A stretch of 62,311 nt of DNA, filler included, from Dimorphilus gyrociliatus (lineage: Eukaryota > Animalia > Annelida): assembly GCA_904063045.1 (NCBI GenBank). It is 3 parts of 3 records of this genome, joined end to end, with 100 filler letters (N's around TTAATTAATTAA, not from the genome) between each part and the next. Parts side by side here need not be neighbours in the genome. Positions count along the whole stretch, not along the records: positions 1 to 30,075 come from CAJFCJ010000138.1; 2 more parts are not named here. One strand, 5' to 3'. Position 1 is the first letter of the stretch. Every line of letters starts with the position of its first letter. This document shows, piece by piece, positions 1 to 62,311 of this stretch. Under the pieces are notes generated by a model. It saw only the letters and a list, made by a program, of their open reading frames with translations. It made no database searches and was not told the DNA's origin. Made by a program: the position numbers and the translations under genes.

Positions 1-73
1 AATTTGGATATAAATTTGCATTAAAATTGAAATTGTAATAAATTTGGATATAAATTTGCATTAAAATTGAAAT
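1..73. repeat. 33-bp exact direct repeat, period 40 bp
   Basis: aatttggatataaatttgcattaaaattgaaat at 1-33 and 41-73. Confidence 0.9.
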
Positions 74-3000
74 ATAAGAGATTTAAAGAAGATTCTAGTA
101 AAAATTTCTTTGGTATTGAACCCTTTATACTCATTTTTATAAAATATTGCCAAACAGTTTTATTAGAAGTTTGAAACTCTTTCATTAATTTTTCATTACT
201 ATTTTTATCTGTAAATTGGCATTGATATTCAATTTTTGAAATTATATTACAGTTTGACAGGTTAGACACTGTTTGAATTGAACATAAATGTTCATCGCTT
301 CCATTCAAGCAATTCACTATACCATCACAAACTTTTTTAATAGAAATATAGCGCATTTGGCTTTTGCATTTAAAATATCCTTTTGCAATGAAATTTTCTG
401 GGGATTGGTACAGATTTTCTTAATTTTTAAAAAAGCATTTCGATTACTATAACAGATTTTTACCACAAGCGGTTTCATCATCACCAAGGTAACAATCATG
501 ATTTCCATCGCATATCTGTTCAATTGATATACAAAAGTTGTCTCTGTGGCAAAGATAATGTCTATATGGACAAGAAGTTCTCGTGCAACTTGAATTTGTT
601 AAGTATAAATCAGTTATTGATATTCCTAAAGATGTCTTGAAAAAATAGCACGAATTATTATTTGGTGTAAATATATTTCTTATTGTCTCTTCGTCATTAT
701 TGCAGTCTTTTTTCCCATCATTCTTCAGAGACATTGGTAAACAATAATTATCGCATTGCAGTTGAAAATCTTTATAACAGCCTGAATTGATGAAGAGATA
801 TGCAGATAAATAAATTTCTCATATTAGAAATCTTACTCGACTGGAATTCCTTTACTAATGACCTTTTATCAAAGCATTTTTCGTCACTTTTATCATGGCA
901 ATTCCTCTCATTATTACATACTTTATTTTTATGAATACATTTTTTGTTTTTACATTGTCTGTTGTTTTTTATTCAATTTTAATATTTTCTAAAACTTTAG
1001 TTTTAATAACTAAAATATTCTGACTTGTAATTGTTTAGACATTTTCCTCTTTCTTTTTTTTTATAAAAAAAACATATAATAAATATTTAATAAACCAACT
1101 GCAATAGATTTCATCCGATCCATCAGAACAATCATTTTGGTAGTTGCAAACTTTTAGAATGCTAACTCTTTCATTAACAAAATGACATTCAAAATATAAT
1201 TCAATTGAATAGCATTCCTTTAAATTTTCATCTTCATTTGTTAAACAATCATTTATTCCATCGCAAACATTATTTATATTTATATAAATCCCACTAAGAG
1301 GACAGAAAAAAGTATTGACAGGTATAGTGGTATTTTCCCAGTTAAACAAAATTTTGTGGTCTATTTATAGCTTTTTAAACACAAAAAATAATATTTATAA
1401 GTACAAAGTTGTAATTAAAGACTTTTGCCACAGTTCACTTAAAAAGTAGCTTCCTTGGTTAGAAGTTAGGAAGATAATGATTATATATTATTAATAAATA
1501 ATTTTATACAAGTAGGGGTTTATGTGATTTATTTAAATGACAATTTCTAGTTGGCCACTTTTTAGTAAACTCCAAAAAAGAAAATATGTTTACTTTGAAT
1601 TTTATGACAAATAATTTTCTGTTTATTTATTGAAAGACAATTTTTATATTTACGTTCTAAATTGTCATAATACCATTTCCTTTTCGTGTTCCTCGTAGGA
1701 AAGAGAAAATTTTTATTGTTTATCTACTGAAAAAAAAGAGTAAAAATTTTCAATAACAACTAATATTCTTAACTGGAACATCTAATGAAAAACATTTGAC
1801 TGTTCTTATTAACTTGAAATATTCTGGTGGAAAGTAGGTTTGTTTGTCGAATATATCTCTTGGCTATGGTAGAGAGAAAGAGAGAAAGAAGTTTTCTTCC
1901 AATCAATGTGAAAATAGACAACTTACATTTGTATTAATATAAAGTGGCATATTGAGAAATTTCCCACTAGTTGTTTGATATGTTAATTGATTATTAACAA
2001 ATTTTGAATGTAAATGTGAATAAACTAATTTTATAAATAAATTAATTAGATTTTAGAATATTTGAAAACAATGTTTTTTATCTTTACAAAATCCAGGAAA
2101 TCTTAATTTTGGATATTTCAATATAAAATTGTCATGTTCAAAATCTATATCTTTTTCGGAGAATGTTTGTACGTTTGCTAGGCCTAATACGGAGAAAATA
2201 AACATTTTATTCAACGTTGGAAAGTCTGATAATGTTAGATTAATATCTTGGCAAAAATTTTGGATATCTTCCAGACTTTTAGTACTATTATTCTTGGGAA
2301 ACTGATAATAGCAGGTATCATAGATAATTAACACCGAATCACCACCATGGCAATCTAGTTTTTATATATTAAAAATTCAGTTGTGTTTATATATTATTGC
2401 TAATATATTCAAAAATTTAAACCTTTGATAGATTTAAGATTTGAACATTCAAGATGATATAGAAAATAAATATGTAGAATTGAGGTTATTCTATTTCTAT
2501 CTTTTCTATTTAATTTTGTTGATTCAATACTAAAGTAAACATTAACTAATATTATTTAATCTATTCAATTGTATAAATGAATAAATTTACCTTTTAATAG
2601 CTTTACAATTTGAAAGGAAACTTGAATTTTTCTGACATTTAAATAAAAGGACATTTGATCAACAATTTCTTTTTCATCACTTCTACTATAATAGTTTTCA
2701 TTTTCTCTTATTAAAGTTCCATAATTAAAGCCGAATGATGAGCAAATTCGCTGAGTTACATAAATGTACAAAAGTTTAATATTGTACCAATAAATGTCTC
2801 TAATTTGGAATCTGCCAGCGAATTTATCGTAAGAATGTTTCTGACCAATGTAGAGTATTTCATTAGGATTATTATATAATCTGAATCTGTTAGCTTTTTT
2901 TAAAATATGAAAAAAAAACTCCAATGTATTTTATAATTAAAATTTAAAATTCTTTTTTTCCTCTACTTGTAGTAGCTTTTGAAATATTTTCGCAAATTGG

Positions 3001-5256
3001 ATTAACAAACAACAACTTTTCTTCATCCATCATTGGTAAACACTCTCTTAGGGCACTTTTAGCAAAATCACAATTGGACAAGTCTGTCATCTACTCATTT
3101 TTAGAATACAAAATATATATATTTTTAATTTTTAAAAGTATCAAAATGAATAACCTGCAATTTGTAATTTTGTCTAAAACAGGAATTTTCTTTGACTACC
3201 ATTGAAAAATAATCGCAAATCGTTCGACAATAAAGAAAAAATTGAATTTTATCATCTTCAGATAAAAGTGTTAAAATTGTTCCATAAGTTTTGGATTTTA
3301 TAAAATAAAACAAGTTTATGTTATTTGTAAAAGATAAAAAATATTTATCTATTTCTCTTCCTTTATTAATTTCTATAAATTCAAAATCTATATAAAAAGA
3401 AAAACATTCAAACATTTGTATGATGTTCTTTTGAATTAGAAAAAAAACACCAATAACCTTCTAATTCGTGATAAAAACAGGTATCATGTTGAAATTTTAA
3501 AGATATTTTTCTAATTAATTTTGAATTTGTCGAGTTGATAAATACATATTTCAATTTTTAATGATATTGCAGTTGCATGTAAATTTATTTGAATTATAAA
3601 ACCACCTTTTTTGCAGATTTCTTTTCTGTTATTTAAGTGAGAAAATACTTTATAATACGTGAAATTTTTCTTTAAATATAATTGAAATGAGTTTAGAGGA
3701 ACACGATCGCTAAATATTTCTGGAATTTAATGATTTCATTTCTTAATTAATCTCTCTCCTTTCCAAGGAAATATCTACTCACTCATTGTATTACATATCA
3801 GATATGTTCCATTTACATCTGTATTATTTAAAACTTGTCTAATCTAATAGAAAAAAACTACTGTAATTTATTAGAAAAAAATTATAGCTGGTTTACAGTA
3901 AGATTTTTAGACTTGTCACCATTTTGTAGAATGAGAAAATGAATGGTAGATGATAATTTTAATTAAAATGTTACAAAGTCACTAGCTATACAATCTCACT
4001 ACAAGTAGTAAACAAAAATTTGTCTGTCTATGTTAGTAATATAATATCTTTCCCAAGAGAAATTAATAAATTTCAGAACAGATTCTCTTGTTATTGTTTG
4101 CATTAAATTTATTACAAAGATGACAAATTTGTGTTGATCACTACATATATATATATATAATTACAAAAAATTTAATTAGCATTAAAAACCTTATTTAAAG
4201 AATTACACGTAAAAGAACAAGCAATTTGCTTTTTAATATTAAAAGAAAATAATAATGGCATAATTCCAAAAGATTTTGATTTCATATAAAACTTGGGAGG
4301 TATGTCTCTAGTATGCAAAAAATAGTATCTCCAATATGGACTTATGGTATTATTTACTTTTATTACAAAATCTTTATAAAAGAGAATACTATATAACTAT
4401 TTCTTTATGTTAACACAAACAAACCATTCAACTGCTTAAACAAACAATTGAGCTTTCTTGAAATATCAATATTTTCAAATTTTACATCATATTCTTTATT
4501 TGGAAAATGCAAAAGTTTAACGCCAAATGTTTTATTATATTTAAATTCTTCAGTATAAGAGAACTCATTCTGTCCACAAAGTGTCCTCTGAAGTGATGGA
4601 TGATCTTGAATGAGATAATTTCTTCTTTGTTTTCTTAAAAATAAAATATAGCTATTTATTTTATACTCTCTAGCAAAAATGTCTAAGAGAAGACGAAAAG
4701 GGGGGAAAAGGAACGAAATGAGAAAGAAATATAATCTTCAATTTATCTCTATTTCTTGCCTTACATGTAGAACTTTTTCTGAAACATTTTAAATGAAGAG
4801 CTGGATATTTTTTTGAGATAATTAATTCTTTGAAATCATAATAACTATAAAACACAAAATTAATATGTCAAGCATGTTTTGAAAGAAACAAAATTATATT
4901 ATTTACAATATACAACAAGCTGTATTTGATTGTAGTATGAGAAAATGTTTACTACTTGATAAATCTTGTATTGTTGAAAGTGAAAAAAAACTATCATATC
5001 CTAATATCTTACACGTTTGATTTGAATTATTTCGAGATAGAATTTGATAAGTTATTGCATAAGTTTTATTATCATCTGGTAATTTTACTGTTAAAATTTC
5101 TTCCACACTTATTAAATCACTTTTCGTTATTGATAAATGAAAATCATTGGAGAAAAAGGTGTTATTTGTTGAAAAACTCGATCTAATTTCTCTATGACAA
5201 ATAATGAATTGATAAAGAGAGATCCAAAACTTGAAAAAGCTACTTTTCTTTTCCAT
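1..5256 (-). CDS. GRL101/LGR-like multi-exon receptor, 5' part: signal peptide, SRCR-like and C-type-lectin-like modules, at least 6 LDLa repeats; runs off the left edge
   Basis: LDLa motifs in minus-strand exons: CPLSGIYININNVCDGINDCLTNEDE, CHFVNERVSILKVCNYQNDCSDGSDEIYC, CKNKKCIHKNKVCNNERNCHDKSDE (hand translated ~870-960), CPYRHYLCHRDNFCISIEQICDGNHDCYLGDDETAC, ISIKKVCDGIVNCLNGSDEHLC. CTL-like DTCYYQFP..QNFCQ at 2053-2334. SRCR-like RFQIR..QRICSSFGF at 2565-2924. Hydrophobic N-terminus at 5256. Same domain order as the 7TM gene at 50.8-55.4 kb. The 7TM itself lies outside the window. Confidence 0.75.
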
Positions 5257-7456
5257 ATTATAGAATAAAGGAAATTATACTAAAAGCAATAAAAGCAAAT
5301 TTTAAATACTAATTTTCTTTTTTTTCCATTGGTGATAAAATTACCAATATTTTTAACAGTAAAATAAGAAACTCTTAAAACTTAAAATTAATGTAAATCA
5401 AGTTTAAAAGTGTCTTAAATTGCCATTCAAACACTATTAAGTTGTTTCCGTTGATTTTTTAATCAAAATTTTTCTTGCATTGAAGATTCATTATTCAAAT
5501 GATAAACTTATAATTCCTGTCTCATATTTATATCCATCTCTTATAATGCCTAGTGATTGCTTTCCCTAACTTGAAGCAGAACCTACATTTTCTATTAAAA
5601 AAAGGAGTTTAAATAGAAGTAGGATTTTCTATATGAGAAAGAGAGAAAGAAGAAAGAAAGAATTGATATGAAGGGAGCAAAATGTTCATTATTCCATTTG
5701 TCAGCCAAGTAATATTTTCGATATTATTTTTTGTATTATTTGCAATTACATTCATTTTTTTATTAAATAGCCTTTGAATTACATTTGATCTCAGAAATAT
5801 TATTTATTTGGCTGTAGTTAACCTATTAGAATACAACAATGTTTTTTGTGCAGACTTTAAATTATCTCAAAATCATGTAGAAAGATTTCAAAATGTTTAT
5901 GTTGAATTGGCAATTGAACAAAGAAAAATGTCAAAGGTCAACTTGTCGTATTTCTTAGTACTCATAATCAATATAAAATTATGTAAAGCACTGAAATTGA
6001 AATATTTGGACATTATATAAAAGAGTAGATTTAGTAGGATTGATTTTTTTACGGCATGGCATAAGGAATTCCAATTGGTGACACGGTTCGACATGTGTAT
6101 TTGTGTCACAGTTTAAATAATTAAGCATATTATTCAAGTGACCGACATTCTTTGAAATATTGTTGAATAATATGATAATAATAGACAAACAAGTACCAGT
6201 TAATACTAAGTATTTGATGTAATAACAAAACATACCATCAACCACACATGAAAACGATATTTGAGCAGATGTAAATAATACAGACAAGTCTATTTTTTAG
6301 CCGTAACCATAGAAACAATATAAAAAAAATATGATTTAGATTATACATTTGTCTAATTTCTTTCTTTGAATTAAGACGCTAAGTGAAATATCTTAAAGAA
6401 AATCTCACTGCCTAATAATCTGATGCTTTCCAATATTTCACTTTATAATTACATTCCTCATTCGAGTTTGCTTATTATTCATAAATTGTTGCTGATAGTT
6501 CTATATCATCCTTATTTAAATAAAATATTTCTAATCTATTGCATGTATCTCTCTTCTTCATTTATTTCATTCCTCTTACTTTCAAAACACAACATTATTT
6601 AATAAAATTCAAGAAAATTACCAAACCTACAGCCAGAGTAGTGGTCTCGTTCAAGCAAGTATGCTGAGCGACAGCTTTAGTAATCTCTACAGGCTTTCTT
6701 TCGGACATTGTTGCCTAGTGGTCTTGAGGGGATTGATAGTTATAAAGTAATTAGTACTTTTTGAGTAAAACAGTACTAAATAGTATTTTGGGAGGTTGGA
6801 GGAAAAAATCCGAGTAGATCTAAGTTTGAACAAAGGATTAGGTAATTTCTAGTATTAGTAAAGTTGAATTTTAACAGTGCTGAACTTGTTGAAGGTCGGT
6901 TCTTCTACGGCCACAAAATAAAAGAAGGCAGTAGCCCATATAATCGTGAGTCCATGTGATTACATAGCTAAGAGATGTATTCTCGTGGTACACTAAATCA
7001 GAGACGTAATTCTTACATTATATTAATACGGTATATATCACCCTTAACCATTATAACACCTTAATTGGTCGAGATCTGGAAAGTTCTCCAAGAGAATTGG
7101 CTGTATATATTGGGTTAGGGTTAGATTAAAACACAATAAATGAATATGTGAAACATGTTTCGATTGATATTCAATGCTATTGTTCATCATTTATTATGTG
7201 TCATACTAACTCTCCTTATAATTTTCATGAAAGCTATAAAAGCTATATAGTTCTGCTCACTGTTTTTTTTTCTAAAGTTATTTCTCCTTCTCCGTAGTGC
7301 ACGTAATGAATTATTTAAACACATGATGTTAACAAATGCATTACCATTTCCATCTGAAAGAGAGTTTGTTATTCCATAATAAATATTTAAATAAGTAAGA
7401 GTTGAGATTAGATCCTTTTTACTGAATGAGTAAATGGTCGGATTTTACAGCAATCT

Positions 7457-10400
7457 ATGGATTTTAAGAACGAAACACCAATGTCAAAGAACTCTGTTAT
7501 AGAGACGGCACAAGAGAAAAATTGGACAGATTTCTCTAAAGAGACAACATTTCACGGTGTAAAGAACATCTTTGCTAGAGAAACGTCGTTATTTAGGCGA
7601 ATTGGATGGGTATTTATTATTTGTGGAGCAATTTTTTTATTCTGCTATCAAGTTGTAAGAAGAGGAATGGACTATAATAAGAAAGATGTTACAGTAAATG
7701 TTGAAGTTATATACTCAAGAACTCTTGAATTTCCATCAGTTACTGTCTGTAATCAAAATAAATTCAGGTAAATTCATATACATAGAAAAGTGAGATAGAG
7801 CCTTTTCTTGTTTCAGATAAGATTTAAATTATAGGTTTTGAGTACTGATTTATGTCACACTCTGCGTAGTTAGTTTAATCTCATATATGAATTTAGGAAT
7901 GACACTAGGTTGAATAAAACTAGGCCAATATTCATTGGGTTCTTTATGAAATATTAATATAATAATTTGTTTCTATCAAAAGGATGAGTAGTACTGTTGA
8001 ATTGGGTTTATATGAATATATCAGCAACATTTACAATTCTGGAACTAATGAAAATAGTTCGTTTTATGCAAATTTGCCTGGAAATTTTATAAATGACACA
8101 GAATTTGTCTTCAATTACACAGCGCATAGAAAAACTCATTTTATATTTGACTGTCAATGGGCTAATAAACCATGTAAATCTGAATATATTTCAAAAACTA
8201 TTACTCAGTATGGAGTATGCTATACATTCAATTCTCCCTCTGCCCTTAATCAAACCAAGGGCTTAACTATTACTGAACCCGGAATGGCTAATGCCCTCTC
8301 TATTTCGTTCAACATTGAACAATACGAACACATGCCTGGACCCTTGAACAATGCTGGTGTGAAAATACTGTTACACGATGATTACAAAAAGCCACTTATA
8401 GCTGACTTAGGATTCACAATAGCACCTGGAATGCATACACTTGTTGGAATAGAGCGAATTGAATCTTATAAGCTTAGCGATCCATATGGGGAATGTGTGA
8501 AATCAGAATACAAATCACGCGCTGAATGTATAGATTATTGTCGGTTAAGTAGGGTGGCAGCTATGTGCCACTGTATTCCATTTGACGCTATTGTCATTCT
8601 AGGAGAGGATATAAAAAATTACAAGAGATATTGTAATTTATCAGAGACATATGGATGTGTAAGAGCATCATTAGAAAAAGTACTAAATGACAAAAATATA
8701 CACTGTTCATGTTCTGTTCCTTGTTCTCAGACTATTTATGAACCTAATCTCTCATTTTCATCAATATCAGGATTTGCAGCCAAAAAGCTGTTAAATAGAA
8801 ATTCAACGAAAATGAATGATTTGAAAGAAAATTTTTATAAAATTTTAGAAATTAGAGAAAAAGATGTTAAAAATAATTTTGAAAAAAATAAAGAAATAAT
8901 CTCTGAATTTACAACAAAAATGTTTTTTGTTTTACAACAACTTGATAATTCTTTTAGAGAATTCTTAACTAATCAAGAAGATGTTAAATTGTTTGATGAT
9001 CTTTTCATAGATTTATATAATATTATGATAAACTTTGGAAAAATGGCAGATTCTTTTGATTCTTATCCAATGAGACATATTAGACAACAACTGCTTATCA
9101 AATCGAATAAGATTTATCAATACAAAACAGGCCTATTTGGACCAATTTTAATAGAGAAGAATGAAATGATAACCAATTTGGAAGACTGTATAAAAGATAT
9201 ACACAAAATGAATGAAACAATTTTTACAGTAGCCTGTAATGAATTTATGAAACATTTCAAGTTTACTGAATATAGGATACCAGTCCAAGATTTTCGTCTC
9301 TTTTGGACTGTAGCTATAAAAGACCTTCAAGATCTATTAAGTAACACAATCCAAGCGGCAAATTTAAACAAAATGCATATTAATGAAATAGAAAGAATAT
9401 TTGGCATGAATATAAGTAATTCAAAATTATCATTTAATAAAATATGTCAACCATTCTACGATAAACTGGTAGATATGGAAAAATTAATGACATTTCCTAC
9501 TGTATTTCAGAATGATAGCTTTGCTAACATTGTTACAAAGATTAATACTACAATTAAAGCATTATTAAGCATGGACAAGAATTTATATCAAATTAATAAC
9601 TTCCATAATTCATACTGTCTCCTTGAAAACAGAATATTCGCTGAGATCGATAGTAGAATTAGAGAACTTTTAATTAATTCAGAAGATATTGCTTTTGAAT
9701 TATCAGAATTTCATAAATCAACAAAATCATTTTATGACATTCATCATTTGGTTCTCACAAAAACTCAACAATTTCAATCATATCTAAAAAAAAATTCCAC
9801 TATAAAAAAAGCTTATATATCAAATTCTCTCAGTTTGAATTGTTTACTTGATAATATCAAGAGTTTAAGGAATTTCTATGAGAATATACAATCGCAAAAA
9901 TCAGAATTTCTGAATAAAATAGAAAAAATTTCCAGAAAATTATCAGTTATTGAAAGTTATATTAATCTGATATTTATGTGGCCATTTGCAGTAAAACATC
10001 CAGACAATACAGATATTAAGTACAATAATGTAGATAAGGTCTTTTCAATGATTACTAAGAAGAAAATTGAACATAATCTTGATATAAATTGTCCTAAAGA
10101 AAGTTTACAGTACTTCTTAGGAGATACTTGGAGTACTTGTTTAAAAACATTTACAAATGGAATGATTTATCATAATCTTGATTTTCCTAATATTTCTCAA
10201 AGATCATTTAATGATGTTTTAAACAAGTACAATGACCTTCAACTTTTTATGAATGAATTTGAAAAAGCTTCAAAGGTTGATAAAAATTTTTTCAGGTAAG
10301 ATTTTTAATATTTCTCCTCCTTTAGAAACATTTACAAAAATGGATATAAACAGAAGGAATTTTGCAAAAGTTGATGTTTTCTACAAAGAAATGAGCTTTC

Positions 10401-10620
10401 AGAAGATAATACAACAGGAAAAATTTGCATTTCTTTCTTTCATCTCTGAAATTGGCGGATTTTTAGGTTTGGTTTTAGGCGCTTCTGTCATAACAATTAT
10501 TGAATTTATTGATTTTTTTGCCTATAAGGTAATTTTTTTACTGGATAAAATTATCTGAAATGTTGAATCATTCTTTTTCTCCCCTTTCAGCTTACAGCAA
10601 AAATCTCTAGAAGAATTTGA
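7457..10620 (+). CDS. DEG/ENaC (ASIC/FaNaC superfamily) channel subunit, 4 exons, ~942 aa, with a very large extracellular insertion
   Basis: Exons 7457-7767, 7983-10295, 10354-10528, 10591-10620 join in phase with GT-AG. Motifs: pre-TM1 TTFHG, TM1, FPSVTVCNQN, TQYGVCYTFN, Cys-rich thumb ending CSCSVPC, TM2 EIGGFLGLVLGASVITIIEFID (GAS filter). Confidence 0.93.
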
Positions 10621-11088
10621 GAAAGCTCAAGTAGCGACACCTGATGACAGTAATTTTCAAACCAATAGAAAGATTTTGTCACAATCTTTATCTGGGGAGA
10701 AATTTATTTTAGGGAGAGGAACAAAATATGTTTTATTTAGTAGCTGGCACTACTCTAACTGTTAACTTGGCAAAAAGAAATTTTTTGAAATAACTGAGTG
10801 TGTTACAGGCAATATATATATAAATGTTGTAATTAACTACATTATTAAATAACCAATAAGCTCATTTAGTCTTTGTAATATCCATCTTAAAATTAAATAG
10901 AGAATGTGAAATGAACAGTGAAATAGGATTTCGCATGGATGATAGAGAAAACGTTATCATTAGGGGATGCTCTCTCCAACTCCAGTTTCGTATGAAAACT
11001 TCTGACCTAAAATACATGCTTGCATAAAAATTTGAAAGTAACTATTTCCTATCTACAATTTGTTATTTATTCAAAAACTGTATTCAAT

Positions 11089-13173
11089 TTAGGAAAGGAG
11101 AAATTTTTTCTGAAGAATTTTCTTAATAAGTATACCTAAAGAAAAGATATCTTCCTTCTCCAATTTATTATCCAGTAGGTGTATGTTGGTCAGTGATATG
11201 ATAACAGATTGGCCAATTACCTTCAAAAGAAGAGAAAGACTAGTCAATTAATTAATTTCTTAGATAATTTACAATTTACATCGTAGTATAAATTATTCAA
11301 TCTAAAGGATCCATTAACTGAAAGTTTTCCTTTGTGAGCCTTTGCTAATACAGTAGTAATATTTTTAACAGTTTTCAAGTACAAATAGTTTGTAAAGAAA
11401 TGTTCATCAATGCTTAATTGAACAAATTTCCTATCAGGAGTAGAGAATCTTGTGTAACCGTTAGTTTCCATTTCTATAAATACTTCTCTACTTATTATTG
11501 TTTTTAGGAGGCTAATTTGATTCTCTACCAGTTTTCAACACGTTCTCTATAGCTATGTCAATACAAGTGGCTCTGCAAAAAAGAAAAATAATAAACAGAA
11601 AATATAATAAATAATAACTAGGCCTAGGGTAATGTGTACATTTTTCGATGAATTGATTTCTTTCTCCTCAGATATCTGAAATAAATCTCCTCAACTGTTG
11701 ATAGACACGGATTGATAATTGAACTCATTGGTAAAATTAGAATTATTATTGATTTGTAATTGTCGTATGTCATTTCAATGATTCTAATTAGTGATAACAA
11801 GCCTATTTGTTGTTGTTAATTATTTTTTTGAAGAAAGATTATATTATAAGCAGGAGAAGTGTGGAGGAAGAATATAAAGAATTTCTGCCTTCTTCCTCGT
11901 CACACATTCCTATTTTAAATTTACCAATAACACTTGCCAGTATCCATATAATACTACTAAAAATCACTTGAATTGCAATACTCAATCTGAGTTTTGTTAA
12001 CATATCTTGAAAGGTAACATTTGAAAATTGCGATAACGATTTCTTGATATGATAGAACGTTGCAATATAAAGTAAACAAGATAACAGATATAATACAGAT
12101 GGCGTTACAAGAAAGAATGTAAATGAGTACATTAATTCAACAGTTACGGTATTTGTAAAAAAACTCGGAAAACAAACCGAAGTTTCTCCGTAGAAATTCT
12201 ATAGTATTAATTGTCGAAGAAAATTTGAATTTAGACTGGTTCCTATTCGAAATACTATGAAAATATTTAACCTTGAAATAAAAATAGGGAAATAGAGATA
12301 AAAAACAAGAAAAAAATATGGTTAGAACTATAGTAAAGTGTTGAATGGAACTTTGGAAAATATTTTGTAAAGGGCTAATTACAATAAAATATCTTTCTAA
12401 TGTTAGAAAGAAGAAACTGACAGCTGCTAATAATAACGAAAAACCATAGTCCATACCAAGAATGTGACAGGTGACGCTATTGCGCCAATATTCATTGTTT
12501 TCTATGTAATTTCCACTAAAATATCGATCGGCAGTTGATACAAGAAGCAGATAGATCGTCATCATCAGATTACCAATGATACAAAGCCATACGTTAGGTT
12601 GTTGTTTACTTTTGTCAGATATTAATTTTAACAGGATTAGAAAGAAATTAGCAAATAGAGAAACCATTATATATATCAATTGGAAAGATTTTATAAAATC
12701 CGACCCATTTAGACTAGTACAGGATTTTACTATTCCACTCTTCTCATTTGTCAATCTACACTTGACAGAATTTCCCATATATTGCCAAAAAATGCAACAA
12801 AAGTAAAAGTTATTGACGATAACTTGTTCAATTTCACTCATAGATTGAATCATTTTGGGTAAATGTTCAATAGGCATATTTAAATTGTACAGATTTATCT
12901 CCTTCATTTTAAATAGATGAAATACTGATTTGTCAACATCATTTAAAATGCAATTGGCCATTATTAATTTTTTCAAATATTTAAAATTCTTTAAGTATAT
13001 CTCTTTAATGTGATTAATTTTCGAATAAGAAATGTCAAGGTAAATTAATTGAGTAGTTTTCAACTGTTGTAAAAAACTCAATGACAATACACGATTCTTT
13101 GGTAGCAGTAGAGTTTGTAAAAGTTTTAAAGGCCTATTCAAAAATTTTGCACTATTCGCCAATTGAGCAACAA
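11089..13173 (-). CDS. LGR-type (RXFP/GRL101-like) LRR-7TM GPCR with a spliced pseudokinase-like C-tail
   Basis: LRRs (LIYLDISYSKI, LKKLIMANC), hinge FYFCC, TM3 LTLERY, ECL1 ENNEYWRNSVTC, TM5-6 at 11839-12132, TM7 exon 11640-11802 (LPMSSIINPCL). Tail exons 11529-11572, 11280-11473, 11089-11220 ending EKEDIFSLGILIKKIL. True 5' end unresolved; a signal-peptide-like frame lies near 13270-13360. Confidence 0.85.
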
Positions 13174-14016
13174 CTGAAATAAAAATATCATTAAAAACTA
13201 CTCTAATTAGTGTGTTGCTTCAACTTTCAAAGTACTCTTTGATCTGATCATATCACTTGAAAAGTACATTTTTTGGTGTTTTTATTTGTAGTAAATAATA
13301 CTAATTGTAGTAAACAGACAACCAAGAAATTTCGGAAATTAAATTCATTGCAGTTTTAACTTTAAATCGCAGGGTTATAAAGTATAAAGTAAACTGTATA
13401 AAAACTGGAACACCTTGAATTTTGATAGGCCAACAATAAAAATCTTTTTAACTATAGATTTTCAGTAAACTTGGATTTATATAGGAATTTCTTTCATACA
13501 GCATTTAGACAAGTTTTTATATTATTTTCAAGAGGATGGATGTATTAATACGAAAGCCTTTTGTATTTTATTGTATTGTTTGTACACAAACAAGTGGATT
13601 ATTACTATTTTCTATACGAAGAAAAATTTTATGTCCCTTTTTTCACTTTTAAATGATTAGGAATGGAAAATTTCATGATATTTTCAATTGTTTTCCAAAT
13701 ATTAAGTGTTTTTTGCTTTAATTAATAGCTAAAACTTGTCATTTAATAATTTTATTTTATTTCATCTAGATATTTTTCTGATTTGAATGACTGTTTTTTT
13801 TAACAATGAGAACATTTATGGAAAAATAACTTAAGAACTTTGAGATAAACACTGGCTTCGGATAAAGTTTTACAATTAGTATTTTAGTCTGCCTTATTGG
13901 AGCTCTCACTGCAATATGGTGAAGAAAATGTAGATAATGTCATCTTTCTACCCTAAACTACCAGTTTACAAAGCATTAGTATGGATACGAAATAATATTG
14001 GCTTTTCCTTTTTCAG

Positions 14017-15690
14017 AATGCTTGATGCAGCTATGAGCACTGAATATCAGTGTGAAATGGAAGGATTATGTACATCTATTGAACAAGTTGACGATGGAAA
14101 ATTGGATTGCAAATATAAATCTGATGAAAATTTTTGTCCAAAACAGTGTTACATCTGTCCTAAAAATTGCATTTGTTCAATGCAAACAATTGTAAAGTGC
14201 TTAGGAAATGTTAAAACTTTTACGTATTTAAAGGTAACTAAATTTCAAAATGGTTGTTTGTATTCAAATATTGAAATAAGAAATTATTTGCAACTTTCTG
14301 GATTCTCAGATCTACAATATTTTAACTTCTATACAACCTATAATTTTTGCAGTTTGTCTCTTAATAATTTCAATATAGGACCTAATGTTTGGAGAAGAAT
14401 ATTTCAATTATGATGAAGAATGGAGAAAGAGCACAATGAAATTCATGTTAACATTTCTTTCTAATTTTTCAACAATTTTCTTATTTGGAAATGTTTTATT
14501 GATCAGATGTAATCAATTTTTAAGTATTCAATTCCCTTTTAAAGTGTATTTAACAAAGAAAATCGTATGCTCTATAATTCTTTTAAATATAATAATTTCA
14601 TTATCTATATCAATTTTACCTCAACTTTTTCGGGTGAAGGTCATCAAAATCCAAGGTCGCCGTTATGTTTATACAATATTATTGATGAAAATGATTATGA
14701 AAGTTGGAGTTTGGGATATATTCAATACGCAATTATTTACCCATTAACTTCTATAGTAGCACTATTTAGTTACTTGAAAATTTTTTACAAAATATTTCAC
14801 AGACTCAGTGTTGAATAAGCCAATTGCATGTTCAAAACAATATGCATTTACTAAGTTATTAGCTATTGATATTTGTTTAAATACAATTTATTGGATTCCA
14901 AATCCCATATTTGGTAAAAAAAATGTTGTCTTTCATTGAATGAAAAAATTGATTTTCTCTAATATTTTTCATAAACAAATTCGTATTTCAAGTCAAGTTA
15001 TGATATATAGTAAATTTATGGTTTATAGTATTTTTAACAATAATTTATTATCTAACTATTCCATTAACTTTTTCAATAAGCGAATGGAAACATTTTCTCC
15101 AAAGGAGAAGAATACAAAAATTAACAATGAAAAATCTATTGGAAAAAAATCTTGTTGAAAAAATGTTGAAAGAGAGTAAATATTTATTTCAAGGTTAAAA
15201 ATTCACTGATCTTTTCTTTCTTAAAGAATTTCCACTTTTTCAAAATTATAATCATCATTTTTTATGCTGCCCTGAAAAAGGAGTTGAAAATTTTTTTCCA
15301 AACAAAGAATTTTATATTAATTTTATCTTTTTGAAATGTATAAAGATCTATCAACAACTTTAAAGTTTATATATGATAAAAATATTTCAATCTTAGGAAA
15401 TATTCAAATGTCTGCTGTGACTTTTAATGTAAAAGAATTAAAAGAAAAAGCATTTCATTTATTTTGTCTTTTTTGGCAGGTAAATGAAAATGGCGACTAC
15501 AACTTTTTCTTAAATGCTAAGACATTTACATCAATTGAGAAAGATGATATTAAATCATTTGGTTACTTAATTGGAAAAATTTTAATTGATTATAAATTGG
15601 AATTTTTAAAAGAGTGCTGTTGAATAATTTAAATAAACTGCTAAACATTGACCAGATTGCTGTAAATTGAATACTAAAATAAATTTATTG
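14017..15690 (+). pseudogene. Disabled LGR/GRL101-like GPCR: LDLa + LRRNT + partial 7TM + pseudokinase-like tail
   Basis: LDLa YQCEMEGLCTSIEQVDDGKLDCKYKSDENFC followed by CPKNCIC. No LRR array or clear TM1. In-frame TAG at 14376-14378 inside TM2 (LLIISI*DLMFGEEYFNYDEEWRKS). Frameshifts near 14630, 14815 and 15335. TM6 IYWIP. Tail KDLSTTLKFIYDKNISILGNI ... EKDDIKSFGYLIGKIL. Confidence 0.75.
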
Positions 15691-16387
15691 ATGGCATTTA
15701 TGGTACTTGGACTATGGTATTTGTTACCTTCGAAGAACAGTGTTTGATATTTGTAACAGCTAATGAATGATATAGAGGAACAAACCTGAAATAAGAACTG
15801 CTGAAAATTACAGAAAAAATTTTCTGGATATTAATCATTTGAACCCATCAATCGTTCGTACTCGGAAGTTGGATAATTATTATATTTAAGACCTGCTTAA
15901 TGAATTAAATTGGACAAGAGCGGTAAGACAATCAATGTCTTACATTGATAAAGTGCAAGAAAATTTAAAGAAAATCTGTTTGGTTTACAGGTGAATTTGC
16001 TAAGAAACAGGTAAGAAAAGAAGCTAAAACAGAATGTAATAGCAGTGATAATATATATCACAAATCCCCTTAGAAATAAGAGAAACATTCACTTTATTCA
16101 CAATCAATTTCATAATTGGTAACAATTTCAAGAATTTAAGAAAAACTGGTTAAAAATAATCAAACTTTCTATACAATCAACTTTAACAATTTGTTGAAAG
16201 AATCAAAATGGTGGCATTTATTGCAAATTAAATATGAACAACTATTTCTCAGCGCAAAAGTTAAAAGTTGTCGGGGATTTACTTAGACATTGTTTTCATT
16301 AAATAAAAAAGACTATATTTTTGATAAAGAAAAAAAATTCAAGCAATGTTCAATTAGCAATAGAGAATAGAATAAAAATGTCCAAAT

Positions 16388-19300
16388 TCAAGATTCACAT
16401 TGAAGTTTACTTTTTTTGAAATTTGTTGAGCCCTCTATACTATAAATAATATTATCTTTATATCTTTGATTACATTTCTTTTTTTTAATAGTAACAATCA
16501 CTGCAACTGTTATTGAGAAGACAAAGGCTAGTGATCCAATTAATATGCCTATTATCAGACCACTCTTTGATTTTTTTTTGAGTTTGTAGAAATGGGCATA
16601 CTTAACATCAACTATGTTGGATAATTGCCCTAAAAGCGATTTATCAGAGACGGCTCGTACTCCTACAAACCAAGATTCGTGCATTTTGTAGCCAATGTTT
16701 CTAAACGAAATAAGTCTGTTTTCAAATCCACCACGTTTACTCCTAACTTGCAGACCAAATCTAGTAATCATATTTTTTGTAACTTGTCTACAACTATTTG
16801 TACAATTTTCTCTAATATCGGAGATATTTTTGGCATAGTATATGATGTAACGATTAGCTAGGTAAATAACATAAATATCAATTTAACAATTTGCAGTAAA
16901 ACCATATATAGTATAATTTACCTTGACCTCCTTCAGCATAATTTCCAGTGGCAGTCCATGTTAAATTTAGAATGAAATCTGAACTTATGCTAACAACTTT
17001 AAGATCTGTTATTTTCCAAGGATTGTAAGGTACTTGTCCTTTTGAAAAGTTGGTATAAATCATTCCAACAGATACAACTCTTTCGAAACTTTCCAATAAT
17101 TCTACTTCTTCAATTTCTTTAGCTGAAAGTGAAGATTTACAAACACAAATGTATAGGCTTAAAAATATAGGATAACTAAATTTCTTATACTTGAATGATA
17201 ATTAACTGGAGGGGCACCTGAGCCATAGCTCCGGGACCGTTTTACTGCTCTTGTATGCCAACTATTACCCTTAACGGTGATATATGCATTAGCTGCCTTG
17301 TAGTTGATTTTATCACCATATATTCCAGAATATATTCCATCATTTTTTTTAACATCTGATCCTGTACCATCATCTAAGAGTTGGAATTTTCTCATATTTC
17401 CCGTATTGACACCCCTAAAAGCAGATACTTCGGCTCCTATGATAGGTCTATTACCCTTTTTAACAATTGCTTGAATACTTAGCATTGGTGGAGAATCTTT
17501 GAAAAAATGCACTCAATATTTAAACGTCAAAAAACTTATTATATCTTAAAAAGTATACCATTGTCATAATAATCTATGTAGTTGTGTGAAAGTGTTCCAT
17601 CAACGTATATCATTTCAGGATTATTCTTCTCAGTGTAACTTTCTACGGAATATCTCACAGAACAGTTTGTCAGTGACCCTCCTACCATTCTTATATTCCA
17701 TACTCCCGGCTAAAATCAATGGACCAACTTACAATTCAAGAAGAAAGGAGAATATATGAATAATTTTATACCTTTCCAGATGTTTTGAATGACATATAAC
17801 TTGAATTAAATTTTGTATCATAAACAATTTCGTTTTCTGCATTGAAAACCAAAACATTTGTCTTTTGACAAAATTTAGTCCAAAAAGTGAACTGTAAATA
17901 TCTTGACATGACACTGTTGATTAGTATGGTTCGTGTAAAAGTTCTAAATAAATATATGTTAATGTTTCCAGCAGTAATCTGTTTTTTATTTTCATTATGT
18001 AATATTTTAATGTTTTCAAAATAAAATATAGAGTCTTACTAAAAACGGAGCCAGACTGTCCTTTGGTACAGATTCTTTAAGTATCTCTTGCAATGAATCA
18101 GCCATGGTAAAGCCAAGGTACGTGGGAAAGTACGCATAGGGAAAAGTATATGCATTACCACCCGTACAATAGCTGAGTCTTATTAATTCTTCACTAATAT
18201 CCTGTTAAGAATTAAATCGTTATGAAAATATTGGTTATGGGATATATTCGATTGCCTACATCATCTTTATTAAGAGAATAAACCCTAACTCCGGATAATA
18301 TGAGTGTTTTTGCGATTTCCTGAGATATTGAATTTGTAGGAAACTCTTTAGTAGCTTTAAGGACGATTATGATACTACCCTTTGCTCCTTCAGGGTAATC
18401 TTGGAATAGCTAGATACAAAATGATTTCATTTCAGTGAAAAAATAAAATAAGATATTTAAAAAACTAACAGATAGTGCTTGAAGTAATCCAGGACCCATT
18501 GAACTGTTGATGCGCCTAAAATCTGGTTTATCAACTGGAATCAAATCTAATAGAGTTTTGATGTCGGACTGAGAGTTTACTGGCATAATTCTTTGAATAG
18601 TTTTAGTATAGTTGCGAAATTCAACCATGCCTACTGATACTCCTAACAAACTCCGACTTTGTAAGAATTTAAGAACAGCTTCGGCCCAGTAAGAAGAATC
18701 AACAGGTGGCTGTTGTTTTTTAAAATGCAAAATAAATTATTGCTTGTAGTTTAAATAGCAAAAACATATTCACATTAAAATTTCCCATTGTTCTATCAAA
18801 GAGTAAAACAATCCTTAAAGGTGGCTCTTGTATGATTGTAAAAGTCGGCTTAGTATTGGTATTTAAAGGGAGTTTTTTATTGATATTCTCAAAATCATCA
18901 TGTTCCATCATTACTTCCCAAGCACTTTTTCCATCACAAAACCGATTTTGATTGTTGTCTGCATCGCTGTTATGATCATTTTTGGATCCTACTCTATTAC
19001 AAAATTTTGCATTTTCCATAAAATGCATGTACATAATGGAAGCTTCATTTTCTTGAAATTTATTTGCCTTGAAAGTACACTTATCCACATTTACAATGGT
19101 TTCTCCTGTCAATGATTTTGTGCATTTGTTAGGATATGCACTTTTTCTATCGGTTGATAATTGGCAATTAGATTTATCATTTTCCCAGTTTAATTCGTCG
19201 TGTAGACCCCATCTTAAATGGGCCCATTCATGAACAAGTGTTTTGCCTGAAGGACAAGAAAGAAATAATTGAGTATCAATAGCATAACATATAGATATTG

Positions 19301-19909
19301 TAGCTTGATTATTAACCAATTGGTCCAAAATATTTCTCTGAAGCACTTCTATTTTTTAAATAATCTTTACTAAGGTAAGTATATTTTCCTGGATTGCCAC
19401 ATTTTCCTCCCTAAATATTTTAATTTCATAAAGAAATTTTGTATTTTCTAAGATTTTAAAACTTGCCATCATCACTGTAAAAGGATTATCTCCCCATTCT
19501 AATGTTGAGTTTCCAACACGGATATGTCCTTTATCAAAAGTTTGCCAAGTAGATGGTTCGGCTTGTATATTTTTCCATTTTCGTGGAATTAAAATTTTAA
19601 CCTCTTTAAAATATACCCTATGTTCTGTTAATTGAAAGAGCTCGGATGATGCTTCAGTCAAGTATTCCTAAGTTACGTTATAAGTGCAAAGATATTCAAT
19701 GTTAAGTTATAGATTAACAGTACAACCTTAATTTTTGAAATGATTCCTTCATCTTCTTCATCAGAATCTATAGTAACCAACAAGTCATGGTATCCTCCAT
19801 TTATAAGTACCACTCTATTTATAGGTAAGAGAGCCTTATTTTGAAAAGTACATGAACTTAGACAAGTTCCAAAACTTGTCAACAGCAAAAGAAGCTGAAA
19901 TAGCGACAT
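16388..19909 (-). CDS. CLCA: CLCA-like (calcium-activated chloride channel regulator) zinc metalloprotease-vWA-FnIII-TM protein, multi-exon
   Basis: Signal peptide; NGGYHDLLVTID; RVYFKEVKILIPRKW; VHEWAHLRWGLHDE zinc motif; SIMY and FCDGKSAWEV; vWA start LRIVLLFD; LLDDGTGSDVKKNDGIYS; PWKITDL..LTWTATG FnIII; C-terminal TM GLIIGILIGSLAFVFSITVAVIV. All are CLCA family hallmarks in the correct order. Confidence 0.92.
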
Positions 19910-20759
19910 TTCTCTGAGCTAACATGCAAAACTGCGAAGTGTGACCTACGTAGCAAAATGAATCATACTGAGAAAATTTGAGTAATATATAATGATAACT
20001 ATAAAAGATATTAGTACAAAAAAAGGATTGCTATCAGTCATGTGATACTGATAGTATAAAATCAATATTCTCCGCAACACATGATAAAAACAAACATACC
20101 AGAGAATAGTTTCTTTATCAATCTGGAATTTAACTTTTAAATTTTATTTCAGCGTTTTTCAATGAAAAAGGTCAGTTAATTAAATTGAACTGAAAGATTC
20201 CAGCTAATTTAATTTCATATTATAAAATGCACTTAACTTAAGCAATACTGTTTATCTAAATTATTTATGATAAGGATTTAACAGATAATGAATTATAATT
20301 CTAATCAACTCTCTTTATGCAACAAAGAATCCTTATACAAGACATCTCTATACGCATGCCTATAGATATATGCGTTGATGAATTTAGGGGGGCGTGTATT
20401 CTGTAATTGCTTAAATCAACTTTTCAGAGTACGCATTCAAATTGTGTAATATTACTTGATAATTTCATATTTTTAGAATTTGTAATATGCTAATGACCAT
20501 AAAACTGGAAAATATGATTTTTTGAAAGAATGAAGCATTATTAATTTCAGTTTTTTAAAAGTCTTTCAACAGAGCAGAAATTACGAAAATATGAATATGG
20601 TAGCCTCTGAACTAAGAAATTATGCATTTAAATACTAAAACAGTGTCGGTTCTGCTTGAATCATTTCCCATAGTAAATATGCATGTTTTCTATTTTGCCC
20701 GTTTTTAAATGTTGCTCAATTCATTTTACAATAGTTTAAAGCATAATAATTAAATATTC

Positions 20760-21626
20760 TATGATAAATCCATGGGAGAAGGATTGATCAATATTACTGA
20801 TATATTTGTACTCAAATTACATCAGCTACATAGATATTCTTCAAACTTTTGGAGGATTTTATAAATCCTTTACAAATATCCAATAATCAGTATTCCATCT
20901 TCTCATCGTCGTGTAGAGTGATCGTTTCGATTTTAGAAAAATATTTGATTAGTTTTCTGATATCTCCAATTTGCTCTTCATTTAAATAAGAGAATTGTAA
21001 ATCACAATGGTCTTCATTAAGCCAACAAAAATGAAAATCAAGATTTTTCATATTATTTAAAGAGTTTTAAATAACTCTTACAAATATTCAATAATCCATT
21101 TCCCATATCACAATTACAAGAGAGATTTATTGCTTCTATTTTAGAACAGTGTTTTAGGAGGTATCCAATCTCTATACTACGTTCTTCATTTAAATCACAC
21201 TGCGCAAAATCAAGTCTCTTCAGCAATTTGAAGATTTTTGAAGACTTTTACAAATATTTGCGATTCCATTCCCATTTTTAATTTATGCGTCTGTGAACTG
21301 CAATTCTCTATTGAATTAGACATTTCCATAGTTATTTTTTAAACAAATGTAGAACAAAATGTATGTTCAAAAGAAAGTTTTTCTGGATCAGTCATTGCCA
21401 AAGATTTTAAACAAGTAAGGTATTACAATTTCTTATGTGAGGTAAACTTCCATAGGTAGCCATTTTGAAATTTTGTTTGGAAATGACAGTTCTCTTTGCA
21501 ATGGGGTATAACTAAAATGCGGCGCGCAATCTTACAATTTGCATGGAATAATAATGTTTCAAATAGAAAGTCTATATCTCTTAAAATAAAGCATTTACTA
21601 TCTAAACATCTTGCCTCCAATGACAA
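20760..21626 (-). pseudogene. Decayed NLR-type LRR array remnant
   Basis: Hand translation of the minus strand gives fragments such as KMGNGIANICKSLQKSSN and LDFAQCDLNEEQ. These match the 57-aa LRR unit of the NLR at 56751-61145 and are broken by stops and frameshifts. Confidence 0.7.
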
Positions 21627-21809
21627 ACAAATTTGTAAAATGCTGTTAGGAATGTTTAGGAATTCCTCAAAAACATCCCACTTGATATATATTTTAGATA
21701 ATTATAGCATAATAACGGTGGAAATAAAATCCAGTGAATAAGTGATAAAAGCTATAGATTAATTGAGTAAGATAAAAAACAAAACTGTCTAGAAAAATAT
21801 TCATTCAGT

Positions 21810-23165
21810 TTACATTGAGTTATAATACTGAAAATAAATAAATAATTCGTTATAGAATGATTGCAAATTTGATGAATAAAATAGTGAGAATGATTCACAA
21901 TTGAAATTTTCACAATTGCAAACATATAAGCATTTATCATGCATATCTTTCTCTGTGAAATATCCATCGTTTGTGTCCAATAGTTTACATTCAGTAATAT
22001 ATTCCTCTCCATTTTCTGCTTTGACTGAGGTTATAAAATAAAAAATTGCTTTTTTACAGGCATTTTCAATAGCTACTCCTTTTAGGACAATTTGAAAAGA
22101 TGATACATTGTATTTGGATATATCTGATGTGTATTTTACATTTCCATTACAATCTTTTGTTTGAATATTAGTGACATAGAGATAATTGTTTTCGTTATGA
22201 AATATTGTATATACTTTCACTGTTTGGTTAATACTATAACCAAAAACGTCCAATTCACATATAATAAGCCGTGCAGAGTTGGAAGTAATAAGAGCTGATA
22301 AATAACGACCAACAGTTGATTTTGGACATCTCATTGTCAAGTAGAGAGGTAATTCTCCATCGTAATAAGCGCATTCTGAAGGGATTGCAGGTGTGGGAAC
22401 ACTATCATTTTTAGAAACAGCTATACGAACATTATGTAATGCATCACCATTTCTTCCTCCTGAAATTATTGAAACTGCGAGAACAAAGCTGATATTTTCC
22501 AAATCAACTTTCCACCATGGTTGATCTTCCAGAAGGGATTGTGAGCATAGAATACCATTTTGGCTATATATCCAATTAATTTGACCATCAACTGCTGAAG
22601 GGGGATCTAGTGTATTAAAATAACTACTTGCTGATACGTTTTTATATTTAGCAATATTTGGCAAACTCCATATTTCCACTTGACACAAAGTTATAATCTC
22701 GTATCTATCAATATAGAAGATAACTGTACTTGCATAATGAGGCTTGTTGACATAGTTCATTGTTTTTGATTGTGAATTGCCAAGAGGATTATCAAGTGAA
22801 GAAAATTGTTGAAATTGATTGGTATCTATTGTTGAAATATCCCTAGATAATTTAGTTCCAACAATTAAATCATTTAATCTGTCTGCAAGACTTGCTCTAT
22901 TCAAAATCCTGATAGTTTGAACAATATAAGATCTTTCAAATTGAATTATATACCACGGTTTATATTGGCTTCTCGAATGGGAACACGTTCTGTATGAAGC
23001 ATGCTGAGAGGAAAATTCCCCGTTAACAGCAAAGTCACTAGAACTAGTTGGCCACGTAGAAGGCAATAGAGTATATTGTTTCAAAGCTATATTTACGTGT
23101 TTATATTTCTGTGAATTACTTGTATTTAAAAGAAGTATATAGATCCAAAAGATAATTTGAAACAT
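21810..23165 (-). CDS. Secreted tandem F-type lectin (fucolectin/FTP, F5/8C-like) domain protein with a Cys-rich C-terminal domain; intronless
   Basis: Signal peptide from the Met at 23165 (MFQIIFWIYILLLNTSNS). Two FTP domains: AVNG..CSHS..KPWY..LNR..DRL..TLCQVEI and AVDG..CSQS..QPWWKVDL..GRY..ICELDVFG. About 130-aa C-terminal domain with C..C..CLYVCNC..C. Confidence 0.85.
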   Translation of the reverse strand: MFQIIFWIYILLLNTSNSQKYKHVNIALKQYTLLPSTWPTSSSDFAVNGEFSSQHASYRTCSHSRSQYKPWYIIQFERSYIVQTIRILNRASLADRLNDLIVGTKLSRDISTIDTNQFQQFSSLDNPLGNSQSKTMNYVNKPHYASTVIFYIDRYEIITLCQVEIWSLPNIAKYKNVSASSYFNTLDPPSAVDGQINWIYSQNGILCSQSLLEDQPWWKVDLENISFVLAVSIISGGRNGDALHNVRIAVSKNDSVPTPAIPSECAYYDGELPLYLTMRCPKSTVGRYLSALITSNSARLIICELDVFGYSINQTVKVYTIFHNENNYLYVTNIQTKDCNGNVKYTSDISKYNVSSFQIVLKGVAIENACKKAIFYFITSVKAENGEEYITECKLLDTNDGYFTEKDMHDKCLYVCNCENFNCESFSLFYSSNLQSFYNELFIYFQYYNSM

Positions 23166-24599
23166 TTGTTCACCTTGTCCCTTCCTAATCTTCTTGCTAA
23201 GCAATAAAATGGCTGCCAGTTGCAGCTTTGTTCACCACATTTAATATTCATATTTTTTTTAAAATTATATTGTTTATATACATATATTATATTCATTTTA
23301 ACAATTTATATTCAACTATTAAATTCTTTATGACTCTTTTACTTAATACATTGATTAAATGATTCAAGAGAATCAATAATGGATAGAAAAATAGATTTTC
23401 TTATATTTCACTGTACATTGAAATGTACATAAAACAGAAATCTTTCAAATACAATATGCAGGAATGCATTCAGAAAAATGAACTATACACTATTCATACT
23501 ACAATTTTTTCAACCTATTTTCAATATCAGTCACACAACAACTATAAAAAACAGAGTTCATTTATTCATTGTCTAAGAAAATAGATCACGTGTTTTCGAT
23601 TTATCAGAAAGAAAATGATACCTATTGTAAAACATCAATATTTTATCGAATAAGAGATGTAGAGTTGGAAATGAAAAGAGTTAATAGAAACCATCACTAT
23701 TGTTGATTTTGGGAATCTGCCTATCAAATAGATGGGTAATTTCTACCGCAATTCTGCAGAAATTTCATGTGTTGGAAAAATATTTTGTTGAATTATAAGA
23801 GAACTAATACAACGATAGTAAGACCATATATATTAGGACAAAAGTGTGATTAATGCCGAAATAATGTTTTACCAAAACTAAATTAATAGGCTAACAGGTT
23901 AATAAGCAAAGGTATTAATCTCCAAAACTATCTGGGATTTCTTCATATGTAAATAGGATTAGATACTAATTTCTTTAAAAGTAACTAGCAGACTATATGT
24001 GGCAATTTTGTTACACATTTTAACTTAGTTCAGAGTAAAACCAACTTTGGAAGTAGACAAATCTTACTCTGATATTTTTTATTATAAAATAAACATTACA
24101 ATTTTGCTGAAGAGAGGGAGATTATAATAAGAAAACTTTAATTGAGATTTGTGTAAATAAAATGATAACAGATTTGGATTATCACGAAAAAGTCTGCATT
24201 AATAAGAATTTCAGAATACCAGATTCAATTACAAATTTTTTATTTAAACGTTTCGTAATATCAGGAAAGATGTTCTTTTTGCACAAAGTTTTTTCTCTAC
24301 AGAGTATACAACATTAACAGTTATTGATTTGGAAGATTACAATATGGAATCTTATAGATTAAACTTTCTTCAAAATCATTCTATCAAGATGGTGAAATTG
24401 CATGATTGCATCAATATTCAAAACAGTCTGTAGAGAAAAACCTTTTGTGCTTAAATTTCCGTAAAATTTTCATCAACAACTCCTTCAGGAAAGACTCTCT
24501 CTCTGTTCTTCCCAACGAGGCTAGGACAGTTGATTTCTTTAAACAATACAGATGGCTCTACTGTTGTTCAATGCTCACCTTGGCTTTTTGACACATATC

Positions 24600-24605
<6 letters not shown>

Positions 24606-24637
<32 letters not shown>
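24606..24637. repeat. (AT)16 microsatellite
   Basis: Uninterrupted AT dinucleotide run. Confidence 0.95.
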
Positions 24638-24640
<3 letters not shown>

Positions 24641-25259
24641 ATTCTAAAGTGGCTCAATCTGTTATAATATTCAATTTTCTATGTAATAGAAGTCTTTCTG
24701 AAGTGTCACAATTTTGATTCCCACAAAATGAAAATCTTTCTATTTAATATAGGAACAGTTTTTTTACTCGCCTGACTAAACACTAACCACCGACTCAATT
24801 GCCAAACACTAACATTGAGCCCACAGACATTTAAAAATTTCAGAAATATTTCAGCTGATAAACAAAAGCTTTATCCTAATCTAAGTCCTTCTCTGTTTAG
24901 CCTTTTTTTGGCCCTAGAACTACAATTCTGCAATTATTTGAAAAACTATTCACTGAAAAAACAATATTTATCTTTCGAATAAAAATTTATGTTTTTTCAA
25001 TTTGTTTGCCGATCGTTGCATATTGTAACTCTGCAATGTTCAATACTTGTTGTATGCGTTACTAAGAAAAATTAGAGTGGTTTCCAGTTTACCTTAAATA
25101 TTTTTCTTCTGTAAAAGATATAGCTATATTTTTGCTGGTGAAGTCTCTTATTAATTTGTTTATGCTGATTTAAAAATATAATTTATTTAAAATTTCGTAG
25201 AATATTTTAGTATTTTTGTTTATAAATTACAATTTATTTTGGTTAAATCACTAAAAAGA

Positions 25260-28200
25260 ATGGATGCCGTGAACGATCCTACTAATATTGATAAAGATTC
25301 AGATAGATTGACAACTGAACAAGAAGAATCGAACGAAAGAGATTTCAATGACGAGAGAAACAATTCTCAACTCGATTTGAATAAGACAAACAAAGAAATT
25401 GAAGAAAATTTATCAGGAAAATATTTTTCAAAAAAAATTACTACAAATTTACTACAAAGTCCACTTTTTTATTCAAAATCAACCATACCTCTTCATTCAA
25501 TCTTTAATAATAGTTCAACGGTAAGTAATCATTGAATAGTCAATTGAATTAATCTATTGCTACAAATGTTTCAAAAAAATAACCAAAATTTAGAGCATTC
25601 TCCACAGTGATGGACATTTTGAAACACTAATTGTAAAGATGCGTTTGGAGAATATGTCACATTTAAATGATTTATTCTTTGGTCTTTTATTCTTGCATAA
25701 ATCAAATTTAGAAGTAAGATTTTAATTTGTTTATATCTGTAAATTTGAAATAAGACCTACCACAGCCTCAGATTACAATGCGTTTGTTGACTTTAAAATT
25801 AAGAAATTGCAGATCTCTAACTGATTGGTGTATTTATTGGATAAGAAAACAAAATACAAGATTCACAATAGCAAATGTAAAAGCTATTATGCATCGTTGT
25901 TATTTTTAATTATTTTTATGTTTTTGTTTTATAGCTTTACCTTTCAAACTGCGATAGTTTTGGTCCAGCAATAATATTTTCCCTTGTAGAAAATAATAGC
26001 AATCCACAAAATTGGATAAAAAACAAGGTAAATAATTCTTTTTTCTTTTTAATTTCTATTTAACAATTTCATTAAAACATTTTTTTCAAGTATTTAAATA
26101 TTGAAATTTGGAGTACTCCACTGCGAATTTTGACAAAATTTGCAGTAAATACAAGGTCGTTATTTCCTTGTATAGATCCTTTAGAATTATCAAAAATAAC
26201 AAACTTGACGGAACAATATGGTAATAGGATTGATTTAAAAGGAATAATACCAATGAGAATATTAATATTTTTGCTTTTTTTCTTTCCCTTTTCTTTCTTA
26301 TCTGTGTGTTCACAACATACATAAAAAGATTTGACTACAAATCATAAAAGAAGAGCTATGACTGATAAAAAAATTTTGATTGTACACTTTAAATCAATGT
26401 ACGAAGGAACATTTGAAGGAAACAATTGGCCTAGATTCGATTTTATAACCTATTTAAAAGAGACAAAAATGGAATTGAATTCTTTACATCTATTCCGTTG
26501 TTATATTGAAAATAAAAGTTATTTTTACGAATGTACTGAAGAGTTTCTACCTCTGATTTCCATTGAGAGATGCATTATAATAATACCATTTACTAAAGCG
26601 TTGAAACTAAACGAACAACTCACAATTTTTCACAAGATTGTACAATATTTTACAACCAGGGTAGATTGAATTTTCTACCTTTGAAACAAAAACCATTAAC
26701 TTTATTCTTTATTCTATTTTCAAGTGCCTATATCCTAATATTTTACCCTGCCTTCATTTTTGCTATGTTGGTAATGAAGACAGTAATAAAAACTACAAAA
26801 TTCGTCCTCAGCAAGCCGAACTTAAATATACAAGCTCTTCCCCATCTACTAAACTAGCTTTAGAAATACGAGACGAGATTTTGAAAGCTAAGGAAAAGAT
26901 ATGCCAACTGACCAAGTTTTTATTTAAATTATTAGCATTAAGGGTTAGAAGTAAGATAACAAAAACCTAAGACCTAGTCCTACATCTAACCCTATTCTCG
27001 AAGTTTAATAAATCAATTCGTCTATTTCATGTTTTTTATTTTCAGGATGAAAAATCTACAAAATTTCAATGATCAACTTAATTTACATAATTATTTAGCT
27101 ATTCAAGAGAATTTATCATTATTTCAATGGGGACAAAAGAAGAATAATAAACTACCTTTCATTGATCATAGAAAAAATGTATATTCATATTTTCAACATA
27201 AGATTATCTATTTAAACCAAAAAAATCACTTTCAAAACAGAAACTGTCTTCCTACATTCGAGATAAAACTAATCCGTTGACTGCAGTCATACCTGATCTT
27301 AAGGTAAAATTTTCTATTCTCTTATTAATTAGCCATAAACATTTATCATTATTAATAGTTTTTTTTACATAATTAGGTTACGGGTGATGAGACTATAAAA
27401 TTACAAGACGAAGTTTTGTTAATGTTGACAAAAAATGAAGAAGGATTTATTAATTTTAGAAAAATTGTTGAAAATATTCCATTCGACTCGTTAAAAACCA
27501 GTAAAAATTTCCAATTTCTACCAGTTTTCTTTTTAATATAATTAAATTCTTATATATATAGAAAAATTGAATTCTAAAATAAGTAAGCTTGTACGTCAAG
27601 AAATCTTTGACTTTAAATATGAATATAAAAGAATCTCTCTTGATGATGATGATATTCAAGAATTATCAATGAATATGTATAGATTTCCTTACTTTAAAGC
27701 TATAAACTTTTTAGATAAGATTGTAAGATAAAGATCTCTCTTTTTATCTTGATTGTTATCATTGATTTTCGATTTTCGATAGGGTTCGCTTTTACTTGTT
27801 AAAACGCTGTTTTACGAAGAATATTTCGTCGCATCACCTCAATGGTTATCAAAGGTTATTGAAGAGATTGAAACATCTTCTCAAGAATTTCAAGAATCTC
27901 TGAAAGGACAATATTATTACTTGAACAAATCTACTCCAATATGTAAAAATATGGAGAATGCAATTAAAACAGCATCGTCAAATCATTGGGTTTTTTTTTA
28001 ATTAATTTTTAAAATTCCTTACATTTTCTCTTTTAATTTAATTTTAGACTAAAAAACGTATTATTTTGAATAAGAAAATTTTTTGCCAATTGGGAATTGT
28101 ATTAGATTTAGAATCAAATAGTTGTATATTCCCGGAAAATCTATCTAAGCCGGAAACTGCATATAAAACCTCTATGGTATGTTTACTTATTAATGAATGG

Positions 28201-30027
28201 TTAAAAAGATCATTTTTTTCTGCCAATATATAGAATTTGAAAGAAGCTGCTACAGCTATTTTAACCTATCGGGTAGAGAGTTCAATGTACATGGAACAAT
28301 TACGCAAATTACTTTTATATTTAATTACCTCTGTTTATAAAATTGGAGATCCATTCAGTCCAATAGTCGAACTAAGAAAAGGAAGAATTATCCTTCAAGG
28401 TGGTCCAGTAGAAACTTGTATATTATTTGATGATGAAAAGGACGAGTCGAATAGTTCTGATAGCATAAAAGTAATCTCCTCTACTCTTGTCTGCCAAAAA
28501 GCTCCGTCATTAATTGCTGGATTTTTAATTGAAATAGCAACGATTGTTGAATTTGCTTTTCAAAAATCATCAATTTTTTACGAGGTAAAAAGTAGAATAT
28601 TTTTTTATTGTATTAAGTTTTTTGGTGTTTTTTTTTAGAAACAATTGGAAACTCCTTGGGGTAATCAACTAAACTTTGAAGATGAAAACAACGTATTGTT
28701 TTGTTGGTATATTATTTCTTTATTGTATTTTTTTTTCTATTTCTCTTTCTCCAATCTCCCGACAAAACAGTTGACAATTTTAATATCTTTTATACACCTA
28801 TTGATACCTTGACGGAGAAAAATTCATTAAGAATTCATTTGATTTGGATAATGCATAAACAGCTTCATCCAACTACTGCTGAGGAGATTTACTTTACTAA
28901 GGGAGAAAAACCAAAAGAAATATTTACATTAACTTCGCCATCATCAACTTTTGATGGAGATGCTCAACTACAGAAATACTTTTGTAAAACATTAATGGAT
29001 CCAGTACAGTTCCATACAATTAAAATAAAACCAAGTAGTGTGACCAACAGTATTCAACTAATGTTAGTAGACAGATTATCTTTTTAATCCATTAACTCTT
29101 TGTCTTCTTTTCAGATCTGAAAAGTAACAATTTTCTTCTTACCAATCGTCCATTGCGTTTCATTTGTTTTGCTTTCAGGAATTTAGCACAATTTATGTTT
29201 GATACTGTAAATCATAGATATGAGATATCTTGGAAATACGGCCGCGAAATGGTACAAAGGAAAATGTACTTTGCCGAATTATCAATTTTAAAAATTCAAT
29301 TATTGTTTAAACAAAATGAAAAAAATCATTTTCTTGTTGAAAATGATCAAATTGAATTGAAAATTTTTCTTGATAACATTGTTACTGATTGTATAAATGT
29401 TCCTAGTGATGTATACAGATTGGTCATACATACTAGAGAGGACTTAGTACAAGAGAGTGATATTGACTTTACTTTTGCTCCAGTAAGTATTTCTATTTTT
29501 AAAGATTTGTAACGAGACAATGGTTTAACCAAAACTTTAATATTTTTTAAACTATAGAGGGAAATCTATAAATTATCACGTGATAAAATTAAAATAGGAC
29601 AAAAATTTCAAGTTATAGTAGAAACAACAGATAAAAGCATACAACCAACCATTGCTACAATATGCGATATTTCTCAAGAGTTAGAAATGTTGAAAATAAG
29701 CCATTATTGGCTTGAAGAGAAATTTAAATGGATAAATTTGAAATCATTATCTTTATTGTTGTTAAAAGAGAATTATGAAAATGTGACCATAGGTATAAAA
29801 TCCACTCTTCTTCCTCTTCTTCTTCTTATAAGTTCTTTCTATTTAATTTCAAAGAGCCAGACAAAGAATTTAATTGGGAAAAATTAATGGAAAATCTAAA
29901 TGCAGAACAAATTCCAGAAGTGGTAATTAAACAGTTACACAAACCGGAAATGGATAAAAGCTTTTCCGAATTGGTTATTCAGCCTCATAAAGGGAATAAA
30001 GATCACTACGAAGGTGTTCAATTGTAG
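25260..30027 (+). CDS. Roco-like protein (LRR-like - degenerate ROC - COR - UPA-like - beta domain - MBT-like), many short exons
   Basis: Hand-spliced exons: LRR-like LLTLKLRNCRSLTD / LYLSNCD; hinge IVQYFTTR-CLYPNILPCLHFCYVGNEDSNK (P-loop position); ROC end VTGDETIKLQDEV..ENIPFDS; COR hallmark KAINFLDKI-GSLLLVK..YFVASPQWLSKVIEEI; COR FCQLGIVLDL..CIFPENLSKP; terminal IKIGQKFQV..ATICDI..WINLKS and EFNWEKLMENLNAEQIP. Stop at 30025-30027. Confidence 0.72.
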
Positions 30028-30075
30028 ATTGTTTTCAAAAGTAAAATTTCGAATTTTAATTATTTTTACAGTCTT

Positions 30076-30175
30076 NNNNNNNNNNNNNNNNNNNNNNNNN
30101 NNNNNNNNNNNNNNNNNNNTTAATTAATTAANNNNNNNNNNNNNNNNNNNNNNNNNNNNNNNNNNNNNNNNNNNN
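30076..30175. other. Assembly gap / artificial linker N44-TTAATTAATTAA-N44
   Basis: Exactly 100 bp. The central 12-mer has stops in all six frames. An identical construct is at 55407-55506. Confidence 0.95.
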
Positions 30176-30260
30176 TTCCCCCATACTGGTTTTTTTGCAT
30201 TGGGAGCATACAAACTGACCTTTTTGAAACCATTCAACACATATCTCTCAAGATGATTTA

Positions 30261-31500
30261 ATGGAAAACTCTGTTGATAACTCAAACATTCAAGAAATAG
30301 ATGAAATTGACCCTGCATTCACAATATTGGAAGGAATGAGCCAAAAAGGAAAAAATCTCCTTTTTCATGAAGGATACAGTTATACTGTAAAAGAAAAGAC
30401 TGCAAACACAGTTAAATGGACATGCAGTGTCAGAAACAAATCAATGAAGTGTCCTGCAAGAGTTTCCCAAAGAAATAGTTCTTTTATCCTTGGTAAAATG
30501 AATCATATTCATGAGAGAAATAATAACCCGGAAATGGAAATAAGAATTAGACACAAATTAAAAGAAAGTGGTCAGAATGATAAAATAACATCAGGAAAAT
30601 GTTTGGCTGAAAGTGTTCTCAGTGAAGTTCCCAAATCAAATTTTTCTATTGTACTGCTCTTGCTGGCAAAATCTATGCGTTTGCAAGTTATAACAATACT
30701 GGTTCTACTCGAACCTTTAAACAAATGTTTAAATTAAAATGGTTTATTCGCAATAATAATACTTAAGCAAGTAACAATATGAGAGTTCAATAGCAGAGTA
30801 GATAGTTTGTAATAGCAGGTTGCCAAATTACCAAACTGTCTTCCAATGTTGAGGAGTAGATGGATGGTTCCAGTGGAGGTTGTTTCCAGATGATTTTCCC
30901 AGGTCCTTGGGTCCAGATGGAAGCTGCATGCCAAATGAGAATAATGAGGATTTATATACTTTGAGGTTTGTCTCTGACATCCAATCATCACTTTACAGTT
31001 GCCGAAATGTGTAGTTCATATTTATCTTTAGTAACAGGATGTTACAAGGTTCAACATTTAGGAAGGTTAATTGAATTATAACTTGGCCACACCCTAGGCA
31101 AGTTAATTAAATTATAACTTGGCCAAACCTTTATTGGTAATTAAAGATGAACCTTCAAGCTGACTAATCAGACTTATGTTTGGCCAATGTTATAGCATTT
31201 TCTTGCGTAGGTTTTAAGATGTACATGTATATGTTGCATAAAATAATAGAGTTCAAGCATGTAAAATATAACCAAAGTTGTACACTATTCCATCTATTGA
31301 TAGGTATTGTAGGCTTATTAATAGAACAAGACAGCAGTTTAATCCTAATGAACCAGATGGCTTATACTTCACTCTTGATAAAACTTTTATTCCAGATAAT
31401 TCTCTACACAAAGTCAAGTCAAATTACTATCTTATGGAAAGATGTGGTTTATGGATGGAACCTTTAAATGTGTTAAGGATCCATTTTATTTGTAATTTAA
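30261..31500 (+). mobile_element. FLYWCH-MULE (Mutator-like) transposase remnant interrupted by a 635-bp insertion
   Basis: FLYWCH: LLFHEGYSYTVKEKTANTVKWTCSVRNKSMKCPARV..NHIH. After the insertion: RLINRTRQQFNPNEP and, in another frame, KMWFMDGTFKCVKDPF (MULE first catalytic Asp region). Confidence 0.8.
30650..31284 (+). mobile_element. Solo-LTR-like element, 635 bp, TGTAC...GTACA ends, 4-bp TSD CTAT
   Basis: TSD at 30646-30649 and 31285-31288. Removing the element restores the frame (SNFSIPSIDRYCRL). Related copies occur elsewhere in the window. Confidence 0.8.
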
Positions 31501-31780
31501 TATTGATCATATGGAAAGAACAAAAATATTTCAACATATTGCGCAATAAATATGAAGTATTTGACTGTATTTCAACTCCATATTTACAAAAAGGGAGAGC
31601 GATAAATAAGGAAAATAAAATTTATTACATAAGTCTATTTGCTTTTTATGATCTATTCCAAATTGGATTTATATGGACAGAGATAAAGTCTGTAAATAAT
31701 ACGAAAAAGAATACTTCTATTTTCAATGGTTTTTCAATCCTTCAACTAGGAAGAGTGGATTAAATTTTGAATTTTCTCAC

Positions 31781-32338
31781 ATGCTATTTAAAGAATGTTT
31801 TGCAGCAAAATTTATGATTGAATCATATCAGAAAAATCTACATGAAAATATTCAATTAATAGAATCAATAATCAGAAATTTAAAGAACTTGTTTATATTA
31901 AAAAATGTCTTCTCATTTGTCCTTGATATTGACTGTAATATTTGTGCAAAGCTAACAGCTATAAAAGGATTGGATAATATTTTATCTATTCTGGATATAG
32001 ATGAAAGACTTTGCACATATATTAGAAATAAATTCATTATTACTGCAATTGAATTATCTAATATTAGATTACCAATTGGAATTTGGAGGTTAATCCTACA
32101 TAACTCTACCAAACAAATCAAAGAATTTCAAATTACAGATGTAGATATAGATTTAAACAACTTTATTCATATTGGACAAGAATTTCTAAAAAATTCTCTT
32201 TCCATTATAAAAATTTATGATAACAATCTAATTAGTTATATCATTACTGCTGAAACTATACAAAGCATAATGGAACAGTTTAAAAATTTAAAAGCCTACA
32301 TTAGCATTGTAGGCTTTGCCAAAAAAGAAACAGGTTAA
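31781..32338 (+). CDS. Uncharacterised 185-aa ORF, possibly a degenerate LRR-like fragment
   Basis: Long ORF for this AT content, with LxxIxL periodicity (ITAIELSNIRL, IKEFQITDVDI, LSIIKIYDN). No recognisable family motif. Confidence 0.35.
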   Translation: MLFKECFAAKFMIESYQKNLHENIQLIESIIRNLKNLFILKNVFSFVLDIDCNICAKLTAIKGLDNILSILDIDERLCTYIRNKFIITAIELSNIRLPIGIWRLILHNSTKQIKEFQITDVDIDLNNFIHIGQEFLKNSLSIIKIYDNNLISYIITAETIQSIMEQFKNLKAYISIVGFAKKETG

Positions 32339-32657
32339 TTCATCTTTTGTGAAGATATTCATTACAATGTATTACTGTGCTAAGTTTACTAAGATTACTG
32401 GAAAACTGTAAAAATGCAATTTAATGACAATGGATTTATTGTACAATGAAGCATGGAGGAATAGATTTGAAAATGATTTGGAGTGAACAATCAAGACCAT
32501 TAGGAAAAAATGTACATATCAACATAGAGATAGAGATTAGAATATAGTGACTACAGAAAAATATATGGAGGTCAGAGTGTATTGATATATTTTTAGTAGA
32601 TTTCTTGGGAAGTGGAAACAACTATTCATTGTAGGCCCATTATATCTATCAGAAGTT

Positions 32658-33059
32658 CTAACTGCATAAATGATAATTAAATGCCGTTATAACAACAACA
32701 AATGGACAAATTGACATAAACATCATTTTCATATGGTTTTTATTCAATTTGTTATGAGGCCTACAAATACAGAACCATCTTTCAATAGCAGATGTAAAGG
32801 TAAATCTAGAAAATACTGAAATTGTGTGATTTAAATACATGCCTATCTTGCAGATTACATTATTTGCGATAAAGCCTAATTCCAGAACAATACTGTGTGG
32901 AATGTAGAGTGAACAGCTTAATATATCAATAAAAGCCATAGTTTTTATAAATAAATCACTAGGAGAAAAGTTTTTCTTGGAATCATAAACGAATAATATC
33001 AACAAATTTGATGTTATAGCAATAACCATATTAGTTGATACAAAAATAGAGTAAAACAC
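32658..33059 (-). pseudogene. Class A (rhodopsin-like) peptide-receptor-type GPCR fragment, TM1-TM4
   Basis: SNLLILFVY, MAFIDILSC..IP, ICKIG, AIERWFCICRP (DRY-equivalent). Truncated, with no upstream Met in frame. Confidence 0.7.
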
Positions 33060-33355
33060 ATTAAATCTAGTTTTTTAGTTATTGTTGTCGTATTTTCCAT
33101 TTTGACAAACAAATTGCCAGACAACAAGCTTTTTCAATGTTAAAAAATAAATCTAATAATGGAAAATGGATGCGACAGAAAACATCCACAAATCAGTGCT
33201 TTTACCCTAACTGTAACCCAGGCCTTAGCTATACCTTACCTTTTCGATTAGCCCTAACCCTAAAATATATAAAAAATATAACCTGCACACTGACCCCAAA
33301 TTTGAGAATCTCTTACATAATAACTCTCAAAACAATTTATTCACCTAAAAGAAAA

Positions 33356-33793
33356 AATACTGCTCTTGCTGGCAAAATCTATGCATTTGGGAGTTACAAC
33401 AATACTGGTTCTACTCGAACCTTCTAAACATATGTTTAAAATTAAAATGGTTTATTCACAATAATAATACTTAAGTAGTAATGATATGAGAGTTCAATAG
33501 CAGAGTAGATAGTTGTAATAGCAGGTTGCCAAATTACCAAACTGTCTTCCAATGTTGAGGAATAGATGGATGGTTCCAGTAGAGGTTGTTTCCAAGTTAT
33601 CTTCCCAGCTCCTTGGGTCCAGATGGAAGCTGCATGCCAAATGAGAATAGTGAGGATTTATATACTTTGAGGTTTCCCTCTGACATCCAATCATCACTTT
33701 ACAGTTGCCAAAATGTGTAGTTCATATTTATCTTTAGTAACAGGATGTTACAAGGTTGAACATTTAGGAAGGTTTATTGAATTATAACTTGGC
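33356..33793 (+). mobile_element. Truncated copy of the solo-LTR-like element
   Basis: High identity to 30652-31092. The 5' TG is lost and the 3' ~190 bp is missing. Confidence 0.8.
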
Positions 33794-34299
33794 CTAGAGA
33801 CCTTGTCTGTTTTTGATTATGTACACATACATTCATCAGCTATATTCTACAATAGAGAAGTAGTATTTAACCAGTATTGTACTATGCAGATAGCACTGAT
33901 AAAGATAAGCAGTAGTGACCTATTTCGTGTAGGGCAGTGCATACACATTATGCAGCAATAAAACCTATTAAATTATATAAAGAATATTTGCTATTTGCAA
34001 CCTAGCATTAATATTACAATTTATTAATCCATACATTTATGATTTTGAACCAAAACTAGTTCAATTAATTATCAATTATGCTTCAATTCTTAGTGTCTAC
34101 ACAATACTGTTCTTCTTAACATGCATTAATCAGATATACTTCCTCCTTATATGCTGATTCTAAATTTACTAACTCAATCAATTGAATATCATTATTAACG
34201 TAGAATATAAAAACGGTCAAATATACAATCTACATGCTCATTTTACTCAATACATATTCTTTGGATGAAATACTGGTGTTTTGTTGATTAATTTCTACC

Positions 34300-34720
34300 G
34301 AAATTGCCTTTGTTAGACTATTTGTGGACGAACTTTATAGGTTCTATTTGTTTGAGTACTTTGGCAAGTTGGTAAATGATTGGAAAGGACGATTACAGTT
34401 GTGACGAACCAGAAATTCCTACAATTACAATACAACAAAGTACAGATTAAAGCATTAGAACAACTAATGATCTGGAAGGTTATCATCAAAGGCTGAATAA
34501 AATTGTTGGAGAAAATATTTTTTTTTTATTTAGTGATTGATGAATTGAAGAGGGAGGTAGACCTGATAAATCTGTACAAAAAGCTTTTAAATGAAAGAAA
34601 GCTAGTTAGACTTCAAAGGAAAATTTATACTCAAATTCAAAGATATCTCTTCTTAATTTGAGAAAATTTAAAAAGCAGGTGAAAAACAGCTTCTGTAGTT
34701 GTGCTCAGAATTATATTATT
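34300..34720 (+). mobile_element. MULE transposase C-terminal remnant
   Basis: Hand translation TTNDLEGYHQRLNKIVGENIFFYLVIDELKRE..LVRLQRKIYTQIQ matches the TNNxxEGWHxRLN region of FLYWCH-MULE transposases. Confidence 0.7.
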
Positions 34721-35158
34721 GAAAGTAGTTGACAATTAGTTGATACCATTAAACTTTCTTGAAAACACTGATCATTAATAGTAATGCTTCAAAAAAGGTT
34801 GTCTTAGTTTTAGAGTTGTTCACAAATTATCAATACACAATTTTTTAGGTAAACCCAAAGTTGCCTATTATAAAAAGCTTTCTTTTAATTTATGGATATT
34901 TTCTGTCACTAGATAAGGAATTTGAATTCTTAAAAAATTAAGCCAATAGAAAAAGTTATATGATGTTTTAAGTGAATAATTCATTTATTATGTATTATTA
35001 CACATATTCTCTAATCACAGTTTTATTTTTCAACACATATTTACATTTAATTAAAATCTATTTTAAGGGACATACTTTGTCATGAATGTTTTATGTCAAC
35101 CCCCAATCAATAATTGTCATGGAGTCAACTGTCCTGATTAGAGTCAACTGTCTGTGGA

Positions 35159-37089
35159 TCAATTGTTTAGATACCTAAACAGAGAATCATCAAGCGTGAT
35201 TACTAAACTTTCATTATTAAAAATATTTGAATCTTCCAGTATTATGCAGTGTTTAAAAACTTTTCTTAAATATTTGACTTGTTCATACTTAAGTAAACAG
35301 GACTGAAAGTTAATTCTTTTTAAACTGTTTGAAGAAGATTTGAGACTTTCCAAAATTGTTTGGAAGCCCATTCCCATACCCGAATTATTGTAGAAACTTA
35401 CATCTTCTAGTGTTGAGAAGTGTTTTAATGTTTTCTCCTAAATATTCCACATGTTCATCATTAAGTGAACAGGATGAAAAGTTAATTCTTTTTTAAACAA
35501 TTTGAAGTAGATTTCAGAGCATTACAAATGGTTTGCAAGCCTATGCCCATTTTTCTATTTCCAGAGAAATTCAAGTCTTCTAGTGTTGAGCAAAGTTTTA
35601 ATGTTTCTCCTAAATATCCAGCTTGCTTATCATTAAGTGAACAGTATAAAAAGTTAATTCTTTTTAAACATTTTAAAGAAGATTTGAGACCATTACAAAT
35701 TGTTAGCAAGCCTATTCCCATTTTTCTATTTCCAGAGAAATTGAAGTCTTCTAATGTTGAGCAGTGTTTTAATGTTTCTCCTAAATATTCAGCATGTTTA
35801 TCATCAAGGGAACAGTCAGTGAGGTCAATTCTTTTTAAATAGTTTGAAGAATACTGCAGGCCATTGCAAATGATTTGGAAGCCAATTCCCATAGTATCAT
35901 TTGAAGATAAAAGAAAGTCTTCTAATGTTGAGCAGTGTTTTAATGTTTCTCCTAAATAGTTAGCTTGTGTTTCATCAAGTGAACAGTAACGGAGGTCAAT
36001 TCTTTTTAAACAGTTTGAAGAATATTGCAGGCCATTGCAAATGATATGGAAGCCAATTTCCATACTGAAATTTGAAGATAAAACAAAGTTTTCCAATGTT
36101 AGGCAGTGTTTTAGTGTTTCTCCTAAATATTTAGCTTGTGTTTCATCAAGTGAACAAGATGAAAAGTTAATTCCTTTTAAACACCTTGAAGTAAATTTGA
36201 GACCATTACAAATGGTTTGCAGGCCTACTCCCATGTTTCTATTTCCAGAGAAATTCAAGTCTTCTAGTGTTGAGAAGTCTTTTATTGTTTCTCCTAAATA
36301 TTCAGCATGCTTATCATCAAGTGAACAGTCACTGAGGTCAATTCTTTTTAAACAGTTTGAAGAAGATTTGAGACCATTACAAATGGTTTGTAAGCCAATA
36401 CCCATTTTTCTATTTCCAGAGAAATTGAAGTCTTCTAGTGTTGAGCAGTGTTTTAATGTTTCTCCTAAATATTCAGCTTGTTTATCATCAAGTGAACAGT
36501 ATGAAAAGTTAATTTTTTTTAAACAGTTTGAAGAAGATTTGAGACCTTTGCAAAGGATTTTGAAGCCCATTCCCATAGTATCATTTGAAGAGAAATTCAA
36601 GTCTACTAGTGTTGAGCAATGTTCTGATGCTTTTCCTAAATATTTAACTTGTGTGTAATTAAGTGAACAGGACTGATTGTTAATACTTTTTAAACTGTTT
36701 GAAGAAGATTTGAGACTTTCAAAAATTGTTTGGAAGCCTATTCCCATACCTGGATTATTGTAGAAACTTACATCTTCTAGTGTTGAGAAGTTTTTTAATG
36801 TTTCTCCTAAATATTCTGCATGTTTATCATCAAGTGAACAGGATGAAAAGTTAATTCTTTTTAAACAGTTTGATGTAGATTTGAGACCATTACATATGGT
36901 TTGCAAGCCTATTCCCAAGCCTGGATTTTTGTAGAAACTTACATATTCTAGTATTAAGTAGTGTTTTAATGTTTCTCCTAAATATTTAGCATGCTTATCA
37001 TCAAGTGAACAGTCACTGAGGTCAATTCTTTTTAAACATTTTGAAGAAGATTTGAGACTATTACAAATGCTTTGGAAGCCAATTCCCAT
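35159..37089 (-). pseudogene. LRR-only NLR-derived ORF (535 aa, ~9 x 57-aa units) with a frameshifted continuation
   Basis: 57-aa (28+29) ribonuclease-inhibitor-like repeats of the same family as 56751-61145. Frameshift at ~35490 into further units (35159-35377). Upstream LRR sequence is frameshifted and no NACHT is present. Confidence 0.75.
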
Positions 37090-37379
37090 AGTTTCATTAG
37101 GTTAGACCAATTTAAGTCTTCTAGTGTTGAGAAGAGTTTTAATGCTCTTCCTAAATTTTCTACTTGTTTATCCTTTAAATCCAAATTATTAAGGTGAGTC
37201 TTTTAAACTCTGAGAGAAAGATAAGAGGGCATTGCATATCACTGTATGACTTCTGTTATATTTTAAACTATGCTATTATATATAACTTAATCATGTATAA
37301 ACCTACACAAGACAATACAATAACATTTGGCAAAACACAGAGCTTGGTTGGTCAGATTGAGGTTTATCATTAAGTACCA

Positions 37380-39335
37380 CCTAAGGTATGACCAAGTTGT
37401 ATTTGATGAGCTTGTCTAAGGTATGGCCAAGCTATGACTAATTAGCTTTTTCAAGTGTTAAACTTTGTTTCTAAAGATAAATATAAACTAGACAGTTTGG
37501 TAACTGTAAAATGATGATGGGGTATTAGAGACAAGCCTTCAAGTATATTTATCCTCACTGTGTCATTCAAACCAGCTTATCAACTGGACCTAATATACAG
37601 TCCGCAAGAGAAGTTTTCATATATAGAAAAAAAAAAATTTTTTCTGTAATTTTGAGGAATAGAATTATGTTGTTTAAAGGATATTTTATGTAATTTCATA
37701 TAATATTTCTTTTTTTCAGCTTTCTAGAACATATTTGTTTTTATATTAGACAACAAGTATTTTTTCGCAATAATCCTATATAATTTAAAATGTGCCATAA
37801 GTATCCATATAAGGATGATTTTTGTCTAAAACTTATAAAACATTCCAATTTCGAACAATTACATTTTAGAAGACAATTCCTTAAAATTACTTGTTAAGAT
37901 GAAGTATCATCCACAAATCAGAGAGCTGGCAAGATGAAAAGAAACAGAGATGACATATGACAGACTTTCAGTTGACCTGAATATCCCTATGTCATCTCTG
38001 CAATACATTTGCCATGATAGAAGGGAAGAACAACCTAAAAGAATGGGTAGACCTTCAAAGGTAAGTGAAAGAACAAAAAATCTTATAAAAAGAGAATGTG
38101 AAAGACTACAAGAAAAAAAAGAGAAATTTAGGGTTGGATATCTCAAAAAGGACCATTCAAAGGATTCTGAAAGAGAATGGAGCAAGTTATATGACTATCC
38201 CCAAAATTTGCCTTTTAAGAGCAAGAGCTAAAAGAACTAGGTTGAAGTAGTAGGTGGATGGGTTCAACAACAACTCAATTTTAGTAAAGTTATCTTTACT
38301 GATGAGTCCAGATTTTCTCTGAATGGCCCAGACCATATGCTAACTTGGCAATGGGATGATTGTCCAAGACTCTATAGAAATAAGCTCCCTGTTGGTTGAG
38401 GAGGAGTGATGATGTGGGGGTGTATATCCTCAGATGGTGAAGTCTTCATCCAAAGACTTCCCTCTAACATCACTGGAGAAATTTACTCTGAAGTTATTCA
38501 CAGGACAGTTTTTCCACTGTTAAGGGAGAAATTTGGTGAAGACTTCATCTGGCAGCAGGACAATGCACCCCCACACACTGCCAGTGTAACAAGAGATACA
38601 CTGCAGGAGAATAGAATACAAGTCCTTCCTTGGCCTCCATATTTACCAGATCTCAACCCCATTGAAAATTTATGGGGCTATTTGAAACAAAACATTTATG
38701 AAATTACCAGATGTCAATCACTCAATGATTTGTGGGACAAAATTATATTAGAGATGGAAAAAATAAATAGAGATAATAGTCAATATGTTAAACATTTATA
38801 TGAAAGAATGGGAGAAAGAGTTTGGCAAGTTGTTGCCAACAAAGGTGACAGGATTGAAAAATAACTTTAATACCTTGACAAAAAAAATGATGTCAAATTA
38901 CTTAATTAAGTTTATATTAACACTTATGGCGCATTTCTTCTCTCTTAATTTTAAAGATAAATAAACATTAAATTTAAAAACATATTTTTTTCAGCAAAGC
39001 AAATCCAAAGTTTCATTTCAGACATATTCTTCAACAAATATTTACAAAAAAAACCCGAAAAATTCCTAATAGAAATAAAAAAAAGAGCTCTTTTATCAAA
39101 AAAAATTAAATGTTTTTCCATATATGAAAACTTCTGTCGCGGACTGTACACTGGGACAAGCCTTCTATTCCTTCAACATTGGACACTAGTTTGGCAATTT
39201 GGCAACCTACTTTCATAGAATATTTACTCTGCTATTTAACTTTCATATTGCTACTTGCTGAAGTATTTTATTTTGAATAAACCTCTGAAATTAGATACTT
39301 TGTTTAAAGGTTTGAGCAGAACCAGTACTGTTTAA
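37380..39335 (-). mobile_element. Older diverged copy of the solo-LTR-like element, split by the Tc1 insertion
   Basis: 37380-37597 and 39149-39335 match consecutive parts of the reverse complement of 30650-31284. Confidence 0.6.
37598..39146 (+). mobile_element. Tc1/mariner (DD34E) DNA transposon, full length (1549 bp), inactivated
   Basis: 33-bp TIRs CAGTCCGC(A/G)A(G/C)AGAAGTTTTCATATAT(A/G)GAAAA with 3 mismatches. TA TSD at 37596-37597 and 39147-39148. GRPSK; VIFTDES; QQDNAPPH-X-PDLNPIENLW with 34 residues between D and E. Stop at 38397-38399 plus frameshifts. Confidence 0.93.
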
Positions 39336-40403
39336 TTTGGCTACAATATTCTTTACAGAGCTAAAGATTTTGTAGGGATTATTTACTAACAAAAGGTTTT
39401 TGATAATGAGAAAACTAGAAGAATTGTGGTGCATTTCTTGATATAAGATTTATTCTAATTTTATAAATATAATAGAAAATGGTTGGAACTTGGTCGATAT
39501 AGATATTTCTTCATAATTGAGTTATTAAAAGAATGTGTCATAGAAAGCATTATGGAAAAAACATTCAAATTTTAAACAGGATAAGTAATGCTTATACTGC
39601 TCTAATCAGCACATAGCTGGGTTAGGTAGAAATTGGACCCAGATTTAAATAAATCAATCAGCAATCTTGTAAATATTTGAATAAGTTAATAGGAGATAAT
39701 TGTTTTCTAAAAATGTGTTTAACTGTCAGTGATAATAGTTTTTGTTTATAAAATCCAGGTACGATTTCACCCACAATGGGTACGGTTTCACCCCTATGCC
39801 CATTTCTTCAACTTTAGGTGACTAATCATTTTCGACCATTGTCAGATATTTCTTTTTTTTTCTTCTAGCTTCTGCTACTCTGTCTTCGAGTTTCCCATAA
39901 TATATAAAGTCTATATTTAAATTTAAAAAGCTGAATAGTTTCTCCAATGTCTACTGTACTTTCCTGTTGGGGTTGTAGGTAAGTACTGATCCAAATAGAA
40001 CCGAGCCAGGAGTAAACCACTTAGAAGAGGGATGTAGAATTGATGAAGGATGAATATAGAACCAAAACGTAAGGATAATATAACTGTATTCTAAAGTAAT
40101 ACTAGACCTGTTCACTAAGAGGGTTGATTCAGGACTGAATGCCTGTTACTGCCTACGCCCTGCTCTTATACAATTCCTTATCAGTTGTTTATGCTTTATC
40201 TGTCAACAACAAGGGTGTAACCCCAGATAAGGGTTGTTCACAACAAACAGTGTCAAGGGTTATCAAATTATGCAATAGTGATGTAAATAACAACAACTGT
40301 GTGTAGGTTACCCCTCAAGGGTCAATTCTTACATCATATTTATGTAAATAAACACTTGTTGTTGTTGTCAACATGTTTGTTATGTAACATCTTATCCTTT
40401 GCC

Positions 40404-40486
40404 TATAAAAGGGGTTGATTCTGGCAGTTGGGTACCATCTACCCTAGAGGCAACATCTACTTCAACACTTCTACCATATAGTAAGT
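40404..40486 (+). promoter_or_regulatory. Putative TATA box (TATAAAAG) and non-coding first exon ending in a GTAAGT donor, upstream of the peptide gene
   Basis: TATAAAAG at 40404-40411; consensus donor at 40481-40486; acceptor-like ctactttag just upstream of the ATG at 41177. Confidence 0.45.
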
Positions 40487-41176
40487 ATCATTTATAAAAT
40501 ATCTATAAACTATAGTTCATAAGTGTACATCTACTAATGATTAAATTTGATACTTTGCTAAGCCATTATTATAAAATTAATATATAACTAATGTCACTGT
40601 TATTAAATTACAAAAATATTTCATCTGTCTTTTGACACTGCCAATTCCAATAATAGTATAAAACATATATAATATCCTGTGGATAATACTTTCTTTGGAC
40701 ACACCGTAGTATAGTTAAAAAGGGAAATGCAAAATTTCATTATTCAAATATACAAAAAAGTATGCAAGGAGAATAAAAGTAAAGTTAAAAGCAACAATAT
40801 ATGTTAGACATGTTATCGAAGCTGTAAAGCTGTTTTTGAATCAATATCAAATTCATCTGTCAATTTGTTGTTTACAGTTGAAATAACCTGCTTTCTTTTA
40901 TGCAATATGAGTAGTATAAAAAAATATAATTTCTTTTCATTTAAATAATAAAAAACCTTATTTAAACTGGTTTTATTCAAATTATTTAGAGTTTTTGTCA
41001 GTTACCATTAAAAAAGAAGTTTTATTGAAAATATCATATTGCAGAAAACAAATATTTTACAGCTGATTGATTTTCAAATTCTCTTTGAAGCAAAATGTCT
41101 ATAAAGGACACAGGGCACAAACTTTATCTATCATTTCTACTTTAGATTTTTCACAATCTGTCTATCCTGTAACAAG

Positions 41177-41490
41177 ATGAAATATCTTCTCATTGCTTGC
41201 CTTTTCATGGTGTTGGCTCAACAAGCATTTTCTGCTCCTTTAGTCAGTCAATTGATTGAATTGTTGGAAGAAAGAGAAAGAGCATTGATGAATAGAGAAA
41301 CCTTTGAACAGCTTTTAGATAAGGTATAAATAATTTTTAGATAAAAGTAAACATAACTTTTTCTACCAATTTTTTTTAGAGAAATTTTACCCCCCATCAA
41401 TGTCGACTTTGCAGGGATAATATAATACCATCAAAAGTATGCAATCTGGAGAAATTCTCATGTCATGACATGTACAGCATCGATTTTTAA
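41177..41490 (+). CDS. Small secreted Cys-rich prepropeptide (85 aa, 2 exons)
   Basis: Exons 41177-41323 and 41380-41490 with a 56-bp GT-AG phase-0 intron. MKYLLIACLFMVLAQQAFSA signal; acidic pro-region; K|R dibasic site formed across the junction; mature NFTPHQCRLCRDNIIPSKVCNLEKFSCHDMYSIDF*. Confidence 0.75.
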
Positions 41491-41589
41491 TCTAGAAAAG
41501 AAATTTACATGAGTTGGATGCTAATAACAAGTGATTTTATGTTTTCTTGTTTTATGTTTATACATTACTCTTACTGAAATACAACAACA

Positions 41590-42720
41590 CAAAAAGATCA
41601 CTTTAAAAATTTAACATTCTGGTGGCTTATATTGTAGGGATATTGTTGAAAACGCCCGCTAACCTTCTGAAAACGCCCACTGTCCTTGTTGAAAACACCC
41701 ACCGTTTCCTCCATGTATTTAACAAGATCATGTAATTTGTCAACCTCAGTTAAATTTCTTTTAATCTTTTTAAATTGATGCTGAATGATATTACCAGGAA
41801 GAAAGGGAAGGGCTAACATCATTCTCATTGCATACCACTCTCCCTTTTTATTTTTGTAGTCTCTACTATAGCCAAGCTCCTATTGTTTTTTCAACATTTA
41901 AAAATTTAAAGTTCAATTTAAAATCACTACCTTGATTTTTCTAAATACAGCCTGAGACCAATGAAATAAACATCCACTTATTTCTGCATTTTCCCAGACA
42001 AAATTGCTTTCCAAATTGCCTTTTCAAAATCAATTATAAATCTTTTTGGCTGATGATTATTTGTTAATTCACAAACTGTCTAAAAAATTTACAAAGAGTA
42101 ATTTAATTAAAGAATTATTTTAGAAAGACAAACAGAAAAATTTTGATCTTACTTGAAACAATAGTTCATATGCTTTTTCCTTTTTTGAAGACATGAACAC
42201 AGTTAATAGTGGTACTTGTTTCAATTTTCATTTATATCTTTCCCTAGAAATCTGTCAGGTAAAAAGGTTTAGAAAAAAATTAATACCATCTGGTTCTCTT
42301 GGACAATTTTTTCTCTTGTGATAATTCACAACTTGTACACAGCATGTTACTTTTGGTAAATGTTCTGCCTCTGTATGGTTTATCAAAACCTCTACTGCAA
42401 TTCTTCTTCCACTTAGTATTAGATTTTCTTTACTTTTGGTTTTTAAATCACTTCTTATCAACAGCTTCTTCTCATTATCCTTATTTCCCAATGTGTGTGT
42501 GCTCTTTTACCTAAAGTAAAAGAAGATCCATTTTGATTGACACTAGCAGGACATCTTTGATTTTTATTTCTTCTGCTGCAAATCCATACAGTTCTCTTCT
42601 TTATTTTAAATTTTATATTAAAAGAAGAGCCATTATGCACTAGTAAATCCTTTCCTTTCTGACTACCATTTTTTATAATTTCAAACTTAGGTGAATCAAA
42701 AAATCATTTGGACTATTGCT
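41590..42720 (-). mobile_element. Second FLYWCH-MULE transposase remnant
   Basis: FLYWCH HNGSSF..VWICSRRNKNQRCPASV..HTH; PREPDGINF; DFEKAIWKAI and GCLFHWSQAVFRKI in broken frames; MLALPFLP. Confidence 0.8.
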
Positions 42721-43489
42721 ATCATTGACATTTTCCACAGCTTTATCAGCATATTGTTGATCACATATTTTATACAACACTATTTTTAAATGGCATTTTG
42801 ACATTCTTAAACAGACTGAGCAAAGACATTTGTCAGACCCTGTTTAATAAATTATAAACATTTAAAAAATAAAATTACTGAAACTAACCATTAACACACT
42901 TATTGTGGTAATCATGGTGACAAAGATTGCATTTGAAACCAGTATTATTTCTTTTAATAAATTTTTTACAAATATTACATGACACCATGCTTCTTCCAGG
43001 GAATGATTTTGAAAGTTATCCAATTTTCTTAAAATAATTAATTTTTTTATTTAATTTCAAGTTAGGATGTATCTTAAACTATTCATACATTAATTCATTC
43101 ATTATTTATGTTAATAACTCCCATATTAGTCAAAAAAATATCTAAAAACAATAATTAGACCTTACCTCAAGAGAATCAAAGCAAAACAGTCCAAACAAAA
43201 AATGGTGACAATTGAGACAGAAAACAGCCAAGAAAATTTTAAATATATAATATCTATATTACAATACAATAAATTTAAATTTTTTTGTATAGTATTTAGT
43301 AAATATGGATGAAAAATAATATATTTTCCACCAGTTTTCCCTAAAAGGTTGAATATTTCAGTTAATTTTAAATTCATACAAAATACATTAAAGAAGCTAA
43401 AAGGAGGCTTTTAGCTGACTTTGTTGTCATAAAGTCCATTGGGCTTGTTTATCAGGTAAACTTGAATTTAATTGTAATGTAAGCTAATT

Positions 43490-43700
43490 ACCAAATTGTC
43501 TTCCAATGCTGAGGAGTAGATGGATGCCTCCAGTGTAGGTTCTTTCCAGGTTATCTTCCCAGGTCCTTGGGTCCAGATAAGAATCCTTAGAATGAAAATA
43601 GTGAGGATTTATATACTTTTGCACTTTTATAGAAGTAAGAATAGTCACATACACATACATTCGTCAGCTATACTCTACAATAGAGAGTATAATAATATTT
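43490..43700 (+). repeat. Partial duplicate of the LTR-like element plus adjacent flank shared with ~33530-33870
   Basis: ttaccaaattgtcttccaatgctgaggagtagatgg... and acacatacattcgtcagctatactctacaatagaga occur in both places. Confidence 0.65.
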
Positions 43701-44369
43701 AGTAATGTTTACAGTCAAAAAGATGAGAAAATTGTAAAAATGACTGATTTGGAGGAAGATAATACCTGTATTGATATAACACTTGAAAACAAATTTGATT
43801 TGAGAGTTCCTTGGCCAACTGTAGATCAGGAAAAAAAGATTTTTGAAATTGAAGTTAAAGGTGAAAATTTTGGTAAATGTATTAAATTTGATAATAGAGA
43901 GATAAATACAGACCAAGTGCTTCATGAAACATGCTCAATCTACACCAAATAGCTTTTTATAAAAATTTTATATTAAACATGTTTTAATAAACAAAAAGTA
44001 TTATCACTGTCAGTAAAATACATTTTTAGAAAACAATTATGTCCTATCAACTTCTTCAAATATTTACAGGATTGCTTCCAAATACAATTATATAATTATT
44101 TCAATCTTGGTCCAATATCTACCTAACCCATCTCTGTGCTTATTACAGCAGTAAAAGCATTACTTATTCCGTTTACATATTTGTATGTTTTTTCCAAAAT
44201 GCTACTTTTAAAAATGGGATACAATTTCTATGCCACATTCTTTTACTAACTGAAATATGCAGAAATATCTAATTCAACCAAGTTCCAACCATTTTCTATT
44301 ATATTTATATAATATTAAACATCATAATCTGTTATACACACAGATCAATAATTCACCAAGGAGACATAT

Positions 44370-44998
44370 TGTACAACTTTGGTTATATTTTACATGCTTG
44401 AACTCTATTATTTGATGCAACTTATACATGTACATCTTAAAACCTATGCAAGAAAATGCTATAACATTGGCCAAACATAAGTCTGATTAGTCAGCTTCAA
44501 GGCTCATCATTCAATAAAGGTTTGGCCAAGTTATAATCTAATTAACTTGCCTAGGGTGTGGCCAAGTTATAATTCAATTAACCTTCCTAAATGTTGAACC
44601 TTGTAACATCCTCTTACTAAAGATAAATATGAACTACACATTTCGGCAACAGTAAAGTGATGATTGGATGTCAGAGGCAAACCTCAAAGTATATAAATCC
44701 TCACTATTCTCATTTGGCATGCAGCTTCCATCTGGACACAAGGACCTGGGAAAATCATCTGGAAACAACCTCCACTGGAACCATCCATCTACTCCTCAAC
44801 ATAGGAAGACAGTTTGGTAATTTGGCAACCTGCTATTACGAACTATCTACTCTGCTATTGAACTCTCATATTGTTACTTGCTTAAGTATTATTATTGCGA
44901 ATAAACTGTTTTAATTTAAACATTTGTTTAAAGGTTCGAGTAGAACCAGTATTGTTATAACTTGCAAATGCATAAATTTTGCCAGCAAGAGCAGTACA
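44370..44998 (-). mobile_element. Solo-LTR-like element, complete copy (629 bp), TSD ATAT
   Basis: Reverse complement of 30650-31284 with TGTAC/GTACA termini. ATAT at 44366-44369 and 44999-45002. Confidence 0.85.
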
Positions 44999-45640
44999 AT
45001 ATGCTTTCACAACCAAGAGAAATATTCAGTACTGTTTTGGTGGCACAGCAACACAGCTTACCAAGAATTGTCAGTAAGTATTCTTTTAACACAAATTTCT
45101 AGTTTTCTCAAAAAGTATCTGGTATTTCAAAATATTTCATCTATACAAAAATTTTATATAATTTCTATTAACTGCTGAGAGTTTGAATGAAACAATGAGG
45201 ATAAATATACTTGAGAGCTTGTCTCTAATATCTCATGATCACTTTACAGTTACCAAACTGTCTAGTTTATATTTATCTTTAGAAACAATATATTACAATG
45301 TTTAACACTTGGAAAAGCTAATTAGTCATAGCTTAGCCAAACCTTAGACAAGCTCATCAAAAGCAACATGGTCATACCTTAGGTGGCAGTTAAAGATAAA
45401 CTTCAATATCACCAACAAAGCTCTGTGTTTTGCCAAATGTTATTGCATTGTCTTGTCTAGGTTTATACATGATTAAGTTATATATAATAACATAGTATAA
45501 AACAAAACAGAAGTCATACAGTGACATGCCATGCCCTCTTATCTTTCTCACAGATTTTAAAAAAGACTCACCTGAATAATTTGCATGTAAATGATAAACT
45601 TCTCCACACTAGAAAACTTAAATTGGTCTAATCTAACGAA

Positions 45641-46348
45641 ATGATGGGAATTGGCTTCCAAACCATTTGTGATAGTCTCAAATCTTCTTCAAACAGTTTA
45701 AAGAGAATTGACCTCACTGACTGTTTGCTTAATGCTAAGCAAGCTAAATATTTAGGAGAAACATTAAAACATTGCTCAACACTAGAAGACTTCAATTTAT
45801 CATCAAATAGAAAAATGGGAATTGGCTTCCAAACCATTTGTAATGGTCTCAAATTTTCTTCAAACTGTTTAAAGAGAATTGACCTCACTAACTGTTTACT
45901 TGATGATGAGGAAGGTGAATATTTAGGAGAAACATTAAAACACTGCTCAACACTAGAAGACTTCAATTTCTCTGGAAATAGAAAAATGGGAATAGGCTTC
46001 CAAACCATTTGTAATAGTCTCAAATCTTCTTCAAACTGTTTAAAGAGAATTGACCTCCATGACTATTCACTTACTGACAAGGAAGCTGAATATTTAGGAG
46101 AAACATTAAAACACTGCTCAACACTAGAAGACTTGAATTTATCTTCAAATACAACAATGGGAATAGGCTTGCAAATCATTTGTAATGCTCTCAAATCTTC
46201 TTCTAACAGTTTAAAAATAATTAAATTTCACTTCTGTTCACTTAATAATGAAAAAGTCAAATATTTAAGAAAAGTTTTTAAATACTGCATAATACTGGAA
46301 GCTTCGTTTATAAGATTTTGTTTTTCACTTATAGCAGGAAATTCCTAA
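45641..46348 (+). pseudogene. LRR-only NLR-derived ORF (235 aa, ~4 units), inverted paralogue of 35159-37089
   Basis: Same 57-aa unit. Shares ~450 bp of upstream and downstream flanks with the minus-strand copy. The 3' end is truncated by an insertion at 46307. Confidence 0.75.
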
Positions 46349-46560
46349 GAATTTTGTATAAATTGTATTTGATGTTATTTTGGTCTCTCACACCATTCTA
46401 TTACATTCACTCCCTTTTATACCTTGTTGGCGTCACTTAACTGGGTGTTTGACTGTGCTCATCTGCATTGCCATGTTCATGCCACATTGTTATCAACGAT
46501 GTGACAAAACATCAAGTTGGACTGTCCCAGCTCTGGGCCAAGTCAAACTCCCTTCTTAAG

Positions 46561-46620
46561 TGACGCTCACATACTGACGCTCACATACTGATGCTCACAT
46601 ACTGATGCTCACACACTGAC
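46561..46620 (+). repeat. 14-bp minisatellite (TGA(C/T)GCTCACATAC) x ~4
   Basis: Direct reading of 46561-46620. Confidence 0.85.
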
Positions 46621-46789
46621 ACACATTCACTCATAACATATAATGTGAACAGAACATTAGCATATAACGTTCTGTTTAATTCGAATATCTTTAATAATGA
46701 ACGTTTTGCATTCACATTGGATGATTTTGATGATATCTAAACAATTTATCCTCAGATAGTTGACCCCAATCAGGACAGTTGACTCCATG

Positions 46790-47250
46790 ACAATTATTGA
46801 TTTTATTGATATTATAAAACTAAGACAACCTTTTTTGAAGTATTACTGTTAATGATCAGTGTTTCCAAGTGAAGTTTAATGATATCCAATTAATGTCAAC
46901 TACTTTGAATAATATAATTCTAAACACAACTGCAGAAGCTGTTTTTCATTTGCTTTTAAAATTTTCCCAAATTAAGAAAAGATCTCTTTGAATTTGAGTA
47001 TGAATCTTCCTTTGAAGTCTAACTAGCTTTCTTTCATTTAAAAGCTTTTAGTACAGATTTATCAGATCTACCTTCCTTACAATTAATTCTATTTGGTAAA
47101 TTTGAACCACTGGAATACTTGACCAGAACATTTTCAGTAAATTCATTAAAGTAGCATTGTGGTCGGTTGGTCAGGTTTAGGTTTGCAACTAGCCCCATGA
47201 CTTTTAAACATTTCTTTCCTCTCCTTCTCTGAGAAGTGCTTTAATCTTGA
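46790..47250 (-). mobile_element. MULE remnant, inverted duplicate of 34550-34820
   Basis: Reverse-complement identity with 34550-34820 (aaaactaagacaaccttttttgaag..., tttgaagtctaactagctttctttcatttaaaagc). Confidence 0.7.
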
Positions 47251-47439
47251 AATGGATCCTTAAAGCTCAGACTACAAATGAGAAAATTTCTACAGTTAGC
47301 CTTGTTATTGTTTGTGTTGTAGTGTTATTTTTTCTTTTAGGTAAATAAATTGTTTTGAGAGATGTTAAGTAAGAGATTCTGGAACTTGATGTCGATGTGC
47401 AGGATTTATTTTTAACACCAAAAAAACTTGTTGTCTGGC

Positions 47440-47830
47440 AATTTGTTTGTCAAAAAAGGAAAATACTACAACAACAACTGATAAACTAGATTTAATGTTT
47501 TTTACTCCATTTTTGTATCAAATAAAATGGTTGTTGGCATATCATCAAATTTATTGTTATTATTCTTTTATGATTCCAAGAAAAACTGTTCTCCTAGTGA
47601 TTCAATTATAAAAACTGAGGCTTTATTGATATATTAACGTGTTTACCATGCATTCCTTACAGTATTATTCTGGAATTGGTCTTTATTACAAATAGTGTAG
47701 TCTGCAAGATAGGCATGTGTTTAAATCATACAATTTTAAAATTTTGTATATTTGAAAGATGGTTTTTTATTTGTAGGCCTCATTACAAATTCAAGAAAAA
47801 ACACATCTTTCAATTCTTCAGCAAACAGAC
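47440..47830 (+). pseudogene. Class A GPCR fragment, inverted duplicate of 32700-33130
   Basis: NSVVCKIGMCLNHTI..ERWFFICRPH with frameshifts; DNA match to the minus-strand copy. Confidence 0.65.
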
Positions 47831-48409
47831 AAATGGAAAAACGGCAAACTGGACAAATTTTTCAACAATACTTATCAAGAGAGATACAAAAATAGATTTA
47901 CAATAAATAAAGATGAATAGATTAAATATATATTGGATTGAGATTGAACACCCCTCTAGTGGGAAATGAATAGTGAACAATCATCCTATCTCAATCTAAT
48001 CATCTGACAGGATGTTTATTTGTTAAAACTCTGTTATCTCACTTTCTCGAATAGATGGAGGTTTGGGTGTGAACCTACCAGGGTTCACAAAAGCAAAAAT
48101 TACATTTGAAGACAAAGAAGAGTTGTAAATATGTTGATGTTTTTTTTTGTTATCTTTTTCTAATTAATAGTTGAATTTTGAAGGTTTAAGAGTTGCATAG
48201 GATGTAACAATTCCATAGGAAAAGTCCAACAATGAAGAAAACATATGCATTTTATAGTTGACTGTTTTTCTTTTCTATACAGATCTGCATAAAACTATCT
48301 GCTTATCTCTATGAGTGCAATACTAGTTCAATACTACTTATCTTTTGCAGAATAGAGTTGATCCCATAGTAGCCAGTTTTGCATGAACAGTAAAAGGAAA
48401 AATTTACTC

Positions 48410-48570
48410 TGATTACTGAGAGAGATAGAGGCAGGATGAATAGGATCATAAAGAAATTAAAAAGAAATAAGGAAAGGGTGATAGAAGGAAAGATTTAAAA
48501 TGAATTAGAAATAGATGTAAGCATTGCAACAATTCAAAGGGAGCTGAAAAGTCAAAATTTGAAATAATGG
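48410..48570 (+). mobile_element. Possible Tc1-type transposase HTH fragment
   Basis: RDRGRMNRIIKK..ELEIDVSIATIQRELK resembles the Tc1 HTH (VSxxTIxRxL). Short and broken. Confidence 0.35.
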
Positions 48571-50813
48571 TTTGGGGACTTATAACCTCTTATGAGATAT
48601 TTGAAATATGGAGGATGAAGAAAAAACTGAATTCTGAACAGTTTCTAAGCCTCATGCAGAGATGTAAGGTTTATAAATGGTCTAATCCAATTCAATTGCT
48701 TCACCGTCATGAAGCTGTTGAATGAATGGATCTTTAACCATCAGCTGGTTCTTTAAACAACTAGAACTAGAACTTAATTTTACTCAATACATATTATTTG
48801 GACGAAATACTTGTGTTTTGTGGATTAATTTCCACCAAAATTACATTTATTACAACTATTTGTCAATAAATTTAAAAAGCTGTATTTGTGTGAGTTTGAT
48901 TTTTTTTTGCAGATTTGACATTGATAAAAATGTAGAAAAGGTAAGAACAAAAAATTTTACTGTACCTTACAAATTCAAATTCTTGAATGTTCATTAAATG
49001 AAAATAGTTCAATTACTAAATTAGTAATTATTGGCTCTAAATTAACCTAATGAACATTGGCATGAGATCCAACATTACAATAAATGTTCTAATGAGGTAT
49101 GATTTGATTATTTTAAAAAGCCAAGATGGATTAGCAACATTTGGAAAATAAATAAATTTAAATATTTTTTCGCTGAAACCGGAAATACAATATGTAAGGA
49201 AAAATATTTGAAATATAAATAACATTGTATTATAATATTATTACTTTTGACTTGCTTTTCCTTATCAGACTCAAAGGGAGCAAGACTCAAATCCTTCCAG
49301 TTGTATTTTTTTATTTTCTTAAATCACTTATATTGAAATTATTTCTAATGTTTTAAACCTCTAATAATAAAGGTTAGTAATCAATACATGGCCATCCTAA
49401 ACACAAACAGTGACCCATTAACCTTATACTTCTATCTTCTTTCTAAGCTTAACAAATCCTTACAACCTTTTTGCCATATTGATGTAAAATTTGAAATGTA
49501 CTGATAAAATAACTTATTCCACAATATGCCTTTAGACAAAATTATGTTTACCTGCAATCTTTTATAGAAATACACTCAATATATAAATTTTTTAATAACT
49601 ATTTTATCTAGAAGTATATCTGATTAATGCATGTTGTGTATTAATAGTATTACATATGTAAAACTGCTTAATATCAAGTAAAATTTATAACAAAAGCACA
49701 TTCAATTGATTTAATTTCAATGTAAGTTAATAAATTTATTAGTTAATCAACCTTAATATTAAAGTTAAAGATTCAAATAACCCTCCCTATTTGTTTATAA
49801 TTTGAAACAATATGTTGCTGTTCATTGTATTTGCAACATGCTAAAAAAAAGTAGATCAACAGACAACAGAAAACGTCCCCAAGCGAGATTTTTGAAAGCA
49901 ACATTTTGGATTGAAAAATGATTGGAAGGAGTCGAGTAGCTTTTGATTTATAGTTAGGGGGTTCCATCTAAGGGTTAGGGAAATACAAGGGCTAGGTTAG
50001 GGTTAGAATTAAACCATGTATTTGGGAACATTTTCTGTAATATCCAGGTCAACGCCGCTTATCTTTACCAGTGCCATCAGCACAGCTCACTAATTGATCA
50101 ATACTACTCATCTATTGTGTAATAGAGCTGACAAATGAATGTGTACACATATCCCACTCCAGTGGTGTAATTTTTAATCAGATCCACATCATATTGTGCT
50201 CATCTAATATCATCATTATATCAATCTGTTTTAGTTCATAAATTTAAGCCTGTATTAGACTTGGCTATGAAATGCAACTAGATACCAACAGATCAACCTA
50301 TCAATGGTGCTATGTTTTCAGGGAATTACTCTACCAGTTGAAGTTAGATGTGACAGAAAACATCCACTAATGAGTGCTTTTTTCCTAACCCTAACCCTGC
50401 CCTTGGCTGTACCTAGCTTTTTCCATTACCCCTAACCTTTAGGGGAGACACCCCAAAGTACAAATCAGTTGCTGTCTTCTTCCTCCTAACCATTTCTCAA
50501 TCTAAAATCTAGTCTTGAAATTTCTCATTTGTTCACATTTTATATCAACGCCATTTAAGTTTACTTAACAAATATTCAAAAATGAAGGATAAGATCAATA
50601 AATAAATAATGTAACTTATTGTTTTTCAATAAAGACTTGAACAATCCTGTTTCATGCTAACATATTCCATGCATCATCATATTATAACTGTAATGATTCA
50701 AAGTACAGTGAATTATGTGTCAGTCTGACAGAATACAACAATTGACTACAATATCTTTAACACAGCCTAGCATTGAGAGTATGATATTCAATAAATGTTT
50801 TTTTACTATTTAT

Positions 50814-53800
50814 TCACAAAGAATGCATCCTTCTCCTTAGCAAAGTAGAACTAAGTTCACCAAAAGAGAAGATATTAGCTCTGAGATCATTTTCCCCTTT
50901 TGAAGGAACAATATCTTCAGAAAAGAAAATAAATTCAGTATCTTTTTCCTCATTCTGAAATAATTATTACTTTTGGTTAATCCTAAAAATATAAAATATA
51001 TGTAAAATTGATTTACTTTGAAGAATATCATATCTGGACAAATTTGATTCTTAAAGCAATAATTATACTCATGAAAACATGATATAACAGTTAGTGTTAC
51101 TTTTAAAATTTTTGATATGTTGTATAGATCATGCAAGTTGCCAAATGAATCCAAAGTTTTATAGTCTTTTTGATATATAACAGTAAACTTTGTTGTTTTC
51201 AGTTTTTTAAAAAATTCAATGACTTTTTTTGAACAAAAGAAAAGAAAAATTAGAAATATTTTTACAGGAAAAAAAGCTATAAGGTATGGTTTTTTTTACA
51301 TGTAAGGCGTTCTTTATAAATTATTTCCTTCTCTCTTGTTTCACTACAAAATAACAAACTATAGGCTTAATTGTAAACTTAAATAAATAGGAAATAACAT
51401 CTTTGTTTTTTGAATTTCCTGTCTACTTAACAGGTGTCTTGAAACTTGAGCATATGAATGAAAAAATGGATTCAAAATGGAATTGATGGGAACCAATAAT
51501 AGAATAATTAATGAATATAATTCATTACTCATTGTTACTTTTAGCATTATTGAAATTATTCCTAATAGAAAATAATAAAAAAATTGATAATTTAAAATAA
51601 TTTTTCAAACCTAAAAATGAAATTGGCAATGAACAAAGAAGATTTGATATTATAATTAAATAAACTGATTTTGACAAAGATTTTTGAATGGTACTTTTTG
51701 AATCAAACAATACTTTTCTCTTTTCAACAACAGTAATAATTTTAAAATAAAAAAAACTGTTTATAATAGAAATTACAAATATTGTAATTCCAAAAATCAT
51801 AAATGAATAAAATGATGAAATTTTTGTATCACTTCTAATATGAAGTTTGAAACAGATTGGGGAATAATTGAAATAATGCTAAAGCATTGAAAGGTACTCA
51901 TTATATTTTGAACTATTTTAAATATTTTTGAGGAAAAAGTTTACTTGAAAGTAAAAGACTGGAAAAAATCCAAAGAACATACTTAAAATCATTATAAGAA
52001 ATGATAGAAAATTAATAATCATTTCAGAAAATATTTGTTTCAATGGGGAAACAATTGCAAAATACTTTTGACAGCTGATCAGAAATAAACTGCTGGTTGA
52101 GCACAATAATGAAAAGTTCATTATACTTCCAATAAATTTACATAATTTTCCTGAAGTCCATATGTCCTGCTGTTCAAAAAAATTACCTTTAAAATATGTA
52201 TTTGCTGATGCAATGGCAATTAAATAGTTTGATGTCAAGAGGTCAGAGAATGACATTAGAATATAAAATGTATTATTTCTCTCCTTTAATGCTATAAAAT
52301 GAAAGATTAATGTAATGCTATTGAGAAATGTTCCAATTAAACCAAAACACCATAGAAATATGCTTAAATATTTTGATGCAATTAGATCAGAGCATGTATT
52401 AAAAATTGTAGAAGATGGTTTACAAAATGTCACTGTTTTTGCAAATTTATAAGCAAAACAGCAAGCTCTAAAGTAATTACTCTTTAAATTGCGCAATTTT
52501 CTCAAATGTTGCATCATATTCTTTAAATTTCTATTTGGAAGTTGACTTAAAGATAAATCAAGAAAATGTATATTATTCTTGAAAAAAATATTCTTCTCAA
52601 CAAAAGTTAAACTACATCCTCTAATATGTAAATTAGTTAACTGTTCAACATTGAAAAAAGTCTCTTTACTTAGAAAAGTTATATGTGTAAATGATAAATC
52701 TAATTCTCTTAGAAAACTGAAAATACTTAAGTTTGATATTGTTCTTAAAGGATTAAAAGAAATATTTAAATTTTCTAGAATAATTTTTCTGTTTTCTTTT
52801 GAAAAGTATTTAAAATATCTTAATTTATTTTTTGATATATTTAAATAAATTAAATTTGGTGTTTTGAAATTTTGAATAAAATTTTGAATATCACAATTTA
52901 TTGCTATTAATTTTGTTAAATGTGTTGAAGTTAATGATTCATTTAATCTAAAATCAATTAGGCTCAAGCCTTTTATATGATAATTGATTGTTGATAGTTG
53001 AAAAATCATCTTATTTTTTACAAAAATATTTGATTGGCATTGAAATTCATAGGAAAGATGACAAGAACATTCTTTGGGGCAAACAATTGGATTATTCCAC
53101 AAACAATATATTTCATCATTTCCTCTTTTACAATTGATTATTCCATCACATACCTTACTTATATTTATATATTTTTTATCACTCTCACATTTAAAATATC
53201 CTTCTGGCTTAAAATTCTCTACAAAAATCCATATTCATTAAAATAGTTCAAGTCACTTGAATAAAATTAATACTGCAGTTCATTTCATCATCATTATACC
53301 AACAATGATTAATTCCATCACAAACTTGTTCAATAGATATACAATATCTAGATGATTGACATAAAAACTCTCCCTCTAAACAACTTTTTCTCCTACAATA
53401 TTTAATTGGTGAAAGTGGATCTCTAACTGAAAAAGCCAAATTTCCAAGTGAGTTATACAATATTCTGCAATCTTCCATTGTGTTTTTAAAATAATTATAT
53501 CTGCAACAATCAGTTTTCTCTTCAATTTGAAAGTTTTAATAATTTTTTTAGTTCTTCATACCGTTCTACAATTGTTAACTCAAAATTTTTATCACAATAT
53601 TTATCATCTTCATCTGTTCCATCAATGCAATCATACACATAATCACAGATAATATGTCTTTCTTTACAAGTATTATCACACATGAACTGTGACTTTGGAT
53701 TACAGACTACAAAAGAATTTTATTATCTCCAATAGCTTGTTAATAATAATATTCACCATGTAAAAGTCCATCTTGTTGCTGATAAATCACACATTCTTCA

Positions 53801-55406
53801 TCACTTCTGTCATAACAATTTAATTCATTATCACAAATTTTAGATTTTTTAATACACTGTCCATTTTTACAAAATCTTATTATTGAGTTATTGAAACAAA
53901 AAATAATTTGTCTTTTAATTATTTGAATGTAAAATATTGAAAAAAGAAATCTACTTTTTCAAAGGTGGACAAGTTTTGTGTTCTGTAAATGATAAAATAG
54001 GATTTGTTAGATTAGCTCAAGTTATGATCTTACCACAATAGAGCTCATCTGATTTATCATTACAATCATTTCGAAAATCACAAACATTTTGATAAGGAAT
54101 ACTTTGGTTATTAGAATAACATTGGAATTTTAATAAATTAGTACAATTAGTCTCATCTTGTCCATTAAAACAATCATATTTTCCATCACAAACTTGAACT
54201 AATGATATACAATTTTTTTCATTTGAACAGTAAAAACTAGTTTTTGGACAAGATGAGGAAAGAATCATACTTTTCATCCAGTTGCTAATGTTGAGTGTAA
54301 TGTTGGCTAATTTTTTTTAAAAAATTGCTTGAATATTTAAATTTAAAAAGAGAAATAAATATGCAGGAATATTTGAAAAAAAATTACTTGGGAATGATTG
54401 ACAAATTAAAAAAGAGTTAACCATTTTCTTGCATGGTATAGATGTTTTTACATATATTACATCTGATTTATAACCCACTTTTCTTTTTAAAAGAAAACAA
54501 TGGCCATTTGGATAGCTTCTAGCTGCAGATGTAGTAAAAATTTGTAGTTCTAAAAGTATGTCGAAGCCTTCTTCTCTATTAACTTCATAGTAGTTCTATT
54601 TGAAGAAATGCTCACTTAGGTGAATAGAGAGATTTTTATAGAAAAGCCAATAGGATAACTGGGTTACATTAGGATTTTTTTACACTAAGCCTTTGTTAAA
54701 CATTTCGCTATTTGTATTCAGTTATCCTTTGAATTATTATTTACTTCTCTATGAGTTCCAGACCAAAAATTCCATGGCATATTTGTTGGGGTTGTTAATA
54801 TATTTTTATCGTTTGCTTGAATTGCTAATTGACAGTAAAATGTTTATGAATGTATCACTTTTGATTGTATAGAATGAGATTTTGAAAATTTGTTCCAAAG
54901 CAAATTTTCAATTTGACAAATTTAAATTGTTACAATCATTTTCAAAATAAAATTTACCCATTGGAATGTATAGTCCATTCTTTCTATCAGAGTCTACTGA
55001 AGGAAATAGTTCACTTAAAAACATGTTAGAATCTACAAAGTCAAGGGAAAAGAATTTCCAGTAAAATAACATTCTAAAAATCTTTGAAGCATAGTTGAGT
55101 GGTTCATCAATCATGTCTAAATTCATTTTTTTACATTTTTCTTGATAGTCATGAACAGATCCCTTTGTTTTCTCTTGAATGATGTAATAGCATATATCAA
55201 ATAATCTAAATTGTGCATTTGGAGGACAAACTGCAAAAAAAATAATAATGGCCAATGAGTTGAATTTTTTAAATATGATAAATTTATTTTAAATAACTAG
55301 ATGAGTCTATCTTTGAACACTTGATAAAATAGCTCTCATGAATAGTCTCTTTTATGTTGTTATTTCTGGATTGAGACAAATAAAATATGTTTTAGAAATG
55401 GATATA
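50814..55406 (-). CDS. GRL101-like receptor: (SRCR-like)-CTL-at least 6 LDLa-LRRNT-LRR-7TM with a spliced pseudokinase-like tail; 5' end lost in the gap
   Basis: CTL CPPNAQFRLFDICYY..YQEKC; LDLa at 54017-54277, ~53500-53900, 53248-53478, ~53100-53215; CPKECSC LRRNT; LRRs; FRACC hinge; SFSDLL, WTSGKLC, SCQKY, ISNLLCSLP, VPINSILNPFF. Tail exons 51300-51343, 51017-51222, 50814-50954. Confidence 0.88.
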
Positions 55407-55506
55407 NNNNNNNNNNNNNNNNNNNNNNNNNNNNNNNNNNNNNNNNNNNNTTAATTAATTAANNNNNNNNNNNNNNNNNNNNNNNNNNNNNNNNNNNNNN
55501 NNNNNN
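55407..55506. other. Assembly gap / artificial linker N44-TTAATTAATTAA-N44
   Basis: Identical to 30076-30175. Confidence 0.95.
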
Positions 55507-55831
55507 GGCAAACCTCAAAGTATATAAATCCTCACTATTCTCATTCTGCATGCAGCTTCCATCTGGACCCAAGGACCTGGAAAGATAACCTAGAAACAAG
55601 CTCCACTGGAACCATCTACCTACTCCTCAACATAGGAAGACAGTTTGGTAATTTGGCAACCTGCTATTACGAACTATCTACTCTGTTATCAAACTCTCAT
55701 ATTGTTACTTGCTTAAGTATTATTATTTGCGAATAAACCGTTTTAATTTAAACATTTGTTTAAAAGGTTCGAGTAGAACCAGTATTGTTGTAACTTGCAA
55801 ACACATAGATTTTGCCAGCAAGAGCAGTACA
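55507..55831 (-). mobile_element. Solo-LTR-like element, copy truncated by the gap
   Basis: Matches ~44677-44998. Ends in gagcagtaca followed by GTAT. Confidence 0.85.
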
Positions 55832-56750
55832 GTATGATTGCAAAGATCTACAACCCCTTGGGCATGATAAACAAATAATCATGCTATTCCAACTTTATTT
55901 CATTATCTTTGAATCTACAATCCAATTAATTGTTAATAGCTGCATATGCAGCAGAAATAAATATAGCATTTCTATACCAGTAAGCCTACTAAGTCAATAT
56001 CACAATTTAAACCTTATAGAAAAGAAGCTAAAATGAAAATAGAAAAAGAAATACCAATAAAAATGTTAGTTAAAGACATGTTGTATAATAGAAAATAGGC
56101 TTACAGTTTATTTATAAATGACATTATAGAGATTTCATTGTTTCTAATAGATTACTTGTTAGTTCAATTACAGAGAAACAATTAGGACTAACAATTAAGT
56201 TTGGAATAGTAGGTAAATCACTACAATTTTTGGAATTTAATCCAGTTGACATAATGCGTATTTGATATTAAGTCCAGGAAAAATTAGGTCAAAAAAAGTT
56301 TTGTCAAAGTCCCGTTCAATATTTATTTATTGATTTATGTGAGAGTTGTTATGCAATGCCTGACTACAGTGTTGTAGAATACTAGTCCAACGCTAGTTAC
56401 CTATAGCAGAACAAGCCATCTGAAAAAAGGAGTATAACGGGTAAGTTTCCTGTATTAATTTTCTAAATTTTCTTAGCTAGTCATTAGTAAAATTTTGAAT
56501 ACCATTTAAGAATAATCACTTTAATAAACAGTTTGTTTAGGATTGTTCTATATTGTTTGCAAAAAAGAAATTCAACTTAAACAAAAGACTGAGCACAAAA
56601 TAAGGCATAAAATTTCATGTAATAATGTACACTTACGAATTCAAAATCAATTTAATTTTAAATAAACTCTGAGGTCAACTCGTTTCTTTATTTGATAAAA
56701 GACTATTTCATGAAATAAAAATAAATTTTACAGAAAGATCAGTCATCAAA

Positions 56751-59700
56751 ATGGACTCCATGCATCTGCTGTGTTTTAACTTTTTTAAAAAAAGACTTGA
56801 AATATCATTACACCAACCATTTACATTTAAACATTTTTGTATACATTTAGTTTCAAAAAATTTGATTAAATCAGATCTGGCAGACATTCTGAAACATCAG
56901 TATAAAACACACAAAACTGACACTATTCAAGAGCTGATAAATTTACTAAATAGCTGCAAGTTACTAGATATTATTAATGTTTTAAAAGAACTCGATGACT
57001 TAAACAAACAATTGGCTGGAAATTTGCTTAATCTGGAATATGTATGGAAAAAGCTAATATGTGATACAAAAGAACAGAGGAGAAAAGATTTCACAATAAT
57101 TAAACTTTTACCATTTTGTGACACAAAAGAAGTAAATCTTAATGATATTGTTATATCTATTAAAATATCAGAAATCATTCGAAAAGATATCATTGACTCA
57201 AGACATATCGATCCTGAAATTGATTATGAACATTTTTATAAAATGTTTTATACAGATTTTAACAAGTTATTAATTCAAGGAGAACCTGGGATAGGAAAAA
57301 GTGTCCATATGAAAAATTTAATCCATATGTGGGCAAATGAAAGATGGAATACTGATCATGAAAAATTGTGCATATTCACAATCCTCAGGAATGTAAAAGA
57401 TAACACAACAATTTATGAAGAAATATATAGACAAAATTTCAAAAATATTGATTATATAAATGAGCATATTATTGAATTATTTTTTAAAGAAAAGAAAAAA
57501 GACATCATATTGTTACTAGATGGAGCAGATGAGTTTCATCTTCCAAAACACGAATTTAATGATATAATCAACGAAGCAAACTGCAATATTCCAACTGCCA
57601 TTTGGACAAGAAATTGGAAAGGTGAACAAATCATAACTACTTGTGATTATGCATTTGAATTAACAGGTTGGAATAATATTCAAATGGAAAAATTTTTTCT
57701 AAAATGTTTTTACACTGATTCTAATAATGAAGCCATTGAATTTATTAATAATGTTGTCAAGAGATATCCAAGGATACAAAATCTTTGTCAAATTCCACTT
57801 TTAGCAATGATTCTTTTTTTTATTTGGAAAGAGAAAGAAGACATTTTTAACAAAACTCTTTTTCAAATATATGAAGATTTTGTTAGTATAGTACAAGAGA
57901 AAAATCTAGAGACCACCAATAAAAATGATTTGAACATGGATAATATATACAAACTATGTTTTAGTAATCTTTCAAAGAGTAAAATTATACTTGACTCAGA
58001 CAATGAAAAAAACATTGAAAATTGTCTAAAGGGATTAATTGATATTGTTCCTGCTAAATTGAAGAAAAAAGAGTTACAACTTTATCATTTATCATTTCAA
58101 GAATACTTTTCAGCAAAATATCTGATAAAAGAGTTTGAAAAGAAACCTGAAAATACAATTTGGACAATGGTAACTTCATTGAATGAGGAGAAAACTTTGG
58201 ATGAATTGTTTAAAGAAAATAACAATATTAGGATATATAATACTTTAGATTTTGTTCAACAATATTCTGAATCAATATTTAAAAATATTCGACTCTCATC
58301 TAAAATTGCACAACAAATGTTTGATTGTAGTGAAAATGTTCAAAGATATTTATCAGATGTCTTAGAAAGCAACAAAGAGATTAAATTAGAAAATGAAGAT
58401 TTAAATGATACTATAGTTGGCTTATTAATAGAGATCAGAGGAAGTTGTTTGTTGGATATTTCTATTCAGAACACCAAGATAAATATTAGTTTTCTTTTGA
58501 AACAACTTGCTCTATATTCTCCATTGGTAACAAACATTAATATTCAAAATGAAGACTTTCACTTTTCATATGAAATGATATTTAAAGAACTTTTAGCACT
58601 GATAACTTCCACAAAAATCACACATTTCAAAATTCGTAATACTGAAGTTTTGGTACAAAGAAAGAATTGTACTAATAATAGTATAATATCAGAATGGAAA
58701 ATTCAGAAATTAACAATTTCAAATAATAGATATCAGAGTTTTTGGGTGATTGGAGCTACATTTGGAAAAGGCCAATTCACAAGTTTAACTGATATTTCAT
58801 ATAATTCAGAAATTTGTTACAATGAGTCATCACTGGAATTTATTAAAAGAAACACATATTTGTGTGATATTACACTGAAAAATAAAATACTGTCAGGAAA
58901 TCAAATAAATGATTTCTTTCAGACTATAAAATACAAAAGACAACATCAAAAATTTAAGAAGGTACTGATACATGATAGCTCAATCATTGATCTCAGTCAC
59001 CAATTTTTTGAGGACTGTTACATATATATATCAAATAATTTAAGAGCAACTCAACAAACAGTCACTTCCAATTATGACAATATTTCTGTGTCAAATATCA
59101 TCAAAATTAAAGTTTTCAGTTCCAAACATATGTTGATTTCGCTAAATTGTTCTAAAGTGATTAACAGTGGTCATAAGACAGAGTTAATAGACTTAAGCTC
59201 AGACAATTTGAAGTGTTTAAAGTGGGCATTGCAAAGTAGATTAATTAACACAATTGATTTTCCAGCTCAAATATGTAACATCAAATCTATTGACAGTTTT
59301 AAAGATATTGTGAATGAGCTTTATGAAATAATCTGCCCAACTCTGGAGATCATTGATATAGACCAATATACAGAGTTAGAAAAAAAACATAGAACAACAT
59401 CTGAACTGCTACTAAAATGTAGCAACATAAAAACTTTTGTATGTAGAAGATTTATAAATGCTCATCTATATCTCAATTTCACAACATTTAAAAATACATT
59501 AACAAACATTATCATTGTGGATTGCAACTTAAATGATCAACAGTCGCAGATATTAGGCCAAAATTTAAAAATATGTGCATCAGTACAATATATCAATTTA
59601 TCACAAAACAAAAATATGGCGGATGGATTCAAAATCATATGCAATGGACTCACATTTTCTTCTAGCAGTATAAAGAAAATCACATTGCAAGATTGTCAAT

Positions 59701-61145
59701 TAAATAATGAACAAGCTAAATGTCTAGGAGAATTATTTAAAGAGTGTTCAATGTTAGAAGATATTAATGTCTCTCTAAATAGAGAGTTGGAAAATGGATT
59801 TGAATCAATATGTGATGGGCTCAAATCTTCATCAAATTCTTTGAAAAAACTTGTATTTAACAGTTGTAATTTAAATGATAAACAAGCTAAATGCCTGGGA
59901 GAAACATTTAAGGAATGTTCAACACTAGAAGACATTGATTTGTCTTGGAATAATCAAATGGGAAATGGATTTAAAGTGATATGTGATGGACTTAAATCTT
60001 CATCAAACTCTTTGAGAAAACTTAAACTCCTTTCCTCTGAATTATTTAATGAACAAGCCAAATATTTGGGAGAAGCATTTAAAAAGTGTTCAACACTAGA
60101 AGATATTAATATCTCTTTCAATAAAGATTTGGAAAATGGATTTAAAGTAATATGTGATGGGCTCAAGTCTTCTTCAAATTATTTGAAAAAAATTAAAATC
60201 TTTTCCTGTGCATTAAATAATGAGCAAGCTGAATGTCTAGGAGAAACATTTAAAGAATTTTCAACACTAGAAGATATTGATATTTATTGGAATAATGAAA
60301 TGAGAAATGGATTTGAAGTAATATGCGATGGACTCAAATTTTCATCAAAGTCTTTGAAAAAAATTAAACTTATTTCCTGTAAATTAAATGATGAGCAAGC
60401 TAAATATCTGGGAGAAATATTTAAAGAGTGCTCAACAATAGAAGATATTGATTTATTTAGGAATAATCAAATGGGAAATGGATTTAAAGTGATATGTAAT
60501 GGACTAAAACCTTCATCTAACTCTTTGAAAAATATTGCACTTGCTGACTGTGAATTAAATGATGAACAAGCTAAATGTCTGGGAGAAACATTAAAAATGT
60601 GTTCATCACTAGAAGATATTGATTTGTCTTGGAATAATCAAATGAGAAATGGGTTTGAGGCAATAAGTGAAGGACTCAAGTCTTCTTCAAACTCCTTGAA
60701 AAAAATTAAATTTGTTTCCTGTAAACTAAATAATGAACAAGCTAAACGTCTGGGAGAAACATTTAAAGAGTGTTCAATGTTAGAAGATATTAATGTCTCT
60801 CTAAATAGAGAGTTGGAAAATGGATTTGAATCAATATGTGATGGGCTCAAATCTTCATCAAATTCTTTGAAAAAACTTGTATTTAACAGTTGTAATTTAA
60901 ATGATAAACAAGCTAAATGCCTGGGAGAAACATTTAAGGAATGTTCAACACTAGAAGACATTGATTTGTCTTGGAATAATCAAATGGGAAATGGATTTAA
61001 AGTGATATGTGATGGACTTAAATCTTCATCAAACTCTTTGAAAAAAATTAAACTTTCTTCCTGTCAATTAAATGATGAACAGGCTAAATGTTTGGGAGAA
61101 ACATTTAAAGAGTGTTCAACACTAAAGTTTAACACTAAAAAATAA
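56751..61145 (+). CDS. Intronless NLR (death-fold-like N-terminus - NACHT - WH/HD2 - ~9.5 x 57-aa LRR units), 1464 aa
   Basis: Walker A LLIQGEPGIGKS; Walker B IILLLDGADEF; IPLLAMI; LYHLSFQEYFSAKYL winged-helix motif; alternating 28/29-aa RI-like LRRs. The end (STLKFNTKK*) looks frameshifted, with LRR-like sequence continuing. Confidence 0.92.
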   Translation: MDSMHLLCFNFFKKRLEISLHQPFTFKHFCIHLVSKNLIKSDLADILKHQYKTHKTDTIQELINLLNSCKLLDIINVLKELDDLNKQLAGNLLNLEYVWKKLICDTKEQRRKDFTIIKLLPFCDTKEVNLNDIVISIKISEIIRKDIIDSRHIDPEIDYEHFYKMFYTDFNKLLIQGEPGIGKSVHMKNLIHMWANERWNTDHEKLCIFTILRNVKDNTTIYEEIYRQNFKNIDYINEHIIELFFKEKKKDIILLLDGADEFHLPKHEFNDIINEANCNIPTAIWTRNWKGEQIITTCDYAFELTGWNNIQMEKFFLKCFYTDSNNEAIEFINNVVKRYPRIQNLCQIPLLAMILFFIWKEKEDIFNKTLFQIYEDFVSIVQEKNLETTNKNDLNMDNIYKLCFSNLSKSKIILDSDNEKNIENCLKGLIDIVPAKLKKKELQLYHLSFQEYFSAKYLIKEFEKKPENTIWTMVTSLNEEKTLDELFKENNNIRIYNTLDFVQQYSESIFKNIRLSSKIAQQMFDCSENVQRYLSDVLESNKEIKLENEDLNDTIVGLLIEIRGSCLLDISIQNTKINISFLLKQLALYSPLVTNINIQNEDFHFSYEMIFKELLALITSTKITHFKIRNTEVLVQRKNCTNNSIISEWKIQKLTISNNRYQSFWVIGATFGKGQFTSLTDISYNSEICYNESSLEFIKRNTYLCDITLKNKILSGNQINDFFQTIKYKRQHQKFKKVLIHDSSIIDLSHQFFEDCYIYISNNLRATQQTVTSNYDNISVSNIIKIKVFSSKHMLISLNCSKVINSGHKTELIDLSSDNLKCLKWALQSRLINTIDFPAQICNIKSIDSFKDIVNELYEIICPTLEIIDIDQYTELEKKHRTTSELLLKCSNIKTFVCRRFINAHLYLNFTTFKNTLTNIIIVDCNLNDQQSQILGQNLKICASVQYINLSQNKNMADGFKIICNGLTFSSSSIKKITLQDCQLNNEQAKCLGELFKECSMLEDINVSLNRELENGFESICDGLKSSSNSLKKLVFNSCNLNDKQAKCLGETFKECSTLEDIDLSWNNQMGNGFKVICDGLKSSSNSLRKLKLLSSELFNEQAKYLGEAFKKCSTLEDINISFNKDLENGFKVICDGLKSSSNYLKKIKIFSCALNNEQAECLGETFKEFSTLEDIDIYWNNEMRNGFEVICDGLKFSSKSLKKIKLISCKLNDEQAKYLGEIFKECSTIEDIDLFRNNQMGNGFKVICNGLKPSSNSLKNIALADCELNDEQAKCLGETLKMCSSLEDIDLSWNNQMRNGFEAISEGLKSSSNSLKKIKFVSCKLNNEQAKRLGETFKECSMLEDINVSLNRELENGFESICDGLKSSSNSLKKLVFNSCNLNDKQAKCLGETFKECSTLEDIDLSWNNQMGNGFKVICDGLKSSSNSLKKIKLSSCQLNDEQAKCLGETFKECSTLKFNTKK

Positions 61146-62311
61146 AGGAAATGGATATGATGGTCTCATATCTTCATCAAACTCTTGGAAAATATTGATT
61201 ATTTTGGTTGTGAATTAAATGATGTACAAGCTAAATTTGGGGTTGAAAATGGACCCAGTTGAAATTTGACCAAGCTTAGAGAATTTTTGAAATGATTTTT
61301 TTAATTTTCACAGTTATCGAAACATCTAGAATAAAAACAATACAGGTCTAGAGGAGAAGTATCCAATTTTGCAAGATAATACACTAATTGATTTAGACGT
61401 TGCTCCTTGGATATTCCCAATATCAACATTTTAATATATTTAAATATTTAAATGTTAAAAATATATTCATTATCGAATATTTTTACAGTTATTCAATAGC
61501 AATTGCTTTAATGGAATTTGCTGTTGGTCCTCATTTTCCAGTACCAAGGACTCATTGAGGTCTACTTACCTACACCTGCAAAAAGATTGAAGAGATTTAA
61601 TTAGGAAGTTGTAATAGTTTATCCTCTGGAGGACATTCCAGCCTCTGAACTTTCAATAAAACGGTCTCTCTTCTTTCCATTCAATCAAAAACAATTGAAA
61701 GAAGACTTAAAAATGACAAATGCCTTTGTGAATGAATGAATTATGAATTAATTAATTTTGAAAATTTGAATTGAATGTCCAGTAGGCAATATTGTAAATA
61801 TTGTCAACTCTGATAAGATTACTTTCTTCGTTTGGTTGACATTTGTCTGAACACCTTCACAAGGATCAGGTAATTATTTTCTACTGATTGACTTAAGCAA
61901 CTTTTTGCATCTTTTGAAAAATAAATTTGAAATGAGCATCAACTGCAACAGAGTTGCATAATGAAGTGTTGGTAAAGTTTGGGCAACAAAGAACATTTTT
62001 CATTTGAGACATTTTGCACTTTATTAGTTCAAGCTGTATTTTATTGTATTGTAACTGTATTTCTCCTTTCCAAATCATTTACCAATTGGCCAAAATACTG
62101 ACACAAATACAACCTCAAGTTTTTGATATGCATCATTGCCCCTTTGCCAATTTCGTTGTCATCATATCTATTACAGTCTAATATTTTACTTTCTATGAAA
62201 TAGAAATCTTTCTACAGTTCCTTAAGATGTAATTTCTAAATAAAGATATGTTACTAATACGCTAGTTAGTTTAATTATTATGTAAAGTGAGATACTAATA
62301 AAAAAATTCTC

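Follow-up and report, generated by a model that had tools for sequence, protein, structure and literature searches.

The DNA analyzed here as a whole, referred to as the window (62,311 nucleotides of Dimorphilus gyrociliatus), carries a minus-strand receptor gene, hereafter the main copy, and, on the plus strand, a degenerate paralogue of it. The piece of the window derived from CAJFCJ010000138.1 has a G+C content of ~27% and is densely packed with genes.

Left edge of the window: LDLa exons
7457-10558, plus strand: ASC/ENaC channel gene
13778..15623, plus strand: degenerate paralogue of the receptor gene, in divergent orientation (tblastn, Smith-Waterman, RNA junction)
16388-19909, minus strand: CLCA-like gene
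21810-23204, minus strand: F5/8-type-C gene

The minus-strand receptor gene

The receptor part of the main copy is laid out as follows.

12272..13162, minus strand: large exon with the LRR ectodomain, the cap/hinge FYFCCIFWQ, TM1-TM4, and the ERY motif (ORF, HMMER, language-model features, hydropathy)
12199-12271, minus strand: predicted intron of 73 nt, upstream of the TM5/TM6 exon
11925..12198, minus strand: exon with the ECL2 cysteine, TM5, and TM6 (spliced model; donor 11925 used in an RNA contig)
11640..11802, minus strand: exon with TM7 (..INPCLS..) and helix 8, ending in phase 2 within an ATG codon (RNA junction joining 11640 to 11572)

The spliced model yields a protein of ~565 residues in which hydropathy and the model itself place seven hydrophobic segments, ERY after TM3, the ECL2 cysteine, and NP in TM7. 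Toward its 5' end, beyond the large exon, the gene model is tentative. Pfam LRR_4 and LRR_8 match the main copy only weakly (E 0.04-0.15, below the cut-off); LRR_8 is matched on paralogues, as is 7tm_1 in precomputed matches. The large exon shares 172-181 language-model features (Atlas) with LGR4/5, GRL101-like, and glycoprotein-hormone receptors. An exhaustive HMMER search with the receptor returned 846 matches, the named ones including GRL101-like receptors of Aplysia and Patiria, which together with spiralian relatives scored E ~1e-14, and proteins of Dimorphilus, Littorina, and Ylistrum. When the 341-aa ORF, the 75-aa ORF of the tail, and an alignment of exon E served as queries in word-indexed homology searches, nothing was retrieved, or only the exon-E ORF of L002; a metagenome scan gave no matches. 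HMMER and language-model features agree with the original prediction of an LGR-type receptor, and these sequence comparisons support the assignment of the gene to the LGR/GRL101 type (LDLa-LRR-7TM), where it groups with GRL101-like receptors.

The family shares with GRL101/type-C LGRs an LRR ectodomain followed by a rhodopsin-class 7TM domain with ERY. The LDLa module of such receptors was recognized in the plus-strand neighbour (E 0.012) and upstream of the paralogues L001, L007 (the same gene as L006), L009, L011, and L013. The main copy differs from GRL101/type-C LGRs in its few LRRs and in that no LDLa was found in the 700 nt upstream of it, and its TM7 reads NPCLS rather than NPxxY. The whole family departs from them in carrying an extra conserved C-terminal module of ~125 residues on three exons.

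Three tail exons in transcripts and paralogues

The original prediction had the receptor continue past TM7, through a phase-2 donor inside a Met codon at 11640, into three further exons (D, E, and F). The coordinates, GT-AG boundaries, and phases of these exons are all as claimed.

11573..11639, minus strand: intron 1, 67 nt, GT..AG (spliced in the X1 contig; absent from the L013 paralogue)
11529..11572, minus strand: tail exon D, I-ATCIDIAIENVLKT, phase 2 to phase 1 (codon usage, homologous paralogue exons)
11474..11528, minus strand: intron 2 as originally predicted, 55 nt; alternative 11483-11528, 46 nt (paralogue conservation)
11280..11473, minus strand: tail exon E, 64 aa (tblastn, family HMM, codon log-likelihood)
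11221..11279, minus strand: intron 3, 59 nt, phase 0 (spliced in the X1 contig; same position and phase in all paralogues)
11089..11220, minus strand: tail exon F, 43 aa plus the stop at 11091-11089 (family alignment, PDB profile matches)
11007..11135, minus strand: 129-nt intron used in X1 (junction in the X1 contig, depth 24)

RNA evidence consisted of assembled contigs with spliced junctions from one public run, X1. A junction joining 11640 to 11572 confirmed the unusual phase-2 donor inside the ATG together with the 67-bp intron, and another joining 11280 to 11220 confirmed splicing of the 59-bp intron 3. The predicted 55-bp intron 2 fared less uniformly. It is retained in X1, where a single contig runs unbroken over 11276-11572, and the stretch contains 16 frame-restoring GT..AG pairs, which leaves this intron unproven by sequence alone; its position and phase 1, on the other side, are common to five paralogues (L001, L006, L009, L011, and L013). 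Codon usage favours the proposed frames of exons D and E, the exon E log-likelihood being best in that frame. In the main gene, the acceptor of intron 2 may lie between 11483 and 11482 (46 nt) instead of between 11474 and 11473, as suggested by the resulting start V-F-I-E-M, which fits the family exon-E start [VF]-x-x-[FL]-[LI] better. Upstream junction depths in X1 (9.6 + 11.8) approximate the depth of the tail contig (24). Thus, the tail is transcribed from the receptor's promoter and has no promoter of its own.

Transcripts of the main copy in X1 are mostly mis-spliced or alternatively spliced. Some skip the TM7 exon (11925 joined to 11572), and others keep the TM6/TM7 intron. The 129-nt intron cuts exon F after ..DIFSLG and joins it to a short alternative end, QKFSYETGVGESIP and a stop, so that the C-terminus of the originally predicted model, ..GILIKKILQKKFLLS, is lost when this intron is spliced out. 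The C-terminus conserved in the family is the ..LGILIKKILQKKFLLS of that model, not the one of the X1 isoform. A donor for the 129-nt intron is absent at the equivalent place in L001, which makes the X1 form an alternative or unproductive isoform. Together, the retained intron 2, the skipping of the TM7 exon, and the removal of the conserved C-terminus suggest that the main copy may be drifting to non-function; it may either be regulated by unproductive splicing or be headed toward the fate of its degenerate neighbour.

Among the 846 HMMER matches, the best ~45 correspond to exon-level ORFs that are rich in AT and share 26-36% identity with the query. Contigs of the L loci, from Logan assemblies of one species (G+C 23%; at least 99.9% identical between samples), carry LDLa exons and the LRR-TM1-4 exon, followed by the tail seen in the main copy. 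Between L001 and the main tail, the tblastn E is 4.7e-10; exons E and F are also found in L006, L009, L011, and L013, and in L011 and L013 all of exons D, E, and F are homologous to the main tail. Read by eye, L001, L006, and L009 have a TM7 exon ending in phase 2, an exon D of 14-16 residues ending in phase 1, an exon E ending in phase 0, and an exon F that reaches its stop shortly past ..ILQK[KR]. L013 lacks intron 1: one uninterrupted ORF spans its TM7, helix 8, and exon D. That all three exons of the tail recur in the five paralogues, in phases 2, 1, and 0, settles the gene model, and the predicted joining of a C-terminal module to the receptor by splicing is seen with the same exons and phases across the family.

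The family HMM of exon E matched every member, an untrained one, L016, among them (E 1.2e-4), and the tail is present in all 8 of the 8 family genes having enough downstream DNA. Across the window, family tail HMMs matched nothing besides the main gene and the plus-strand neighbour, and they matched none of the best 150 of the 846 receptor matches, named GRL101-like proteins included. Averaged over pairs, members are 24% identical in the tail and 28% in exon F, compared with 30% in TM1-4 and 29% in the LRR part. The tail is therefore conserved about as much as the receptor, which indicates that it evolves like a structured domain. Conservation in exon E follows the pattern ..SID..FF..[YW].KC......H....[ST][LV][ND]G....NN[IL].[FY]D. 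In exon F, the E..D....G......L of EKEDIFSLGILIKKILQKK is invariant in the family alignment, in a helix resembling that of kinase subdomain IX, and these E, D, G, and L residues would be the obvious candidates for functional residues. The tail module is coding, spliced to the receptor, and kept across old paralogues in two genomes.

The plus-strand neighbour comprises an LDLa/LRRNT exon, a TM2-TM7 region disrupted by a stop and frameshifts, and a homologous tail made up of 15336-15428 and 15480-15620 around an in-frame intron of 51 nt. Its TM2-4 match the main gene at a tblastn E of 2.6e-6, its tail is colinear with the main tail (Smith-Waterman z 5.3-5.7), and X1 holds an RNA junction in it joining 13929 to 14017. 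Family HMMs score the neighbour at E 8.8e-10 and 1.6e-15, values that are not independent because its own tail pieces were part of the HMM training set.

Kinase likeness of the tail

Originally, the tail was predicted to be a pseudokinase domain following kinase subdomains VIa, VIb, and IX. The last of these likenesses stood. Exon F has the conserved motif consensus EKxD[IV][YF]SxG...L, which resembles subdomain IX, and when its 7-sequence profile was searched against PDB at E ≤ 10, protein kinases made up 18 of the 20 matches. The best were PERK (E 0.066), CTR1 (0.11), and Pto (0.12), with SymRK, FERONIA, and TAK1 also among them, and GAK was likewise matched by subdomain-IX-like profiles. 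With the combined tail profile, all 18 matches were kinases. Every kinase match aligned at subdomain IX, where the P+1 loop ends and αF begins, at E 0.066-1.7. Even the best of these E values is borderline, and the matches do not constitute an independent test, since the pseudokinase idea was drawn from the same motif in the first place. Language-model features (Atlas) of the neighbour tail point mostly to kinase, Kdo, and APH fragments (top 0.91; 135-150 shared, below the reliable range).

The signal for VIa and VIb was unstable. With a 5-sequence profile of exon E, all matches were to GCN2 kinases and fell on hinge-αD-αE (E 0.6-1.2), and they were lost with 7 sequences or with a trimmed profile; exon E adds no signal to the combined profile. 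The H....[ST][LV][ND]G....NN..D of this exon is spaced roughly as the YLH...HRDLKxxN..D of kinases. Language-model features (Atlas) of exon E in the main copy are noise and retrotransposon gag. The only reproducible kinase likeness lies in the last exon, which looks like the final part of a P+1 loop with the beginning of αF (subdomain IX).

A true folded pseudokinase domain fused to an LGR, in the manner of guanylyl cyclase kinase homology, would account for the subdomain-IX profile matches, the GCN2 matches of exon E, the kinase-like features of the neighbour tail, and the spacing of the conserved H, N, and D residues. We nevertheless regard it as unlikely. At ~125 residues (~125-135 across the family), the module is far from the 250-300 of a kinase domain, and Pfam recognized no Pkinase or PK_Tyr_Ser-Thr, at E ≤ 10, in any tail exon of seven members. 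Only ~50 residues precede the αE-like helix, and no Gly-rich loop, VAIK/β3 Lys, αC Glu, DFG, or APE appears in the family tail alignments; the absence of the Gly-loop, catalytic Lys, and DFG from the tail had been noted at the outset. Kinases have ~45-60 residues between subdomains VIb and IX. By hand count, the end of exon E ("VIb") is 24 residues away from the D of EKxD ("IX") in the main copy, L001, L006, and L009, and the corresponding distance in the plus-strand neighbour is 23, so that there is no room for β8-DFG, an activation loop, and APE. In all members, the protein ends ~10-25 residues past the αF-like motif, without the αG to αI helices. Single-sequence and 3-row profile searches of PDB with the tail found no kinase. 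AlphaFold models were poor, with pLDDT of 54 for the neighbour tail alone and 65 for exon E with a 7-sequence MSA, and Foldseek against PDB on a low-confidence tail model gave 0 matches. The instability of the exon E matches and the missing gain in the combined profile weigh in the same direction.

As a kinase reference for hhalign, YegI and a Trichormus plasmid kinase were tried and dropped as atypical kinases. E. coli YegI is without a Pfam match, and neither YegI nor the Trichormus protein has the HRD, DFG, and IX motifs.

Interpretation of the tail module and related systems

The best explanation, which we consider probable, is a GRL101/LGR-type family with a conserved, non-catalytic three-exon cytoplasmic tail module rather than a pseudokinase domain. 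In such a large, lineage-specific family, the last three small exons would add a module of ~125-135 residues directly past helix 8, which is where G proteins, GRKs, and arrestins engage. The module would be non-catalytic and would most likely serve as a docking or regulatory domain coupling the activated receptor to an intracellular partner; control of trafficking, or dimerization or oligomerization, are alternative roles that it might play. This logic might be likened to that of the guanylyl cyclase KHD or of KIND domains. The usual view of LGR, relaxin-receptor, and GRL101-type receptors is that they signal via G proteins, arrestins, or co-receptors, with unstructured tails. LGR4 and LGR5 have tails of ~80-130 residues, and the initial statement that known LGRs end in short tails was thus overstated. 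Dozens of members with the same structured module on dedicated exons would point to a lineage-specific wiring of receptors to the cell interior.

Where the module came from is a more tentative matter. Judging from its sequence, the tail is possibly, at most, what drastic reduction has left of a kinase C-lobe. Descent from a kinase is conceivable, with the balance of probability somewhat against it. We likewise find it doubtful, although worth entertaining, that the tail of this LGR/GRL101 family is a kinase C-lobe mini-domain, an αE-to-αF core for docking or signaling, stripped of its N-lobe, activation segment, and αG-αI. If true, it would take GPCR-(pseudo)kinase fusions for the first time beyond sponges, choanoflagellates, and protists, and would amount to an extreme reduction of the kinase fold. 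A kinase remnant would add LGR-type receptors, in an animal with mostly spiralian species among its nearest named relatives, to the GPCR-kinase fusions and show how far a kinase C-lobe can shrink yet stay under selection, whereas a different origin would make the module a new small domain whose family alignment is clear.

It is very unlikely that the downstream ORFs lie outside the receptor, that is, that the receptor ends at ..KTGRESN and a stop, with METNGY.. belonging to a separate small ORF or a spliced 3'-UTR of a decaying gene. Such a reading could draw on the intron 2 retained in the X1 contig, on an ATG at 11471, on the ease with which GT..AG pairs restore a frame by chance, and on the messy transcripts of the main copy. 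Against it, five paralogues have exon D, in phase 2 at its start and phase 1 at its end, joined to exon E; in L013 a single ORF covers TM7 and exon D; no ATG starts exon E in the paralogues; and the summed junction depths speak against a promoter for the tail itself. Also rejected, as barely credible, was an origin of the tail in a partial tandem duplication of the region ending the ectodomain (last LRR, cap, hinge, and start of TM1), of which it would be the fossil: the neighbour read-through ORF does resemble N-terminal residues 80-179 of the main copy (Smith-Waterman z 5.2; tblastn E 0.001; family N-terminal profile p ~0.001), and an inverted DNA repeat links 12783-12808 with 15453-15478, but the family alignment places the matching stretch, ..FHLFCLFWQ, in the in-frame 51-nt intron specific to the neighbour, with no counterpart in other members, and the main tail shows no significant similarity to the N-terminus.

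A structured, non-catalytic tail module, as preferred here, invites comparison with other receptors carrying kinase-related sequence. GPCR-kinase fusions have been described in oomycetes and amoebozoans and later in choanoflagellates and sponges (PMC6033456, PMC5784254, PMC3206951, PMC12716839). The original prediction had placed them mainly in oomycetes and Dictyostelium; sponge and choanoflagellate cases had already been reported (PMC12716839). Known types, namely GPCR-TKL/K, GPCR-TK, and GPCR-PIPK, consist of a 7TM domain followed by a C-terminal kinase domain (PMC12716839). The order of 7TM and C-terminal kinase-related sequence in choanoflagellate and sponge GPCR-TKL/K and GPCR-TK, in the GPCR-bigrams of oomycetes and amoebozoans, and in RpkA is the one seen here, and the best PDB matches of exon F include kinases of the TKL group (CTR1, TAK1, Pto, and SymRK). 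However, the known fusions have full kinase domains, recognized by Pfam/InterPro, on non-LGR 7TM proteins, whereas the present tail has no Pfam match, half the size, and none of the catalytic and ATP-binding motifs.

The KHD of receptor guanylyl cyclases is likewise a non-catalytic kinase-like element beside the membrane in a receptor. The degenerate catalytic-loop-like motif of the tail, with G replacing R or D, may echo its HGNLKSSN. In contrast to the tail, a KHD is bilobal and complete, spans ~250-280 residues, and leads into a dimerization helix and the cyclase. The KIND domain (SPIRE, PTPN13, and KNDC1) is a protein-binding, C-lobe-only kinase derivative of ~200 residues with helices αE to αI. 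The parallel lies in the C-lobe-only idea; Pfam gave no match, KIND included, for any tail exon.

Literature searches found no conserved structured tail on LGR/GRL101-type receptors. The tail architecture is real and unreported within the literature searched; the pseudokinase domain as a headline is not established. For annotation, the family carries a warning: exon-level gene calls, such as those in public collections, omit the tail.

Splicing of the receptor and intron variation in its family

11007-11135 and 11573-11924, minus strand: sites of alternative or faulty splicing in the receptor, from run X1
L013:4800-5010, plus strand: single ORF spanning TM7, helix 8 and exon D of the tail in the L013 paralogue

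Contigs assembled from the public RNA run X1 revealed transcripts of the GRL101/LGR-type receptor in which the TM7 exon is skipped (junction 11925|11572), with a consequent shift of frame, or in which the TM6/TM7 intron is kept instead. The canonical junction 11925|11802 was absent from all contigs of this run. In addition, a 129-nt intron (11007-11135) is removed by splicing within the last coding exon. In the L013 paralogue, from a second genome, TM7, helix 8 and exon D lie in one ORF, so that intron presence varies among family members; the counterpart of the receptor's intron 1 (11573-11639) has been either lost or never gained in this paralogue.

A degenerate paralogue and its cap-motif mimic

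13778-15623, plus strand: degenerate receptor paralogue, head-to-head with the receptor
15429-15479, plus strand: in-frame intron of 51 nt in this paralogue

The neighbouring paralogue retains LDLa/LRRNT, lacks the LRRs and TM1, and carries an in-frame stop and frameshifts. It is transcribed at a low level, and its tail is overlapped in antisense by a strongly expressed contig (depth 121), presumed to come from the CLCA-like gene's 3' end. Read-through of its 51-nt intron yields ..KAFHLFCLFWQ, which resembles the receptor family's LRR C-terminal cap motif (Smith-Waterman z 5.2; profile p ~0.001). This likeness was rejected as a chance or low-complexity match despite passing shuffle controls, and serves as a caution for similar similarity tests in AT-rich genomes.

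Atypical kinases

L017:10147-10986, minus strand: E. coli K-12 yegI, annotated as a Ser/Thr kinase

The N-terminal 280 residues of YegI returned no Pfam matches at E<=0.001. In a relative, the Trichormus plasmid kinase, the Pkinase match is limited to the C-lobe. Both proteins belong to an atypical kinase subfamily that is irrelevant to the receptor-tail finding.

Other genes in the window

7457-10558, plus strand: ASC/ENaC-type channel gene (Pfam ASC profile match)
21-1349, minus strand: a number of LDLa modules, with Pfam E-values of 1e-10 and 2e-5
16388-19909, minus strand: CLCA-like gene (Pfam CLCA, E 4e-24)
21810-23204, minus strand: gene with NedA-like and F5/8 type C galactose-binding domains

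The central ORF of the channel gene specifies 771 aa, with the Pfam ASC match confined to residues 27-286. The ~480 Asn/Lys-rich residues that follow, ahead of the last transmembrane exon (10253-10558), make up an extracellular-domain insertion of unusual size. The CLCA-like and NedA-like/F5/8 type C genes are ordinary neighbours. The LDLa-bearing gene extends beyond the window's left edge; it could be the 5' portion of a further GRL101-like receptor.
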